DNA from: Enterobacteria phage vB_EcoM_IME339
Length of the DNA: 64,000 nucleotides
Strand: one strand, 5' to 3'
Sequence record: MH051915
The position numbers were made by a program, and so were the translations under genes. A model generated the notes under the pieces. That model saw only the letters and a program-made list of their open reading frames with translations, had not been told where the DNA came from and searched no databases. Positions 1-64,000 of the stretch are shown here, piece by piece (the first letter of the stretch is position 1; every line of letters starts with the position of its first letter).

Positions 1-275
1 TATTGGGTAAAATTATTTGCTTTAGATTATCTTGATAAATTTAACTCAGGTTATGATTATTATATCGTTCCTGATACTCGTCAAGATCATGAAATGGATG
101 CGGCTAGGGCGATGGGTGCTACAGTAATTCATGTAGTTCGTCCTGGTCAAAAATCCAATGATACTCATATTACAGAAGCTGGATTGCCAATTCGTGATGG
201 CGATTTAGTAATTACAAACGATGGTTCTCTTGAAGAACTTTTTTCTAAAATTAAAAATACACTAAAGGTACTATA

Positions 276-276
<1 letters not shown>
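1..276 (+). CDS. 1: dNMP kinase (gp1), C-terminal part; 5' end lies outside window
   Basis: Frame-1 ORF open from window start; ends ...GATVIHVVRPGQKSNDTHITEAGLPIRDGDLVITNDGSLEELFSKIKNTLKVL; matches remembered T4 gp1 C-terminus and gene order 1-57A-57B-ipI. Confidence 0.8.
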
Positions 277-973
<697 letters not shown>

Positions 974-979
974 TTTCAC

Positions 980-1018
980 AAAGTTGTTTACACGTTGATG
1001 AGGTAGTGATACTATTAT
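980..1018 (+). promoter_or_regulatory. T4-type early promoter (GTTTACA -35, TG-extended TACTAT -10)
   Basis: atttcacaaagttGTTTACAcgttgatgaggtagTGaTACTAT upstream of ipI; same architecture recurs about 18 times in window; coordinates approximate. Confidence 0.6.
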
Positions 1019-1045
1019 CTCATCAAAATTAATTAGGAAAATAAA

Positions 1046-1333
1046 ATGAAAACTTTCAAAGAATTTACTACAAAAACTACCCCGGTTTCTACTATTACTG
1101 AAGCTACTCTTACTTCTGAAGTTATTAAAGCAAATAAAGGACGAGAAGGTAAACCAATGATTAGTCTGGTTGATGGCGAAGAAATCAAAGGTACTGTTTA
1201 CCTAGGTGATGGGTGGTCTGCTAAAAAGGATGGTGCTACAATCATTATCTCTCCTGCTGAAGAAACTGCGTTGTTTAAAGCTAAACACATTTCTGCGGCA
1301 CATCTCAAGATTATTGCTAAAAATCTTTTGTAA
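1046..1333 (+). CDS. ipI: internal protein I precursor (capsid-targeted, injected; anti-restriction in T4)
   Basis: 95 aa; N-terminal capsid targeting sequence MKTFKEFTTK... with prohead-protease-type site ...ITE/A; mature part matches remembered IPI*. Confidence 0.75.
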   Translation: MKTFKEFTTKTTPVSTITEATLTSEVIKANKGREGKPMISLVDGEEIKGTVYLGDGWSAKKDGATIIISPAEETALFKAKHISAAHLKIIAKNLL

Positions 1334-1344
1334 TAAATATTTCA

Positions 1345-1383
1345 CAAAGTTGTTTACATAGGGTTTTAGTTGTGATACTATTA
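1345..1383 (+). promoter_or_regulatory. T4-type early promoter
   Basis: tttcacaaagttGTTTACAtagggttttagttgTGaTACTAT; near-duplicate of promoter at 980; coordinates approximate. Confidence 0.6.
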
Positions 1384-1409
1384 CCCTATCAACTACCGAG
1401 GAGAATAAA

Positions 1410-1595
1410 ATGAAACGTTGTGAATTAATTAGAAATGTTGCTATTGCAATTTCTGCTTCTGCTTTTAGTTTTTCAATGTTTGTTGGATTTATATGTGGAT
1501 TATTAACTACAGCAGAAAATGTGTTTTCACTTGTAGTAGCATTTTTAATTGGTTTAATTGCTATCGTTATGGATAAAATTTCTAAAGGTGAATAG
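1410..1595 (+). CDS. small hydrophobic (2-TM) protein
   Basis: 61 aa ORF downstream of early promoter; RBS gaggagaataaaATG; hydrophobic stretches. Confidence 0.5.
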   Translation: MKRCELIRNVAIAISASAFSFSMFVGFICGLLTTAENVFSLVVAFLIGLIAIVMDKISKGE

Positions 1596-1596
1596 A

Positions 1597-1980
1597 ATGT
1601 ATAAAGTGTATGCGGATTATCAGGCTAATCCATCTGAAAAGCCAGGTTGTCAAATTGGATGGGCTCATGATACTTTGCTTGAAGCAGTAGATGCTGCTCA
1701 AAAATTAGGATATAAATATGTAGAGATTGTTCAACTACCATCAGGAAAAGTTATTACTCTTGAAGAGTTCAATAATATTAAACCAAACTTTTTACTTTTT
1801 GCAGGTGATAATTATTATCCTCGCGGTGGATATGCTGATTTAATCGCGAAAGCCGCTACCGAAGATGAACTCCGTGATATTATCAAAGAAAATGAAAACA
1901 AACCGATGTATGGTTCTAATCGCTTTGATTGGTGGCAAATCGTAAATGCCCATACTCATACTATTGTTGATGAAGGTTGA
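1597..1980 (+). CDS. hypothetical protein
   Basis: ORF in track from 1558; internal ATG at 1597 preceded by aaaggtgaatag RBS chosen as start. Confidence 0.5.
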   Translation: MYKVYADYQANPSEKPGCQIGWAHDTLLEAVDAAQKLGYKYVEIVQLPSGKVITLEEFNNIKPNFLLFAGDNYYPRGGYADLIAKAATEDELRDIIKENENKPMYGSNRFDWWQIVNAHTHTIVDEG

Positions 1981-2270
1981 TAATGATTCTTTACGCGAAA
2001 GTATCATCCATTGAAAATGGATATAAATATGATCAAGAAGCAGCTAAATCCTTGATTGATGATTATGGCATTTTAACATATTTTGAAGTTGAAAAGGTTT
2101 ACATTGACCGTTCATCTTCTCAGGTTAAATTAGTAAAGGAAGACCGTAAATTTAACACAGTTAACTTTGATTTCTTTATTGAAACAGAAAAAGGTCCTCT
2201 TGAATATGATATTTTCAAGAATCCTTTGGGTCTTGAATGCATCGTAAATATGTATCACCATAAATGGTAA
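1977..2270 (+). CDS. hypothetical protein
   Basis: 97 aa ORF; ATGA start/stop overlap with upstream gene. Confidence 0.5.
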   Translation: MIMILYAKVSSIENGYKYDQEAAKSLIDDYGILTYFEVEKVYIDRSSSQVKLVKEDRKFNTVNFDFFIETEKGPLEYDIFKNPLGLECIVNMYHHKW

Positions 2271-2367
2271 ATATGCTTTAAGAATTATTTGTTATTATTA
2301 ACTCATACCGCACTGATTAATACCCTCTATCACCAAGGGCTCTTATTTGAGAGCCTTTGTTAATAAT

Positions 2368-2440
2368 TGGGAATTAGCCAAGTTGGTAAGGCACTGGATT
2401 TTGATTCCAGGATGCAAAGGTTCGAGTCCTTTATTCCCAG
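2368..2440 (+). tRNA. tRNA-Gln (anticodon UUG)
   Basis: Cloverleaf: acceptor tgggaat/attccca, anticodon loop tTTGat, T-arm ggttcgagtcc; CCA not encoded. Confidence 0.85.
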
Positions 2441-2441
2441 C

Positions 2442-2528
2442 GCGAGAATGGTCAAATTGGTAAAGGCACAGCACTTAAAATGCTGCGGAATGATTTCCTT
2501 GTGGGTTCGAGTCCCACTTCTCGCACCA
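2442..2528 (+). tRNA. tRNA-Leu (anticodon UAA), long variable arm
   Basis: Acceptor gcgagaa/ttctcgc perfect 7 bp, anticodon loop cTTAAaa, T-arm gggttcgagtccc, encoded CCA. Confidence 0.85.
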
Positions 2529-2533
2529 AATTT

Positions 2534-2607
<74 letters not shown>

Positions 2608-2617
2608 ATTTAATTTA

Positions 2618-2691
2618 CTCCGTGTAGCTCAGTTTGGTAGAGCGCCTGATTTGGGATCAGGAGGTCCAAGGTTCAAATCCTTGTATGGAGA
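2618..2691 (+). tRNA. tRNA-Pro (anticodon UGG)
   Basis: Anticodon stem cctga/tcagg with loop tTTGGGa, T-arm caaggttcaaatccttg; acceptor with two G-U pairs. Confidence 0.8.
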
Positions 2692-2693
2692 CT

Positions 2694-2783
2694 GGAGGCG
2701 TGGCAGAGTGGTTTAATGCACCGGTCTTGAAAACCGGCAGTCGCTCCGGCGACTCATAGGTTCAAATCCTATCGCCTCCGCCA
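2694..2783 (+). tRNA. tRNA-Ser (anticodon UGA), long variable arm
   Basis: Acceptor ggaggcg/cgcctcc, anticodon stem accgg/ccggt loop cTTGAaa, T-arm ataggttcaaatcctat, encoded CCA. Confidence 0.85.
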
Positions 2784-2788
2784 GTTTT

Positions 2789-2864
2789 GCTGATTTAGCT
2801 CAGTAGGTAGAGCAACTCACTTGTAATGAGAAGGTCGGCGGTTCGATTCCGTCAATCAGCACCA
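2789..2864 (+). tRNA. tRNA-Thr (anticodon UGU)
   Basis: Acceptor gctgatt/aatcagc, anticodon loop cTTGTaa, T-arm ggcggttcgattccgtc, encoded CCA. Confidence 0.85.
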
Positions 2865-2865
2865 A

Positions 2866-2940
2866 GGCCCTGTAGCTGGAAGGTTCAAGCAAGCGACTCA
2901 TAATCGCCAGATGGTGGTTCAATTCCACCCAGGGCCACCA
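2866..2940 (+). tRNA. tRNA-Ile (anticodon CAU, T4-type AUA reader; software may call it tRNA-Met)
   Basis: Acceptor ggccctg/cagggcc, anticodon loop cTCATaa, T-arm ggtggttcaattccacc, encoded CCA. Confidence 0.8.
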
Positions 2941-3045
2941 AATTAAGAATTAAGGGGAGTTATCCCGTAGAGGTAGCGGTGTGGACTGTAAATTCATTGT
3001 CATTGCGACTCGGGTGGTTCGACTCCCATCGGTCCCCCCCAATTA
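2941..3045 (+). ncRNA. candidate small stable RNA or degenerate tRNA-like element between tRNA-Ile and tRNA-Arg
   Basis: 105 nt spacer with T-arm-like gggtggttcgactccca and C-run, but no canonical cloverleaf could be drawn. Confidence 0.3.
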
Positions 3046-3121
3046 CGGGGCATAGCTCAGAAGGAAGAGCAAGGACCTTCTAAGTCCTAGGTCGTAGGTT
3101 CGATCCCTACTGCCTCGACCA
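3046..3121 (+). tRNA. tRNA-Arg (anticodon UCU)
   Basis: Acceptor cggggca/tgcctcg, anticodon stem aggac/gtcct loop cTTCTaa, T-arm gtaggttcgatccctac, encoded CCA. Confidence 0.85.
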
Positions 3122-3137
3122 ATTAAGTGAGGAAAAT

Positions 3138-3488
3138 ATGAAAGGTAATGTTTATTTAGTAGTTCATGATTTAACATTTTATTTTAATCACAATGACACT
3201 GTTATTTCTGAACGTGTAATTAATTTGCTTTATCAACATGCGGATTATGTTTATGTCGAAAACGAATATGGTCATTGGCAATTTCTCAAAAATCGTTCAT
3301 TTGGCTTAGATGGTTACGAATACTTTGAACGTAAAGACCTTTTAGATAAAATTTCGTTATCTACGCAATATCAAAATCACAAGTCTTTACACAAATGCCG
3401 ACTAATTCGAAATGCTGAATCTGCGTATGAAGCAATTGATTTATGGCGTAAACGCCGTGAACAGATTGATGCTTTAAAAGAATATTAA
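3138..3488 (+). CDS. hypothetical protein
   Basis: 116 aa ORF with gtgaggaaaatATG RBS immediately after tRNA-Arg. Confidence 0.5.
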   Translation: MKGNVYLVVHDLTFYFNHNDTVISERVINLLYQHADYVYVENEYGHWQFLKNRSFGLDGYEYFERKDLLDKISLSTQYQNHKSLHKCRLIRNAESAYEAIDLWRKRREQIDALKEY

Positions 3489-3489
3489 G

Positions 3490-3800
3490 AAACCGGGTCG
3501 CTACCGGTAAGTCGTCGGACTGATGTTCCCTGGGTAAGGACTGGCATTAACAAATCTTTACGATCTGTTAATGTCCCCTTACATCACAGCAGAAACGGCG
3601 CACAGAATTATCGATTCGAGGAAATATCTTTGCCGTAAGCCGAGTAGCGTTTTTGACGGAACGTTCGGATATGGTCGAGATATGGCCTTTTAAAAATATT
3701 GAGTAGCGTCAACTGCTTAATAACCGGGTTCGAATCCCGGCGTTTCGTACAAACACTTGCCTTAGCAGGTGGAACCCCGACAAGGTTGCCGCAAGGCTTA
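3490..3800 (+). ncRNA. candidate structured small RNA(s), analogous to T4 species 1/2 RNAs of the tRNA region
   Basis: About 310 bp without a credible ORF, relatively GC-rich, repeated gagtagcgt, tRNA-like T-arm aaccgggttcgaatcccgg, followed by terminator. Confidence 0.4.
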
Positions 3801-3829
3801 GCCCCGACCGAAAGGTTGGGGCTTTTTAG
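3800..3829 (+). terminator. intrinsic terminator hairpin
   Basis: agccccgaccgaaaggttggggc followed by ttttt. Confidence 0.6.
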
Positions 3830-3837
3830 TATAAATA
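3830..3837 (+). promoter_or_regulatory. T4 late promoter TATAAATA
   Basis: Exact TATAAATA about 40 bp upstream of the internal-protein-like gene at 3878. Confidence 0.55.
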
Positions 3838-3877
3838 TAGTAGTATATTAAATCCACGAATTAAAACAGGAAATAAG

Positions 3878-4351
3878 ATGAAATCATATGCTCAATTTTT
3901 AAATGAAGCGGTGTTAAATGAAGCATCTAGCACCGAAATTCAAGCTGTCGCAAAAGCAGCCATTGCAGCGGGTAAATATTCCTATAAAGATGCTTCTGAC
4001 GAATCACGATTCCAATTTGCTCGCGACATGAAAGCAGAAGGATTTACGGGAAATGCAGTTAGTATGGCCTGGAAAAGTTTAGTTGCTACTGGCGCTGCTT
4101 TTGCAAAGGCTTCGGGTAAACCTGCTCCTAAAGCAGATCCTAAAGCTGCACAAGAAAAAAATATCGTTAAAGGAATTATCTCTAAATATGAAGCTATCCT
4201 TAAAGAGCTTTTAGTAATCAAAACCGAAGGCCAAAAGCTAGCCCGTGCTTATAGTTTCAAAGATAATCCGCATGTTCACTCTCTTGAGTATGTTGAAGAC
4301 ATCCAAAAAATTATTAAAGACCGCATTTGGTCTGCTAAACAAATCAAATAA
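3878..4351 (+). CDS. internal-protein-like capsid-targeted protein (IP family)
   Basis: 157 aa; N-terminus MKSYAQFLNEAVLNEA resembles T4 capsid targeting sequence with LNE/A-type cleavage sites; Ala/Lys-rich body; late promoter upstream. Confidence 0.65.
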   Translation: MKSYAQFLNEAVLNEASSTEIQAVAKAAIAAGKYSYKDASDESRFQFARDMKAEGFTGNAVSMAWKSLVATGAAFAKASGKPAPKADPKAAQEKNIVKGIISKYEAILKELLVIKTEGQKLARAYSFKDNPHVHSLEYVEDIQKIIKDRIWSAKQIK

Positions 4352-4360
4352 CATTCTTAA

Positions 4361-4386
4361 CCCCAGCCGAAAGGTTGGGGCTTTTT
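4361..4386 (+). terminator. intrinsic terminator hairpin
   Basis: ccccagccgaaaggttgggg + ctttttgg. Confidence 0.65.
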
Positions 4387-4509
4387 GGTATCTAGGCCTT
4401 TCTGGACCTCTCTAGTCATCATTTGGTTTATACCCTTTATAATATATTATCCTATCTTTTAATTGCCCCTCCCTGCCCTAGAATTCCCTAAAACTTTTTA
4501 AAAAATTTT

Positions 4510-4552
4510 TCACAAAACGGTTTACATCTCTGTTCTTCCATGGTACTATACA
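4510..4552 (+). promoter_or_regulatory. T4-type early promoter within a repeated promoter-leader cassette
   Basis: ttttcacaaaacgGTTTACAtctctgttcttccaTGgTACTAT. Confidence 0.6.
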
Positions 4553-4592
4553 ACTATCAACTACTGATACAGAAAACAACTTGGAGAATGAA
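4538..4592 (+). repeat. conserved promoter-leader cassette (PeSL-like), copy 1
   Basis: tggtactatacaactatcaactactgatacag...ttggagaatgaaATG; near-identical copies at about 19695, 21135 and 45905. Confidence 0.6.
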
Positions 4593-4856
4593 ATGGATAA
4601 TTACGGCGAACTGTTCAACTTCTTTATGAAATGCGTTTCAGAAGATTTCGGTCGTACAGTGAATGATATTAAAGTTATCGGTCCTGATCATCCGATGTTT
4701 GAAACTTACGCAGTAATGGGTAATGAAGATGGTCAGTGGTATACTGTAAAGGTTGTGATTAACATGTTTACAGCAGAAGGTTATGTTAAACTGTCTTCTA
4801 AAGTTTACCACGATAACGACGAAATCGCAGAAGAATATTTCAATAATATGAAATAA
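4593..4856 (+). CDS. hypothetical protein
   Basis: ORF track starts at in-frame TTG 4581; ATG 4593 with GGAG RBS 6 nt upstream chosen. Confidence 0.5.
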   Translation: MDNYGELFNFFMKCVSEDFGRTVNDIKVIGPDHPMFETYAVMGNEDGQWYTVKVVINMFTAEGYVKLSSKVYHDNDEIAEEYFNNMK

Positions 4857-4911
4857 GTTTACACAGGCTCATGATTGAGATATTATGAGCCTGTAACTTG
4901 AGGAGAACATA

Positions 4912-5310
4912 ATGAATATTGAAGATAAAGAAATGCGAGAGTTATATAATTCATTAACACCCGAACAACAAAAAGCTGCCAAAGAATTAGAGAAAGCTCT
5001 TAGTTTAAGCTTGACAAAAACTGATTGGGCCGCCGTGTATGAAGAAAAAATGAGGTCTGAAAATGAAGCTATCGAGAGAAATGAATGGATTGTAAACACC
5101 AAGATTAGTTCTGATGGCTGCTCTGTTGAGGTGTCAGCTGTAGTTAAAGGTACTCATGGCGAAGAATCATGGGGCTGGCATAATGAGGCAAACAAATATA
5201 TTGTTCTCTCAACGTCAAAAACTTATGGTCAAAAGGTTCCTGTATCCAAAGCTATTATTAAGCAAGCTCAATGGGAAGCCAATGAAATCTGTCTCGCAAA
5301 AATGAAATAA
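4912..5310 (+). CDS. hypothetical protein
   Basis: 132 aa ORF with gaggagaacataATG RBS. Confidence 0.5.
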   Translation: MNIEDKEMRELYNSLTPEQQKAAKELEKALSLSLTKTDWAAVYEEKMRSENEAIERNEWIVNTKISSDGCSVEVSAVVKGTHGEESWGWHNEANKYIVLSTSKTYGQKVPVSKAIIKQAQWEANEICLAKMK

Positions 5311-5384
5311 CATGTTTACATTTCTCAAATAACAGGATATAATTCTACACGGATTTTAAATCTTAATCAACCTAAGGAAATATT

Positions 5385-5978
5385 ATGAACACACTGAAGA
5401 AAATTGTTGAGTTTATTCGCACTAAACTTGGTTCTGCTATGGCTAAAAATCTATCTGTCGAAGAACAGTATACTGCTGCAGCAGCAAAACTACTTGATAA
5501 AATTAAAGATCTAAAAACTGCTTCTGTTAAATCTATTAATGAAGAAAAACGTATTCGTGAACTTATTGTCGAAAAGAATCGACAGGCTGAATCAAAAGAG
5601 CGTGAAATTCGTAAACTTCTTTCCGAAGGTCAAGATGTAACAATGCACGCTAAACTCGGCTTGCTATATCGTCGAACGGCTGAGCAGTTGACTACTAAGG
5701 CTGACGGTTATGCTGAAATGCGAATTGAAATCGCTAAGAAAGTAGTTGAGTTAGATGATGCTCGTCAAGAACTTGCAGTTAAATTGGAATATATCCGTGA
5801 AACTCGTGCAGCAAATGCCCTTGGAATTAGTACTGCAGATGATGTAGTTGAAATCGCAGCGCTGACTAAGGTTGATATTGAAGATACCCTTGCTCGAGTT
5901 GAAACCTTTAACGGTAATATTTCCGGGGTTGAAACTACCTCTGCCGATGTCCAGGAATATATTAATTCTCTGAAATAA
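5385..5978 (+). CDS. coiled-coil protein with weak PspA/IM30-like character
   Basis: 197 aa; N-terminal amphipathic segment then long heptad-like K/E/R-rich helices; resemblance to PspA is by eye only. Confidence 0.5.
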
Positions 5979-5982
5979 TGAT

Positions 5983-6000
5983 AAGGGGCTTCGGCCCCTA
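5983..6000 (+). terminator. UUCG-tetraloop hairpin (terminator or RNA-stability element)
   Basis: aaggggcttcggcccct; no long T-run. Confidence 0.45.
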
Positions 6001-6019
6001 TTACTTGGAGTAAATAGGA

Positions 6020-6625
6020 ATGAAAATGCAAAGTGATTTCAATTCAATGTTTGAAGAGTTCCAAAGACAGGTTGATGTTCCAGACCAATTACTAAATGCT
6101 CTTAAACGTATGGCAGAAGGACGTAATTATTATTGGGGGTCTTCATATGAAACTGATGAAAGTCTTTCTGGATTTTATAAAGGTAAAAAGTCTTTAATAC
6201 GTCCTGGAATACTTATTAAAAGTATTGAATCAATTCATTCATTGACATGTGATTTTGATGTTGAATTTACTGATTTCATTTCTCCTGAATGGACAGTTTG
6301 TTATTTAAATGACGATTATGATTATCTTGGCGTTTATAGTTTAAGTGACGCATGGTTTAAACGTAATTTACAAAAGTCAAATTTGTTCTATATTGATACT
6401 ACGGTAAAATTTCAGGGAAAGAAATATTTCTTTACTCTTATAGTTGATTCTGAAACAAAGCATGAAAATAAACGTATTCTTAGCAAAAAGAATATCTTAA
6501 CTATTGTTGATGATCTTTTTGATAAATTCGTGGAAAATCCTAATTTTGAAAGCGATTTATTATTAGAAAAATTTGTTAAGGAATGTAGAGAATATGTCAA
6601 AGCCATCACTATACCTTCCAAGTAA
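6020..6625 (+). CDS. hypothetical protein; C-terminus carries ..FVKECREY.. motif shared with next three genes
   Basis: 201 aa ORF; start could alternatively be ATG 6026. Confidence 0.5.
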   Translation: MKMQSDFNSMFEEFQRQVDVPDQLLNALKRMAEGRNYYWGSSYETDESLSGFYKGKKSLIRPGILIKSIESIHSLTCDFDVEFTDFISPEWTVCYLNDDYDYLGVYSLSDAWFKRNLQKSNLFYIDTTVKFQGKKYFFTLIVDSETKHENKRILSKKNILTIVDDLFDKFVENPNFESDLLLEKFVKECREYVKAITIPSK

Positions 6626-6986
6626 ACCTGTGAAGTATGAATTAAAGCGCCAGCTAATTTCTACTGATGTATTAATAGGTCCTGTTATACTCATATCATT
6701 TGTAATTCTATTGATTATTGGAGGTGTTTTAGATGTTATGACTGATATTGATTCTGGCGAAATACTTGTGTTAATGCTAATTCTTCCATTAATAGTTCCA
6801 CTTTTATTAGTACCTGTAAATTGGATAGGATATTGGTATCAAGGAAGACATTATCGTAAACGTGTACGTGATTGGAAAGCACAGTGTAAAAAGATTAAAA
6901 AGGAACACCAGCTTAAACTTGTTGAGTATGAATTTAATGAAATTATGAAATTTGTTAAGGAATCACGATGCAAAAGCCAAAACTAA
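6594..6986 (+). CDS. membrane protein, tandem paralog family member 1
   Basis: ORF track 6573; ATG 6594 chosen; hydrophobic helices; C-terminal ...IMKFVKESRCK. Confidence 0.5.
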   Translation: MSKPSLYLPSKPVKYELKRQLISTDVLIGPVILISFVILLIIGGVLDVMTDIDSGEILVLMLILPLIVPLLLVPVNWIGYWYQGRHYRKRVRDWKAQCKKIKKEHQLKLVEYEFNEIMKFVKESRCKSQN

Positions 6987-7330
6987 ATAAAGTCAAATAT
7001 TCGTTCCCCGAGGCACTATTAATTCTTGCCGTGTCAGTATTTGCAGCTCTTGCTGGTAGTCTTATTGGATTGTTAATTGACTGTATTATTTTAAACATCG
7101 ATGGTTCAGCAATTATAACAGAGGTTTGGAGTGAACTTCGTTTTACTATAGCGATTACATTATTTTCATTCTTTGGTACCATGCTATATTTTCATTATGA
7201 TAATTTTAAAATAAATTGGCAAAGAAAAAAGGATTACAAAATACAATTAAAAGAATATAATAGCTACATGTCTTATATTGAAAATGAATCAATGAAAGAG
7301 TTTGTGAGTGATTGCAGGAAAATCAAATGA
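6968..7330 (+). CDS. membrane protein, tandem paralog family member 2
   Basis: 120 aa; hydrophobic helices; C-terminal ...MKEFVSDCRKIK; start overlaps upstream gene end. Confidence 0.5.
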   Translation: MQKPKLNKVKYSFPEALLILAVSVFAALAGSLIGLLIDCIILNIDGSAIITEVWSELRFTIAITLFSFFGTMLYFHYDNFKINWQRKKDYKIQLKEYNSYMSYIENESMKEFVSDCRKIK

Positions 7331-7815
7331 TTTTAAAAACTCGCTGGTATGATTTAGATGACGGGGATGATGGCATTTCAGTTGATAGAGTTGACTGGAA
7401 TGGCTGTTCCGAAGATATGAAAAATTTGCTGATTAGGGAGTTTAGAATGGGATATCAACCAGTTAAGCCATCTACTGCAACAGATGATAAATTCGTGTGT
7501 ATTCATAATGGTCGCGCTAAATTAACGAACGCTGATTGGTTCACAGATAAGATTATGATTCTGTGGTATATTATTAGTTTTCCTGTGACATCATTTGTAT
7601 TTTGCTTCTTTGGAGAAAGTCCAGTAGGCAGAACGGAAGATTGGATTCTTTTAATTATACTTGTTAATATTTTTACAGCAGCAGTACTATCAGGAATATG
7701 GTGCGTGTTCATTGAAATGCCATGGCGGTTACGTAGGCAGCAAAAGATTTTTGATGAAAAGAAATATACTCAAAATTTAAATAATTTTATCACTGAATGC
7801 AGGAAATTAAAATGA
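7327..7815 (+). CDS. membrane protein, tandem paralog family member 3
   Basis: ORF track 7312; ATG 7327 overlaps upstream stop (ATGA); C-terminal ...NNFITECRKLK. Confidence 0.5.
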   Translation: MILKTRWYDLDDGDDGISVDRVDWNGCSEDMKNLLIREFRMGYQPVKPSTATDDKFVCIHNGRAKLTNADWFTDKIMILWYIISFPVTSFVFCFFGESPVGRTEDWILLIILVNIFTAAVLSGIWCVFIEMPWRLRRQQKIFDEKKYTQNLNNFITECRKLK

Positions 7816-8252
7816 AAACATTATCAGCTGGTATTATCTTTATGACAGAAGATAAAGATTTATTTATGGGACGAGTTACTGGTTCTCGTAAGCCTGGAAT
7901 GATGGCACATCGTTGGGATATTCCAAAGGGGCGTGTAGAAAGTTCTGATTTGAATGCACTGGAAGCTGCAAAAAGAGAATGTTTAGAAGAGACTGGCTTT
8001 AGTAATTATAATCCAGACCTTCTAGAAGACCTAGGTGTATTTAAATATTCTAGTAATAAAGACTTACAGTTGTTTTATTATACGATTCCAGTAGAGCATG
8101 AGATGTTTAGAAATTGCCATTGTGAGTCTTATTTTGAAAATAAAGATGGCGTTATGATTCCAGAGATGGATGCTTTTGCTCTTATTCCTCGTACTCAGTG
8201 GCAATATGTGATGGCTCCTTCACTTTACCGAATAATGAACAGCCTCTTTTAA
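7812..8252 (+). CDS. nudE: Nudix hydrolase NudE
   Basis: Nudix box GRVESSDLNALEAAKRECLEETGF; lies immediately upstream of e as in T4; start ATG 7812 overlapping upstream stop. Confidence 0.8.
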   Translation: MKTLSAGIIFMTEDKDLFMGRVTGSRKPGMMAHRWDIPKGRVESSDLNALEAAKRECLEETGFSNYNPDLLEDLGVFKYSSNKDLQLFYYTIPVEHEMFRNCHCESYFENKDGVMIPEMDAFALIPRTQWQYVMAPSLYRIMNSLF

Positions 8253-8783
<531 letters not shown>

Positions 8784-8784
8784 A

Positions 8785-8818
8785 GTTGTTTACTTTCTCC
8801 TAGAATTGTGATAGTATA
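8785..8818 (+). promoter_or_regulatory. T4-type early promoter upstream of denV
   Basis: aaagttGTTTACtttctcctagaattgtgaTAGTAT. Confidence 0.5.
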
Positions 8819-8842
8819 TTCACAGTTACTTGGAGGGATAAA

Positions 8843-9259
8843 ATGACTCGTATTAATTTGACTTTAGTATCTGAACTTGCTGATCAACATTTAATCGCAG
8901 AATACCGTGAACTGCCGCGTGTTTTTGGTATAGTTCGTAAACATGTTGCAAATGGTAAACGGGTTAAAGATTTTAAAATATCTTCCGAGTTTATTTTAGG
9001 TTCTGGTCATGTTACGTTCTTTTATGATAAGTTAGAATTTTTGCGAAAGCGTCAATCAGACATTATAACGGAATGCTTAAAACGTGGGTTTAGTATAAAA
9101 GATACTGAAGTTCCTGACATCAGCGATATTCCAGCAGAATGGAAAAATGATTATAATCCATGCAAATCAGCTATTAAGTTGAGTCAACAACGACTCGATG
9201 AAAAAATTTTAATGAAGCCACACTGGTATAAATACTACGGTAAAAATATTTACATTTAA
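8843..9259 (+). CDS. denV: endonuclease V (pyrimidine dimer DNA glycosylase/AP lyase)
   Basis: 138 aa [29 protein letters not shown]...; matches remembered T4 endo V. Confidence 0.95.
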
Positions 9260-9268
9260 AGGAAACAC

Positions 9269-9742
9269 ATGAAAACATATCAAGAATTTATCACTGAAGC
9301 AGCTATTAATTCTCAAATTATTGCTGAATCTTTTACTGATCTTTTGAAATTTAAAAAAGGTCAAAAAATCACTGCTGTATTGGATGATGGTACAGAAGTT
9401 GAGATGGATGTACAGGGATATAATTATGCAGTAGATGGAAAACTGTATAATAAATCTCACGCTAAATTTGATTCATTTGACGACTTTGTTAATACAGTTG
9501 AAGATGAAAAAACTCGTAGATCAATTTCAACTGGCGATGCTAAGGTTCTTATGGCGCACGGCCATGAACGTATCCGCGCCAAACAGAATAAAATGGGTGA
9601 AGATAATTTTGCATTAGTTGGTTATCAATCTGGTAAGCAAACTTATGGCTATCAGCGTACTGCTACCATGTATAACAAAAATGGTAAAATCGCTTTCGTG
9701 AATAGCAAAGGCTCTATTCAGTACGTCAAATCATTCAAATAA
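9269..9742 (+). CDS. internal-protein-like capsid-targeted protein (IP family), at the ipII/ipIII position
   Basis: 157 aa; N-terminal MKTYQEFITEAAINSQIIAE capsid targeting sequence; body unlike T4 IPII/IPIII by recall. Confidence 0.65.
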   Translation: MKTYQEFITEAAINSQIIAESFTDLLKFKKGQKITAVLDDGTEVEMDVQGYNYAVDGKLYNKSHAKFDSFDDFVNTVEDEKTRRSISTGDAKVLMAHGHERIRAKQNKMGEDNFALVGYQSGKQTYGYQRTATMYNKNGKIAFVNSKGSIQYVKSFK

Positions 9743-9895
9743 GCAAATAAGAAATATGGGAACAAGCTGGACCTCATGATTCTATGAGGGATTCCCGCCA
9801 ACCTGTAATAAGGTCGAGCCTGAGTGCGGTAATGGGTAAATACAGAAATGGACAATTCATGCGCCATGGAATGGCCCAAATTTAGAGAGAATAAA

Positions 9896-10435
9896 ATGAG
9901 AACATTTTTAACTGGTCCTTATCTATCCCTGATGAATGCTTTTACACACCATTCTGATGCTAGAGTAGAAGAAATTTGTAAAAACGATTATATCCCACCA
10001 TTTGAAGACTTACTCAAACAGTATTGCACACTTCGACTAGATGGTGGACGTCAATCTGGTAAATCAACTGCTGTGACTAACTTTGCTGCTAATTGGCTGT
10101 ATGACGGTGGAACAGTTATTGTTCTTTCTAATACTTCAGCTTACGCTAAAATTTCTGCGGGCCACATTAAAAAAGAATTTTCGCGTTATTCTAATGATGA
10201 TATTCGATTCCGCTTATTTACTGATTCTGTGCGCAGTTTTATTGGCAATAAAGGAAGCAAGTTCAGGGGTTTATTGCTTTCGCGAATTTTGTATATAATT
10301 GATGAGCCTGTTAAAGCTCCCGATATGGATAAAATTTATGATATTCATATTGACACTGTACATTACTGTTGCAATAGCAAGTGTTGCATTGGTGGTATTA
10401 CTCGCCCGCAGTTTTTCGTAATTGGAATGCAATGA
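9896..10435 (+). CDS. P-loop NTPase (terminase-like Walker A)
   Basis: Walker A LDGGRQSGKST and Walker B-like ILYIIDEP; ORF track starts 9848, ATG 9896 with RBS chosen. Confidence 0.5.
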   Translation: MRTFLTGPYLSLMNAFTHHSDARVEEICKNDYIPPFEDLLKQYCTLRLDGGRQSGKSTAVTNFAANWLYDGGTVIVLSNTSAYAKISAGHIKKEFSRYSNDDIRFRLFTDSVRSFIGNKGSKFRGLLLSRILYIIDEPVKAPDMDKIYDIHIDTVHYCCNSKCCIGGITRPQFFVIGMQ

Positions 10436-10761
10436 TGACAGATACGCAACTTTTCGAATATCTTTATTTTTCGCCAAAAACTATTAAAAATAAATTGGTG
10501 AATCATTTTGAAATTTTGGCAAATAACAACGTCTTGAGCGAATTTTATCCTAAGCAATACAAATTACAAAAAGGTGTATTCAAAGGATGCAGAGTTTTGT
10601 GTACTGCTCCTAATGCAAGATTAATGAATAAAATTCCATATTTTACCATGGAATTTATTGATGGACCTTTTAAAGGACTAATCACCCAAAGTTTAATGGC
10701 ATATGATTCTGAGCCATTTTTAATTAAAGAACAATCTTGGATAAATTTATTTTCTAATTGA
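10432..10761 (+). CDS. hypothetical protein
   Basis: ORF track 10381 overlaps upstream gene; internal ATG 10432 at upstream stop chosen. Confidence 0.45.
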
Positions 10762-10769
10762 GAGGTTAT

Positions 10770-11132
10770 ATGAAAGCATATCAAATTCTTGAAGGCACGC
10801 ATAAAGGTACTATTTATTTTGAAGATGGTATTCAAGCGCGAATTATTGTTTCTAAAACCTTTAAAGAGGACTCTTTTGTAGACCCAGAAATTTTCTATGG
10901 TTTGCATGCCCGTGAAATTGAAATTGAAACACAACCTACAGTTAAAATTGAAGGTGGTCAACACCTGAACGTTAACGTTCTGCGTCGTGAAACTCTGGAA
11001 GATGCAGTTAAGCATCCGGAAAAATATCCGCAGCTGACCATCCGTGTATCCGGTTATGCAGTTCGCTTTAACTCTCTGACTCCGGAACAGCAACGCGACG
11101 TTATTGCTCGTACCTTTACTGAGAGTTTGTAA
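10770..11132 (+). CDS. autonomous glycyl-radical cofactor (GrcA/YfiD-like; T4 Y06I equivalent)
   Basis: C-terminal ~60 aa [60 protein letters not shown] matches E. coli GrcA incl. glycyl-radical motif RVSGY. Confidence 0.85.
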
Positions 11133-11353
11133 TGGCAAAGATAATTATTGAAGGTTCTGAAGATGTGTTAAATGCTTTCGCCGAATGGTTTAGTAATTCA
11201 GGCGAACAGCAATTTAATGAAGCGTGGAACATGGGTGATATTAGTGGAATTTATCCTACGACAGAAATTTCTGTTCAAGGATATGGAATTCATGAACCTA
11301 TTCGTTTAGTTGAATATGATTTATGTACTGGTGAGGAAGTCAAATATGATTGA
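11132..11353 (+). CDS. hypothetical protein
   Basis: 73 aa ORF, TAATG junction with GrcA-like gene. Confidence 0.45.
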   Translation: MAKIIIEGSEDVLNAFAEWFSNSGEQQFNEAWNMGDISGIYPTTEISVQGYGIHEPIRLVEYDLCTGEEVKYD

Positions 11354-11612
11354 AGATATTAAGGGTTATAAGCCACATACTGAAGAGAAAATCGGTAAAG
11401 TGAATGCTATCAAAGATGCTGAAGTTCGTTTAGGACTTATCTTTGATGCTTTATATGATGAATTCTGGGAAGCACTAGATAATTGTGAAGACTGTGAATT
11501 CGCGAAGAATTATGCTGAAAGCCTTGATCAGTTAACTATTGCTAAAACTAAACTCAAAGAAGCCAGTATGTGGGCTTGTCGTGCTGTGTTCCAACCAGAG
11601 GAAAAATATTAA
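11346..11612 (+). CDS. small acidic protein at the T4 vs.4 (Acb2 anti-CBASS sponge) position
   Basis: 88 aa from ATG 11346 (ORF track 11310); assignment positional, sequence not verified. Confidence 0.45.
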
Positions 11613-11890
11613 TGGCTCAATTAAGCGCAGGGTTTGGTTATGAGTATTATACTGCCCCTCGTCGTGTATCTGTCGCTCCTAAGAAAATTCAAAGTCTTGA
11701 TGACTTCCAAGAAGTAGTCCGTAAAGCTTTCCAGGACTACGCACGTTATCTTAAAGAAGATTCACAGGACTGTCTCGAAGAAGATGAAATTGCTTACTAT
11801 GAGCAGCGTCTTGAACAGCTTAAAAACCTACATGAGGTTCGTGCAGAAGTTACAAAGTCTATGAATAAATTGATTAGATTTAAAGAATAA
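11612..11890 (+). CDS. hypothetical protein
   Basis: ATG 11612 overlapping upstream stop; 92 aa. Confidence 0.45.
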
Positions 11891-11925
11891 CTGTTTACTT
11901 TTCCTCTTGACTGTGGTATAATTTT
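11890..11925 (+). promoter_or_regulatory. T4-type early promoter upstream of regB
   Basis: ctGTTTACttttcctcttgactgtggTATAAT. Confidence 0.55.
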
Positions 11926-11949
11926 TCTATCAGTTAAGAGGAGAATAAC

Positions 11950-12411
11950 ATGACTATCAACACAGAAGTTTTTATCCGTCGAAATAAGCTCCGTCGTCAC
12001 TTTGAGTCGGAGTTTCGTCAAATTAACAATGAGATTCGTGAGGCATCAAAAGCAGCAGGGGTCTCATCGTTTCATCTAAAATATTCTCAACATCTTCTTG
12101 ATCGTGCAATTCAACGGGAGATTGATGAGACATATGTTTTTGAATTATTCCACAAAATAAAAGACCATGTTTTAGAAGTTAATGAATTCCTGAGTATGCC
12201 TCCACGCCCTGATATTGACGAAGATTTTATTGATGGTGTTGAATATCGTCCTGGGCGTTTAGAAATCACAGATGGAAATCTTTGGCTTGGATTTACAGTT
12301 TGTAAACCTAATGCGAAGTTCAAAGACCCGTCGCTTCAATGCAGGATGGCAATTATCAACAGTCGTCGTTTACCGGGAAAGGCTTCTAAGGCAGTAATTA
12401 AAACTCAATGA
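11950..12411 (+). CDS. regB: RegB-like site-specific endoribonuclease
   Basis: 153 aa, size and position (upstream of vs/tk) as T4 RegB; sequence recall moderate. Confidence 0.7.
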   Translation: MTINTEVFIRRNKLRRHFESEFRQINNEIREASKAAGVSSFHLKYSQHLLDRAIQREIDETYVFELFHKIKDHVLEVNEFLSMPPRPDIDEDFIDGVEYRPGRLEITDGNLWLGFTVCKPNAKFKDPSLQCRMAIINSRRLPGKASKAVIKTQ

Positions 12412-12418
12412 GGTAAGC

Positions 12419-12964
12419 ATGAGAAAAGCACTACTCGCTGGTCTATTGGCCATTTCTATGATGGCACATAGCTCCGAGCATACTTTCAGTAATGTCCAAC
12501 TCGATAACATGCGTTACGCGTATCAATTCGGGGAACAATTTTCTAAGGATGGAAAATATAAAACACACAAAAATATCCACAAGAGCGGATTAGGCCATAT
12601 AATGGCTGCTATTTTATGGCAAGAAAGCTCTGCCGGAGTTAATTTAAAATCTAAACCAAAGCATCACGCTTATGGAATGTTCCAAAATTATTTGCCTACT
12701 ATGCGAGCGAGAGTTAAGGAACTTGGTTATAATATGACCGATGCTGAAATAAAAAGAATGTTGAATAAACGGTCCAATTCAGCTTCCTGGGCGTACATTG
12801 AACTTTCTTATTGGTTAAATATACATAAGGGCGATATAAGAAAGGCAATATCCTCTTATAATTCGGGATGGAATGTTAAAGCAGGTTCTAAATATGCTTC
12901 TGAAGTCCTAGAAAAGGCTAATTACCTTAAAAATAATAAACTTTTGGAAATAGTAAATGACTAA
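12419..12964 (+). CDS. secreted protein with lytic-transglycosylase (SLT)-like motifs
   Basis: N-terminal signal peptide MRKALLAGLLAISMMAHS; motifs WQESSAG...YGMFQN resemble SLT-domain E-S ... GLMQ. Confidence 0.6.
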   Translation: MRKALLAGLLAISMMAHSSEHTFSNVQLDNMRYAYQFGEQFSKDGKYKTHKNIHKSGLGHIMAAILWQESSAGVNLKSKPKHHAYGMFQNYLPTMRARVKELGYNMTDAEIKRMLNKRSNSASWAYIELSYWLNIHKGDIRKAISSYNSGWNVKAGSKYASEVLEKANYLKNNKLLEIVND

Positions 12965-13304
12965 AATTTTGGTTTTATGTATAGGATTAATTTCATTTTC
13001 TGCTTCTGCGTTAGCAAATACATCATATACTGAAATTAGAGAGTATGTAAATCGCACTGCGGCAGATTATTGTGGGAAAAATAAAGCATGCCAAGCTGAA
13101 TTTGCGCAGAAATTAATATATGCATATAAAGACGGAGAAAGAGATAAATCAAGCAGATACAAAAACGATACATTATTAAAACGATATGCTAAAAAGTGGA
13201 ATACCTTAGAATGTTCAGTTGCGGAGGAGAAAGATAAAGCCGCTTGTCATTCAATGGTTGACCGTTTGGTAGATTCTTATAATCGAGGATTGAGTACTAG
13301 ATGA
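12957..13304 (+). CDS. small secreted protein at the T4 vs position
   Basis: 115 aa with signal peptide MTKILVLCIGLISFSASALA; Cys-containing; identity with T4 Vs not verified. Confidence 0.5.
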   Translation: MTKILVLCIGLISFSASALANTSYTEIREYVNRTAADYCGKNKACQAEFAQKLIYAYKDGERDKSSRYKNDTLLKRYAKKWNTLECSVAEEKDKAACHSMVDRLVDSYNRGLSTR

Positions 13305-13768
13305 TTGTAAAATATATCAAGGGCGATATTGTCGCCCTTTTCGCTGAAGGTAAAAATATTGCGCATGGATGCAATTGTTTTCATACTATGGGTTCAGGCG
13401 TAGCGGGTCAATTAACCAAAGCTTTCCCTAAAATTTTGGAAGCTGATAAATTACAGACTGAATGGGGTGATGTAACTAAACTTGGTTCTTACTCAGTCTA
13501 TGAAAAATACTTTAGGACTCATAAAGCGTATTGCTTCAACCTTTATACTCAATTTCAACCAGGGCCAAATTTTGAGTATTCCGCTTTAATGAATTGTATG
13601 TTAGAATTAAATGAGTTTGGTGAAAATAAACTGATTAAACCTACAATCTATATGCCTAGGATTGGTGCAGGCATAGGTAAAGGGAACTGGGATATTATTG
13701 AGGGGATTTTAGATACATATTCCTCTAAATTAGAAATTGTGATTGTTGATTGGGAACCATTATTATGA
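13301..13768 (+). CDS. macro-domain protein (putative ADP-ribose binding/hydrolase)
   Basis: KGDIVALFAEGKNIAHGCNCFHTMGSGVAGQL and IYMPRIGAGIGKGNW resemble macro-domain GDI..VNAAN..GGGV and G-I-Y-G motifs. Confidence 0.6.
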   Translation: MIVKYIKGDIVALFAEGKNIAHGCNCFHTMGSGVAGQLTKAFPKILEADKLQTEWGDVTKLGSYSVYEKYFRTHKAYCFNLYTQFQPGPNFEYSALMNCMLELNEFGENKLIKPTIYMPRIGAGIGKGNWDIIEGILDTYSSKLEIVIVDWEPLL

Positions 13769-13977
13769 ATATACATTATCCACATCCATATGACCCAAAG
13801 AATAAGGCAGTAATTATTCGTCAATGGGAACGCATTTGCCGTACTAAATGCCCAATTAATAGTCCACATGACGTAGATAAAGACTACATTGGAACATTCG
13901 TTGAATATACCTTTATTGATAAGAAAGGTCGTAAACAGCATGTAGAAGAATACTGCTTAAAGGTTACATGGTTATGA
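13765..13977 (+). CDS. hypothetical protein
   Basis: ORF track 13750; ATG 13765 overlapping upstream stop. Confidence 0.45.
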   Translation: MNIHYPHPYDPKNKAVIIRQWERICRTKCPINSPHDVDKDYIGTFVEYTFIDKKGRKQHVEEYCLKVTWL

Positions 13978-14180
13978 GCCAAACTAGTATTCTTAAAAAT
14001 GCCCATTGTGAAAAGTGTAAATGGCCAGTTGTTTTTGCTTTATGCAACGATGAAATGGCTTGTGATTTCGATTATTGGTGCTATTGTTCTAATAAAGGAT
14101 GCATCAATCATAAAGGTGAAGGATTTTATTCGGGATTTTATCCTTATCCAGATTTCGTTAAAGAAGGTAAACCGAAATGA
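13968..14180 (+). CDS. small Cys-rich (probable zinc-binding) protein
   Basis: 70 aa with CEKC...C...C..C..C pattern. Confidence 0.45.
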   Translation: MVMSQTSILKNAHCEKCKWPVVFALCNDEMACDFDYWCYCSNKGCINHKGEGFYSGFYPYPDFVKEGKPK

Positions 14181-14350
14181 ATAGTTCTGAGTTACAGTAT
14201 GAAGTGTTACGTGAGCTTGATAATTTAATTGAACTCGCTGTCAATAAAGGTTTTGCCATTGGAATCGGTCAAAAAGATACTGGTCATTTAACTATGGAAA
14301 TATTTAAGCAAAAGCGAATTATTTTAAAACTCCTGGAAATTAATATATGA
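14177..14350 (+). CDS. small hypothetical protein
   Basis: 57 aa ORF not in track; ATGA overlaps on both sides. Confidence 0.4.
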   Translation: MNSSELQYEVLRELDNLIELAVNKGFAIGIGQKDTGHLTMEIFKQKRIILKLLEINI

Positions 14351-14532
14351 GTCTGAGTAAAGAACAAAAAGATAAATTGTTTGAGCTTATCCATGAACTT
14401 CTAGATGAGCATACAGAAGCAAACACCTTTTATGATGAATACGGCCCGCTATCTCCCGAACAGCAAGAAGAATTTGCTGATCGGTTTGATAAGAAAGAAA
14501 ACGAATTAATAGCTTATGTGAATACGCTTTAA
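14347..14532 (+). CDS. small acidic hypothetical protein
   Basis: 61 aa ORF. Confidence 0.45.
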   Translation: MSLSKEQKDKLFELIHELLDEHTEANTFYDEYGPLSPEQQEEFADRFDKKENELIAYVNTL

Positions 14533-14541
14533 GAAGGTGAT

Positions 14542-15123
14542 ATGGCGAGTTTAATTTTTACTTATGCAGCAATGAATGCTGGAAAATCTGCTTCTCTTTT
14601 GACTGCTGCGCATAATTATAAAGAGCGCGGAATGAGTGTATTAGTTCTTAAGCCTGCTATTGATACTCGCGATTCTGTCTGTGAAGTCGTTTCTCGCATT
14701 GGAATTAAGCAGGAAGCAAATATTATTACAGATGATATGGATATTTTCGAGTTCTATAAATGGGCTGAAGCACAAAAAGATATTCATTGCGTATTTGTAG
14801 ATGAAGCCCAGTTTTTAAAAACTGAACAGGTGCATCAATTGAGCCGAATTGTTGATACATATAATGTTCCTGTTATGGCCTATGGTCTAAGGACTGATTT
14901 CGCCGGAAAATTATTTGAAGGTTCTAAAGAACTTTTGGCGATTGCAGATAAACTTATTGAACTAAAGGCAGTTTGTCATTGTGGTAAAAAAGCTATTATG
15001 ACAGCTCGATTAATGGAAGATGGAACACCCGTTAAAGAAGGTAATCAAATCTGTATTGGTGATGAAATTTATGTTTCTTTGTGTAGAAAACATTGGAATG
15101 AATTAACTAAAAAGCTCGGTTAG
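14542..15123 (+). CDS. tk: thymidine kinase
   Basis: 193 aa; P-loop AAMNAGKSASLL; C-terminal zinc-site cysteines; matches remembered T4 Tk. Confidence 0.9.
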   Translation: MASLIFTYAAMNAGKSASLLTAAHNYKERGMSVLVLKPAIDTRDSVCEVVSRIGIKQEANIITDDMDIFEFYKWAEAQKDIHCVFVDEAQFLKTEQVHQLSRIVDTYNVPVMAYGLRTDFAGKLFEGSKELLAIADKLIELKAVCHCGKKAIMTARLMEDGTPVKEGNQICIGDEIYVSLCRKHWNELTKKLG

Positions 15124-15132
15124 TGCAAAAGT

Positions 15133-15140
15133 TATAAATA
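15133..15140 (+). promoter_or_regulatory. T4 late promoter TATAAATA upstream of rI region
   Basis: gtTATAAATAgg 26 bp before ORF 15166. Confidence 0.5.
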
Positions 15141-15165
15141 GGTTTATCTAACTAAAGGGGTATAT

Positions 15166-15378
15166 ATGCTACAATTAACTGAAAAGCAACTTCGCAATCT
15201 TACTGTTCTTCAATTAGATGAAATTCGTAGGGAAGTTGGAAATATCATTTCAGCTTTGCGTCGAGAAGTATCACTCAACCAATCTCCGGCAGACTATACT
15301 AGATTGCGAAATTTTGAAAAATACCTTGATAAAGTTAAGGCCGTGCATCGGCATAAAGTAAATACAGGACAAAAATGA
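15166..15378 (+). CDS. hypothetical protein (rI.1 position)
   Basis: 70 aa ORF with aaggggtatatATG RBS. Confidence 0.5.
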
Positions 15379-15390
15379 TAGGAGGCCTTT

Positions 15391-15684
15391 ATGGCCTTAA
15401 AAGCAACGGCACTATTTGCCATGCTAGGATTAGCGTTTGCTTTATCTCCACCGATTGAAGCGAATGTCGATCCTCATTTTGATAAATTTATGGAATCTGG
15501 TATTAGACACGTTTATATGCTTTTTGAAAACAAAAGCGTAGAATCATCTGAACAGTTCTATAGTTTTATGCGAACGACTTATAAAAATGACCCGTGCTCT
15601 TCCGATTTTGAATGTATAGAGCGAGGCGCGGAGATGGCACAATCATACGCTAGAATTATGAACATTAAATTGGAGACTGAATGA
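15391..15684 (+). CDS. rI: lysis-inhibition regulator RI (periplasmic antiholin)
   Basis: 97 aa with N-terminal signal-anchor MALKATALFAMLGLAFALS; size and position as T4 RI. Confidence 0.8.
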   Translation: MALKATALFAMLGLAFALSPPIEANVDPHFDKFMESGIRHVYMLFENKSVESSEQFYSFMRTTYKNDPCSSDFECIERGAEMAQSYARIMNIKLETE

Positions 15685-16067
15685 AATTCAGCGACTTTTC
15701 ACAAAGTGGAAAACCTTCAAAGGCAGATGAATACTTAGGTTTATTAATGGCTGCACAAGCTTATTTTCATTCTGCGCATTTTGAAACTAAAAATTATGCT
15801 AGACACAAAGCATACGATTTTATTTTCTCCGAGTTGCCAGATTTGATTGATAAATTTGGTGAGCAATATTTGGGGTATTCTGGTAGAAAATACACGCCGT
15901 CAATTCCGGATGCCAGTAAACTTCCTACCGACACAATTAAAATGATTGATCGTATACTAGACCAATCTGACAGCATTTACAAAGAAATGCCTCCAGCCAT
16001 TCAAAGCACGATAGATGATATTACTGGAATGTTTTACCAGAGTAAGTATCTTCTTTCCCTCGAATAA
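15681..16067 (+). CDS. hypothetical protein (rI.-1 position)
   Basis: 128 aa, ATGA overlap with rI. Confidence 0.55.
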
Positions 16068-16073
16068 CATTAG

Positions 16074-16095
16074 TCTCCTTCGGGAGACTTTTTTC
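16074..16095 (+). terminator. intrinsic terminator
   Basis: gtctccttcgggagac + tttttt. Confidence 0.7.
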
Positions 16096-16102
16096 ATTTT
16101 AC

Positions 16103-16136
16103 CGGTTTACTTTCCATTTGAGCTGTGATACTATAC
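16103..16136 (+). promoter_or_regulatory. T4-type early promoter
   Basis: ccgGTTTACtttccatttgagctgtgaTACTAT. Confidence 0.55.
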
Positions 16137-16162
16137 AACCATCGGATAAAGAGGAGAACATC

Positions 16163-16351
16163 ATGAAAATTGAAGCACTTAATCAAGAAGGAAATATCTA
16201 CGTCATCATTAATGGTGATTTTTTCGTCGACATGGATGAAGTTACTAGTGAAGAACTTGTAGAACTTCTTAAGAAACGCTATGATATGTGTGATGAAGCT
16301 GCAACTCATATGGCGTGTGCAATATTCTCTCTTTCATATGTGGTGGAATAA
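16163..16351 (+). CDS. small acidic hypothetical protein
   Basis: ATG 16163 with aagaggagaacatcATG RBS (ORF track 16118). Confidence 0.45.
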
Positions 16352-16533
16352 TGATTAGTATCGAACAAGCAGATAAAATTAAAGAATTGGTAGCTTTAAT
16401 TCGCAAAGCAGATGAGGAACGCGTTAACTTTGCCTTATCAGGTATTGAAGAATTTGAAGCTAAAGTTGATAATGCTTTAGAAGCTTTAGATATGTTTCTT
16501 GATGAAATTATCGATCATAATACGAGAGTTTAA
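16351..16533 (+). CDS. small helical hypothetical protein
   Basis: ATG 16351 overlapping upstream stop (ORF track 16315). Confidence 0.45.
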   Translation: MISIEQADKIKELVALIRKADEERVNFALSGIEEFEAKVDNALEALDMFLDEIIDHNTRV

Positions 16534-16535
16534 GT

Positions 16536-16730
16536 ATGCTAACACGTGAACAGTTTGAAAAAATCATTAAATTAGCACGTGATATTGAAATAGATTCATA
16601 CCAATTGGCAGTTGAGCATTGTGAAGGATATTCATACGATGGTATAGAAGCAGCTAAAAAGGATTTGGATAAATCCAAAGCTAAGTTAGTTCAATATCTT
16701 GAAATGATTAGGTGGAATAATGAAAACTGA
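16536..16730 (+). CDS. small helical hypothetical protein
   Basis: 64 aa ORF. Confidence 0.45.
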   Translation: MLTREQFEKIIKLARDIEIDSYQLAVEHCEGYSYDGIEAAKKDLDKSKAKLVQYLEMIRWNNEN

Positions 16731-16893
16731 AAAGCAGATGTTTTTAATGAAGCTAATTGAAGAATATGCTAACGCAGTTTCTGACTATGAGTATTCTGCT
16801 CGGGAAAGAGGTACAGCTTTCGCAAAGGAAGAAATGAAAATCATGGTTGATGCTCACACAAAGCTTCAGAATTTTATTGAAAACGTCATTTAA
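16720..16893 (+). CDS. small hypothetical protein
   Basis: 57 aa ORF not in track; overlaps upstream stop. Confidence 0.4.
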   Translation: MKTEKQMFLMKLIEEYANAVSDYEYSARERGTAFAKEEMKIMVDAHTKLQNFIENVI

Positions 16894-16927
16894 TAGTTTA
16901 CAGGTTGGCAAGGTTATGGTATAGTAA
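16894..16927 (+). promoter_or_regulatory. T4-type early promoter
   Basis: tagtttacaggttggcaaggttatggtatagt. Confidence 0.5.
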
Positions 16928-17060
16928 TCTTGTCAACTGTCAAGGAGAAGAGAATGAAAGTTTTGTTTGTTGTGTATGTGATGATTCAATATAATTACCC
17001 AATGTTTACTTATAATCTGGTGAACAACATTATTGATATTATTCAAAGGAGTATGTAATT

Positions 17061-17618
17061 GTGAGTGAGTCGAAGAGAATCAATATGAAACGATTGGTAT
17101 TAGAAGTTAGTCCGCTTTTTGGCGAATTGGCTATAGAAAAAGTAAATAATATGTATCGTTTGACGCAAGAAGACGATATGCTATATTTTACGCCCAGTGA
17201 AATCATTCATTTAACCCAAATTGAAAATCCTTATACTGATAAAATTGTAAGCATTAATGATGAGCATAAAATTCATTTTTATTCTTCATGCCCAGGATTT
17301 AATATTGAAAGCGAGTCAATATGCTTATCAGTTATCCATTGGGACAGTTTTATAGATAAGATTAAATATTTTTATTATTCTAATGAAAGAAAACATAGTT
17401 TAAAATGGTTTAAAAATTGCAATGCTATTATTACTAACGCTTGCAATCAGAATGATGAAACTGTTTTAAACGTATCAAAATGTTATGAAGATGGAGACGT
17501 CTTAACTATTCGTCAAATTGACGATTTTCGATCGCATATTGTCACATTTACCAAAGACGAAGCTATTGCGCTAAAGACTTATCTTGATTCTGTCATTCCA
17601 ACTATGATTTCAAAGTGA
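17061..17618 (+). CDS. hypothetical protein, tandem paralog A
   Basis: 185 aa (GTG start in track); C-terminus FTKDEAIALKTYLDSVIPTMISK parallels next ORF. Confidence 0.5.
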   Translation: MSESKRINMKRLVLEVSPLFGELAIEKVNNMYRLTQEDDMLYFTPSEIIHLTQIENPYTDKIVSINDEHKIHFYSSCPGFNIESESICLSVIHWDSFIDKIKYFYYSNERKHSLKWFKNCNAIITNACNQNDETVLNVSKCYEDGDVLTIRQIDDFRSHIVTFTKDEAIALKTYLDSVIPTMISK

Positions 17619-17624
17619 GGAAAT

Positions 17625-18146
17625 ATGTTTATTTCAAGTGGAAGTGGTTTAATTCGTGTTGAATTTAAAAATGACATCTTCCTTATTCAAGGAGACGATA
17701 TTATTAAAATGAGTTATGATGAAATTAAGAAAATTTGTAATGCTCTTGAAAATCATGGAAAGGTGAATGCTGTCATTGATATTGGCGATTTATGGGTGAC
17801 ACTTTATGAAGTATCCGAAGGATTTAACATTGAAGATGAAAACAACATCTTAGCTATTGATAAAAGAAGCGATTTGTTTGATGTGTTAAAAGTTTATGAA
17901 CAGTCAAACGGTGGAAGAAAAGCTGCATTGATTTATCAAAAACCACATTCATGTGGAACTGCTTCAATTATTTCAGATATTGAAGATGAAACTGATACTT
18001 ATATGTGTATTTTAAAAGCTGGTGGTGACCGTCATCCGGATTTTATTTCTATTCGTCAAAACAATGGAGAAATTTCATTATCAAAATCAGAAGCTGAAGC
18101 TATGATTAAGTATTTAACAACTGTTACACCTTCAATGAAAGGATGA
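17625..18146 (+). CDS. hypothetical protein, tandem paralog B
   Basis: 173 aa; C-terminus LSKSEAEAMIKYLTTVTPSMKG parallels upstream ORF. Confidence 0.5.
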   Translation: MFISSGSGLIRVEFKNDIFLIQGDDIIKMSYDEIKKICNALENHGKVNAVIDIGDLWVTLYEVSEGFNIEDENNILAIDKRSDLFDVLKVYEQSNGGRKAALIYQKPHSCGTASIISDIEDETDTYMCILKAGGDRHPDFISIRQNNGEISLSKSEAEAMIKYLTTVTPSMKG

Positions 18147-18154
18147 TTATAATT

Positions 18155-18616
18155 ATGGTTATTAATGAAAACTCTTGGCATTATAAATTATTCAAAATGT
18201 TTAACGACGAATGGAAACGACCTAAGACACTGTGCGCGTATTTTTGGTCTATTGTTATCCCTACATTTTTCGTTTCTTTATTCGGATGTACTATGCTCGC
18301 AGGTCTAACTATTATCTGCGCAGAAATCATACAGAAATGGCTTATTTTTGGTAGTTTATGGACTCTTATTCCATCAGCATTTATACTTGCCATTTTGCTT
18401 GTTTTACTTATTATTGGTTCATTTGTTATTCCTGCACAACTGCATGAAAAATATAAAGATTATAAATGGAAAAAGGATTATGCTTTACATGTAGAAAATA
18501 TTGATAGGGCGTATAAAGGTTTACCTCCTATTCAACCCAAGAAATCTATTATCGTCGAATTTTTAAAAGCGCGCAAAGCTAAAGTATGTCCTGTTATTGA
18601 ATATAAGGCTGAATGA
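18155..18616 (+). CDS. membrane protein
   Basis: ORF track 18143; several hydrophobic helices. Confidence 0.5.
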   Translation: MVINENSWHYKLFKMFNDEWKRPKTLCAYFWSIVIPTFFVSLFGCTMLAGLTIICAEIIQKWLIFGSLWTLIPSAFILAILLVLLIIGSFVIPAQLHEKYKDYKWKKDYALHVENIDRAYKGLPPIQPKKSIIVEFLKARKAKVCPVIEYKAE

Positions 18617-19626
18617 TGAAAACAGTAATGAAAAGCTATTTTGGTAGTCATCTTTATGGAACTTCTACTCCAGAATCTGATGTAGATTTTAAAGAAATCT
18701 TTGTTCCTCCTGCTCGCGATATTCTTATCGGAAATGTTAAAGAGCATATGAGTAAAAACACTAACAACACATCATCTAAAAACACTAAAGATGATATTGA
18801 CCACGAACTATACAGTCTTAAGTATTTCTTTAAATTAGCAGCAGATGGTGAAACTGTAGCATTGGATATGCTCCACACTCCACCTGAACTTGTAGTTAAA
18901 TCTGATTTGCCTGATGTATGGAAGTTTATTCAAGATAATCGTTCTCGTTTTTATACGACTAACATGAAATCCTATTTAGGGTATGTTCGCAAGCAAGCTT
19001 CTAAATACGGTGTTAAGGGTTCTCGTTTGGCCGCATTACGTGATGTATTGAAAGTAGTTAATCAAATCCCTGAGCAATGGGTTGATTACCAAGAAGACGG
19101 CTCCATTAAGCAGCGTCGCACTAAAGTTGAAGATATTAAGCATCGTCTTCCAGAGAACGAATTCTGTGAATGGGTATTCCATAATCATGAGAAAACAGGT
19201 CCACAAACGTTCTACACTGTGTTGGGTCGTAAATATCAAACAACGCTTTCTCTTATTGAGCTTAAGCAGTCACTGAATAAATTAGATGCTGAATACGGCG
19301 AACGTGCTCGTAAGGCTGAAGCGAATGAGGGCATCGACTGGAAAGCTCTGAGTCATGCTTGTCGTGGTGGACTCCAACTATTGGAAATTTACAAAACTGG
19401 TGACTTAGTCTATCCACTTCAAGACGCTCCATTTATTCTCGACGTGAAGTTGGGTAAACATCCATTTAAAACTGTTCAAGAGTTTTTGGAAGATGTGGTC
19501 GATCAAGTAGAAGCAGCATCCATTGAAGCTTCTAAGAACGGTATGCAGCAAAAAGTAGACATGGGTTTCTGGGATGACTTCCTTGAGAGGGTTTATCTTG
19601 AAAACCATCGAAGTTATTATAAATGA
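18613..19626 (+). CDS. nucleotidyltransferase-fold protein (Pol-beta-like NTase motif), function unknown
   Basis: 337 aa; N-terminal GSHLYGTSTPESDVDF fits minimal NTase G[SG]-x9-13-[DE]x[DE]; ATGA overlap with upstream gene. Confidence 0.6.
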   Translation: MMKTVMKSYFGSHLYGTSTPESDVDFKEIFVPPARDILIGNVKEHMSKNTNNTSSKNTKDDIDHELYSLKYFFKLAADGETVALDMLHTPPELVVKSDLPDVWKFIQDNRSRFYTTNMKSYLGYVRKQASKYGVKGSRLAALRDVLKVVNQIPEQWVDYQEDGSIKQRRTKVEDIKHRLPENEFCEWVFHNHEKTGPQTFYTVLGRKYQTTLSLIELKQSLNKLDAEYGERARKAEANEGIDWKALSHACRGGLQLLEIYKTGDLVYPLQDAPFILDVKLGKHPFKTVQEFLEDVVDQVEAASIEASKNGMQQKVDMGFWDDFLERVYLENHRSYYK

Positions 19627-19651
19627 TAGGGAGCCTTCGGGCTCCCTTTTT
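19627..19651 (+). terminator. intrinsic terminator
   Basis: agggagccttcgggctccc + tttttt. Confidence 0.7.
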
Positions 19652-19669
19652 TATTTCAAAATTTTTTCA

Positions 19670-19708
19670 CAAAACGGTTTACAAGCATAAAGCTTTATGG
19701 TACTATAC
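19670..19708 (+). promoter_or_regulatory. T4-type early promoter in repeated cassette
   Basis: ttttcacaaaacgGTTTACAagcataaagctttaTGgTACTAT. Confidence 0.6.
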
Positions 19709-19740
19709 AACTATCAACTGATACGGATTTGGAGAATAAA
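19695..19740 (+). repeat. conserved promoter-leader cassette (PeSL-like), copy 2
   Basis: tggtactatacaactatcaactgatacggatttggagaataaaATG. Confidence 0.6.
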
Positions 19741-20709
19741 ATGAAAACTGTAACTATCAATAAGGGTATCTACTTCGGTAAAGAAATCTCTGGAACTTTT
19801 GAGCTCTTAGGCGAATGGTTCCCAGATAATGCTCCGGTAGATGCACAAGGAGATGGTAAAGTTTTTGTTGAAATTGACGGTAAACGTCGCGGTGTTTGGG
19901 TTTACAAATCAGATATTTCATATGATGGTGTAAAGGTTGAAGAAGTTAAAGAATCGTATGAAGATATGAAAACCCGCATTAATAAAAGATTTAATGTTAT
20001 GGGAATGATGACGAATGGTATTATTAATGGAAATATTCGTTCATTAATTATCTCTGGCGCAGCAGGTATTGGTAAAACGTATTCTTTAGATAAAGCTTTG
20101 AATAAAGCAAATGATATTGGATACATTGAATATAAAAGCATTAATGGTAAAATCTCTGGTATTGGTCTTTATGAGCAGCTTTGGAATAATCGTGAAGAGA
20201 ATTCTGTCCTTTTGATTGATGATGTGGATGTTTTCTCTGATATGGACATTCTTAATCTTCTAAAAGCCGCTCTGGACACCGGAGAGACCCGTAAAGTCTG
20301 CTGGAGCACTGCGTCTTCTTACTTAGAAGAAAAAGGCATTGAGCGTGAGTTTGAATTTAAAGGAACGATTGTTTTTATCACAAACGTTGACATTGACCGC
20401 GAATTAGACCGTGGTACTAAACTTGCTCCACACTTACAAGCATTAGTGTCCCGCTCGGTTTATTTAGATTTGGGTGTTCACACTAATGAAGAAATTATGG
20501 TCAGGGTTGAAGATGTTATTCTTTCAACTGACATGATGCAAAAGCGCGGTCTTTCTGATGAAGAAACTTATAAAGCATTATCATGGATGAAAGTTAATGT
20601 TAATCGTTTACGCAATGTTTCACTGCGTACTGCTCTTTATCTTGCTGACTTTATTATGACCGATAAAAACGGTTGGGAAGAAATCGCTGAGGTTACTCTT
20701 CTGAAATAA
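19741..20709 (+). CDS. P-loop ATPase (AAA+-like)
   Basis: Walker A SGAAGIGKT, Walker B LLIDDVD, sensor-like FITN; ORF track starts at in-frame TTG 19729. Confidence 0.6.
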   Translation: MKTVTINKGIYFGKEISGTFELLGEWFPDNAPVDAQGDGKVFVEIDGKRRGVWVYKSDISYDGVKVEEVKESYEDMKTRINKRFNVMGMMTNGIINGNIRSLIISGAAGIGKTYSLDKALNKANDIGYIEYKSINGKISGIGLYEQLWNNREENSVLLIDDVDVFSDMDILNLLKAALDTGETRKVCWSTASSYLEEKGIEREFEFKGTIVFITNVDIDRELDRGTKLAPHLQALVSRSVYLDLGVHTNEEIMVRVEDVILSTDMMQKRGLSDEETYKALSWMKVNVNRLRNVSLRTALYLADFIMTDKNGWEEIAEVTLLK

Positions 20710-20810
20710 TTCATAAGAGGACTTCTATGACAAAAAGGCAGTTCAGAAATAGATTATATGGACTGCCATTAAAAAGATGACTAGAATTAAACTGGTGAAT
20801 GGAGGTAGTG

Positions 20811-21113
20811 ATGTTATACTCAAAGGCTCGTGAAATTTACGAAACTAAAATTAAAGAAGCAGTATTTCAGTTCGCAACGACAATGCGATGGACAAATGAC
20901 TGGGAGTATTCAAAAAATCATAAGAAGCCCATGGTGACAAGAAAGGCTCATATGTTAGTGTTAATAGACCGTGAGCAGATTAAAGCCCGAGAAGCCCTCC
21001 AGAATCATAAAAAGGCTGCCTTTGAATGGTTTATGGATAACACTGCTCCTGAGACCAAGAAAGCGGTAAGTGCATGGTTCAGTGGAAAAAATTGTGAAAG
21101 AAGTTTCTTTTAG
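20811..21113 (+). CDS. hypothetical protein
   Basis: ATG 20811 with ggaggtagtgATG RBS (ORF track 20799). Confidence 0.5.
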   Translation: MLYSKAREIYETKIKEAVFQFATTMRWTNDWEYSKNHKKPMVTRKAHMLVLIDREQIKAREALQNHKKAAFEWFMDNTAPETKKAVSAWFSGKNCERSFF

Positions 21114-21147
21114 TGGTTTACAAGACTGTTCCTCTGTGGTACTATAC
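21114..21147 (+). promoter_or_regulatory. T4-type early promoter in repeated cassette
   Basis: gGTTTACAagactgttcctctgTGgTACTAT; overlaps 3' end of upstream ORF. Confidence 0.55.
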
Positions 21148-21173
21148 AACTATCAACTACGGAGGAACACAAA
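21135..21173 (+). repeat. conserved promoter-leader cassette (PeSL-like), copy 3
   Basis: tggtactatacaactatcaactacggaggaacacaaaATG. Confidence 0.55.
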
Positions 21174-21701
21174 ATGAACGCTAAAGATATTTTCAACTTG
21201 GTAAATTACAACGATGGTAAATTTAAATCTGAAGCGCAAAGCAAGTTCTTTAACGACATCTCAATCGGAGGTGAAATCACTGTTGATGGAGGACAAATTT
21301 ACAAATCCCGTTGGAATTGGATCGTTATTATTGATGAGATCGGTATTGTAGAAATTTACAAAAATACGAATAAAAATCGTACATTGCACTGGTCTCGTGA
21401 TACTAACGAACAGTACAAAAAGGATAAAGCATCTAAATTATCTCGTGTAACTCAAGAAGATATTGAGTTCATCAAGAAAGATATTTTAATGTATGATAAT
21501 TTAATTGCTGAAGAGCAAGCTGTTATTGATAAATTTGACGAGATTAAAGCTTCTCGTGAAATTCCTGATTTTATGAAAGAATCGGTAAATGAACGATACA
21601 CTCTCATTTCAGAGCGTATTGAAACTTACAAAAAGCAAAGAGCTGAACGCCAAAATACTCTTCGGAAGTTTGAAGAACGGTTAAAGACGGTACTCGCATA
21701 A
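21174..21701 (+). CDS. hypothetical protein
   Basis: 175 aa ORF following cassette. Confidence 0.55.
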   Translation: MNAKDIFNLVNYNDGKFKSEAQSKFFNDISIGGEITVDGGQIYKSRWNWIVIIDEIGIVEIYKNTNKNRTLHWSRDTNEQYKKDKASKLSRVTQEDIEFIKKDILMYDNLIAEEQAVIDKFDEIKASREIPDFMKESVNERYTLISERIETYKKQRAERQNTLRKFEERLKTVLA

Positions 21702-21756
21702 CCGCTTTATACCAAGGATGGTATAATGGTTCTAAGCCCTTTTAATTGAGATTATT

Positions 21757-22164
21757 ATGAAACAGTTGATAATTAAAAGATTGAATTTATTGATATGTTG
21801 TTTATGTGTAGTAGTTGCATATGGTTATTACGCAATTAATGATTATATGCATTATAAAGATTATGATGTTACTGTAGTTAATACCATTACAGGAACACAA
21901 GGAAAAGGGTCTAGTTTATCGTTTATTGCCGTATATGAACTCAAAGATGGTTATAGATTTGGTGAATATATTTCCCCAGAGATGTATTCTTCAATAGAAA
22001 AAGGTGATAATATTACTGTAAGTTTACGTCCTTTCGACGTAAAACAGACATGGTTTGATAATATTGTTTGGTTCTTTGGAATGGTATTAGTTCAATCTGT
22101 GTGTGGTGCTTATATAGTCTGTTCCATCTTATTCTGTATATTTAGTAAAATTGAAATTGAGTGA
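21757..22164 (+). CDS. membrane protein
   Basis: 135 aa with N- and C-terminal hydrophobic helices. Confidence 0.5.
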   Translation: MKQLIIKRLNLLICCLCVVVAYGYYAINDYMHYKDYDVTVVNTITGTQGKGSSLSFIAVYELKDGYRFGEYISPEMYSSIEKGDNITVSLRPFDVKQTWFDNIVWFFGMVLVQSVCGAYIVCSILFCIFSKIEIE

Positions 22165-22229
22165 GGAAAATATGTCAGTAGTAATTAATAATGTCAATGC
22201 AGTAATTAAATCTTTAGTTAATAAAAAAA

Positions 22230-23063
22230 ATGATGAATGAATGGACTGTATTTCGTCGTGGAGAGCCAGATAAATTTTTTCATAGATTTAACCCAACTTT
22301 GGATTTGAATGTTATCGACAGAGATGTTCATGCTGAAATTTTAGATAAGTTTAAAGTTGATATTGGATTTGGATTAGAAAAACATTTACAGCGAACAAAT
22401 GGATCTGGAATGAGTTTATCTAATCGCATTATGAAAGCCCTTAATAAAATTGGAGCGTTGTCTCGTATTAACGCGAGTGAAATTCTTCGTAATTATAATA
22501 AAGGATATGACCTTTATGGTCGACTAATGCCGAAGTTATCATTTGACCAAATGATTGCAGATTTGTGGGAAAATCAAAGACGATTATTAGCATTAGGCGC
22601 TCGATTAGCTAAAGGTCTAGATAAACAAATGATTTTTAAGACCAATAATACAGAAGACCTTAAATGCTTTAAATTTAGTATTCGTGGAGATGATTATTAC
22701 ATCAGAGCTCACTCTACAGATTATGTTAATATGGGTCATCATCTCTGTTTAGCTTTTGAAGTTTTAAAAGAAGCTGGAACATTAGAATATTCATCTGGGG
22801 CAAAATGTCCTATTGGTTCAAGTTGTATTTTAATTTATCGCCCGGATGAATCCAGTTCAACTACATTGCCTACGAAACCTGTACCAGTTCGTAGTAACGA
22901 AAAACATTCTGAACAAATTGATTATTTTAATAAACAGATTGAAGAGCTGAATATTTCTATTCAACAATATGACGATGAAATTTTCAGACTATCTGGATTG
23001 AGTAGTAAAGCTAAATCTGAGCGTGAAAAGTTAATTAAAATCGTTGATTTACTTAAATCTTAA
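22230..23063 (+). CDS. coiled-coil-tailed protein, tandem paralog family member 1
   Basis: 277 aa; internal LWENQRRLLALGARLAKGL box and C-terminal coiled coil. Confidence 0.55.
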   Translation: MMNEWTVFRRGEPDKFFHRFNPTLDLNVIDRDVHAEILDKFKVDIGFGLEKHLQRTNGSGMSLSNRIMKALNKIGALSRINASEILRNYNKGYDLYGRLMPKLSFDQMIADLWENQRRLLALGARLAKGLDKQMIFKTNNTEDLKCFKFSIRGDDYYIRAHSTDYVNMGHHLCLAFEVLKEAGTLEYSSGAKCPIGSSCILIYRPDESSSTTLPTKPVPVRSNEKHSEQIDYFNKQIEELNISIQQYDDEIFRLSGLSSKAKSEREKLIKIVDLLKS

Positions 23064-23071
23064 GGAATACC

Positions 23072-24100
23072 ATGAAAACTCGTTCTCAAATTGAAGATAT
23101 GGTTCGTAATGCCAGCTATACTCGTGATGTTATGACATTTTTGTGTGAAAATAATTTAGACCCTGATAAAGTTAATCATGTTATTCATCACTTTAAGTAT
23201 ACAAATAGCAGTGAATGGATACGTAATTTTAGTAAAGCAGGGTATATTACACAAATGACGGCTCGTGAGCAGCTCACAGATTTCTGTAAAACTATTGATT
23301 ATAAAAATCCTCTATTTGTTCAAGGCGTTGGTCAAAGTAAGGTCGATTTATCATCTGGATTTTTCAATCCAAATCATTATCGTATTGAATGGAGATTTAT
23401 TGCTCTGTTCCGTAGACAATTAAAGCAAATTTTATCAACTGCGAGTCGATTGAAAGGTTCTGATATTAACTTAAAGAACCTGAAATTTGATGGTTATACT
23501 CTTCAGATGGAAGTAAGACCATTAAAAGAAAATAACAGAACTGCACGAATTAGCTTTAAACCTAATACAAAAAATTCTCTTTCAATTTGCGAATGCCTTA
23601 AATCGCAGTTGACAGAAGCATTTAAGTATATGGATGTTGTTGCTGCAGTTCATTCTAAGATTTTACCTCGTTTTGAGCGAAATTGGGAACATACAACAAC
23701 GTATGAACTTGATATGATCGTTTCATTTAAATATGAATTTTTGAGAAAGGACGAAGTTACACAAGAGAAAAAGCAAGAAGTGCAAGATAACTTAAATTTA
23801 AATTTATCCAATTACTCATCAAACGATCCTAAATGTTGGATGTACAGTTCAAGTAGTACAGATGCATGGAAACTTAATAAAGTGAGTTTTCTTCCTACTG
23901 AAAATTCAAATTTTAAACCTGTAGAAAAATGGCACGCCGATGCGATTGAGAAGTCTCTTAAAGCAGTAGATGATGAACTTGTTAAAGCAACTAATGAAAT
24001 GTTAGAAGCTGAAAAGGTGTTAGAACAAGCACAATCAAGAGTTCAAAATCTGACAAAGCAACGTTCTAAACTGAACAATGCACTAAATGCACTGAACTAG
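23072..24100 (+). CDS. coiled-coil-tailed protein, tandem paralog family member 2
   Basis: 342 aa; MKTR N-terminus; box WRFIALFRRQLKQILSTASRLKG; C-terminal coiled coil. Confidence 0.6.
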   Translation: MKTRSQIEDMVRNASYTRDVMTFLCENNLDPDKVNHVIHHFKYTNSSEWIRNFSKAGYITQMTAREQLTDFCKTIDYKNPLFVQGVGQSKVDLSSGFFNPNHYRIEWRFIALFRRQLKQILSTASRLKGSDINLKNLKFDGYTLQMEVRPLKENNRTARISFKPNTKNSLSICECLKSQLTEAFKYMDVVAAVHSKILPRFERNWEHTTTYELDMIVSFKYEFLRKDEVTQEKKQEVQDNLNLNLSNYSSNDPKCWMYSSSSTDAWKLNKVSFLPTENSNFKPVEKWHADAIEKSLKAVDDELVKATNEMLEAEKVLEQAQSRVQNLTKQRSKLNNALNALN

Positions 24101-24131
24101 TTTACTTTGCCACAAGGATGTGGTATAATGT
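24098..24131 (+). promoter_or_regulatory. T4-type early promoter
   Basis: taGTTTACtttgccacaaggatgtggTATAAT. Confidence 0.55.
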
Positions 24132-24157
24132 TCTTACTTTCTACTGAGGAGATTATT

Positions 24158-25159
24158 ATGACTCGTAACGAATATATCAAATCATTCAATAGCGTTATTG
24201 ATGATAAAGTTAAACCCATGTCTAGTCAGAATGCTGTTCTTTCTATTATCAATCAATGGCTCAGCAGTATTGATGCAAGTATTGTTTCTTCCAGTAAATT
24301 TATTCATGAAGTTCGTGAAATTTCTAGCCGCGTAGATAAAGATGATATTAAGATAACCTTTAAAGGGTCTCGTCTTCTTTCATATTTGGTTAATCGGGAT
24401 ATTCTTGGTAATTTTGGGAAAGAAATTAAACGAACTAAAGGTGTAATAGGATACAATTGGTTCGGTGATGTTAATTCTTATCATCTTAATATTAAAGAAG
24501 ACCCTAAGAATATTTTTACTCGTCGTTGGATTAGTAATTTCAGACTTTTCAAGAAGCAACTTTTAAAATCAGCTTCTAAATTATGTTATGGTGATTATCG
24601 TCAAATTCATCCTTTGGCTTCTGATATGATTATCGTAAAAGAATATGAGCTTGATAAAAATAAAGTAGCTATTTTTGTGAATTATGAATTTTTTACACCA
24701 GAAGCTAACCAAAAGAATATTAATAAATTTTTCTCAATTGCTAGCACTATAACTCATCAATTAGAAACGGCTTTGGATTGTATGGAAACTGTAAAAAGTA
24801 TTCATACATATCCTTTCAAAAATATGGGTGGTTGGGAAGGATATAAAATTGTAATTAGTCTTCGTGAAGTGAAATGTGCGTACTCACCGACTGATAAAGA
24901 AATTTACCAACAAAAATGTGAAGAAATTGTGAATACTCCTAAAGAAGAAACTACCCTTGAGGAACTAATGGAATGTCTTGACGATTCACCTGAACCGGTA
25001 GAAATTCGTCCAGAAGTTATTGCACTAGAAAAAGCTTATAAAGAAGTTCTAGAAATTTCTAATAAAGCGCAGAAAGAATATGAGCAGGCTAAAAGGATTT
25101 GGGAAGAATCTGTTAATCGCCTGGATCGTCTTGAACAAGCTTTACAGTTAATTAAGTAA
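24158..25159 (+). CDS. coiled-coil-tailed protein, tandem paralog family member 3
   Basis: ATG 24158 downstream of promoter (ORF track 24107); box WISNFRLFKKQLLKSASKLCYG; C-terminal coiled coil. Confidence 0.6.
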   Translation: MTRNEYIKSFNSVIDDKVKPMSSQNAVLSIINQWLSSIDASIVSSSKFIHEVREISSRVDKDDIKITFKGSRLLSYLVNRDILGNFGKEIKRTKGVIGYNWFGDVNSYHLNIKEDPKNIFTRRWISNFRLFKKQLLKSASKLCYGDYRQIHPLASDMIIVKEYELDKNKVAIFVNYEFFTPEANQKNINKFFSIASTITHQLETALDCMETVKSIHTYPFKNMGGWEGYKIVISLREVKCAYSPTDKEIYQQKCEEIVNTPKEETTLEELMECLDDSPEPVEIRPEVIALEKAYKEVLEISNKAQKEYEQAKRIWEESVNRLDRLEQALQLIK

Positions 25160-25211
25160 TTTAAAGCCAAGGATGGCTCGGAGTATAAATCATTAACCAA
25201 GTGAGAAGAAC

Positions 25212-26141
25212 ATGAAAACTCGTAAACATTATATTGATTATTTTGACAGTCTTATTACTAAACACCGTAATTATCAGATCGGACACAGAGCAGTAATCAA
25301 TAATATTCTTCGTGATTTCCTTCAATATGTTGGCCAGGAAAATCATATCTGTAAAGATACTCAAAACGCTTATTCTCATTCGTTAGGCAATTTGCTTGAA
25401 TGGTTTAAACGTTCTCGTATGTTATCTTCTACTGTAGCTCGCGATAACATTAAAAACTTTATGAAGCCAAGCTTCATTAAATCTGCGACATCTATAACCG
25501 ATTTGGTTGAATTTACTATTGTTAACGATGTTAAAAAGACCCATTTAGCCGATTGGTTATCTACCATTCCTGAAACTAAATTTGCTGATAAATTTGCTTG
25601 TCAGTTCAATGACCAAGTGAATATGCTTTTTAAGCATGCTCGCAAACTATTTACCGCAGGCGATGACCGTACAAATACAGTTCATGTTAAGGATTGGGTT
25701 ATTGCTGATGAAGTAACACACAAGCCAGGTGGTTCATCAGTGGTAATTAATATCCAAGTTCCTTATTATTACTCACGTAATCTTGGCACCATGAACTCTA
25801 AAGAAATTAATAAGCACAACAAAACTATTCGTTCGTTGTCTTATAAACTCCGCATGATGTTAAAAATCATGGACGTAGTAGAAATGTATGACGAAATCGA
25901 AGATAATGGTTCAATGTTATACAGTTCACGTATTCTAATTAAACTGAAGAACCCTAATACATATAAGACAGTTGTAAAAGAGCCTAAAGTAGAAAAAATT
26001 GATAACTTGAGCGAAGAACGTGAATATCTCAATGCTCGTTTGATTGAAGTTGAAGCCCAGATTGCCGAACACACCAAATTGTTAAAAGCTCTTAATGCAA
26101 AAGCAAATGGTTTACGTAATGCTATTGAGGTATTGAAATGA
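25212..26141 (+). CDS. coiled-coil-tailed protein, tandem paralog family member 4
   Basis: 309 aa; MKTR N-terminus; C-terminal coiled coil [37 protein letters not shown]. Confidence 0.6.
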   Translation: MKTRKHYIDYFDSLITKHRNYQIGHRAVINNILRDFLQYVGQENHICKDTQNAYSHSLGNLLEWFKRSRMLSSTVARDNIKNFMKPSFIKSATSITDLVEFTIVNDVKKTHLADWLSTIPETKFADKFACQFNDQVNMLFKHARKLFTAGDDRTNTVHVKDWVIADEVTHKPGGSSVVINIQVPYYYSRNLGTMNSKEINKHNKTIRSLSYKLRMMLKIMDVVEMYDEIEDNGSMLYSSRILIKLKNPNTYKTVVKEPKVEKIDNLSEEREYLNARLIEVEAQIAEHTKLLKALNAKANGLRNAIEVLK

Positions 26142-26506
26142 AAAAGCGTCTATTAGAAGATATTGCCGAAGCTTCAGATTTTCCTGAATGGACTCCATGC
26201 GCTGGGTTTGATAAAGGACTGTTAGTTACTGACGATTTAGATTTTAAACCTCCAGCCTGGGATGCTATTATGGCTATGGTTGAACGTCGCGAAAGGGCTT
26301 CTAAAAACGTTCCTAATTGTCCTGAATGCGGTACTGAACAGGTTCAATTGATTAACTGGCGTAAACCGGAACTTGAATATAAATGCCGTCATTGTAAACA
26401 CAAATTTAGCAAGCATGCTCCGGAAATGGTTAAATTACCTGACTCTACTGAGTTCTTTAAAGAACTTGCGAGTGTTCAACCAATGCCTAATAATATTTTG
26501 GATTAA
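26138..26506 (+). CDS. zinc-ribbon protein
   Basis: 122 aa with CPECG...CRHCKHKF pattern. Confidence 0.5.
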
Positions 26507-26507
26507 A

Positions 26508-26750
26508 ATGACCAAGCGTAAAGAATATATGGAGACTGCTGAAAAAGCAGTCCGTGAATTAGCAATAGCGTATTATAATGAACATGGTAAATTTCCTGAT
26601 AGATACAGCGTGCTTAAATCTGCTTTAACTCGTTCATATAAAAATATGCTATCAGAAGTAAGTGATATTATATACAAACATAAAGAACAAACGGGCCAAA
26701 GTCTTGATTACGACGAGACTTTTAAACAAGTACTAGGAATTAAGGAATAA
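26508..26750 (+). CDS. hypothetical protein
   Basis: ATG 26508 (ORF track 26373 overlaps upstream gene). Confidence 0.45.
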
Positions 26751-26751
26751 T

Positions 26752-27015
26752 ATGTTTAAAGTATATGGTTATGATAGCAACATCCATAAATGTGTGTATT
26801 GCGATAATGCAAAACGTCTTTTGACCGTGAAGAAACAGCCGTTTGAATTTATCAACATTATGCCGGAAAAAGGTGTTTTTGATGATGAGAAAATCGCTGA
26901 GCTTCTGACGAAACTGGGTCGTGATACTCAAATTGGACTGACGATGCCACAAGTATTTGCTCCTGATGGAAGTCATATTGGTGGATTTGACCAATTGCGG
27001 GAATACTTTAAATGA
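26752..27015 (+). CDS. nrdC: glutaredoxin/thioredoxin NrdC
   Basis: 87 aa with VYCDNAKRLL active-site CxxC-type motif (CVYC); matches remembered T4 NrdC. Confidence 0.85.
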   Translation: MFKVYGYDSNIHKCVYCDNAKRLLTVKKQPFEFINIMPEKGVFDDEKIAELLTKLGRDTQIGLTMPQVFAPDGSHIGGFDQLREYFK

Positions 27016-27227
27016 TGCTCGAAGGAACTGATTATATCCATGACTACCGCGGAAGCGCGGTATATGTAGGTGATGAGGTTGCAGTTTACTATGGGTATGG
27101 AACTTTGATGACAGCCAAGGTTATTCAAATTAAAAATAATCGTGCTAAACTCGAAGTTTATTATTCTAACGGTGAAAAGTCTATTTCTAAATGGAAATAT
27201 GGCGATTGTATGGTCAAACTGGGGTAA
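27012..27227 (+). CDS. hypothetical protein
   Basis: 71 aa ORF, ATGA overlap with nrdC. Confidence 0.45.
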   Translation: MMLEGTDYIHDYRGSAVYVGDEVAVYYGYGTLMTAKVIQIKNNRAKLEVYYSNGEKSISKWKYGDCMVKLG

Positions 27228-27229
27228 AT

Positions 27230-27400
27230 ATGATTTACGATATTAATGTATCAAGAACTCCGTCAATGGTTACTATTCCTGCTGAAGAATTAGATCGTCT
27301 TCAGAAAATTGAAGAACTTCTTTGGGAAATTGAATCTGATTTGCCATCAGGATTAGAATCCTGGATTGATTATGAAGAACTTAATAAATTGCGAAATTAA
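27230..27400 (+). CDS. small acidic hypothetical protein
   Basis: ATG 27230 (ORF track 27191). Confidence 0.4.
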   Translation: MIYDINVSRTPSMVTIPAEELDRLQKIEELLWEIESDLPSGLESWIDYEELNKLRN

Positions 27401-27410
27401 TTGGTGAAAA

Positions 27411-27731
27411 ATGAATATTGAAAATAAATTAGATGTTGATGCAGTTCTGAGTGAAATCATCGAAGACCATGATGCATTTTCAGAAAATTATGATTTCGAT
27501 TTTTCGGATTATCTTAAACCTATCGAAATAGAAGACTGGGTGCAAGATGGTAAATGCCAATATCGCCAGTGTGTTTATTTTAGTCCAAAACACAATGTAC
27601 ATGTTTCCGTAAATGAAACTCGCTCAGGTTCTTATCATTCTGACTGGTATTATGCAGTTCCGACTGTTGAACTAGTCGAGCCCCGTGAACGTGTAGTAAC
27701 TCAGACAGTACGAGAATGGATTACGCTATAA
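27411..27731 (+). CDS. hypothetical protein
   Basis: 106 aa ORF. Confidence 0.5.
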   Translation: MNIENKLDVDAVLSEIIEDHDAFSENYDFDFSDYLKPIEIEDWVQDGKCQYRQCVYFSPKHNVHVSVNETRSGSYHSDWYYAVPTVELVEPRERVVTQTVREWITL

Positions 27732-27854
27732 AACCTTGGTGGGCGGCTAGATGGGAAACTGTAGAGCCAGAGCCGGAAGAACCGGTTTACACTGATGAAG
27801 AAACAGTATATAATGAACCGACGATAAATGACATAATTGATATGGAGATGGGAC

Positions 27855-28301
27855 ATGATTACAGTAGATAAGTGGTTTAGAATTAATCGTGCTGATAAAG
27901 GGTTGTGTAATTACTGGCCTGAACTTAGTGCAGGTACTGTCTTTAAAGTTCGTGAACTTGCAAAAGAATGTGAAGATGACATAGAACCTGATACTGGAAT
28001 TATTGAAATTGAACTTTCTGATGGAAAGATTATTAACATCTATGATAAGCCAATTACGTATTGGTGCTTGTGGAATACTGAATCCGCAGAAAATGGCGAA
28101 ATTGAAGAAGTTGTAGAACGAATTGATCAAGTTATTCGGAAGCCTGAAGCCGCTTTTCAAGGTGAACGTATTTCATACGCATTATCTAAATTAGCTGCAC
28201 AAGAAAATAACGATGGCTATGAAGGAAATTTAATGCAAGCCGCGGCAGAATATATTGAATGGCTTGAAACCCAAATTTCTTTTTCTGACCGAGCGTTTTA
28301 A
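27855..28301 (+). CDS. hypothetical acidic protein
   Basis: ATG 27855 (ORF track 27837). Confidence 0.5.
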   Translation: MITVDKWFRINRADKGLCNYWPELSAGTVFKVRELAKECEDDIEPDTGIIEIELSDGKIINIYDKPITYWCLWNTESAENGEIEEVVERIDQVIRKPEAAFQGERISYALSKLAAQENNDGYEGNLMQAAAEYIEWLETQISFSDRAF

Positions 28302-28349
28302 TACTTGAAATAATAAATACCCTTATCTATTTAAGGTAAGGGTTTTATT

Positions 28350-28823
28350 ATGTTATTGACTGGCAAATTATACAAAGAAGAAAAACAGAAATTTTATAAT
28401 GCACAAAACGGTAAATGCTTAATTTGCCAACGAGAACTAAATCCTGATGTTCAAGCTAATCACCTCGACCATGACCACGAATTAAATGGACCAAAAGCAG
28501 GAAAGGTGCGTGGATTGCTCTGTAATCTTTGCAATGCAGCGGAAGGTCAAATGAAGCATAAATTTAATCGTTCTGGCTTAAAGGGACAAGGTGTTGATTA
28601 TCTTGAATGGTTAGAAAATTTACTTACTTATTTAAAATCCGATTACACCCAAAATAATATTCACCCTAACTTCGTTGGAGATAAATCAAAGGAATTTTCT
28701 CGTTTAGGAAAAGAGGAAATGATGGCTGAGATGCTTCAAAGAGGATTTGAATATAATGAATCTGACACTAAAACACAATTAATAGCTTCATTTAAGAAGC
28801 AGCTTAGAAAGAGTTTAAAATGA
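28350..28823 (+). CDS. 49: endonuclease VII (Holliday junction resolvase, gp49)
   Basis: 157 aa; zinc-site CLICQ...C..C; HNH-like LDHDHELNG; matches remembered T4 endo VII. Confidence 0.92.
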   Translation: MLLTGKLYKEEKQKFYNAQNGKCLICQRELNPDVQANHLDHDHELNGPKAGKVRGLLCNLCNAAEGQMKHKFNRSGLKGQGVDYLEWLENLLTYLKSDYTQNNIHPNFVGDKSKEFSRLGKEEMMAEMLQRGFEYNESDTKTQLIASFKKQLRKSLK

Positions 28824-30637
28824 CAATTGAAAAAGAAATTGAAGGATTGATTCATAAAACTAATAAAGACCTTTTGAACGAGAATGCTAATAAAGATTCT
28901 CGTGTTTTTCCAACTCAACGGGACCTTATGGCTGGTATTGTGTCTAAACACATTGCCAAAAATATGGTCCCGTCTTTTATTATGAAAGCGCATGAAAGCG
29001 GAATTATCCATTTCCATGATATTGATTATTCCCCTGCTCTTCCATTTACTAATTGCTGTTTAGTAGATTTAAAAGGAATGCTTGAAAACGGATTTAAGCT
29101 CGGTAATGCGCAGATTGAAACTCCTAAATCAATCGGCGTTGCTACTGCAATTATGGCACAAATTACTGCACAGGTTGCTTCCCATCAATATGGCGGAACG
29201 ACTTTTGCGAATGTAGATAAAGTACTTTCTCCTTATGTTAAACGCACCTATGCAAAACATATTGAGGATGCAGAAAAATGGCAAATCGCTGATGCGTTGA
29301 ATTATGCCCAATCTAAAACAGAAAAAGACGTATACGATGCATTCCAAGCTTATGAATATGAAGTAAATACTCTCTTTAGTTCAAATGGACAAACGCCTTT
29401 TGTAACAATTACATTTGGTACGGGAACTGACTGGACTGAACGAATGATTCAGAAAGCAATTCTGAAAAATCGTATTAAAGGCCTTGGCCGTGATGGAATA
29501 ACTCCTATTTTCCCTAAGCTTGTTATGTTCGTTGAAGAGGGTGTCAATCTTTATAAAGATGATCCGAACTATGATATTAAGCAGCTTGCGTTAGAATGTG
29601 CAAGCAAAAGAATGTATCCTGATATTATTTCAGCTAAGAACAATAAAGCTATCACCGGTTCATCTATTCCTGTTTCTCCAATGGGTTGCCGTAGTTTCTT
29701 AAGCGTATGGAAAGATTCGACTGGTAATGAAATTCTTGATGGACGTAATAATCTCGGTGTTGTAACACTGAATCTTCCTCGCATTGCGTTAGATTCTTAT
29801 ATTGGAACACAATTCAATGAACAGAAATTTGCCGAATTGTTCAATGAACGAATGGATTTGTGTTTTGAAGCTTTGATGTGTAGAATTAGTTCCTTAAAAG
29901 GAGTTAAAGCGACCGTTGCTCCTATTCTTTACCAAGAAGGTGCATTCGGGGTTCGTCTTAAACCTGATGACGACATAATTGAGTTATTTAAAAACGGTAG
30001 AAGTTCAGTGTCCCTAGGATACATTGGTATTCACGAATTGAATATTCTTGTCGGTCGTGATATTGGACAGGAAATTTTGACTAAAATGAATGCTCGTCTT
30101 AAACGGTGGACTGAAAGAACCGGTTTTGCTTTTAGCTTGTATTCTACTCCTGCTGAAAACCTGTGCTATCGCTTCTGTAAACTTGATACTGAAAAATATG
30201 GAAGTGTAAAAGATGTTACTGATAAAGGCTGGTACACTAATAGTTTCCATGTTTCAGTAGAAGAAAATATTACTCCGTTTGAAAAGATTTCTCGCGAAGC
30301 CCCATATCATTTCATTGCGACAGGTGGTCACATTTCTTATGTTGAACTTCCTGATATGAAAAATAACTTAAAAGGTCTTGAGGCTGTATGGGATTATGCT
30401 GCACAACATTTAGATTATTTTGGTGTTAACATGCCAGTAGATAAATGTTTTACATGTGGAAGTACCCATGAAATGACTCCTACTGAAAACGGATTTGTTT
30501 GTTCTATTTGTGGAGAAACTGATCCTAAAAAGATGAATACGATAAGAAGAACTTGTGGTTATTTGGGAAATCCGAACGAACGCGGATTTAATCTCGGCAA
30601 AAATAAAGAAATCATGCATAGGGTTAAACACCAATGA
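28820..30637 (+). CDS. nrdD: anaerobic ribonucleoside-triphosphate reductase NrdD (intron-free)
   Basis: 605 aa contiguous ORF; C-terminal zinc ribbon CFTCGS...CSICG and glycyl-radical motif RRTCGYLGN. Confidence 0.95.
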   Translation: MTIEKEIEGLIHKTNKDLLNENANKDSRVFPTQRDLMAGIVSKHIAKNMVPSFIMKAHESGIIHFHDIDYSPALPFTNCCLVDLKGMLENGFKLGNAQIETPKSIGVATAIMAQITAQVASHQYGGTTFANVDKVLSPYVKRTYAKHIEDAEKWQIADALNYAQSKTEKDVYDAFQAYEYEVNTLFSSNGQTPFVTITFGTGTDWTERMIQKAILKNRIKGLGRDGITPIFPKLVMFVEEGVNLYKDDPNYDIKQLALECASKRMYPDIISAKNNKAITGSSIPVSPMGCRSFLSVWKDSTGNEILDGRNNLGVVTLNLPRIALDSYIGTQFNEQKFAELFNERMDLCFEALMCRISSLKGVKATVAPILYQEGAFGVRLKPDDDIIELFKNGRSSVSLGYIGIHELNILVGRDIGQEILTKMNARLKRWTERTGFAFSLYSTPAENLCYRFCKLDTEKYGSVKDVTDKGWYTNSFHVSVEENITPFEKISREAPYHFIATGGHISYVELPDMKNNLKGLEAVWDYAAQHLDYFGVNMPVDKCFTCGSTHEMTPTENGFVCSICGETDPKKMNTIRRTCGYLGNPNERGFNLGKNKEIMHRVKHQ

Positions 30638-31104
30638 ATTATGATAGATTTTATCCTTGCGATTTTGTGAATGGCCCTGGATGCAGGGTCGTTCTTTTCG
30701 TTACAGGTTGTTTGCATAAATGCGAAGGGTGTTATAATAAATCAACATGGAATGCTAGAAATGGCGTTCCATTCACTGGTGAAACACTGGAACAATTAAT
30801 TGAATGTTTGAATAATGATTATATAGAAGGATTAACTATAACTGGAGGAGACCCTCTCTATCCTGATAACCGAGATGTTATTCACTCTGTGGTTCAAACA
30901 GTAAAAAATCTTTATCCAAATAAAAGCATTTGGTTGTGGACAGGATATAAATTTGAAGATATTAAACAACTAGAAATGCTTAAATATGTTGATGTTATTA
31001 TTGATGGGAAGTATGAGAAAAATCTTCCTACCAAAAAGCTGTGGCGAGGATCAGATAATCAGCGACTTTGGTCAAATACCGATGGGGTGTGGAAACATGA
31101 TTAA
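30634..31104 (+). CDS. nrdG: anaerobic RNR activating enzyme NrdG (radical SAM)
   Basis: 156 aa; radical-SAM-like CLHKCEGCYN cluster; ATGA overlap with nrdD. Confidence 0.9.
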   Translation: MNYDRFYPCDFVNGPGCRVVLFVTGCLHKCEGCYNKSTWNARNGVPFTGETLEQLIECLNNDYIEGLTITGGDPLYPDNRDVIHSVVQTVKNLYPNKSIWLWTGYKFEDIKQLEMLKYVDVIIDGKYEKNLPTKKLWRGSDNQRLWSNTDGVWKHD

Positions 31105-31219
31105 ATTGAATTATATTATGGACACTATAAATGATATGATTTTTCATTTTGGTCCAGAATTTTATTCGCAATATAGTTTAGTGCTTATCAATGCTTGGTT
31201 AATCAATTAAGGGTAAAAT

Positions 31220-31432
31220 ATGTATAAATTTCGTAAAGGTTTAGCTGATTTTCTTACAACCGTAACATTCTTTTTGTTTATGGCAGTTGGAGCTATTTTC
31301 CTTATTCCTTTTATTGTTATATTTTTCGTGATTAGTTTGATTTCTCCAGAAAAAGGACTGTCTTCTAGCGAGTTCAATGAGCGTTTGGATAAAATTACTA
31401 ATAAGCTGAATGCTGCTCTTAGTAAGGAATAG
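31220..31432 (+). CDS. small membrane protein
   Basis: 70 aa, central hydrophobic helix. Confidence 0.45.
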   Translation: MYKFRKGLADFLTTVTFFLFMAVGAIFLIPFIVIFFVISLISPEKGLSSSEFNERLDKITNKLNAALSKE

Positions 31433-31434
31433 TT

Positions 31435-31743
31435 GTGAAACAAAACAAGATTGAAGTCTATGGAATTCCAGATGAAGTAGGTCGTTGTCCTGGATGTCAA
31501 TCAGTTACAAAACTTCTAAAGGAGCTCAATGCTCCTTTTACTTTCTATAAAGTTCTTACAAATAATGGTAAGATCGAGTATGATCGTCCACTGATTGTAT
31601 CTCTTGCTAAACGCGCTGGATTCACATCTCTTAACATTCGTTATCCAGTCATTTTCATCAATGATTCTAGACAAAAGAACATTAAACACTTCAAAGAAAC
31701 TCTCATTTCACTTGGATATGATAGAGATATCATAGAAGACTAA
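31435..31743 (+). CDS. nrdH: glutaredoxin-like protein NrdH
   Basis: 102 aa (GTG start in track) with CPGC redox motif. Confidence 0.7.
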   Translation: MKQNKIEVYGIPDEVGRCPGCQSVTKLLKELNAPFTFYKVLTNNGKIEYDRPLIVSLAKRAGFTSLNIRYPVIFINDSRQKNIKHFKETLISLGYDRDIIED

Positions 31744-31745
31744 GA

Positions 31746-31770
31746 CGGGCCCTCTGGGCCTTTCTTTCTA
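31746..31770 (+). terminator. terminator-like hairpin
   Basis: gggccctctgggcc followed by T-rich tttctttc. Confidence 0.4.
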
Positions 31771-31839
31771 ACATTCTGTATATTACCATTCTAAGCTATC
31801 GTTCCCTTCTTATCATTCCCTAAAATAATTTTCACAAAG

Positions 31840-31873
31840 TTGTTTACAACAAGTTCAAACTGTGGTATTATTA
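31840..31873 (+). promoter_or_regulatory. T4-type early promoter
   Basis: ttttcacaaagttGTTTACAacaagttcaaactgtggTATTAT. Confidence 0.55.
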
Positions 31874-32069
31874 ACATATGAATTGCCTTTGAGGAATTGA
31901 TATGGTTGATAAAGAGATTAAAAAGATCAGTATTATCGTGTTAACGGACATATTGTTATTGTTACAGCAGTAGATGATTTTGAGGTTCACTATACTTTAC
32001 TTAAATGGAATAAACGCTTGATTTGTGATCGTGCTGTATTTAGTTCAGTTGCTAAGGAAATTAAACTCC

Positions 32070-32363
32070 ATGGGTAAAACGTATCGTCGTAAAGACTTGA
32101 AAGTTTGTGATTATGACTATTTTGGAAAGCGTAAAGCTCCTGATGGTGTAAGTCATAAAGATATGGTCGAAAACATTTTTCGCTCTGATAAATGGCGTAG
32201 AATGAAAGGCATTGATTCAGAAGTTAAAGATGAGCTAAATCGCCAATTACGTGGTGAAGTAAGAAAGTTGAAAAAATCAGTTTACATTGACGATGATTTT
32301 GATTACAATACTTCTCAACGAGTTGCTAAGCGTAAATCAAACGAGTGTTATCGTTATAACTGA
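32070..32363 (+). CDS. basic hypothetical protein
   Basis: ATG 32070 (ORF track 32025); Lys/Arg-rich. Confidence 0.45.
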   Translation: MGKTYRRKDLKVCDYDYFGKRKAPDGVSHKDMVENIFRSDKWRRMKGIDSEVKDELNRQLRGEVRKLKKSVYIDDDFDYNTSQRVAKRKSNECYRYN

Positions 32364-32502
32364 GGAAAATATGAATATCAAACGCATGCTTTTTAAACAA
32401 GGATTATACACTTTAAATGTTGCTCCAAAAGGCGATACGACCAAGTGGTCAGTAAATGACTGGATTAAATTTATTGATGAAAATGGTAACTGGAAAATTT
32501 AA

Positions 32503-32703
32503 ATGAATCCTGAATCTAAATTATCGCAACGAATTGCTGAAGCTCGTCGTCAGTTCTTTGAAAATATGATAGCCCAAGGTATTGATGACGAAGTTTTTCT
32601 AAACTGGTTTTGGAATCACAAATATTCAAAATGCGCAGGAGCAATATTAATATCAGCTGCAATGATGTACGAAGGCTGGAAGGGTGCCAAAAAAATTAGC
32701 TAA
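32503..32703 (+). CDS. hypothetical protein
   Basis: 66 aa ORF. Confidence 0.45.
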   Translation: MNPESKLSQRIAEARRQFFENMIAQGIDDEVFLNWFWNHKYSKCAGAILISAAMMYEGWKGAKKIS

Positions 32704-32720
32704 GGGCTTCGGCCCTTTTG
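32701..32720 (+). terminator. intrinsic terminator
   Basis: aagggcttcggccc + ttttgg. Confidence 0.65.
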
Positions 32721-32754
32721 GATAATAAAATTTTAATGTAATTGAGGATAATGT

Positions 32755-33081
32755 ATGACTATTCAAATTAAAAACGCCATCAATTCTTATGCATATGATA
32801 AAGTAGTTTCTTTGCTAGAAAAAGGTGATATTGTAACTCCTCAAATTTTGGATAAATGGGAAAAAGAGCTTCATCAGACGATGAAACAGAATGATCAGAA
32901 GATTGGGCGCAATACTGTCCGTGAATTGTTGGTTCAATATATCTTGTCAGAATTTGATGTTAAAGCTTTTGGCGTAGAATCTAAAGCTTATCAAAAGCAT
33001 GAAATTTCCGATAAAACTATTCGTCGTATGAAAAATCAACGCAAGAAAAAATTTGCTGACCTGAAAATTGCTAAGGTATGA
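32755..33081 (+). CDS. hypothetical protein
   Basis: 108 aa ORF with gaggataatgtATG RBS. Confidence 0.5.
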   Translation: MTIQIKNAINSYAYDKVVSLLEKGDIVTPQILDKWEKELHQTMKQNDQKIGRNTVRELLVQYILSEFDVKAFGVESKAYQKHEISDKTIRRMKNQRKKKFADLKIAKV

Positions 33082-33299
33082 ATATGAACGAAGCTCTTAT
33101 TAACGATTTGCGTCTTGCCGGATATGAAGTAAATACAAATGGCATTGGTTTAACTCAAATTGAAGGAAATGGATTCATCCTTGAGTATGAATTTAGCCAA
33201 TGGTGGTTATACGCTAATTATGGCGAATTGATTGAATACGTTGACCAGTTTGATTCACTAGATGCAGCTCTTGAAGCGGCTAAGTTGATGAATGTATGA
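33078..33299 (+). CDS. hypothetical protein
   Basis: 73 aa, ATGA overlap. Confidence 0.45.
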   Translation: MNMNEALINDLRLAGYEVNTNGIGLTQIEGNGFILEYEFSQWWLYANYGELIEYVDQFDSLDAALEAAKLMNV

Positions 33300-33565
33300 A
33301 ATTAATTAATATTTCTATTACTATTGAAAATTATGGAATTTTCTACGTTGATCAATACATGAAAATTTCATTTTTCCCAAATAAGACTGGTGTTGGATAT
33401 TGGGAAAGCCATGTTTCTGAATTAAATGAAAGTGAATATGCTAGCACACATGAAAAGTTTTTAGACTTTTTATATCATGCTGATTTAACTAGTCATTACA
33501 TAGATATTCATGAATTTAAAAAGATGATGGAAAAAGTGTTCCAAGCATACTGCTTACTTAGATAA
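33296..33565 (+). CDS. hypothetical protein
   Basis: 89 aa, ATGA overlap. Confidence 0.45.
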   Translation: MKLINISITIENYGIFYVDQYMKISFFPNKTGVGYWESHVSELNESEYASTHEKFLDFLYHADLTSHYIDIHEFKKMMEKVFQAYCLLR

Positions 33566-33643
33566 CTGATATCCTCTATGCTTTAAGATAGATCTTCAAA
33601 TATTATGATATAATAGATCTATGAATTGAGCTAAGAGGTGAAA

Positions 33644-34201
33644 ATGTCAGAAACTAAGCCTAAATATAATTACGTAAACAATAAAGAGCTTTTACAAGCT
33701 ATTATTGATTGGAAAACAGAATTAGCAAATAATAAAGACCCAAATAAAGTAGTTCGTCAGAATGATACTATCGGATTAGCCATTATGCTTATCGCAGAAG
33801 GCTTATCTAAACGTTTCAACTTTTCAGGATACACCCAATCCTGGAAACAAGAAATGATTGCAGATGGTATAGAAGCTTCTATTAAGGGGCTTCATAATTT
33901 TGATGAAACGAAATATAAAAACCCACATGCATATATAACTCAAGCTTGTTTTAATGCATTCGTCCAACGTATTAAAAAAGAACGTAAGGAAGTTGCAAAG
34001 AAATACAGTTACTTCGTTCACAATGTCTATGACAGTCGTGACGACGATATGGTTGCGTTAGTAGATGAAACTTTTATTCAAGACATCTACGATAAAATGA
34101 CGCATTACGAAGAATCAACCTATAGAACACCGGGGGCTGAAAAGAAAAGTGTTGTAGACGATTCTCCTAGTTTGGATTTTTTATATGAGGCTAACGATTA
34201 A
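33644..34201 (+). CDS. 55: late-transcription sigma factor gp55
   Basis: 185 aa from ATG 33644: [26 protein letters not shown]...; matches remembered T4 gp55. Confidence 0.9.
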
Positions 34202-34403
34202 CCTCTCCGGATTCTTGGAAGAAATACCTGAAGTTGAAGCTATTCCCTATTTACTTAAAATGTATCTCAGGGAAGTTTTAGCTCTTGACATTGATATTGA
34301 TCCAGAAAATCCGTATGATACCGCTTTTAAATCTAATGGTGTAGAATTAAACTATCGGTATCATTTAACAGATGATGATTTTTATTTTATATTAGAGAAA
34401 TAA
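34185..34403 (+). CDS. small acidic hypothetical protein
   Basis: 72 aa ORF overlapping 3' end of gene 55 by 17 nt. Confidence 0.4.
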
Positions 34404-34404
34404 T

Positions 34405-34722
34405 ATGACTGATAAACCCGAAATTAATGATGAAGTGGAAAAGCTTATTTCTTCTATTGAAGAAAAGAACCGTCTTGAAGCAGAAAGAAAAGCAAATAAG
34501 TTATTGTCTAAAAACAAACGCGAACTGAACCGTCTTTATAAGCACGCTCAGATTGCAGCTGAAAACAATAATTTTGCTCAATACGAATATGCTATCAAGA
34601 AAAGTCGGGATATTCTAAAACAGCCATATAACGATGAACTCATTAGTATTCTTTGGAAGACTACTAGATCGCAGATTGAGGATATGATTGATGCTTACAC
34701 GCGTAAAATTCAAGCGTCTTAA
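34405..34722 (+). CDS. coiled-coil hypothetical protein
   Basis: 105 aa ORF. Confidence 0.5.
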   Translation: MTDKPEINDEVEKLISSIEEKNRLEAERKANKLLSKNKRELNRLYKHAQIAAENNNFAQYEYAIKKSRDILKQPYNDELISILWKTTRSQIEDMIDAYTRKIQAS

Positions 34723-34894
34723 AATTAATGCAGGATTTACTGAATCTTTGAACGGTCATCTTTGTGTGAAAATTTCTGAAAAAGAATACCATGATAGTTC
34801 AATTAAAGAAGTTAATCCTCCTATTGTAAGAGCAGACCCTAATATGAAAGTGTGGGTTGATTCCTATCAAGTCAAAAAATGGTGGCAGCTGTGA
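34688..34894 (+). CDS. small hypothetical protein
   Basis: 68 aa ORF; start uncertain (34688 or 34691). Confidence 0.4.
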   Translation: MMLTRVKFKRLKINAGFTESLNGHLCVKISEKEYHDSSIKEVNPPIVRADPNMKVWVDSYQVKKWWQL

Positions 34895-34897
34895 AAG

Positions 34898-35071
34898 ATG
34901 AACGCCCAGACTTGTGAAATAGATTATAATAAAATTCGTTCCTCTAAAGTAGAAATGATGAGGCGCTTTAAAGAGTCTCATGATAAAGCTAAAGCAGAAG
35001 GAACTATAACACATAAACGTATAAAATTTAGAAGCTCTAATGAGCCTCTGTATGGTGTATTATGCGGATAG
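34898..35071 (+). CDS. small basic hypothetical protein
   Basis: 57 aa ORF not in track. Confidence 0.35.
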   Translation: MNAQTCEIDYNKIRSSKVEMMRRFKESHDKAKAEGTITHKRIKFRSSNEPLYGVLCG

Positions 35072-35087
35072 GAGCTTTGGCTCCTAT

Positions 35088-35113
35088 ATTGCTTTATAAA
35101 TTTTTGGTAAAAT
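35088..35113 (+). promoter_or_regulatory. T4 middle promoter (MotA box + -10) for a-gt
   Basis: atTGCTTTAtaaatttttggTAAAAT; MotA box TGCTTTA, 11 bp spacing to -10. Confidence 0.55.
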
Positions 35114-35137
35114 AAACCAAAACAATGAGGATATTAA

Positions 35138-36340
35138 ATGAAAGTATGTATTTTTATGGCTCGAGGTCTTGAAGGTTGCGGTGTAACTAAATTTTCTCTT
35201 GAGCAACGTGATTGGTTTATTAAAAATGGTCATGAAGTAACTTTGGTTTATGCTAAAGATAAATCATTTACACGTAATTGCGCGCATGATTATAAATCAT
35301 TTTCAATTCCGGTTTTATTGGCAAAAGAATACGATAAAACACTTAAGCTGGTAAATGATTGTGATATTCTAATTATCAATTCAGTTCCTGCTACTTCAGT
35401 CGAAGAAGACACTATTAATAACTATAAAAAAATTATTGATAACATTAAACCTTCAGTTCGTGTTGTAGTTTATCAACATGACCATTCTTCTCTTTCTTTG
35501 CGCCGAAATTTGGGATTAGAAGAAACTGTTCGTCGAGCTGATGTTATTTTTAGTCATTCTGATAATGGTGATTTTAATAAAGTTCTGATGAAAGAATGGT
35601 ATCCAGAAACAGTTTCTCTGTTTGATGATATTGAAGAAGCACCGACTGTATACAACTTTCAGCCTCCTATGGATATTGCGAAGGTTCGATCAACCTACTG
35701 GAAAGATGTTTCTGAAATTAACATGAATGTCAACCGTTGGATTGGTCGTACGACTACATGGAAAGGTTTTTATCAGATGTTTGATTTTCACGAAAAACAT
35801 CTTAAACCTGCTGGACTAAGTACTATTATGGAAGGTCTGGAACGTTCTCCAGCGTTCATTCCTATTAAAGAAAAAGGAATTCCATACGAGTATTATCGTC
35901 TTCATCAAGTAGACCAAATTAAAATTGCTCCTAATTTGCCAACGCAAATTCTCGACCGTTATGTAAATAGCGAAATGCTTGAACGCATGAGTAAATCCGG
36001 ATTTGGTTATCAGTTGAGTAAGTTGGACAAAAAATATCTACAACGTTCTTTAGAATATACTCATCTCGAGCTTGGCGCGTGCGGAACAATTCCAGTATTT
36101 TGGAAATCTACTGGCGAAAATTTAAAATTCCGTGTTGATAATACTCCGTTAATTTCTCATGATAGTGGTATCGTTTGGTTTGATGAAAATGACATGGAAT
36201 CAACATTTGAGCGTATTAAAGAACTGTCATCTGACCGAGCTCTTTATGACTGTGAACGCGAAAAAGCTTATGAATTTTTGTATCAGCATCAAGATTCAAG
36301 CTTCTGCTTTAAAGAACAGTTTGACATTATTACAAAATAA
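35138..36340 (+). CDS. a-gt: DNA alpha-glucosyltransferase
   Basis: 400 aa MKVCIFMARGLEGCGVTKFSLEQRDWFIKNGHEVTLVYAKDKS...; matches remembered T4 alpha-gt. Confidence 0.92.
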   Translation: MKVCIFMARGLEGCGVTKFSLEQRDWFIKNGHEVTLVYAKDKSFTRNCAHDYKSFSIPVLLAKEYDKTLKLVNDCDILIINSVPATSVEEDTINNYKKIIDNIKPSVRVVVYQHDHSSLSLRRNLGLEETVRRADVIFSHSDNGDFNKVLMKEWYPETVSLFDDIEEAPTVYNFQPPMDIAKVRSTYWKDVSEINMNVNRWIGRTTTWKGFYQMFDFHEKHLKPAGLSTIMEGLERSPAFIPIKEKGIPYEYYRLHQVDQIKIAPNLPTQILDRYVNSEMLERMSKSGFGYQLSKLDKKYLQRSLEYTHLELGACGTIPVFWKSTGENLKFRVDNTPLISHDSGIVWFDENDMESTFERIKELSSDRALYDCEREKAYEFLYQHQDSSFCFKEQFDIITK

Positions 36341-36358
36341 AGGGCTTCGGCCCTTTAG
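36341..36358 (+). terminator. UUCG-tetraloop hairpin terminator
   Basis: aagggcttcggccc + ttt. Confidence 0.55.
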
Positions 36359-36382
36359 CTTTATACGGAGTTTGATATAATG
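36355..36382 (+). promoter_or_regulatory. candidate T4 middle promoter for gene 47
   Basis: aGCTTTAtacggagtttgaTATAAT; MotA-like box with 12 bp spacing. Confidence 0.45.
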
Positions 36383-36520
36383 ATATTTCTTGGATATGTG
36401 ATACTTTTTCTCGCATTTTATCTATTCACTAGAGCATGTTGGATTGGGTTCTTTAGCACTCCAGATGGATTTATTTCAATAATTTTATTTTGCATTTCAA
36501 TGACGGTTCTTGATATATGA
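36380..36520 (+). CDS. small hydrophobic peptide
   Basis: 46 aa ORF not in track; stop overlaps gene 47 start. Confidence 0.35.
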   Translation: MIFLGYVILFLAFYLFTRACWIGFFSTPDGFISIILFCISMTVLDI

Positions 36521-37536
36521 AAATTTTAAATTTAGGTGATTGGCATTTAGGTGTTAAAGCCGATGATGAGTGGGTTCAATCCATTCAGTTGGATGGAATT
36601 AAACAAGCAATAGAATATTCTAAGAAAAACGGAATTACTACATGGATTCAATACGGCGATATTTTTGATGTGCGAAAAGCCATCACGCATAAAACTATGG
36701 AGTTCGCTCGTGAAATAGTTCAAATGCTTGATGATGCTGGTATTACCCTACATACTGTCGTAGGAAACCATGATATGCACTTTAAAAATACTTTAACTCC
36801 AAATGCTTCTACCGAGCTTTTGGCTAAATATCCTAATGTTAAAGTATATGATAAGCCTACTACAGTAGATTTTGACGGATGTTTGATTGATTTAATTCCT
36901 TGGATGTGCGAAGAAAATACTGGTGAAATTCTTGAACATATTAAAACTTCATCTGCTTCTTTTTGTGTTGGTCACTGGGAACTGAATGGATTTTATTTTT
37001 ATAAAGGAATGAAATCTCACGGTCTTGAACCTGATTTCCTTAAGACTTATAAAGAGGTATGGTCTGGTCACTTCCATACTATCTCTGAGGCTGCTAACGT
37101 CAGATATATTGGGACACCATGGACACTAACTGCAGGTGACGAGAATGACCCTCGCGGGTTCTGGATGTTTGATACAGAAACAGAACGAATGGAATTTATT
37201 CCAAACAACACTACCTGGCATCGTCGAATTCAATATCCATTTAAGGGAAAAATTGACTATAAAGATTTTACAAATCTATCAGTGCGTGTTATAGTAACTG
37301 AAGTAGACAAAAATCTAACGAAGTTCGAATCTGAACTAGAAAAAGTTGTGCATTCATTACGAGTTGTGTCAAAGATTGATAACTCAGTCGAGTCAGATGA
37401 TAGTGAAGAAGTTGAAGTTCAATCTCTTCAGACGTTGATGGAAGAATACATTAATGCAATTCCAGACATCACTGATTCTGACCGCGAAGCACTTATTCAA
37501 TATGCAAATCAGTTATATGTAGAGGCAACACAATGA
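36517..37536 (+). CDS. 47: recombination nuclease subunit gp47 (Mre11/SbcD-like)
   Basis: 339 aa; phosphoesterase motifs LGDWHLG, GNHD; matches remembered T4 gp47. Confidence 0.92.
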   Translation: MKILNLGDWHLGVKADDEWVQSIQLDGIKQAIEYSKKNGITTWIQYGDIFDVRKAITHKTMEFAREIVQMLDDAGITLHTVVGNHDMHFKNTLTPNASTELLAKYPNVKVYDKPTTVDFDGCLIDLIPWMCEENTGEILEHIKTSSASFCVGHWELNGFYFYKGMKSHGLEPDFLKTYKEVWSGHFHTISEAANVRYIGTPWTLTAGDENDPRGFWMFDTETERMEFIPNNTTWHRRIQYPFKGKIDYKDFTNLSVRVIVTEVDKNLTKFESELEKVVHSLRVVSKIDNSVESDDSEEVEVQSLQTLMEEYINAIPDITDSDREALIQYANQLYVEATQ

Positions 37537-37796
37537 CTTTTGATGAATTTAAAAATGTTATGATGAGTCAGCATTTTGAATGCGAAGTAAAAGATGATAT
37601 TGGGCATAAAGAAATTATTGAATACTGGTTTGAACCGCTAGAGGTTGAAGATGATTGTATTAAAAAGGTTACGGTCTGCACTGACTGGGCTGTATCTTTT
37701 AACTTCAACATTTTAGATAATGACACACCTAAATCATTACAAGATATGGCTGTATCTTGTATTAAGGATGCATACTGTGAAGTTTTCGACATTTGA
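37533..37796 (+). CDS. hypothetical protein (46.2 position)
   Basis: 87 aa, ATGA overlap with 47. Confidence 0.5.
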   Translation: MTFDEFKNVMMSQHFECEVKDDIGHKEIIEYWFEPLEVEDDCIKKVTVCTDWAVSFNFNILDNDTPKSLQDMAVSCIKDAYCEVFDI

Positions 37797-37983
37797 CATT
37801 AACGATGAATTCGTAGCAAATATTGATTACACCGAAGAAGATTCTAGATATGTTGGAATAATTTATATCACATCAAAAGCAGCGCAAGGTGTTGTTTGCA
37901 TGGCTGAATTTGATGAATACTTTTTAGATTATGATGATATGATAGAATGGTCTAAAAGATACATTAAAAGGAATCTTTTGTGA
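37720..37983 (+). CDS. hypothetical protein (46.1 position); start uncertain
   Basis: ORF track 37720 overlaps upstream gene; true start probably internal. Confidence 0.4.
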   Translation: MTHLNHYKIWLYLVLRMHTVKFSTFDINDEFVANIDYTEEDSRYVGIIYITSKAAQGVVCMAEFDEYFLDYDDMIEWSKRYIKRNLL

Positions 37984-39662
37984 AGAATTTTAAACTAAAC
38001 CGAGTTAGGTATCAAAATATAATGTCAGTAGGTGGAAATCCTATTGACATTCAACTAGATAAGGTTCAAAAAACTCTTATTACCGGGCGAAATGGCGGTG
38101 GTAAGTCTACTATGTTAGAAGCCATCACATTTGGGCTTTTTGGCAAGCCATTCCGTGATGTAAAGAAAGGTCAATTAATAAACAGCACGAATAAGAAAGA
38201 ACTTTTAGTTGAACTGTGGATGGAATATGATGAGAAAAAGTACTATATCAAAAGAGGACAAAAACCAAACGTTTTCGAAATCACCGTTAACGGTACACGT
38301 CTTAATGAATCTGCCAGCAGTAAAGATTTCCAAGCAGAATTTGAACAGCTTATCGGAATGTCATATGCCAGTTTCAAGCAGATTGTTGTACTTGGTACAG
38401 CAGGGTATACCCCTTTCATGGGTTTGTCGACCCCTGCACGAAGAAAGCTTGTGGAAGACCTGCTCGAGGTAGGAACATTAGCTGAAATGGATAAGCTTAA
38501 TAAAGCACTAATACGTGAATTAAATTCACAAAACCAAGTGCTTGATGTTAAAAAAGATAGTATTATCCAGCAAATTAAAATATATAATGATAACGTTGAA
38601 CGCCAGAAAAAATTAACTGGTGATAACCTTACTCGTCTACAGAATATGTATGATGATTTGGCAAAAGAAGCTAGAACGTTAAAATCGGAAATAGAAGAAG
38701 CTAATGAAAGATTAGTTAATATTGTTTTGGATGAAGACCCGACTGATGCATTTAATAAAATCGGTCAAGAAGCATTTTTAATTAAATCAAAAATTGACTC
38801 GTATAATAAAGTCATTAATATGTATCACGAAGGTGGATTATGTCCAACCTGTTTGTCACAATTAAGTTCCGGTGATAAAGTTGTTTCTAAAATTAAAGAT
38901 AAAGTTTCTGAATGCACGCATTCGTTTGAACAGCTTTCAACACATCGTGATAATTTAAAAGTTCTCGTTGATGAATACCGAGATAATATTAAAACCCAGC
39001 AGACGTTGGCGAATGATATTCGCAATAAAAAGCAATCTCTAATCACGACTGTAGATAAAGCTAAAAAAGTTAAAGCGGCTATAGAAAAAGCATCATCCGA
39101 GTTTATTGACCATGCTGATGAAATAGCACTGCTTCAAGAAGAACTTGATAAAATTGTTAAGACAAAAACTAATTTAGTAATGGAAAAATACCACAGAGGA
39201 ATTTTGACTGATATGCTCAAAGATTCTGGTATTAAAGGTGCTATTATTAAAAAGTACATTCCATTATTTAATAAGCAGATTAACCATTATCTTAAAATAA
39301 TGGAAGCGGATTATGTGTTTACATTAGATGAAGAATTTAATGAGACAATTAAATCCCGTGGTCGTGAAGATTTTAGTTATGCTTCATTTAGTGAAGGTGA
39401 AAAAGCACGAATTGATATTGCTCTTTTATTTACTTGGCGTGATATTGCTTCTATTGTATCTGGTGTTAGTATTAGTACATTAATACTCGATGAAGTGTTT
39501 GATGGGTCATTTGATGCCGAAGGTATTAAAGGTGTAGCTAATATTATAAATTCAATGAAAAATACTAATGTTTTTATAATTTCACATAAAGACCATGACC
39601 CACAAGAATATGGTCAGCATCTTCAAATGAAGAAAGTTGGTCGATTTACTGTAATGGTTTAA
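37980..39662 (+). CDS. 46: recombination ATPase gp46 (Rad50/SbcC-like)
   Basis: 560 aa; Walker A GRNGGGKST, zinc hook CPTC, ABC signature SEGE, Walker B LILDEVF. Confidence 0.92.
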   Translation: MKNFKLNRVRYQNIMSVGGNPIDIQLDKVQKTLITGRNGGGKSTMLEAITFGLFGKPFRDVKKGQLINSTNKKELLVELWMEYDEKKYYIKRGQKPNVFEITVNGTRLNESASSKDFQAEFEQLIGMSYASFKQIVVLGTAGYTPFMGLSTPARRKLVEDLLEVGTLAEMDKLNKALIRELNSQNQVLDVKKDSIIQQIKIYNDNVERQKKLTGDNLTRLQNMYDDLAKEARTLKSEIEEANERLVNIVLDEDPTDAFNKIGQEAFLIKSKIDSYNKVINMYHEGGLCPTCLSQLSSGDKVVSKIKDKVSECTHSFEQLSTHRDNLKVLVDEYRDNIKTQQTLANDIRNKKQSLITTVDKAKKVKAAIEKASSEFIDHADEIALLQEELDKIVKTKTNLVMEKYHRGILTDMLKDSGIKGAIIKKYIPLFNKQINHYLKIMEADYVFTLDEEFNETIKSRGREDFSYASFSEGEKARIDIALLFTWRDIASIVSGVSISTLILDEVFDGSFDAEGIKGVANIINSMKNTNVFIISHKDHDPQEYGQHLQMKKVGRFTVMV

Positions 39663-39717
39663 TTTATAAGAGATTATGCTTTAATTTATTAGAGTATAAT
39701 CTCTATGGAGGAAAAAT

Positions 39718-39906
39718 ATGGAATATTCAACTGGACAGCATCTATTAACTATTCCTGAAATAAAACGATATATTCTGAGAAATAATTTTTCTAATGAAGA
39801 GCATATAGTTACTGAATCTATGCTTAAGAATGCATTTAAAGCAGAATATACGAAAATAATGTCCAACAGAAATGAAGCTTGGACTGTTACTGATTATTAT
39901 GACTAA
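39718..39906 (+). CDS. hypothetical protein (45.2 position)
   Basis: 62 aa ORF with ggaggaaaaatATG RBS. Confidence 0.5.
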   Translation: MEYSTGQHLLTIPEIKRYILRNNFSNEEHIVTESMLKNAFKAEYTKIMSNRNEAWTVTDYYD

Positions 39907-39915
39907 AGGTGTATT

Positions 39916-40305
39916 ATGACTAAAATTACTGTGAATTATACTGTTGATGTAAAAGATATTCAGCCAAAACACGTGCGTTCTGATTCAAATCCACAAAACC
40001 AAAATAAAATTCGTCGAGCATGGGTTTTGTCTCTTTCTGATAACGCGATGGAAGTTATTCAGAGCAAAATTAAATCTGCACCTGCTCGTCATGCGTATTA
40101 TGAAGCTATCGATCGTGAAGTAAGTAATAAATGGATTGAACTAATGCGCAAACATACGACAGAATCTCTAAATGCCGGTGCTAAATTTATTATGACTTCA
40201 TGTGGTGAACGTCTTGAAGATGATTATTGTGGTAATGCAGATGAACGTCTAATTGTTGCTGCTCAAATTGTTGCAGAAACAATTGCTGCTGATTTTAATC
40301 GTTAA
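39916..40305 (+). CDS. rpbA: RNA polymerase binding protein RpbA
   Basis: 129 aa, size and position between 46 and 45 as in T4. Confidence 0.7.
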
Positions 40306-40330
40306 TTGCTTTATTAAATTAGTTATAAAA
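40305..40330 (+). promoter_or_regulatory. T4 middle promoter (MotA box + -10) for gene 45
   Basis: aatTGCTTTAttaaattagtTATAAA. Confidence 0.5.
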
Positions 40331-40360
40331 TTAAATCTCATTTGAATTGAAGGAAATTAC

Positions 40361-41047
40361 ATGAAACTGTCTAAAGATACTACTGCTCTGCTTAAAAATT
40401 TCGCTACTATTAACTCTGGTATTATGCTTAAATCCGGTCAATTTATTATGACTCGCGCGGTTAATGGTACAACTTATGCAGAAGCAAATATTTCTGACAC
40501 TATTGATTTTGATGTAGCAATTTACGATTTGAACGGTTTTCTCGGTATTCTGTCTCTAGTTAATGACGATGCAGAAATTTCCCAATCAGAAGATGGAAAT
40601 ATTAAAATTGCTGATGCCCGTTCAACAATTTTTTGGCCAGCAGCTGATCCGAGTACAGTAGTTGCTCCTAATAAACCAATTCCATTCCCGGTAGCATCTG
40701 TTGTTACTGAAATTAAAGCTGAAGACCTTCAACAACTGTTGCGTGTATCTCGTGGTCTGCAGATTGATACAATTGCTATCACAGTAAAAGAAGGTAAAAT
40801 CGTAATTAACGGTTTTAATAAAGTAGAAGATTCTGCTTTGACTCGTGTTAAATATTCTTTGACTCTTGGTGATTATGATGGTGAAAATACATTTAATTTC
40901 ATTATCAATATGGCAAATATGAAAATGCAACCAGGAAATTATAAACTTCTACTCTGGGCAAAAGGTAAACAAGGCGCTGCTAAATTTGAAGGTGAACACG
41001 CGAATTATGTAGTAGCTCTTGAAGCTGATTCTACCCACGATTTTTAA
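40361..41047 (+). CDS. 45: sliding clamp gp45
   Basis: 228 aa MKLSKDTTALLKNFATINSGIMLKSGQFIMTRAVNGTTYAEANISDTIDF...; matches remembered T4 gp45. Confidence 0.95.
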   Translation: MKLSKDTTALLKNFATINSGIMLKSGQFIMTRAVNGTTYAEANISDTIDFDVAIYDLNGFLGILSLVNDDAEISQSEDGNIKIADARSTIFWPAADPSTVVAPNKPIPFPVASVVTEIKAEDLQQLLRVSRGLQIDTIAITVKEGKIVINGFNKVEDSALTRVKYSLTLGDYDGENTFNFIINMANMKMQPGNYKLLLWAKGKQGAAKFEGEHANYVVALEADSTHDF

Positions 41048-41049
41048 TA

Positions 41050-41067
41050 AAGGGCTTCGGCCCTTTA
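41050..41067 (+). terminator. UUCG-tetraloop hairpin terminator
   Basis: aagggcttcggccc + ttt. Confidence 0.55.
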
Positions 41068-41098
41068 TAATTTACACTAAAACTTGAATGAGGAAATT

Positions 41099-42058
41099 AT
41101 GATTACTGTAAATGAAAAAGAACACATTCTTGAACAGAAATATCGTCCATCTACTATCGATGAATGTATTCTTCCCGCCTTTGATAAAGAAACCTTTAAA
41201 TCTATTACAAGTAAAGGTAAGATTCCACATATTATTCTTCATTCTCCTTCTCCAGGAACAGGTAAAACAACTGTAGCAAAAGCATTGTGTCATGATGTAA
41301 ATGCTGATATGATGTTTGTGAATGGATCAGATTGTAAAATTGATTTCGTTCGTGGTCCTTTGACTAATTTTGCCAGTGCAGCTTCATTTGATGGTCGTCA
41401 AAAAGTAATCGTTATTGATGAATTTGACCGTTCAGGGTTAGCAGAGTCTCAGCGACATCTTCGTTCCTTTATGGAAGCTTATAGTTCAAACTGCAGCATT
41501 ATTATTACTGCTAACAATATTGATGGTATTATTAAACCGCTTCAGTCACGCTGCCGAGTTATTACGTTCGGTCAACCGACTGATGAAGATAAAATTGAAA
41601 TGATGAAGCAGATGATTCGTCGATTGACTGAAATCTGTAAGCATGAAGGAATTGCTATAGCTGATATGAAAGTTGTAGCAGCTTTGGTTAAAAAGAATTT
41701 TCCTGATTTTCGTAAAACTATTGGTGAGCTCGATAGTTATTCATCTAAAGGTGTTTTGGATGCTGGTATTTTATCACTGGTTACTAATGATCGTGGTGCT
41801 ATTGATGATGTTCTTGAATCTCTCAAAAATAAAGATGTTAAACAGCTCAGAGCTTTAGCGCCAAAATACGCAGCTGATTATTCGTGGTTCGTAGGTAAAC
41901 TTGCCGAAGAAATTTATACACGCGTAACTCCGCAAAGTATTATTCGTATGTATGAAATTGTTGGTGAAAATAACCAGTATCATGGAATTGCGGCTAATAC
42001 GGAATTACATTTAGCATATCTTTTCATTCAATTAGCATGCGAAATGCAGTGGAAGTGA
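41099..42058 (+). CDS. 44: clamp loader large subunit gp44 (AAA+)
   Basis: 319 aa from ATG 41099: [17 protein letters not shown]...; Walker [11 protein letters not shown], Walker B VIVIDEFD. Confidence 0.93.
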
Positions 42059-42059
42059 T

Positions 42060-42623
42060 ATGAGCTTATTTGAAGATGATATTCAATTAAACGAGCATCA
42101 AGTTGCTTGGTATTCAAAAGATTGGACAGCTGTCCAATCTGCTGCTGATTCTTTTAAGGAAAAAGCTGAAAATGAATTTTTTGAAATAATTGGAGCTATT
42201 AATAATAAAACTAAATGCTCTATTGCTCAAAAAGATTATTCAAAATACATGGTTGAGAATGCATTATCACAATTTCCTGAATGCATGCCAGCTGTATATG
42301 CGATGAATTTAATTGGATCAGGTTTAAGCGATGAAGCCCATTTTAATTATCTGATGGCTGCTGTTCCTCGGGGTAAAAGATATGGTAAATGGGCAAAACT
42401 GGTCGAAGATTCTACTGAAGTATTGATTATTAAGTTACTTGCTAAGCGGTATCAAGTTAATACAAATGATGCAATTAACTATAAATCAATTCTTACTAAA
42501 AATGGAAAACTTCCTTTAGTATTAAAAGAACTAAAAGGTTTAGTCACGGATGATTTTTTGAAAGAAGTGACTAAGAATGTAAAAGAACAGAAACAACTCA
42601 AAAAACTAGCATTGGAATGGTAA
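42060..42623 (+). CDS. 62: clamp loader small subunit gp62
   Basis: 187 aa immediately after 44. Confidence 0.9.
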
Positions 42624-42624
42624 A

Positions 42625-42993
42625 ATGATTGAAATTACTCTTAAAAAACCTGAAGATTTTCTGAAAGTAAAAGAAACTTTGACTCGTATGGGAATTGCTA
42701 ATAATAAAGATAAAGTTCTATATCAGTCCTGCCACATTCTTCAGAAAAAAGGACTATACTATATCGTTCATTTTAAAGAAATGCTTCGTATGGATGGCCG
42801 TCAGGTTGAAATGACAGAAGAAGATGAAGTTCGTCGTGATTCGATTGCGTGGCTGTTAGAAGATTGGGGATTGATTGAAATCGTTCCTGGTCAAAGAACT
42901 TTTATGAAAGATTTGACCAATAACTTCCGAGTTATTTCTTTTAAACAAAAACACGAATGGAAACTCGTTCCTAAATATACGATTGGTAATTAA
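42625..42993 (+). CDS. regA: translational repressor RegA
   Basis: 122 aa MIEITLKKPEDFLKVKETLTRMGIANNKDKVLYQSCHILQKKGLYYIVHFKEM...; position after 62. Confidence 0.9.
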   Translation: MIEITLKKPEDFLKVKETLTRMGIANNKDKVLYQSCHILQKKGLYYIVHFKEMLRMDGRQVEMTEEDEVRRDSIAWLLEDWGLIEIVPGQRTFMKDLTNNFRVISFKQKHEWKLVPKYTIGN

Positions 42994-42995
42994 GC

Positions 42996-43016
42996 AAGGG
43001 GCTTCGGCCCCTTATT
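42996..43016 (+). terminator. UUCG-tetraloop hairpin terminator
   Basis: aaggggcttcggcccctt + atttgg. Confidence 0.55.
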
Positions 43017-43029
43017 TGGAGTATAATAT

Positions 43030-43071
43030 ATCAAGAGCCTAATAACTCGGGCTATAAACTAAGGAATATCT
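43030..43071 (+). promoter_or_regulatory. candidate gp43 translational operator (hairpin next to Shine-Dalgarno)
   Basis: gagcctaataactcgggctataaactaaggaatatctATG; short stem with 8-10 nt loop just 5' of the RBS. Confidence 0.4.
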
Positions 43072-45768
43072 ATGAAAGAATTTTATATCTCTATCGAAAC
43101 AGTCGGAAATAACATTGTTGAGCGTTATATTGATGAAAATGGAAAGGAACGTACTCGTGAAGTAGAATATCTTCCAACTATGTTTAGGCATTGTAAGGAA
43201 GAGTCAAAATACAAAGACATTTATGGTAAAAATTGTGCTCCTCAAAAATTTCCATCAATGAAAGATGCACGAGATTGGATGAAACGAATGGAAGACATCG
43301 GTCTCGAAGCTCTCGGTATGAACGATTTTAAACTCGCTTATATCAGTGATACATATGGTTCAGAAATTGTTTATGACCGAAAATTTGTTCGTGTAGCTAA
43401 CTGTGACATTGAGGTTACTGGTGATAAATTTCCTGACCCAATGAAAGCAGAATATGAAATTGATGCTATCACTCATTATGATTCAATTGACGACCGTTTT
43501 TACGTCTTTGACTTGTTGAATTCAATGTACGGTTCAGTATCAAAATGGGATGCAAAGTTAGCTGCTAAGCTTGACTGTGAAGGTGGTGATGAAGTTCCTC
43601 AAGAAATTCTTGACCGAGTAATTTATATGCCATTCGATAATGAGCGTGATATGCTTATGGAATATATTAATCTCTGGGAACAGAAACGACCGGCTATTTT
43701 TACCGGTTGGAATATTGAGGGATTTGACGTTCCGTATATCATGAATCGCGTTAAAATGGTTCTGGGTGAACGTAGTATGAAACGCTTCTCTCCAATCGGT
43801 CGAGTAAAATCTAAACTAATTCAAAATATGTACGGTAGCAAAGAAATTTATTCTATTGATGGCGTATCTATTCTTGATTATTTAGATTTGTACAAGAAAT
43901 TCGCATTTACTAATTTGCCATCGTTCTCTTTGGAATCAGTTGCTCAACATGAAACCAAAAAAGGTAAATTGCCGTACGATGGTCCTATTAATAAACTTCG
44001 TGAGACTAATCATCAACGATACATTAGTTATAACATTATTGACGTAGAATCAGTTCAAGCAATTGATAAAATTCGTGGGTTTATCGATCTAGTTTTAAGT
44101 ATGTCTTATTACGCTAAAATGCCTTTTTCTGGTGTAATGAGCCCTATTAAAACTTGGGATGCTATTATTTTTAACTCACTGAAAGGTGAACATAAGGTTA
44201 TTCCTCAACAAGGTTCGCACGTTAAACAGAGTTTTCCAGGTGCATTTGTGTTTGAACCTAAACCGATTGCTCGTCGATACATTATGAGTTTTGACTTGAC
44301 GTCTCTGTATCCTAGCATTATTCGTCAGGTTAACATTAGTCCTGAAACTATTCGTGGACAGTTTAAAGTTCATCCAATTCATGAATATATCGCAGGAACA
44401 GCTCCTAAGCCAAGTGATGAATATTCTTGCTCTCCGAATGGATGGATGTATGATAAGCACCAAGAAGGTATCATTCCAAAGGAAATCGCTAAAGTATTTT
44501 TCCAGCGTAAAGATTGGAAAAAGAAAATGTTCGCGGAAGAAATGAATGCCGAAGCTATTAAAAAGATTATTATGAAAGGTGCAGGGTCTTGCTCAACTAA
44601 ACCAGAAGTTGAACGATATGTTAAGTTCAATGATGATTTCTTAAACGAATTATCGAATTACACCGAATCTGTTCTTAATAGTCTGATTGAAGAATGTGAA
44701 AAAGCTGCTACACTTGCTAACACAAATCAGCTGAACCGTAAAATTCTTATTAACAGTCTTTATGGTGCTCTTGGTAATATTCATTTCCGCTACTATGATT
44801 TGCGAAATGCTACTGCTATCACAATTTTCGGTCAAGTTGGTATTCAGTGGATTGCTCGCAAAATTAATGAATATCTAAATAAAGTGTGTGGAACTAATGG
44901 TGAAGATTTCATCGCAGCAGGTGATACTGATTCGGTATATGTTTGTGTAGATAAAGTTATTGAAAAAGTAGGTCTTGATCGCTTTAAAGAACAAAATGAT
45001 TTAGTTGAATTTATGAATCAGTTTGGTAAGAAAAAGATGGAACCTATGATTGATGTTGCATATCGTGAGTTATGTGATTATATGAATAACCGCGAGCATC
45101 TGATGCATATGGACCGTGAAGCTATTTCTTGCCCTCCGCTTGGTTCAAAGGGTGTCGGTGGATTTTGGAAAGCGAAAAAACGTTATGCTCTGAACGTTTA
45201 TGACATGGAAGATAAGCGATTTGCCGAACCGCATCTAAAAATTATGGGTATGGAAACTCAACAGAGTTCAACACCAAAAGCAGTACAAGAAGCTCTCGAA
45301 GAAAGTATTCGTCGTATTCTTCAGGAAGGTGAAGAGTCTGTCCAAGAATATTACAAGAACTTTGAGAAAGAATATCGTCAACTTGATTATAAAGTTATTG
45401 CTGAAGTAAAAACTGCGAACGATATAGCGAAATATGATGATAAAGGTTGGCCAGGATTTAAATGCCCGTTCCACATTCGTGGGGTGCTAACTTATCGTCG
45501 AGCTGTTAGTGGTTTAGGTGTAGCTCCAATTTTGGATGGAAATAAGGTAATGGTTCTTCCATTACGTGAGGGAAATCCATTTGGTGACAAGTGTATTGCT
45601 TGGCCGTCGGGTACGGAACTTCCAAAAGAAATTCGTTCTGATGTACTGTCTTGGATTGACTACTCAACTTTGTTCCAAAAATCGTTTGTTAAACCGCTTG
45701 CGGGTATGTGTGAATCGGCAGGTATGGACTATGAGGAAAAAGCTTCGTTAGACTTCCTGTTTGGCTGA
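43072..45768 (+). CDS. 43: DNA polymerase gp43 (family B)
   Basis: 898 aa; exonuclease and polymerase motifs incl. SLYPS, KILINSLYG, GDTDS. Confidence 0.97.
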   Translation: MKEFYISIETVGNNIVERYIDENGKERTREVEYLPTMFRHCKEESKYKDIYGKNCAPQKFPSMKDARDWMKRMEDIGLEALGMNDFKLAYISDTYGSEIVYDRKFVRVANCDIEVTGDKFPDPMKAEYEIDAITHYDSIDDRFYVFDLLNSMYGSVSKWDAKLAAKLDCEGGDEVPQEILDRVIYMPFDNERDMLMEYINLWEQKRPAIFTGWNIEGFDVPYIMNRVKMVLGERSMKRFSPIGRVKSKLIQNMYGSKEIYSIDGVSILDYLDLYKKFAFTNLPSFSLESVAQHETKKGKLPYDGPINKLRETNHQRYISYNIIDVESVQAIDKIRGFIDLVLSMSYYAKMPFSGVMSPIKTWDAIIFNSLKGEHKVIPQQGSHVKQSFPGAFVFEPKPIARRYIMSFDLTSLYPSIIRQVNISPETIRGQFKVHPIHEYIAGTAPKPSDEYSCSPNGWMYDKHQEGIIPKEIAKVFFQRKDWKKKMFAEEMNAEAIKKIIMKGAGSCSTKPEVERYVKFNDDFLNELSNYTESVLNSLIEECEKAATLANTNQLNRKILINSLYGALGNIHFRYYDLRNATAITIFGQVGIQWIARKINEYLNKVCGTNGEDFIAAGDTDSVYVCVDKVIEKVGLDRFKEQNDLVEFMNQFGKKKMEPMIDVAYRELCDYMNNREHLMHMDREAISCPPLGSKGVGGFWKAKKRYALNVYDMEDKRFAEPHLKIMGMETQQSSTPKAVQEALEESIRRILQEGEESVQEYYKNFEKEYRQLDYKVIAEVKTANDIAKYDDKGWPGFKCPFHIRGVLTYRRAVSGLGVAPILDGNKVMVLPLREGNPFGDKCIAWPSGTELPKEIRSDVLSWIDYSTLFQKSFVKPLAGMCESAGMDYEEKASLDFLFG

Positions 45769-45780
45769 TAGAATAAATCT

Positions 45781-45803
45781 AGGGACCTCCGGGTCCCTTT
45801 TTC
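45781..45803 (+). terminator. intrinsic terminator
   Basis: gggacctccgggtccc + tttttc. Confidence 0.7.
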
Positions 45804-45884
45804 ATACAAGTAATATAAATCTATACTTAGGAAAAATAGATGATTCTGGACCTCTGGAATTCATTAAAAATTTTTTTCACAAAA

Positions 45885-45918
45885 TGGTTTACATCCCGGT
45901 TCCTTTGTGGTACTATAC
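45885..45918 (+). promoter_or_regulatory. T4-type early promoter in repeated cassette
   Basis: tttttcacaaaatgGTTTACAtcccggttcctttgTGgTACTAT. Confidence 0.6.
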
Positions 45919-45953
45919 AACTATCAACTACTGATACAGATTTGGAGAATGAA
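45905..45953 (+). repeat. conserved promoter-leader cassette (PeSL-like), copy 4
   Basis: tggtactatacaactatcaactactgatacagatttggagaatgaaATG. Confidence 0.6.
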
Positions 45954-46334
45954 ATGAAAATCGCTATTTTGGTTATTGCATTGGGTCTTACTGGTTGTGT
46001 AGCTCAAGGACCAGTAGTAAATCAGTCTGATGCAGGAAAAATTGTAAACTGTTCAAGCAAATTTTATAATCCTAACGTCAAGTGTTATAAAGAAGCTCCA
46101 AAACAGACAGTAGAACAAATGCAGGCGAATTTTGACGAAGCTATTCGTTCAGATGAATCTGCCCAAGCATATCGTAATTCAGATGTAATTACACGCGAAG
46201 AAAAAATTGAAAATTACTGCGCCGTTCTTTGGGCAAATTGGGCTAATAATTACCAATGGCGTACAGGTAAAAACGCTCCGATGGAGTATGTAGTGAATTC
46301 TTATAATTCATGTGTAAAAAATTTGACTAAGTGA
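45954..46334 (+). CDS. predicted lipoprotein
   Basis: ATG 45954 after cassette (ORF track 45840 runs through promoter); signal peptide with lipobox LTGC. Confidence 0.55.
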   Translation: MKIAILVIALGLTGCVAQGPVVNQSDAGKIVNCSSKFYNPNVKCYKEAPKQTVEQMQANFDEAIRSDESAQAYRNSDVITREEKIENYCAVLWANWANNYQWRTGKNAPMEYVVNSYNSCVKNLTK

Positions 46335-46341
46335 GGAAAAC

Positions 46342-46593
46342 ATGGAAACTTTAGTAGCAGGTTCAATTTTTATGGTTTTAGTTTCAGGCGTGTTGGCTAT
46401 TATTATATACATGCTTCCGTGGTTCATCGCCTTGATGCGTGGGTCAAAATCGACAGTAGGAATCTTTTTCACATCTTTACTGTTTAACTGGTCAATCATT
46501 GGTTGGTTTATTACATTTATTTGGTCAATTGCGGGTGAAACTAAAAAATCTGTACAGCAAAATCAAGTAATTATCATCAGAGAGAAGGAATGA
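46342..46593 (+). CDS. imm: immunity (superinfection exclusion) membrane protein Imm
   Basis: 83 aa two-TM protein, size and position between 43 and 42 as T4 Imm. Confidence 0.8.
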   Translation: METLVAGSIFMVLVSGVLAIIIYMLPWFIALMRGSKSTVGIFFTSLLFNWSIIGWFITFIWSIAGETKKSVQQNQVIIIREKE

Positions 46594-46739
46594 AAAGCAA
46601 AATTTTAGCAGTATTGCTTTTAATCTTGATGATTATAATAAGTATATACTATAGCGTAACGGTTCCTTGCATGATTCCGACACTTATTATAGGTTGGGGT
46701 TTATTACTGTTACAAGTTAAATATGAATGTATCAATTGA
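46590..46739 (+). CDS. small membrane peptide
   Basis: 49 aa hydrophobic ORF not in track; ATGA overlap with imm. Confidence 0.4.
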   Translation: MKSKILAVLLLILMIIISIYYSVTVPCMIPTLIIGWGLLLLQVKYECIN

Positions 46740-46746
46740 GGTTTAA

Positions 46747-47487
46747 ATGATTAATGACTCTATGACAGTTGAAGAAATCCGTCTTCATTTGGGAATTGCA
46801 TTAAAGGAAAAAGATTTCGTAGTTGATAAAACTGGTGTTAAAACTATTGAAATTATTGGTGCATCATTTGTAGCAGATGAACCTTTTATTTTTGGCGCTC
46901 TTAATGATGAATACATTCAGCGTGAACTTGAATGGTATAAGTCTCAAAGTTTGTTTGTTAAAGATATTCCAGGTGAAACACCAAAGATTTGGCAGCAGGT
47001 AGCATCTTCTAAAGGCGAAATTAACTCGAATTATGGTTGGGCTATCTGGTCAGAAGATAACTATGCTCAGTATGATATGTGTTTAGCTGAACTTGGTCAA
47101 AATCCTGATTCTCGGCGTGGTATCATGATTTATACTCGTCCATCCATGCAGTTTGACTACAACAAAGATGGTATGTCAGATTTCATGTGTACGAATACAG
47201 TACAGTACCTGATTCGTGATAAGAAAGTCAATGCAGTAGTAAGCATGCGTTCAAATGACGTGGTCTTCGGATTCCGTAATGATTATGCATGGCAAAAATA
47301 CGTACTAGATAAATTAGTATCTGATTTGAATGCAGGTGATTCAACTCGCCAGTATAAAGCAGGTTCCATTATATGGAATGTCGGGAGCCTTCATGTGTAT
47401 TCTCGTCATTTTTATTTGGTTGACCATTGGTGGAAAACCGGCGAAACTCATATTGCGAAAAAAGATTATAATGGTGAGTGGAAATGA
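46747..47487 (+). CDS. 42: dCMP hydroxymethylase gp42
   Basis: 246 aa thymidylate-synthase-like protein; matches remembered T4 gp42. Confidence 0.93.
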   Translation: MINDSMTVEEIRLHLGIALKEKDFVVDKTGVKTIEIIGASFVADEPFIFGALNDEYIQRELEWYKSQSLFVKDIPGETPKIWQQVASSKGEINSNYGWAIWSEDNYAQYDMCLAELGQNPDSRRGIMIYTRPSMQFDYNKDGMSDFMCTNTVQYLIRDKKVNAVVSMRSNDVVFGFRNDYAWQKYVLDKLVSDLNAGDSTRQYKAGSIIWNVGSLHVYSRHFYLVDHWWKTGETHIAKKDYNGEWK

Positions 47488-48326
47488 TTCAATTTGTAAT
47501 TCCAAGCTATCAACGCGTAGGGGCAGTTTCTGCCCTTGATATGTTTCCGACTGATTATGAACCTCATATTGTAGTACGTGAACATGAAGAAAAAGCTTAT
47601 TATGACGCTTACGGGTCTAGAGCTAAAATTATAACTATTCCTGATGATGTTAATGGAATTGCTGGAACTCGTAAAGCAATTACTGATATGTATGCAGGTC
47701 AACGAATTTGGATGATTGATGATGATACTACTATTCGTATGAGTTCAATGCGAAAGAAAGATGATCGTCGCTGCGTAGATAAAATTAATCAATTAACTCG
47801 TGAACAGTTCTATGAATTGATTCAATACGTGGAAGATGCCATGGATTGCGGGTATTATCACGGTCATGCTCGTCTACCTATTTTTAAAATTACTTCATCT
47901 TGGGGTAATTATCGTGAAAATTCATATGGATTCACGAATACATGGTATGACCTCGGAAAACTTACTACAGAACAAATTGGGTATGGAAAAATTGATTTAT
48001 GCGAAGATATGTATGCATTTCTCAATTTAATTAACCAAGGTTATCCGCATTTGGCTTTGTTCAAATATCTGGTTGTGTCTGGAAAAGCGCAGGCTCCTGG
48101 CGGATGTAGTTCAATTCGTAGTAATTCAAAACATAATAGAGCTCTTGAGCAAATCAATAGAGAGTTTCCAGAGCAAGCTCGTTGGAAAACTTCTAATATT
48201 GAAAAACGAAAATCATTAGGTGAAGAAGACGAGCCATTAAAGGTTCTTCGTATGTGTGTTTCGCGCAAAGAAAAATCAGAAGCGTTTCATAAGTTTAATG
48301 CTATTCATCCAATAGCAGTCGATTAA
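47478..48326 (+). CDS. GT-A-like glycosyltransferase in the beta-gt slot (possibly beta-alpha-glucosyl-HMC transferase as in T2/T6)
   Basis: 282 aa; DxD-type motif IWMIDDDTTIRM; unlike remembered T4 beta-gt (GT-B, 351 aa). Confidence 0.65.
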   Translation: MEMIQFVIPSYQRVGAVSALDMFPTDYEPHIVVREHEEKAYYDAYGSRAKIITIPDDVNGIAGTRKAITDMYAGQRIWMIDDDTTIRMSSMRKKDDRRCVDKINQLTREQFYELIQYVEDAMDCGYYHGHARLPIFKITSSWGNYRENSYGFTNTWYDLGKLTTEQIGYGKIDLCEDMYAFLNLINQGYPHLALFKYLVVSGKAQAPGGCSSIRSNSKHNRALEQINREFPEQARWKTSNIEKRKSLGEEDEPLKVLRMCVSRKEKSEAFHKFNAIHPIAVD

Positions 48327-48403
48327 TGCCTAAATTTATTGTGTTATAATTACCCTATCTTTAACCAGTGAGGAAAATATAATGATGCCTATGGAAAAAA
48401 TGA

Positions 48404-49585
48404 ATGTCTATTGCAGATTTAAAATCCCGTTTGATTAAAGCTTCCACTTCTAAAATGACTGCTGAACTGACTACATCTAAATTCTTTAATGAAAAGGATG
48501 TAATCCGTACAAAAATTCCAATGCTTAATATCGCTATTTCCGGCGCGATTGATGGTGGTATGCAGTCTGGTTTAACTATTTTTGCAGGTCCTTCTAAACA
48601 CTTTAAATCAAATATGTCTTTGACTATGGTTGCGGCGTATTTGAACAAATATCCTGATGCGGTTTGTCTATTTTATGATAGCGAATTTGGTATTACTCCA
48701 GCTTATTTGCGATCCATGGGAGTTGACCCGGAACGAGTAATTCATACACCAATCCAGTCAGTTGAACAACTGAAAATTGATATGGTGAATCAGCTTGAAG
48801 CTATTGAGCGCGGTGAAAAAGTTATTGTATTCATCGACTCAATCGGTAATATGGCTTCTAAGAAAGAAACGGAAGATGCCTTGAATGAAAAATCTGTGGC
48901 AGATATGACTCGTGCTAAATCACTGAAGTCATTATTCCGTATTGTTACTCCTTATTTTAGTATTAAAAACATTCCGTGCGTTGCGGTTAACCATACAATT
49001 GAAACAATTGAAATGTTTAGTAAAACCGTGATGACAGGTGGTACAGGCGTAATGTATTCGGCTGATACTGTATTCATTATCGGTAAGCGTCAGATTAAAG
49101 ATGGTTCTGATCTTCAGGGGTATCAATTTGTTCTAAATGTAGAAAAATCTCGTACCGTTAAAGAAAAAAGTAAATTCTTTATTGATGTTAAATTTGACGG
49201 TGGTATCGATCCTTATTCTGGATTGTTAGATATGGCTCTTGAATTAGGATTTGTAGTAAAACCTAAAAATGGCTGGTATGCTCGTGAATTTCTTGATGAA
49301 GAAACCGGCGAGATGATTCGCGAAGAAAAATCTTGGCGTGCAAAAGATACCAACTGTACTACATTCTGGGGTCCTTTATTTAAGCATCAACCATTCCGAG
49401 ATGCTATTAAACGCGCTTATCAGTTGGGTGCTATTGATAGTAATGAAATTGTTGAAGCTGAAGTTGATGAATTGATTAACTCAAAGGTTGAAAAATTTAA
49501 ATCTCCAGAAAGTAAAAGTAAATCAGCAGCTGATTTAGAAACTGACCTAGATCAGTTAAGTGATATGGAAGAATTTAATGAATAA
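48404..49585 (+). CDS. uvsX: recombinase UvsX (RecA-like)
   Basis: 393 aa MSIADLKSRLIKASTSKMTAELTTSKFFNEKDVIRTKIPMLNIAISGAIDGG...; Walker A GPSKHFKSN. Confidence 0.95.
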   Translation: MSIADLKSRLIKASTSKMTAELTTSKFFNEKDVIRTKIPMLNIAISGAIDGGMQSGLTIFAGPSKHFKSNMSLTMVAAYLNKYPDAVCLFYDSEFGITPAYLRSMGVDPERVIHTPIQSVEQLKIDMVNQLEAIERGEKVIVFIDSIGNMASKKETEDALNEKSVADMTRAKSLKSLFRIVTPYFSIKNIPCVAVNHTIETIEMFSKTVMTGGTGVMYSADTVFIIGKRQIKDGSDLQGYQFVLNVEKSRTVKEKSKFFIDVKFDGGIDPYSGLLDMALELGFVVKPKNGWYAREFLDEETGEMIREEKSWRAKDTNCTTFWGPLFKHQPFRDAIKRAYQLGAIDSNEIVEAEVDELINSKVEKFKSPESKSKSAADLETDLDQLSDMEEFNE

Positions 49586-49916
49586 AGATGATTTAGATCT
49601 AGAAATTATCGATGAATCCCCCTCTTCGGAGGGGGAAGAAGAAAGAAAAGAACGTCTTTTTAATGAATCTCTTAAGATAATTAAATCTGCCATGGAAAAT
49701 GTTATCCAGGAGATTGTCATTAAACTAGAAGATGGTTCTACACACATTGTGTATGTGACAAAATTAGATTGGGTTGATGGAAAAGTCGTAATGGACTTTG
49801 CTGTTCTTGACCAAGAAAGAAAAGCTGAGTTAGCTCCTCATGTAGAAAAATGTATTACAATGCAACTACAAGATGCATTTAATAAAAGGTCAAAGAAAAA
49901 ATTTAAATTCTTTTAA
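49560..49916 (+). CDS. 40: gp40 (head vertex assembly chaperone)
   Basis: 118 aa ORF between uvsX and 41; start overlaps uvsX 3' end. Confidence 0.65.
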   Translation: MIWKNLMNKDDLDLEIIDESPSSEGEEERKERLFNESLKIIKSAMENVIQEIVIKLEDGSTHIVYVTKLDWVDGKVVMDFAVLDQERKAELAPHVEKCITMQLQDAFNKRSKKKFKFF

Positions 49917-49925
49917 GGAGTAAGT

Positions 49926-51353
49926 GTGGTAGAAATTATTCTTTCTCATCTCATATTTGATCAAGCTTATTTTTCAAAAGTTTGGCCATATATGGATTCA
50001 GAATATTTTGAAAGTGGTCCAGCTAAAAATACATTCAAATTAATTAAATCTCATGTCAATGAGTACCATAGCGTTCCATCTATTAATGCGTTAAATGTTG
50101 CATTAGAAAATAGTTCATTTACTGAAACAGAATATTCTGGTGTAAAAACACTTATTTCAAAACTGGCTGATTCTCCGGAAGACCATAGCTGGTTAGTAAA
50201 AGAAACAGAAAAATATGTTCAGCAAAGGGCGATGTTTAATGCTACGTCTAAAATAATTGAAATTCAAACTAATGCTGAGCTTCCTCCGGAAAAACGAAAT
50301 AAGAAAATGCCAGATGTAGGTGCTATTCCTGACATCATGCGTCAAGCATTATCAATTTCATTTGATAGTTACGTTGGTCATGATTGGATGGATGACTACG
50401 AAGCGCGTTGGCTATCTTATATGAATAAAGCTCGTAAGGTTCCATTTAAACTCAAAATTCTAAATAAAATTACTAAAGGCGGAGCTGAAACTGGAACACT
50501 GAACGTTTTAATGGCTGGTGTTAACGTTGGTAAGTCATTAGGTCTGTGTTCATTGGCAGCAGATTATTTACAGCTCGGTCATAATGTTCTTTACATTTCA
50601 ATGGAAATGGCAGAAGAAGTCTGTGCTAAGCGTATTGACGCTAATATGCTCGATGTTTCTCTTGATGACATTGATGATGGGCATATTTCTTACGCTGAAT
50701 ATAAAGGAAAAATGGAAAAATGGCGTGAGAAATCTACTCTTGGACGTTTAATCGTTAAACAGTATCCTACTGGTGGAGCAGACGCTAATACATTTCGATC
50801 GCTTTTAAATGAATTAAAGCTCAAGAAGAATTTTGTTCCAACAATCATTATTGTTGACTATCTGGGTATTTGTAAATCTTGCCGCATTAGAGTTTATTCA
50901 GAAAATAGTTACACAACTGTTAAAGCCATCGCAGAAGAATTGCGTGCTCTGGCTGTTGAAACCGAAACTGTTCTTTGGACTGCAGCACAGGTTGGTAAGC
51001 AAGCTTGGGATTCTTCTGATGTTAACATGAGCGATATTGCAGAATCTGCCGGTCTTCCAGCAACAGCCGATTTTATGCTTGCGGTCATTGAAACCGAGGA
51101 GTTAGCAGCTGCTGAACAACAACTAATTAAGCAAATCAAATCACGATATGGTGATAAGAATAAATGGAATAAGTTTTTGATGGGTGTTCAAAAAGGAAAT
51201 CAGAAATGGGTAGAAATTGAACAAGATTCTACTCCAACTGAAGTGAACGAAGTGGCAGGTTCACAGCAGATTCAAGCTGAGCAGAATCGCTATCAAAGAA
51301 ATGAATCGGCTCGAGCTCAGTTAGATGCTTTGGCAAATGAATTAAAATTTTAG
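49926..51353 (+). CDS. 41: replicative DNA helicase gp41 (DnaB-like)
   Basis: 475 aa MVEIILSHLIFDQAYFSKVWPYMDSEYFESGPAKNTF...; Walker A GVNVGKS; GTG start in track. Confidence 0.95.
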   Translation: MVEIILSHLIFDQAYFSKVWPYMDSEYFESGPAKNTFKLIKSHVNEYHSVPSINALNVALENSSFTETEYSGVKTLISKLADSPEDHSWLVKETEKYVQQRAMFNATSKIIEIQTNAELPPEKRNKKMPDVGAIPDIMRQALSISFDSYVGHDWMDDYEARWLSYMNKARKVPFKLKILNKITKGGAETGTLNVLMAGVNVGKSLGLCSLAADYLQLGHNVLYISMEMAEEVCAKRIDANMLDVSLDDIDDGHISYAEYKGKMEKWREKSTLGRLIVKQYPTGGADANTFRSLLNELKLKKNFVPTIIIVDYLGICKSCRIRVYSENSYTTVKAIAEELRALAVETETVLWTAAQVGKQAWDSSDVNMSDIAESAGLPATADFMLAVIETEELAAAEQQLIKQIKSRYGDKNKWNKFLMGVQKGNQKWVEIEQDSTPTEVNEVAGSQQIQAEQNRYQRNESARAQLDALANELKF

Positions 51354-51384
51354 TTTACAAGCTGACAAGACTATGGTATAGTAG
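51351..51384 (+). promoter_or_regulatory. T4-type early promoter upstream of dmd
   Basis: taGTTTACAagctgacaagactatggTATAGT. Confidence 0.55.
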
Positions 51385-51411
51385 TCTTGTTGGTTAAATG
51401 GGGAGATTGTT

Positions 51412-51594
51412 ATGGAATTGGTAAAGGTAGTTTTTATGGGGTGGTTTAAGAATGAAAGCATGTTTACTAAAGAAATCACAATGATGAAAGATGACGTTCA
51501 ATGGGCTACTACTCAATATGCTGAAGTTAATAAAGCATTAGTTAAAGCTTTCATTGATGACAAGAAAGTATGTGAAGTTGATTGTCGAGGATAA
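51412..51594 (+). CDS. dmd: Dmd-like antitoxin (inhibitor of RnlA/LsoA toxins)
   Basis: 60 aa ORF immediately downstream of 41, the T4 dmd position; size matches. Confidence 0.65.
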   Translation: MELVKVVFMGWFKNESMFTKEITMMKDDVQWATTQYAEVNKALVKAFIDDKKVCEVDCRG

Positions 51595-51595
51595 T

Positions 51596-51838
51596 ATGCA
51601 TATTGTTTTATTTAAACCTACTCCGTATAATGTCAGGAAAAATACTCAATTCAAAGCACTTGTTGCAGATACGTGGGAATTGGTGTTAGATATTCCAGCA
51701 GAAGAAAGTCCTCCATTTGGTCGAGTGGAATTTATTAAGTTTGCTGTGCGCCCTACGAAGCGACAGATTCGCCAATGCAAAAGATACTTTCGTAAAATCG
51801 TCAAGTTAGAGAAACAGTTATTGATGCTAGTAAAATAG
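51596..51838 (+). CDS. basic hypothetical protein
   Basis: ATG 51596 (ORF track 51554). Confidence 0.5.
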   Translation: MHIVLFKPTPYNVRKNTQFKALVADTWELVLDIPAEESPPFGRVEFIKFAVRPTKRQIRQCKRYFRKIVKLEKQLLMLVK

Positions 51839-51872
51839 TAGTTTACAAGCTGATAGAGTTGTGTTATAGTAA
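51839..51872 (+). promoter_or_regulatory. T4-type early promoter
   Basis: aGTTTACAagctgatagagttgtgtTATAGT. Confidence 0.55.
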
Positions 51873-51901
51873 TTCTATCAGCTAATCGCGGAGAAAAGAA
51901 A

Positions 51902-52156
51902 ATGATGCTAGTTAATAGAGAATATCAGTTTAAATCAGAAGAAGATTTGGAAAAATTCGCGAGTGGTTGTGAACTGAATAGACGCACAGCTAAAGTCATA
52001 GGATTAAAACCCTTTACAGTTCTAGATTGTGAAGTTTCTAAATTCCGCAGAGGGTGTTCTATTAGCGGTCATGCTCTGGTTGATGGGAACACATTTTTCT
52101 TTGTTTTTAGCGTCAGAGAACTTTTATTGATTAACGAACTTGAGGAAATAAAATAG
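51902..52156 (+). CDS. hypothetical protein
   Basis: 84 aa ORF after early promoter. Confidence 0.5.
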   Translation: MMLVNREYQFKSEEDLEKFASGCELNRRTAKVIGLKPFTVLDCEVSKFRRGCSISGHALVDGNTFFFVFSVRELLLINELEEIK

Positions 52157-52208
52157 TTTACTTTTATTTTAAACATGTTATTATAGACCTATCAAAACAA
52201 ACGAGTAA

Positions 52209-52403
52209 ATGGAGAACAAAATGTCTAAAGTATCAGGTTATCAATTATTAACACAAGAACAACGTTCAGAGATGGATTCTTTACAAGAACGGTGTCAGCA
52301 TAGAAATAACGCACTTGATTCATTTTTATTAGTTGAATATGAAAACTTGTGCTCTAGACTTGAAAAAGAATATGTTCATCAACATGAAGGAGGAGAAGAA
52401 TGA
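52209..52403 (+). CDS. hypothetical protein
   Basis: 64 aa ORF. Confidence 0.45.
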   Translation: MENKMSKVSGYQLLTQEQRSEMDSLQERCQHRNNALDSFLLVEYENLCSRLEKEYVHQHEGGEE

Positions 52404-52506
52404 AACTGAAATCACCAATTATTGCAATTTGTCTGTTTGCTTCTACTAGTGTTTACTTTTGTTGAAAATTGAGATACTATAAACATAAACTACTGAGGAG
52501 ATTATC

Positions 52507-52800
52507 ATGAAAAAATTTATCTTTGCTGCAATTTTTGCTTTATCTTCTTGCGCTGCTCAGCCTGCTATGGCGGGTTATGACAAAGATTTGTGTGAATGGT
52601 CTATGACTGCAGATCAGACTGAAGTTGAAACTCAAATTGAAGCAGATATTATGAATATCGTTGAGCGTGATCGTCCTGAAATGAAAGCTGAAGTGCAAAA
52701 ACAGCTTAAGTCTGGTGGTGTAATGCAGTATAATTATGTTCTATATTGCGATAAAAACTTTAATAATAAAAATATCATCGCTGAAGTGGTAGGTGAGTAA
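52507..52800 (+). CDS. sp: periplasmic spackle-like protein (lysozyme inhibitor / superinfection exclusion)
   Basis: 97 aa with signal peptide MKKFIFAAIFALSSCAAQPAMA; size and position as T4 Sp. Confidence 0.6.
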   Translation: MKKFIFAAIFALSSCAAQPAMAGYDKDLCEWSMTADQTEVETQIEADIMNIVERDRPEMKAEVQKQLKSGGVMQYNYVLYCDKNFNNKNIIAEVVGE

Positions 52801-52812
52801 TTAGAGGTTAGT

Positions 52813-53169
52813 ATGTATAGTTCTGAATTTTCATATTTAAAAATGGAAAAAATTTCATACGATTTTATAGATGAAAAGGTTTATTACAGTTTCCATGAAC
52901 CATGTTTTAATAGTGAGGTCGGGTTTATTGTAGTAAAAGACAATTTCATTTTAAAAATATATTCGGCATTAAAGGATTTTCACTACGAAAATATTAACCT
53001 AAAATTTGACAAAGAAAACGTTCGTAATTGCGCAGTAACAATTACAGGAAATAAAGGTACATGCGTTATGCTATCTGATGAAATTAATGATTTGTTAAAT
53101 GATGCCGAAAAGGTTGCTATTCCATCGATTGATGACCAAATTTTTAATGCTTTTATGAATAGAGGTTAA
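52813..53169 (+). CDS. hypothetical protein (61.2 position)
   Basis: 118 aa ORF. Confidence 0.5.
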   Translation: MYSSEFSYLKMEKISYDFIDEKVYYSFHEPCFNSEVGFIVVKDNFILKIYSALKDFHYENINLKFDKENVRNCAVTITGNKGTCVMLSDEINDLLNDAEKVAIPSIDDQIFNAFMNRG

Positions 53170-53170
53170 T

Positions 53171-53335
53171 GTGAAAACATATAAAGAATTTATCAAAGAA
53201 GATATGGTAGCTGGAGATTCGGGTGGTAATCCTGAAAATATCTCCACTGGAACAACATCAGGCGCTGTAGTAAATAAAGGTCCTGAACAGATTCCTAAAA
53301 AGAAAAAAGAGGAATCTAAAGAAAAAGAAGAGTAA
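53171..53335 (+). CDS. small protein with capsid-targeting-like N-terminus
   Basis: GTG-start ORF VKTYKEFIKEDMVAGDSGG...; 54 aa; Lys/Glu-rich tail; start codon uncertain. Confidence 0.3.
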   Translation: MKTYKEFIKEDMVAGDSGGNPENISTGTTSGAVVNKGPEQIPKKKKEESKEKEE

Positions 53336-53337
53336 AA

Positions 53338-54366
53338 ATGTCATCAATACCTTGGATTGATAATGAGTTTGCATATCGTGCATTAGCTCATTTACCTAAA
53401 TTCACACAAGTAAATAATAGTTCAACTTTTAAATTACGGTTTAGATGCCCCGTTTGCGGAGATTCAAAAACCGACCAAAATAAAGCCCGTGGATGGTATT
53501 ACGGCGATAATAATGAAGGAAATATTCATTGTTATAACTGTAACTATCATGCACCAATCGGAATATATTTAAAGGAGTTTGAACCCGATTTATATCGTGA
53601 GTATATCTTTGAAATAAGAAAAGAAAAAGGTAAAAGTCGTCCAGTAGAAAAACTTAAAGAACTTCCTAAACAACCTGAGAAGAAAATAATTAAATCTCTT
53701 CCGTCATGCGTTAGATTAGATAAACTGGCGGAAGACCATCCAATTATAAAATATGTAAAAGCTCGCTGTATTCCAAAGGATAAATGGAAATATCTTTGGT
53801 TTACAACCGAATGGCCTAAATTAGTTAATAGCATAGCACCAGGAACATACAAAAAGGAAATACCTGAGCCTCGTCTTGTTATTCCAATTTATAATGCTAA
53901 TGGAAAAGCTGAGTCTTTTCAAGGACGTGCATTAAAGAAAGATGCTCCTCAAAAATATATCACCATCAAAGCTTATCCTGAGGCAACAAAAATTTATGGA
54001 GTTGAACGAGTCAAAGATGGTGATGTATATGTTCTAGAAGGACCCATAGATTCACTTTTTATTGAAAATGGTATAGCTATTACGGGTGGTCAATTAGACC
54101 TAGAAATTGTTCCATTTAAAGATAGACGTGTGTGGGTTTTAGATAATGAACCTCGTCATCCTGACACTATTAAACGAATGACTAAATTAGTTGATGCAGG
54201 AGAAAGGGTTATGTTTTGGGACAAATCTCCCTGGAAATCAAAAGATGTTAATGATATGATTAGAAAGGAAGGTGCAACCCCTGAACAAATTATGGAATAT
54301 ATGAAAAATAATATTGCTCAAGGGTTGATGGCTAAAATGCGGCTATCTAAATATGCTAAGATTTAA
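53338..54366 (+). CDS. 61: DNA primase gp61
   Basis: 342 aa; zinc ribbon CPVCGDSK...CYNCNYH; TOPRIM-like region. Confidence 0.93.
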   Translation: MSSIPWIDNEFAYRALAHLPKFTQVNNSSTFKLRFRCPVCGDSKTDQNKARGWYYGDNNEGNIHCYNCNYHAPIGIYLKEFEPDLYREYIFEIRKEKGKSRPVEKLKELPKQPEKKIIKSLPSCVRLDKLAEDHPIIKYVKARCIPKDKWKYLWFTTEWPKLVNSIAPGTYKKEIPEPRLVIPIYNANGKAESFQGRALKKDAPQKYITIKAYPEATKIYGVERVKDGDVYVLEGPIDSLFIENGIAITGGQLDLEIVPFKDRRVWVLDNEPRHPDTIKRMTKLVDAGERVMFWDKSPWKSKDVNDMIRKEGATPEQIMEYMKNNIAQGLMAKMRLSKYAKI

Positions 54367-54563
54367 ATTAACCCAACCAAAGCAAATGCTAAATCTACGA
54401 ATGTATCAAGAGTAATTACTGGAATACTAACGCCATGAGCAATAGCAACTGGCGATAAAACAAAATTCCAAAGTAAAATTCCTATCATAGCAGAAATAGT
54501 AAAAGCTATACGTTTTTTATTACCTTTTATGGCATTAACAAGTGCCATTAATTTTTGTACCAT
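54363..54563 (-). CDS. small membrane protein encoded antisense in the 61-56 gap
   Basis: 66 aa minus-strand ORF, two hydrophobic helices, in an otherwise non-coding spacer. Confidence 0.35.
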   Translation of the reverse strand: MVQKLMALVNAIKGNKKRIAFTISAMIGILLWNFVLSPVAIAHGVSIPVITLDTFVDLAFALVGLI

Positions 54564-54574
54564 ATATCCTCCTT

Positions 54575-54600
54575 ATTGCTTTATATATTTATTGTATAAT
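54575..54600 (+). promoter_or_regulatory. T4 middle promoter (MotA box + -10) for gene 56
   Basis: atTGCTTTAtatatttattgTATAAT. Confidence 0.55.
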
Positions 54601-54634
54601 TAATCTACTAATCCATGAATTGAAAGGAAAAATA

Positions 54635-55153
54635 ATGGCATACTTTAATGAATGCGCTCATTTGATCGAAGGTGTTGATAAAGCAAATCGTGCATATGCT
54701 GAGAATATTATGCACAATATTGACCCGCTGCAGGTTATGCTTGATATGCAGCGGCATTTACAAATTCGTTTGGCTAACGATAAACCAGAAACAAATCGTC
54801 ATCCCGATTCACTTGAAACTGCGGGAGAAGTTCTTGCTTGGCTGCGAAACCAAGACGATTATATCGCAGACGAAACTCGCGAGCTATATACTTCTCTTGG
54901 TGGTATGAGCAATGGCGAAAAAGAAGCTTCTGCTGTATGGAAACCTTGGAAGAAACGTTATTCTGAAATGCAATCCAAGAAAATTCAAGATTTATCTCCT
55001 GAAGATCAACTTGAAATTAAATTTGAATTGATTGATCAATTTCACTTTTTCATGAATAAATTCATTGCTCTTGGAATGTCAGCTGAAGAAATCTTTAAAC
55101 TTTATTATTTGAAAAATGCTGAAAACTTCGCTCGTCAAGATCGAGGTTATTAA
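54635..55153 (+). CDS. 56: dCTPase/dUTPase gp56 (MazG-like)
   Basis: 172 aa from ATG 54635: MAYFNECAHLIEGVDKANRAYAENIMH...; ORF track start 54542 runs through promoter. Confidence 0.85.
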   Translation: MAYFNECAHLIEGVDKANRAYAENIMHNIDPLQVMLDMQRHLQIRLANDKPETNRHPDSLETAGEVLAWLRNQDDYIADETRELYTSLGGMSNGEKEASAVWKPWKKRYSEMQSKKIQDLSPEDQLEIKFELIDQFHFFMNKFIALGMSAEEIFKLYYLKNAENFARQDRGY

Positions 55154-55353
55154 TGGCTCGTTTAAATAAACGCCAGCTTAAGAAAGCCCACAAGAAACGT
55201 ATTGACCAGCTATTTAAAAATTATGACAAAGAGCTCGTGTGTGAGCTCTTATCTAATCAGCTTCGTGCGGTTGATTGGGTTGTAGAAGAAGGTCCTGATG
55301 AAATTTTTGTCAGCGAAGAAGCCTTAAAATTAATTATAGAGCATTCAAAATGA
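55153..55353 (+). CDS. basic hypothetical protein
   Basis: 66 aa ORF, TAATG junction with 56. Confidence 0.5.
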   Translation: MARLNKRQLKKAHKKRIDQLFKNYDKELVCELLSNQLRAVDWVVEEGPDEIFVSEEALKLIIEHSK

Positions 55354-55523
55354 AAATATCCAAAGAAGAATTTATTAGACGACAAAAAGCTTTAATTAAT
55401 TTACACGAGTGGTATGCTTACCAGCTTAAAGTAGATAGCTCTAATATAAATGCTGTAATGGCTTTATATAAACAAATTCAAGATGAACACGAATTCCTGG
55501 CACAAGTTTTCATTGAAGACTGA
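55350..55523 (+). CDS. small hypothetical protein
   Basis: 57 aa ORF not in track. Confidence 0.4.
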   Translation: MKISKEEFIRRQKALINLHEWYAYQLKVDSSNINAVMALYKQIQDEHEFLAQVFIED

Positions 55524-55531
55524 TATAAATA
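55524..55531 (+). promoter_or_regulatory. T4 late promoter TATAAATA for soc
   Basis: tgaTATAAATAcacc 30 bp upstream of soc ATG. Confidence 0.6.
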
Positions 55532-55562
55532 CACCTGTAATTAAACAATAAAGGAGTTTATT

Positions 55563-55799
55563 ATGGGTGGTTTCGTTAACATCAAGACCTTTACTCATCC
55601 AGCGGGTGAAGGCAAAGAAGTTAAAGGTATGGAAGTTTCTGTTCCGTTTGAAATTTATTCTAACGAGCATCGTATCGCAGATTCTCATTATCAGATCTTT
55701 CCGTCAGAAAAGGCAGCATATTCTACTGTAGTTTCTGATGCAGCTGATTGGAAAACTAAGAATGCTGCAATGTTTACGCCTACACAAATAGGTGGTTAA
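55563..55799 (+). CDS. soc: small outer capsid protein Soc
   Basis: 78 aa; ...VNIKTF...YQIFPSEKAAYSTV... clearly related to remembered T4 Soc, diverged. Confidence 0.8.
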   Translation: MGGFVNIKTFTHPAGEGKEVKGMEVSVPFEIYSNEHRIADSHYQIFPSEKAAYSTVVSDAADWKTKNAAMFTPTQIGG

Positions 55800-55807
55800 T
55801 AATTCAA

Positions 55808-55832
55808 GGACTCCTCCGGGAGTCCTTTTTTC
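55808..55832 (+). terminator. intrinsic terminator
   Basis: ggactcctccgggagtcc + tttttt. Confidence 0.7.
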
Positions 55833-55839
55833 ATTTTAC

Positions 55840-55873
55840 TGGTTTACTTTCCAAAATGAGTATGGTATAATAA
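55840..55873 (+). promoter_or_regulatory. T4-type early promoter
   Basis: ctgGTTTACtttccaaaatgagtatggTATAAT. Confidence 0.55.
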
Positions 55874-55897
55874 AATTATCTTATAGAGGAGAGCACT

Positions 55898-56104
55898 ATG
55901 TTAAATCGTTGGATTAAACCAAATGAAGATTTAGATATTATCATTTCACGGCATGTAATGAAGAAATATGAACTGCAGCCATGGTCTACAGAAGTTGTTG
56001 TGCATTCATTTATGATGTACGCAGATGGTTCTGTCGAATTTAATGCAGAAATTCGATATGATTATGGCGAGAAGCAAGTCGAATTCAAGAGAGGCTTTTT
56101 GTAA
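55898..56104 (+). CDS. hypothetical protein
   Basis: 68 aa ORF. Confidence 0.5.
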   Translation: MLNRWIKPNEDLDIIISRHVMKKYELQPWSTEVVVHSFMMYADGSVEFNAEIRYDYGEKQVEFKRGFL

Positions 56105-56445
56105 TGTTTATCTTTAATTGGTTTAAAAGCTTCTTTACAGATTTTTTCTCTACAACTCCTGGAGAAGGTGTAGTTCCTATTTCAAATGACTACCTTCCTT
56201 TAACTGTAGTTGAATATGTTTATATGGGAGATGGAACAGTAGAAGCAGTTACTATGACTTATGAAGAAGCCCAAGAATATTATAAAAATCCTTGGCGCTG
56301 GTCAACACCTATTACATCATCTAATACACAGAATACACAGTCTAGTTCTGATTCATATGACACTAATGTTCCTGTTCATGTATGGACGGGCGATTCGTGT
56401 GGAAGTTCTTGTGATTCTAGTTGTTCATCTACATCTTGTGATTGA
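56104..56445 (+). CDS. hypothetical protein with Cys/Ser-rich C-terminus
   Basis: 113 aa; tail [19 protein letters not shown]. Confidence 0.5.
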
Positions 56446-56453
56446 GGAAAATT

Positions 56454-56939
56454 ATGGAAGCGATTTTGTTTGAAATGTATATTAGCAGTAAAAGTATGTC
56501 GTTTGCTAAAGACGTTCCAATTACCGTAGCAGTAATGATTGATAAGGGTTATTGTGACCCAATGTATCTCGTAGAAAATTTCGTTTCAATGCCAGTTCCA
56601 GAAGATGCTGAAATAAAACTTAAAAAGATTGGTATTATTGAAACTGTACCAAATATTCCGTTTAGAGCAATTGAAGCATTTACTAAATCCGAATACATTA
56701 ATGTTAGCGCAGAACAATATAATGATAATCCTCTATCTTTCTATTCGTATGATTCAGTATATAGCTGGAAAATAGATAAAGGAAATAAATTTATAATTGT
56801 GAGTGAAGATGCTTTATCATACTTTATTTCTTCTGTATGGAATAGTTTACATCCAAATTTGCTAAAAATTCATGAATTTGATGATGCTCCTACTGTTGTT
56901 TTAGGTAAAACAAATGAAAGTTCTGAAGAAAATGCTTGA
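56454..56939 (+). CDS. hypothetical protein
   Basis: ATG 56454 (ORF track 56442). Confidence 0.5.
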
Positions 56940-57117
56940 ATGGTTCAGTAGACCAAACCCAATGTACATTGACGATGGTTGGGTTGAACAAGCAAATAAA
57001 GAAATGCAGAACGAATCAGAAGAATGGATGAAATCAATGATTAGCATTGAGAAAGAAAAGAAATTAGAACGCTCAGCGCTTAAATTGATGAGAGACATCT
57101 ATGGGGATAAATCATGA
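56914..57117 (+). CDS. hypothetical protein; start uncertain
   Basis: 67 aa ORF overlapping upstream 3' end. Confidence 0.4.
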
Positions 57118-57278
57118 ACAAAGATATGACGTTAGAAGAGGCCAAGGCTAAAGCAAATGAAGCTTTAGATTTGCTTCTTAAAATTGGCAGTAAAATGATG
57201 GAAGAAAATGAGAAATATATCCAGGAAAACAAAATTCCTGATGGTCCATTAGTAGGCAAAAGGAAATCGCATGATTGA
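57114..57278 (+). CDS. small hypothetical protein
   Basis: 54 aa ORF not in track. Confidence 0.35.
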
Positions 57279-57753
57279 AGTAGCAAAACATTATTCAATA
57301 GAATTTATGTCTAAAGAAGGTAAATCAGTAAATACACTTGATAAAAAGTGCTCATTAATTATTCCTTTAGCAGAAAATCCGGATATTTTAATTAAAGATA
57401 TAAAAGAAAGAAAATATCCAGAAAATGTTATTCTAATTATAAAGCATACTGAAGATATTTTGCAGAATACTGATTCACCGTTTTCTTCTTCTGAAGCTTT
57501 AACTATTAAAGGCTATAAAAGAGCTCATGAATATGGTCTTTTTGACCTGTTTGAAGACGATAAAGTTAAATTAGCACTTAATTTAGCAGGTCAATCTTCT
57601 AAAAGTAAAACATTCATTATTGAAGATATTAAAGATATAAATGCATTTGTTAAGATGGTCTGGGCTCATTTTGACGTTGGACTACGCTGGAGAATGTCCG
57701 AAGAAGAAAGAAAAATTATTGAAGCTAATCGTTATTTTGGTTTTTATCGCTAG
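57271..57753 (+). CDS. hypothetical protein
   Basis: 160 aa ORF. Confidence 0.5.
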
Positions 57754-57761
57754 GAATTAAT

Positions 57762-57944
57762 ATGGATTTATTTGAGATGTTAGAAGATAATCATTCTACG
57801 AATATCCAGAATGATTCTAGTGATTATAAGAAAGAGTACCGTATAGTATTACAGAATTATGGAATTGAAGCCCCAGATGCTCTTCTAGAAGAACTAGCTT
57901 CATACCATCTTGACCCTCCGCCCTGGGCTCCCTGGGCAAAATAA
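57762..57944 (+). CDS. small acidic hypothetical protein
   Basis: 60 aa ORF. Confidence 0.45.
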   Translation: MDLFEMLEDNHSTNIQNDSSDYKKEYRIVLQNYGIEAPDALLEELASYHLDPPPWAPWAK

Positions 57945-57953
57945 TTCAAAAAG

Positions 57954-57987
57954 TTGTTTACTTTCCTTCCTAACAATGATATGATAG
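57954..57987 (+). promoter_or_regulatory. T4-type early promoter upstream of modB-like gene
   Basis: aaagttGTTTACtttccttcctaacaatgaTATGAT. Confidence 0.5.
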
Positions 57988-58011
57988 CTTCTGAAGTATA
58001 TGGAGGCTATC

Positions 58012-58635
58012 ATGATTATTAATCTTGCAGATGTTGAACAGTTATCTATAAAAGCTGAAAGCGTTGATTTTCAATATGATATGTATAAAAAGGTCTGTGA
58101 AAAATTTACTGACTTTGAACAGTCAGTTCTTTGGCAATGTATGGAAGCCAAAAAGAATGAAGCTCTTCATCGGCAGTTGAATAAAATCATTAAAAAGCAT
58201 TTAACTAAATCACCTTATCAGCTATATCGTGGTATATCAAAATCGACAAAAGAACTCATTAAAGATTTACAAGTTGGAGAAGTGTTTTCAACGAATAGAG
58301 TAGATTCATTTACTACTAGTTTGCACACAGCGTGCGGTTTTTCTTATGTTGAGTATTTCACTGAAATAATATTTCGCTTAAAAACTGATAAAGCTTTTAA
58401 TTATTCTGACCATATCAGCGATATTATACTTTCTTCTCCTAATACTGAGTTTAAGTATACATATGAAGATACTGACGGATTAGATTCAGAACGTACTGAT
58501 AACTTAATGATGATTGTGCGTGAACAAGAATGGATGATTCCAATTGGAAAGTATAAAATAACTTCTATTTCAAAAGAAAAATTACACGATTCATTTGGAA
58601 CATTTAAAGTGTATGATATTGAGGTAGTTGAATGA
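58012..58635 (+). CDS. modB: ADP-ribosyltransferase ModB-like
   Basis: 207 aa from ATG 58012; R-S-E ART motifs: LYRG, STN, EQEWMIP. Confidence 0.7.
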   Translation: MIINLADVEQLSIKAESVDFQYDMYKKVCEKFTDFEQSVLWQCMEAKKNEALHRQLNKIIKKHLTKSPYQLYRGISKSTKELIKDLQVGEVFSTNRVDSFTTSLHTACGFSYVEYFTEIIFRLKTDKAFNYSDHISDIILSSPNTEFKYTYEDTDGLDSERTDNLMMIVREQEWMIPIGKYKITSISKEKLHDSFGTFKVYDIEVVE

Positions 58636-59234
58636 AATATTCAGCAATGCAATTAAAAGATTTTAAAATCAAATCAATGGATGCATCGGTGCGTGCTTCT
58701 ATTCGTGAAGAATTACTTTCTGAAGGATTTAATTTATCTGAAATTGAACTTTTAATTCATTGTATTACTAATAAGCCAGACGATCATTCTTGGTTAAATG
58801 AAATAATCAAATCTCGTTTGGTTCCAAACGATAAACCTCTTTGGAGAGGTGTTCCAGTTGAGACTAAGCAGGTGTTAAATCAAGGAATTGATATTATTAC
58901 ATTTGATAAAGTAGTATCAGCTTCATATGATAAAAATATAGCTCTACATTTTGCTTCTGGATTAGAATACAACACGCAAGTTATTTTTGAATTCAAAGCT
59001 CCTATGGTATTTAATTTCCAGGAGTATGCTATAAAAGCTCTACGTTGTAAAGAATATAGTCCGAGTTTTAAGTTTCCAGATAGCCATCGTTATCGTAATA
59101 TGGAATTAGTTTCAGATGAACAAGAAGTAATGATACCAGCTGGAAGTGTATTTAGAATTGCGGATAGATACGAGTATAAAAAGCATTCAACATACACTAT
59201 CTATACTCTTGACTTTGAAGGATTTAATCTATAA
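58632..59234 (+). CDS. modA: ADP-ribosyltransferase ModA-like
   Basis: 200 aa paralog of upstream gene; motifs LWRG, SAS, EQEVMIP. Confidence 0.7.
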   Translation: MKYSAMQLKDFKIKSMDASVRASIREELLSEGFNLSEIELLIHCITNKPDDHSWLNEIIKSRLVPNDKPLWRGVPVETKQVLNQGIDIITFDKVVSASYDKNIALHFASGLEYNTQVIFEFKAPMVFNFQEYAIKALRCKEYSPSFKFPDSHRYRNMELVSDEQEVMIPAGSVFRIADRYEYKKHSTYTIYTLDFEGFNL

Positions 59235-59288
59235 TGGAAGGACTTAGATTCATTATACCATGAAAGTTTTAAAGCATTTTTCATAAAG

Positions 59289-59322
59289 TTGTTTACAAGC
59301 TGAAGTAAAAATGTTATAGTAT
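59289..59322 (+). promoter_or_regulatory. T4-type early promoter
   Basis: aaagttGTTTACAagctgaagtaaaaatgtTATAGT. Confidence 0.55.
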
Positions 59323-59350
59323 AAGTAGTTAACCCGTCCGTGAGAAAAAT

Positions 59351-60097
59351 ATGAAACTGTCTAATAATCAAATTCGTAAAATTACACGTCGCTTAGAGCA
59401 TACTCAGGCATCTGCCAAAAGACGTTCTAAAGATTTTAACTTAGACTTCAATTACATTAAGAACATTTTAGATCAGAAAGTTTGCGCTTACTCGGGAGAA
59501 CCTTTTGATAATCGTATTGAAGGAGAGAAATTATCATTAGAACGTTTTGATAATAACGTTGGATACATTAAAGGGAATGTTATTGCAGTAAAGAAAAAGT
59601 ATAATACATTTCGTTCTGATTATACTTTAGAAGAGTTGATTGAAAAGCGTGATTTATTTGCTTTGCGAATTGGTCGTTCATCTGCGAAAAAAGTTCATAA
59701 ACTAAATTTAGATGAAAAGAAATGGGCTAAAATCAAAAAGACTTATAATCAAATTAAAGCTATACAGAAAAAACGTGAAAACCGAATTGAGCACATTTCT
59801 CAGCTTTCTAAATCAAAACAAACTTCTGACGTTAAGCTAACGATTATAGCACTTAAAGCTCGTATTGATGGTTCTCGTATAGCAGAAGGCGCTGAAGTTG
59901 TTAAATTGAACGTTCTTCTTAAAGGCTCGGATTGGAAAACTGTGAAAAAGCTGTCAGAAGCAGAAATGCAATATGATATGTGTGATAAAATTATTCAAGG
60001 TGTAGAGCGGTATCAAAACTTGTCTTTTATTGATAAACTTAAACTGAAAAGAGGATACCCGCTAAATTGTTCAATTTTTAAACTTATCCGAGGATAA
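59351..60097 (+). CDS. srd: Srd-like protein (position of T4 srd)
   Basis: 248 aa basic protein between modA and dda.1; assignment positional. Confidence 0.55.
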   Translation: MKLSNNQIRKITRRLEHTQASAKRRSKDFNLDFNYIKNILDQKVCAYSGEPFDNRIEGEKLSLERFDNNVGYIKGNVIAVKKKYNTFRSDYTLEELIEKRDLFALRIGRSSAKKVHKLNLDEKKWAKIKKTYNQIKAIQKKRENRIEHISQLSKSKQTSDVKLTIIALKARIDGSRIAEGAEVVKLNVLLKGSDWKTVKKLSEAEMQYDMCDKIIQGVERYQNLSFIDKLKLKRGYPLNCSIFKLIRG

Positions 60098-60098
60098 T

Positions 60099-60410
60099 AT
60101 GTTTTATGTATATGCGATAGTGTATAGAGATAAAGATGGATTTGCGGTGCCTGTTCCTCTTGATGAACATCGCCCTGCTGTATTTTTTGAAAGGGAGATT
60201 GCTGATAAAGTATTTACAACTCTTAAAGAGCAGTATCAACTAGCTTTAGGTATGGGAATTCCGAGATTAGTTGAGACTCCACGCAAGTTTTGGTTTAATA
60301 AAATAGAAGTTAAACATGTTAAGCCTGATGTAGACACGCAAAGATTATATCGGCGAATTTTAGATACTGGGCGTATTGTTAGTATACCAATTGCAGGGAA
60401 TTTACGATGA
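60099..60410 (+). CDS. hypothetical protein (dda.1 position)
   Basis: 103 aa ORF. Confidence 0.5.
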   Translation: MFYVYAIVYRDKDGFAVPVPLDEHRPAVFFEREIADKVFTTLKEQYQLALGMGIPRLVETPRKFWFNKIEVKHVKPDVDTQRLYRRILDTGRIVSIPIAGNLR

Positions 60411-61726
60411 CATTTGATGATTTGACAGAAGGCCAGAAAAATGCCTTTAACATCGTTATGAGGGCTATCAAAGAAAAGAAACATCATGTAACTATTAATG
60501 GACCTGCCGGTACTGGTAAAACTACTCTTACTAAGTTCATCATTGAAGCTTTAATATCTACGGGCGAAACTGGCATTATTTTAGCAGCTCCTACACATGC
60601 AGCTAAAAAGATTCTTTCAAAACTGTCAGGGAAAGAAGCGAGTACTATTCATAGTATTCTTAAAATTAACCCCGTAACATACGAAGAAAACGTTCTTTTT
60701 GAACAAAAAGAAGTACCGGATTTAGCCAAATGTAGAGTATTAATCTGCGACGAAGTGTCAATGTATGATAGAAAGCTATTTAAAATTCTGCTTTCAACTA
60801 TCCCGCCATGGTGTACTATAATTGGAATAGGCGATAATAAGCAAATTAGACCTGTTGACCCAGGGGAAAACACTGCTTATATCAGTCCATTCTTTACACA
60901 TAAAGATTTTTATCAGTGTGAACTCACTGAAGTTAAACGCAGTAATGCTCCTATTATTGATGTAGCTACTGATGTTCGCAACGGTAAGTGGATTTATGAT
61001 AAAGTTGTTGACGGACATGGAGTACGTGGATTTACTGGTGATACCGCTTTACGCGATTTTATGGTAAATTATTTTTCAATCGTTAAATCACTAGATGATT
61101 TGTTTGAAAATCGCGTAATGGCATTTACGAATAAATCTGTTGATAAGTTAAATAGCATTATTCGTAAAAAGATTTTTGAAACTGATAAAGATTTTATTGT
61201 CGGTGAAATTATTGTAATGCAGGAACCGTTAATTAAAACATATAAAATTGATGGAAAGCCTGTGTCAGAAATTATTTTTAATAACGGACAATTAGTTCGT
61301 ATTATAGAAGCAGAATATACATCAACATTTGTTAAAGCTCGTGGCGTTCCTGGAGAATATCTAATTCGTCATTGGGATTTAACAGTAGAAACTTACGGTG
61401 ATGATGAATATTATCGTGAAAAGATTAAAATAATTTCATCTGATGAAGAGCTGTATAAGTTTAACTTATTTTTAGGTAAAACTGCAGAAACTTACAAAAA
61501 TTGGAATAAAGGTGGAAAAGCTCCATGGAGCGATTTTTGGGATGCTAAATCACAGTTTAGTAAAGTGAAAGCACTTCCTGCATCAACATTCCATAAAGCT
61601 CAGGGCATGTCTGTAGACCGTGCTTTTATCTATACGCCTTGTATCCATTATGCAGATGCTGAACTAGCTCAGCAGCTTCTTTATGTTGGTGTAACACGTG
61701 GTCGTTATGATGTATTTTATGTATGA
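60407..61726 (+). CDS. dda: DNA helicase Dda (SF1B)
   Basis: 439 aa; Walker A GPAGTGKTT, Walker B LICDEVSM. Confidence 0.93.
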   Translation: MTFDDLTEGQKNAFNIVMRAIKEKKHHVTINGPAGTGKTTLTKFIIEALISTGETGIILAAPTHAAKKILSKLSGKEASTIHSILKINPVTYEENVLFEQKEVPDLAKCRVLICDEVSMYDRKLFKILLSTIPPWCTIIGIGDNKQIRPVDPGENTAYISPFFTHKDFYQCELTEVKRSNAPIIDVATDVRNGKWIYDKVVDGHGVRGFTGDTALRDFMVNYFSIVKSLDDLFENRVMAFTNKSVDKLNSIIRKKIFETDKDFIVGEIIVMQEPLIKTYKIDGKPVSEIIFNNGQLVRIIEAEYTSTFVKARGVPGEYLIRHWDLTVETYGDDEYYREKIKIISSDEELYKFNLFLGKTAETYKNWNKGGKAPWSDFWDAKSQFSKVKALPASTFHKAQGMSVDRAFIYTPCIHYADAELAQQLLYVGVTRGRYDVFYV

Positions 61727-61747
61727 TTAAATTTGAGGAAGCTATTC

Positions 61748-61993
61748 GTGGAAATAACTAAAGACCAGTTTTATCTACTTCAAGATAAAGTGAGCGAAAT
61801 TTATGAAATAGCTTATAGTAAAAATCGCAGAAATGTAAAAATTGAATCAGGCAAGTTAATGCTTCAATTGGAAGAAATTGAACGAGATTTGATTGCGTTA
61901 GAATTCTTTTGTGGTGAAGTGAAAACTGTTACAATTAGTGATTATGTTTTAGGTGAAATTAGCCATCTTTATAAGGCGGTTATTAATGATTGA
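61748..61993 (+). CDS. hypothetical protein (dexA.2 position), tandem paralog
   Basis: GTG 61748 after gaggaag RBS (ORF track starts TTG 61733). Confidence 0.45.
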   Translation: MEITKDQFYLLQDKVSEIYEIAYSKNRRNVKIESGKLMLQLEEIERDLIALEFFCGEVKTVTISDYVLGEISHLYKAVIND

Positions 61994-62228
61994 ATTAAGT
62001 TTGCATCAGTTTAAATCTCTTATGACAAATGTTAAAGCTGTCATTGAGGAAAATCAAGGACCTGATAATGTTACTATTCGCGAAAAAGCTTCAAAGATAG
62101 TATACAGTCTTGAAGAGATACAAAAAGATATTGAATCTATGGCAAAATTTATTGATGAGCCTATTAATAAAGTTTATATCCAAGATTATACTGTAGGTCA
62201 AATTCGCGATTTAGCGAGGAAAATTTAA
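61986..62228 (+). CDS. hypothetical protein (dexA.1 position), tandem paralog
   Basis: ATG 61986 (ORF track 61953); pattern L.LEEI..D...V.I.DY..G.I similar to upstream ORF. Confidence 0.45.
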   Translation: MIELSLHQFKSLMTNVKAVIEENQGPDNVTIREKASKIVYSLEEIQKDIESMAKFIDEPINKVYIQDYTVGQIRDLARKI

Positions 62229-62911
62229 TGTTTGATTTTATTATAGATTTTGAAACAATGGGAAGCGGTGAAAAGGCAGCTGTTATTGATTTGGCTGTTA
62301 TTGCCTTTGACCCTAATCCAGAAGTAGTTGAAACGTTTGATGAATTAGTTTCACGTGGCATCAAAATCAAATTTGATTTAAAAAGCCAAAAAGGACATCG
62401 TCTTTTTACTAAAAGCACTATCGAATGGTGGAAAAATCAGTCTCCTGAAGCTCGAAAAAATATTGCACCATCAGATGAAGATGTAAGCACTATCGATGGT
62501 ATTGTAAAATTTAATGATTACATCAATGCGCATAACATCGATCCTTGGAAATCTCAAGGCTGGTGCCGTGGAATGTCGTTTGATTTTCCAATTTTAGTCG
62601 ATCTCATTCGCGATATTCAACGTCTTAATGGCGTTTCTGAGAATGAACTTGACACATTTAAGTTAGAACCATGTAAATTCTGGAATCAGCGTGATATTCG
62701 TACCAGAATTGAAGCACTTCTCCTTGTTCGTGATATGACCACGTGTCCTCTTCCAAAAGGAACTTTGGATGGATTCGTTGCACATGATTCTATTCATGAC
62801 TGTGCGAAAGACATCCTGATGATGAAGTATGCTTTGCGATATGCTATGGGTCTTGAAGATGCCCCGTCAGAGGAAGAGTGCGATCCTCTGTCTCTTCCAA
62901 CAAAACGATAA
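62228..62911 (+). CDS. dexA: exonuclease A (DEDD-type 3'-5' exonuclease)
   Basis: 227 aa; N-terminal DFETMG motif typical of DnaQ-like exonucleases. Confidence 0.85.
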   Translation: MFDFIIDFETMGSGEKAAVIDLAVIAFDPNPEVVETFDELVSRGIKIKFDLKSQKGHRLFTKSTIEWWKNQSPEARKNIAPSDEDVSTIDGIVKFNDYINAHNIDPWKSQGWCRGMSFDFPILVDLIRDIQRLNGVSENELDTFKLEPCKFWNQRDIRTRIEALLLVRDMTTCPLPKGTLDGFVAHDSIHDCAKDILMMKYALRYAMGLEDAPSEEECDPLSLPTKR

Positions 62912-62915
62912 AAAG

Positions 62916-62950
62916 TTGTTTACTTCCTCGGTTAGTTGTGGTATTATAAC
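62916..62950 (+). promoter_or_regulatory. T4-type early promoter
   Basis: aaagttGTTTACttcctcggttagttgtggTATTAT. Confidence 0.55.
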
Positions 62951-62974
62951 ACCATAGCTGCTGAGGATAATAAA

Positions 62975-63478
62975 ATGAAAATTTATCGTGTTGAATCATC
63001 ATTTAGTATTCTTAATTGTGAAGATGCTATAACAATACGTCGAAATCTTTGTGTTCAAATAACGCCGTACAGGAGTATAATAGATTCATGGAGCGAAGAG
63101 TGGTTATTACACGTAGGTTATGATAGACCTAATTTTACGCATCATAGTAATGATAACAAAAGAATTCCTCTTCCGCGCGAAGACAAATTATTAGTTAAAA
63201 ATGCTAATATAGCAATTAATACTAACTTTGAGAAAGAAGAATATGTAGGCGTAGATCATTATATTCCCGGATGGTTTATAGCTCTTTATCATTTTGCTTT
63301 CGCTAGTGAATATGATATGATGAGATGGTTCACACGAGAAGAGCGTGAAGAATTATCTTCTAAAGGATTTTATCTTGCTGTATACGAAGTGCCAGATGAC
63401 CAAGTTATCATTGGCGGGCACCAAGTAATGTTCCGCAAATCCCATGCTGAACTTGTAGATTTTATTGAAATGAGATAA
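62975..63478 (+). CDS. hypothetical protein (possibly MotB position)
   Basis: ATG 62975 after ctgaggataataaaATG RBS (ORF track 62936). Confidence 0.5.
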   Translation: MKIYRVESSFSILNCEDAITIRRNLCVQITPYRSIIDSWSEEWLLHVGYDRPNFTHHSNDNKRIPLPREDKLLVKNANIAINTNFEKEEYVGVDHYIPGWFIALYHFAFASEYDMMRWFTREEREELSSKGFYLAVYEVPDDQVIIGGHQVMFRKSHAELVDFIEMR

Positions 63479-63480
63479 TT

Positions 63481-64000
63481 ATGAAATTTAATTATAATCC
63501 TGAATACACCCCAAATCCTATAGATAAAATATTTGATATGGATATAGCAAGCATGTACGGCACTCTTGTTAAACCATTAGAAATTAAGGAAACTTTTATG
63601 ACTGCTCGGACCATCGAAATTGGCAAAATCTACAAACTGGTTGAAACTGAAATTAAAACTACTGAACTAAGTTTGGGTTATAAAGCATTGACTAGTGTTT
63701 TTGGTGAAGGCGAGTTTGTGGTTAAAAGTTTTTCAAAAAGTAACTGGCACGATAAGAATAAAGCTTACGTGATTCGAGCACAACGCTTAGATAATGATGA
63801 AGTAATTAAAACTATAGTCTTTGAAGCAGAGCTTATCCTCTTTCAAGAATGCGATCCTACTGACCTTCTAACTCGTGCAGTAGCTATTAAGACCCCATTT
63901 ATTTCGGTCTGTGGTTGGGTAACAGACCAGTGGATTGAAGATGGTGTTGAACTTCTGAATGTTGTTCATGCAGGTGATTTTAGTGTAGTACCTCGTAGTG
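63481..64000 (+). CDS. hypothetical protein, 3' end outside window
   Basis: ORF starting ATG 63481, open to window end. Confidence 0.5.
   Translation, partial: MKFNYNPEYTPNPIDKIFDMDIASMYGTLVKPLEIKETFMTARTIEIGKIYKLVETEIKTTELSLGYKALTSVFGEGEFVVKSFSKSNWHDKNKAYVIRAQRLDNDEVIKTIVFEAELILFQECDPTDLLTRAVAIKTPFISVCGWVTDQWIEDGVELLNVVHAGDFSVVPRS

Follow-up and report, generated by a model that had tools for sequence, protein, structure and literature searches.

A very probable T2/T6-type second-glucose transferase in the beta-gt slot of Enterobacteria phage vB_EcoM_IME339

In T4, the interval between gene 42 and uvsX carries beta-gt, and the corresponding interval of Enterobacteria phage vB_EcoM_IME339 (sequence record MH051915) raises the question of which enzyme occupies it and what this enzyme would do to the phage DNA. 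The window analyzed here is a stretch of 64,000 nucleotides (64 kb) of this record, in which a first-pass annotation, made from the sequence, had placed an ORF in the T4 beta-gt slot. This placement is borne out by the Pfam matches of the flanking genes and by collinearity with T6: window positions 45701-49700 align over their full length with T6 (95.6% identity), T2 is also collinear, and the surrounding 20 kb share 96-98% identity with many Tequatrovirus genomes. The gene, hereafter ba-gt, therefore lies in a Tequatrovirus backbone, with gene 42 on one side and uvsX on the other. Homology to T4 ends at window position 47469 and returns at 48415, so that the variable slot is sharply delimited, by the 3' terminus of gene 42 on one side and the 5' terminus of uvsX on the other. 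While in T4 (NC_000866, 23561-25479) the slot spans about 1.9 kb and holds b-gt with the adjoining homing endonuclease gene segA, the window slot measures about 0.95 kb and holds ba-gt only; a search of the whole 64-kb window for segA (GIY-YIG) yielded no significant match. The features discussed below are collected in Table 1.

Table 1. Position and supporting evidence of ba-gt, its sequence landmarks and its partner genes in the window
Feature	Coordinates	Strand	Evidence or remark
ba-gt CDS (ba-gt / ggt / g-gt; Pfam TAGT PF20691; GT-A fold)	47484..48326	+	280 aa plus stop
ATGA overlap of ba-gt start and gene 42 stop	47484..47487	+	sequence; T2, EH2 and Geo annotation
R11 codon, family-invariant; His in all T2 records	47514..47516	+	alignment of 47 homologues
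GATGATGAT, codons D79-D80-D81, DxD-type motif immediately following beta-4 in the GT-A core	47718..47726	+	sequence, alignment, model
Gene 42, dCMP hydroxymethylase (hm-dCMP supply)	46747..47487	+	Pfam Thymidylat_synt 58 bits; PHROG 160; collinear with gp42 of T6, T4 and T2
Alpha-glucosyltransferase (a-gt), maker of the ba-gt acceptor	35138..36340	+	Pfam PF11440 AGT 782.7 bits; PHROG 2888, E 8.5e-221
Probable gene 56 dCTPase/dUTPase, bars dCTP from phage DNA	54635..55153	+	PHROG 173, E 2.4e-44; collinear with T6 gp56
uvsX recombinase, downstream edge of the variable slot	48404..49585	+	Pfam T4_UVSX_C 132.8 bits; RecA

The + strand ORF 47478..48326, in which IWMIDDDTTIRM is contained, is uninterrupted and gives the 282 aa first proposed if it is counted from a GTG. 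The ORF is real, but its start has to be moved: translation almost certainly begins at ATG 47484, two codons 3' of GTG 47478, and the product is accordingly 280 aa long. This start was chosen because the ATG overlaps the TGA of gene 42 as ATGA, because an 843-nt CDS is annotated from the same ATG in the T2, EH2 and Geo records, and because the alignment with the Pfam TAGT profile sets residue 3 onto profile position 2. A Shine-Dalgarno-like GGTGAG, kept in T2 and T6, is found upstream of the ATG, and the overlap with gene 42 suggests translational coupling. With respect to each of nine relatives, ba-gt shows 35-50 nucleotide differences, which change the amino acid in just 2-7 codons; since about 90% of these differences fall at third codon positions, the comparison marks ba-gt as a real gene under purifying selection. 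Overlapping small ORFs on either strand, such as 47466..47702 and 48041..48268 on the minus strand, are unsupported and were taken as chance, and a "terminator-like" hairpin at 47518-47538 was disregarded as lying inside the ba-gt CDS. A scan of 45700-48500 for sigma-70 and terminator consensus sequences scored no more hits than in shuffled sequence and yielded nothing convincing for ba-gt.

From the comparative evidence, the gene at 47484-48326 is very probably the T2/T6-type beta-glucosyl-HMC-alpha-glucosyltransferase, i.e., the second-glucose enzyme, and the T2/T6-type reading put forward by the first-pass annotation is upheld by the comparison it had called for. In fact, over 280 aa the protein is 98.6% identical to that of T2 and 97.9% identical to that of T6, both being full-length orthologues, and it matches PHROG 842 ("beta-glucosyl-HMC-alpha-glucosyltransferase") with an E-value of 5.6e-89 over profile positions 4-269 of 270. 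A tblastn search with the protein against 50,697 phage records matched 688 of them, 684 over at least 80% of the query and 470 with at least 95% identity; the best matches, at 100% identity, are in coliphages ZCEC15 and UFV06. Moreover, Pfam PF20691 (TET-associated glycosyltransferase, TAGT) is matched with 38.8 bits (E 1.2e-09), above its curated gathering threshold of 27.5 bits, and is aligned end to end (ba-gt residues 3-207 to profile 2-205 of 205). The more distant homologues found all carry this domain, beyond which the T-even clade has an additional C-terminal stretch of about 70 residues (208-280). The name of PF20691 refers to a TET/JBP dioxygenase partner, whereas the T-even enzyme acts downstream of dCMP hydroxymethylase. 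The ba-gt genes of T2 and T6 share with that of the window their length, the position between gene 42 and uvsX, the ATGA overlap and the alpha-gt partner. The T2 enzyme differs from the window allele at four residues (R11H, K92R, I101V and P251S in T2), the T6 record MH550421 at five residues plus a nonsense codon, and the family-invariant residues are all kept in the window allele but not in T2 or in either T6 reference record.

The protein encoded in the slot is outside the T4 b-gt family. The absence of resemblance reported by the first-pass annotation was confirmed: BLASTP between the two proteins gave a best E-value of 3.4 over 8 residues, PF09198, the T4 b-gt family, did not match ba-gt at E ≤ 1, and tblastn of T4 beta-gt, whose indicated length of 351 aa is correct, returned nothing at E ≤ 10 in the entire 64-kb window. 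The window thus combines ba-gt with an alpha-gt, found where it had been indicated, and is devoid of beta-gt. T4 b-gt (PDB 1JG7) and ba-gt have in common the genomic slot, the UDP-glucose donor and a beta linkage in hmC hypermodification; they differ in the acceptor, which is hmC for the former and alpha-glucosyl-hmC for the latter, and in the fold, which is GT-B in T4 b-gt and GT-A in ba-gt (see also PMC13216743).

The two-domain GT-B fold is not found in ba-gt. Because a single-sequence AlphaFold model of ba-gt was unusable (pLDDT 39.6), the structure was predicted from a 47-sequence alignment, and the model obtained shows a single Rossmann-like alpha/beta/alpha domain resembling solved GT-A enzymes, as the description "GT-A-like" had anticipated. 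The DxD-type motif already noticed is D79-D80-D81; its three residues are invariant across the 47 homologues, some of which are only 13% identical, and it directly follows a predicted strand (residues 74-78), in the place after beta-4 where GT-A enzymes have their conserved DxD. The GT-A inverting enzymes (GT2-like; TarP, TarS, SpsA, GnT-I) share merely 7-16% identity with ba-gt and act on a glycan, lipid or protein, whereas ba-gt takes as acceptor a sugar carried by duplex DNA. In the PDB, no relative was found by sequence; the best E-value, 0.76, was spurious. As no member of the family has a solved structure, roles are assigned by GT-A analogy, according to which the DDD motif would serve in catalysis and metal binding and R11 would also have a part.

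The T2/T6 enzyme has been described as adding a glucose to hmC that already carries an alpha-linked one, whereby gentiobiosyl-hmC is formed (PMC13216743). From a biochemical perspective, the pathway proposed for this phage would comprise five steps. The products of genes 56 and 42 would substitute hm-dC for dC in the pool of nucleotides, and hmC would then be incorporated by the polymerase; PHROG 173, matched by the probable gene 56, is a nucleoside triphosphate pyrophosphohydrolase, and the putative start of this gene is an internal ATG of ORF 54542..55153. Alpha-gt would next attach glucose, donated by UDP-glucose, to the hydroxymethyl group through an alpha linkage. After alpha-gt, ba-gt would use its DDD motif together with a divalent cation to bind UDP-glucose and would transfer, with inversion, a second glucose to the O6 position of the first, alpha-linked one, which is borne by hmC in duplex DNA, the resulting beta-1,6 linkage yielding gentiobiosyl-hmC. 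On this pathway, the phage DNA would be expected to contain hmC, alpha-glucosyl-hmC and gentiobiosyl-hmC and no beta-glucosyl-hmC. This corresponds to what was reported for Tequatrovirus phages with alpha-GT and TAGT, in which hmC, alpha-glucosyl-hmC and alpha-gentiobiosyl-hmC were detected and beta-glucosyl-hmC was not, in a study of the Durham collection that also described TAGT as syntenic with T4 beta-GT (PMC13390438). The second sugar would protect alpha-glucosyl-hmC against enzymes that recognize it specifically, among them the glycosylase Brig1 and the glucosidase BapA: DNA of T6 delta-ba-gt contains alpha-glucosyl-hmC only and becomes degradable by Brig1 (PMC11078745), and BapA acts on T6 delta-g-gt DNA (bioRxiv 10.64898/2026.02.25.707755). 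The activity, linkage and defence effects attributed to ba-gt would thus be those published for T6 and its close relatives, while its metal dependence and chemistry would be those of GT-A enzymes.

The shared slot, together with the labels "beta glucosyl transferase" and "putative beta-glucosyltransferase" given to the orthologue in several GenBank records, could suggest a functional analogue of T4 beta-gt that sets a single beta-glucose directly on hmC. This is very improbable: the protein is unrelated to T4 beta-gt in sequence and fold, no beta-glucosyl-hmC is found in T2, T6 or the Durham Tequatrovirus phages with ba-gt (PMC11078745, PMC13390438), and T6 delta-ba-gt DNA behaves as alpha-glucosylated, being a Brig1 substrate (PMC11078745). 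Even less credit is given to a different sugar donor or acceptor, for instance another hexose or a pentose, as in the arabinosylating T4-like phages. PF20691 is a diverse family, and its many solitary TAGT homologues, which lack an alpha- or beta-GT, imply other specificities within it (PMC13216743); the window enzyme, however, is 97-100% identical to those of phages with gentiobiose shown in their DNA (PMC13390438), and the EH2 enzyme differs from it at two conservative positions only. A second-glucose enzyme that is present and weakly active, leaving mostly mono-alpha-glucosyl-hmC and a few per cent of gentiobiosyl-hmC as in T2, is improbable, though less so than the other two. The T2 enzyme is nearly identical to that of the window, yet T2 has only about 5% gentiobiosyl-hmC (PMC11078745), levels are intermediate in Geo, EL and BGP despite intact enzymes (PMC13390438), and the level may also depend on factors outside the ORF, such as expression or the alpha-gt allele, the window alpha-gt differing from that of Geo at 37 residues. 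On the other hand, the window enzyme carries neither of the T2-specific changes R11H, at an invariant residue, and P251S, and is separated by just two conservative changes (K92R and I101V) from the enzyme of EH2, in whose DNA gentiobiosyl-hmC makes up about two-thirds.

The second-glucose activity thus preferred says little about its extent. Among phages with near-identical enzymes, di-glucosylation ranges from 5% in T2 through about 40% in Geo, EL and BGP to about 65-72% in T6 and EH2 (PMC13390438, PMC11078745). An attempt to predict the mono-/di-glucosyl ratio from the enzyme sequences of EH2, Geo, T2 and T6 failed: Geo is intermediate, yet its enzyme keeps the invariant residues intact and has seven other substitutions. 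Because levels vary in this way, the ratio is unreadable from the ba-gt ORF alone, and what we infer about it for this phage stays conditional. Judged by the enzyme alone, the window allele appears closest to the high-gentiobiosyl EH2 type. R11H and P251S are the sole differences between the T2 and EH2 enzymes, and over the first 200 nt of the gene, codon 11 included, all eight T2/SV76 records have the same sequence. R11H may be the cause of the low gentiobiosylation of T2. The stronger statement, that the window allele, in which R11 and P251 are intact, is the fully active form and that the 5% of T2 against the 72% of T6 is due to R11H, fixed in all stocks of T2, is tentative and rather doubtful. 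If true, it would make the extent of di-glucosylation in T-even phages predictable from ba-gt alone, and it would bear on the relatives more than on the phage studied here. This explanation of the T2 level was not found discussed in the cited literature, and a scan of IMG/VR gave only five loci, not enough to survey residue 11 at the population level.

Lesions in ba-gt are present in both T6 genome records at places where the window allele is intact. In MH550421, a TAG is present at codon 10, which is why the CDS is annotated from M20 with 261 aa. In AP018814/NC_054907, one GAT has been lost from the GATGATGAT repeat, so that the protein (YP_010067197.1, 279 aa) lacks one Asp of the DDD motif; this protein is the reference TAGT of PMC13216743. 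Both lesions may be stock-specific mutations or sequencing errors.

The syntenic exchange, the GT-A fold and the role in gentiobiosyl-hmC formation are already published and nothing in them is new, the published basis being T6 deletion mutants (PMC11078745; bioRxiv 10.64898/2026.02.25.707755) and LC-MS of close relatives (PMC13390438). Furthermore, ba-gt in the beta-gt slot, an arrangement present in hundreds of sequenced T4-like phages, is the majority state among T4-like coliphages and is in this sense ordinary. The assignment is useful for phage annotation and host range prediction: ba-gt decides between mono- and di-glucosylated hydroxymethylcytosine in phage DNA, and this difference affects how sensitive the phage DNA is to defences directed at specific modifications, for instance Brig1, BapA and GmrSD-type enzymes.

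Some minor observations concern the neighbouring sequences. Between ba-gt and uvsX, the + strand region 48325-48350 contains an extended -10 sequence, TGtTATAAT (TATAAT at 48345-48350), preceded by AATGCCTAAA at a distance of about 20 nt; together they resemble a T4 MotA-dependent middle promoter, which has no -35 element. The region differs by one nucleotide in T2 and T6, and the TGtTATAAT site was not listed by the sigma-70 consensus scan. Between imm and gene 42, a strongly hydrophobic 49-aa ORF (46590-46739, +), whose start overlaps the imm stop, matches PHROG 3610 (unknown function) with an E-value of 1.2e-25; it is conserved in T4, T6 and T2. Its T4 and T6 copies are intact but carry no annotation in NC_000866 and MH550421, and the T2, EH2 and Geo records list it as "hypothetical". 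Finally, the mechanical 164-aa ORF after gene 43 (45840-46334, +) corresponds to Imm.1, the true start of which is probably an internal ATG giving a product with a signal peptide of the lipoprotein type (MKIAILVIALGLTGC...) that includes a lipobox Cys, in agreement with the 126-aa T6 annotation of Imm.1; the product name of imm.1 in the T4 RefSeq record, "iduronate sulfatase", looks like an annotation artefact.
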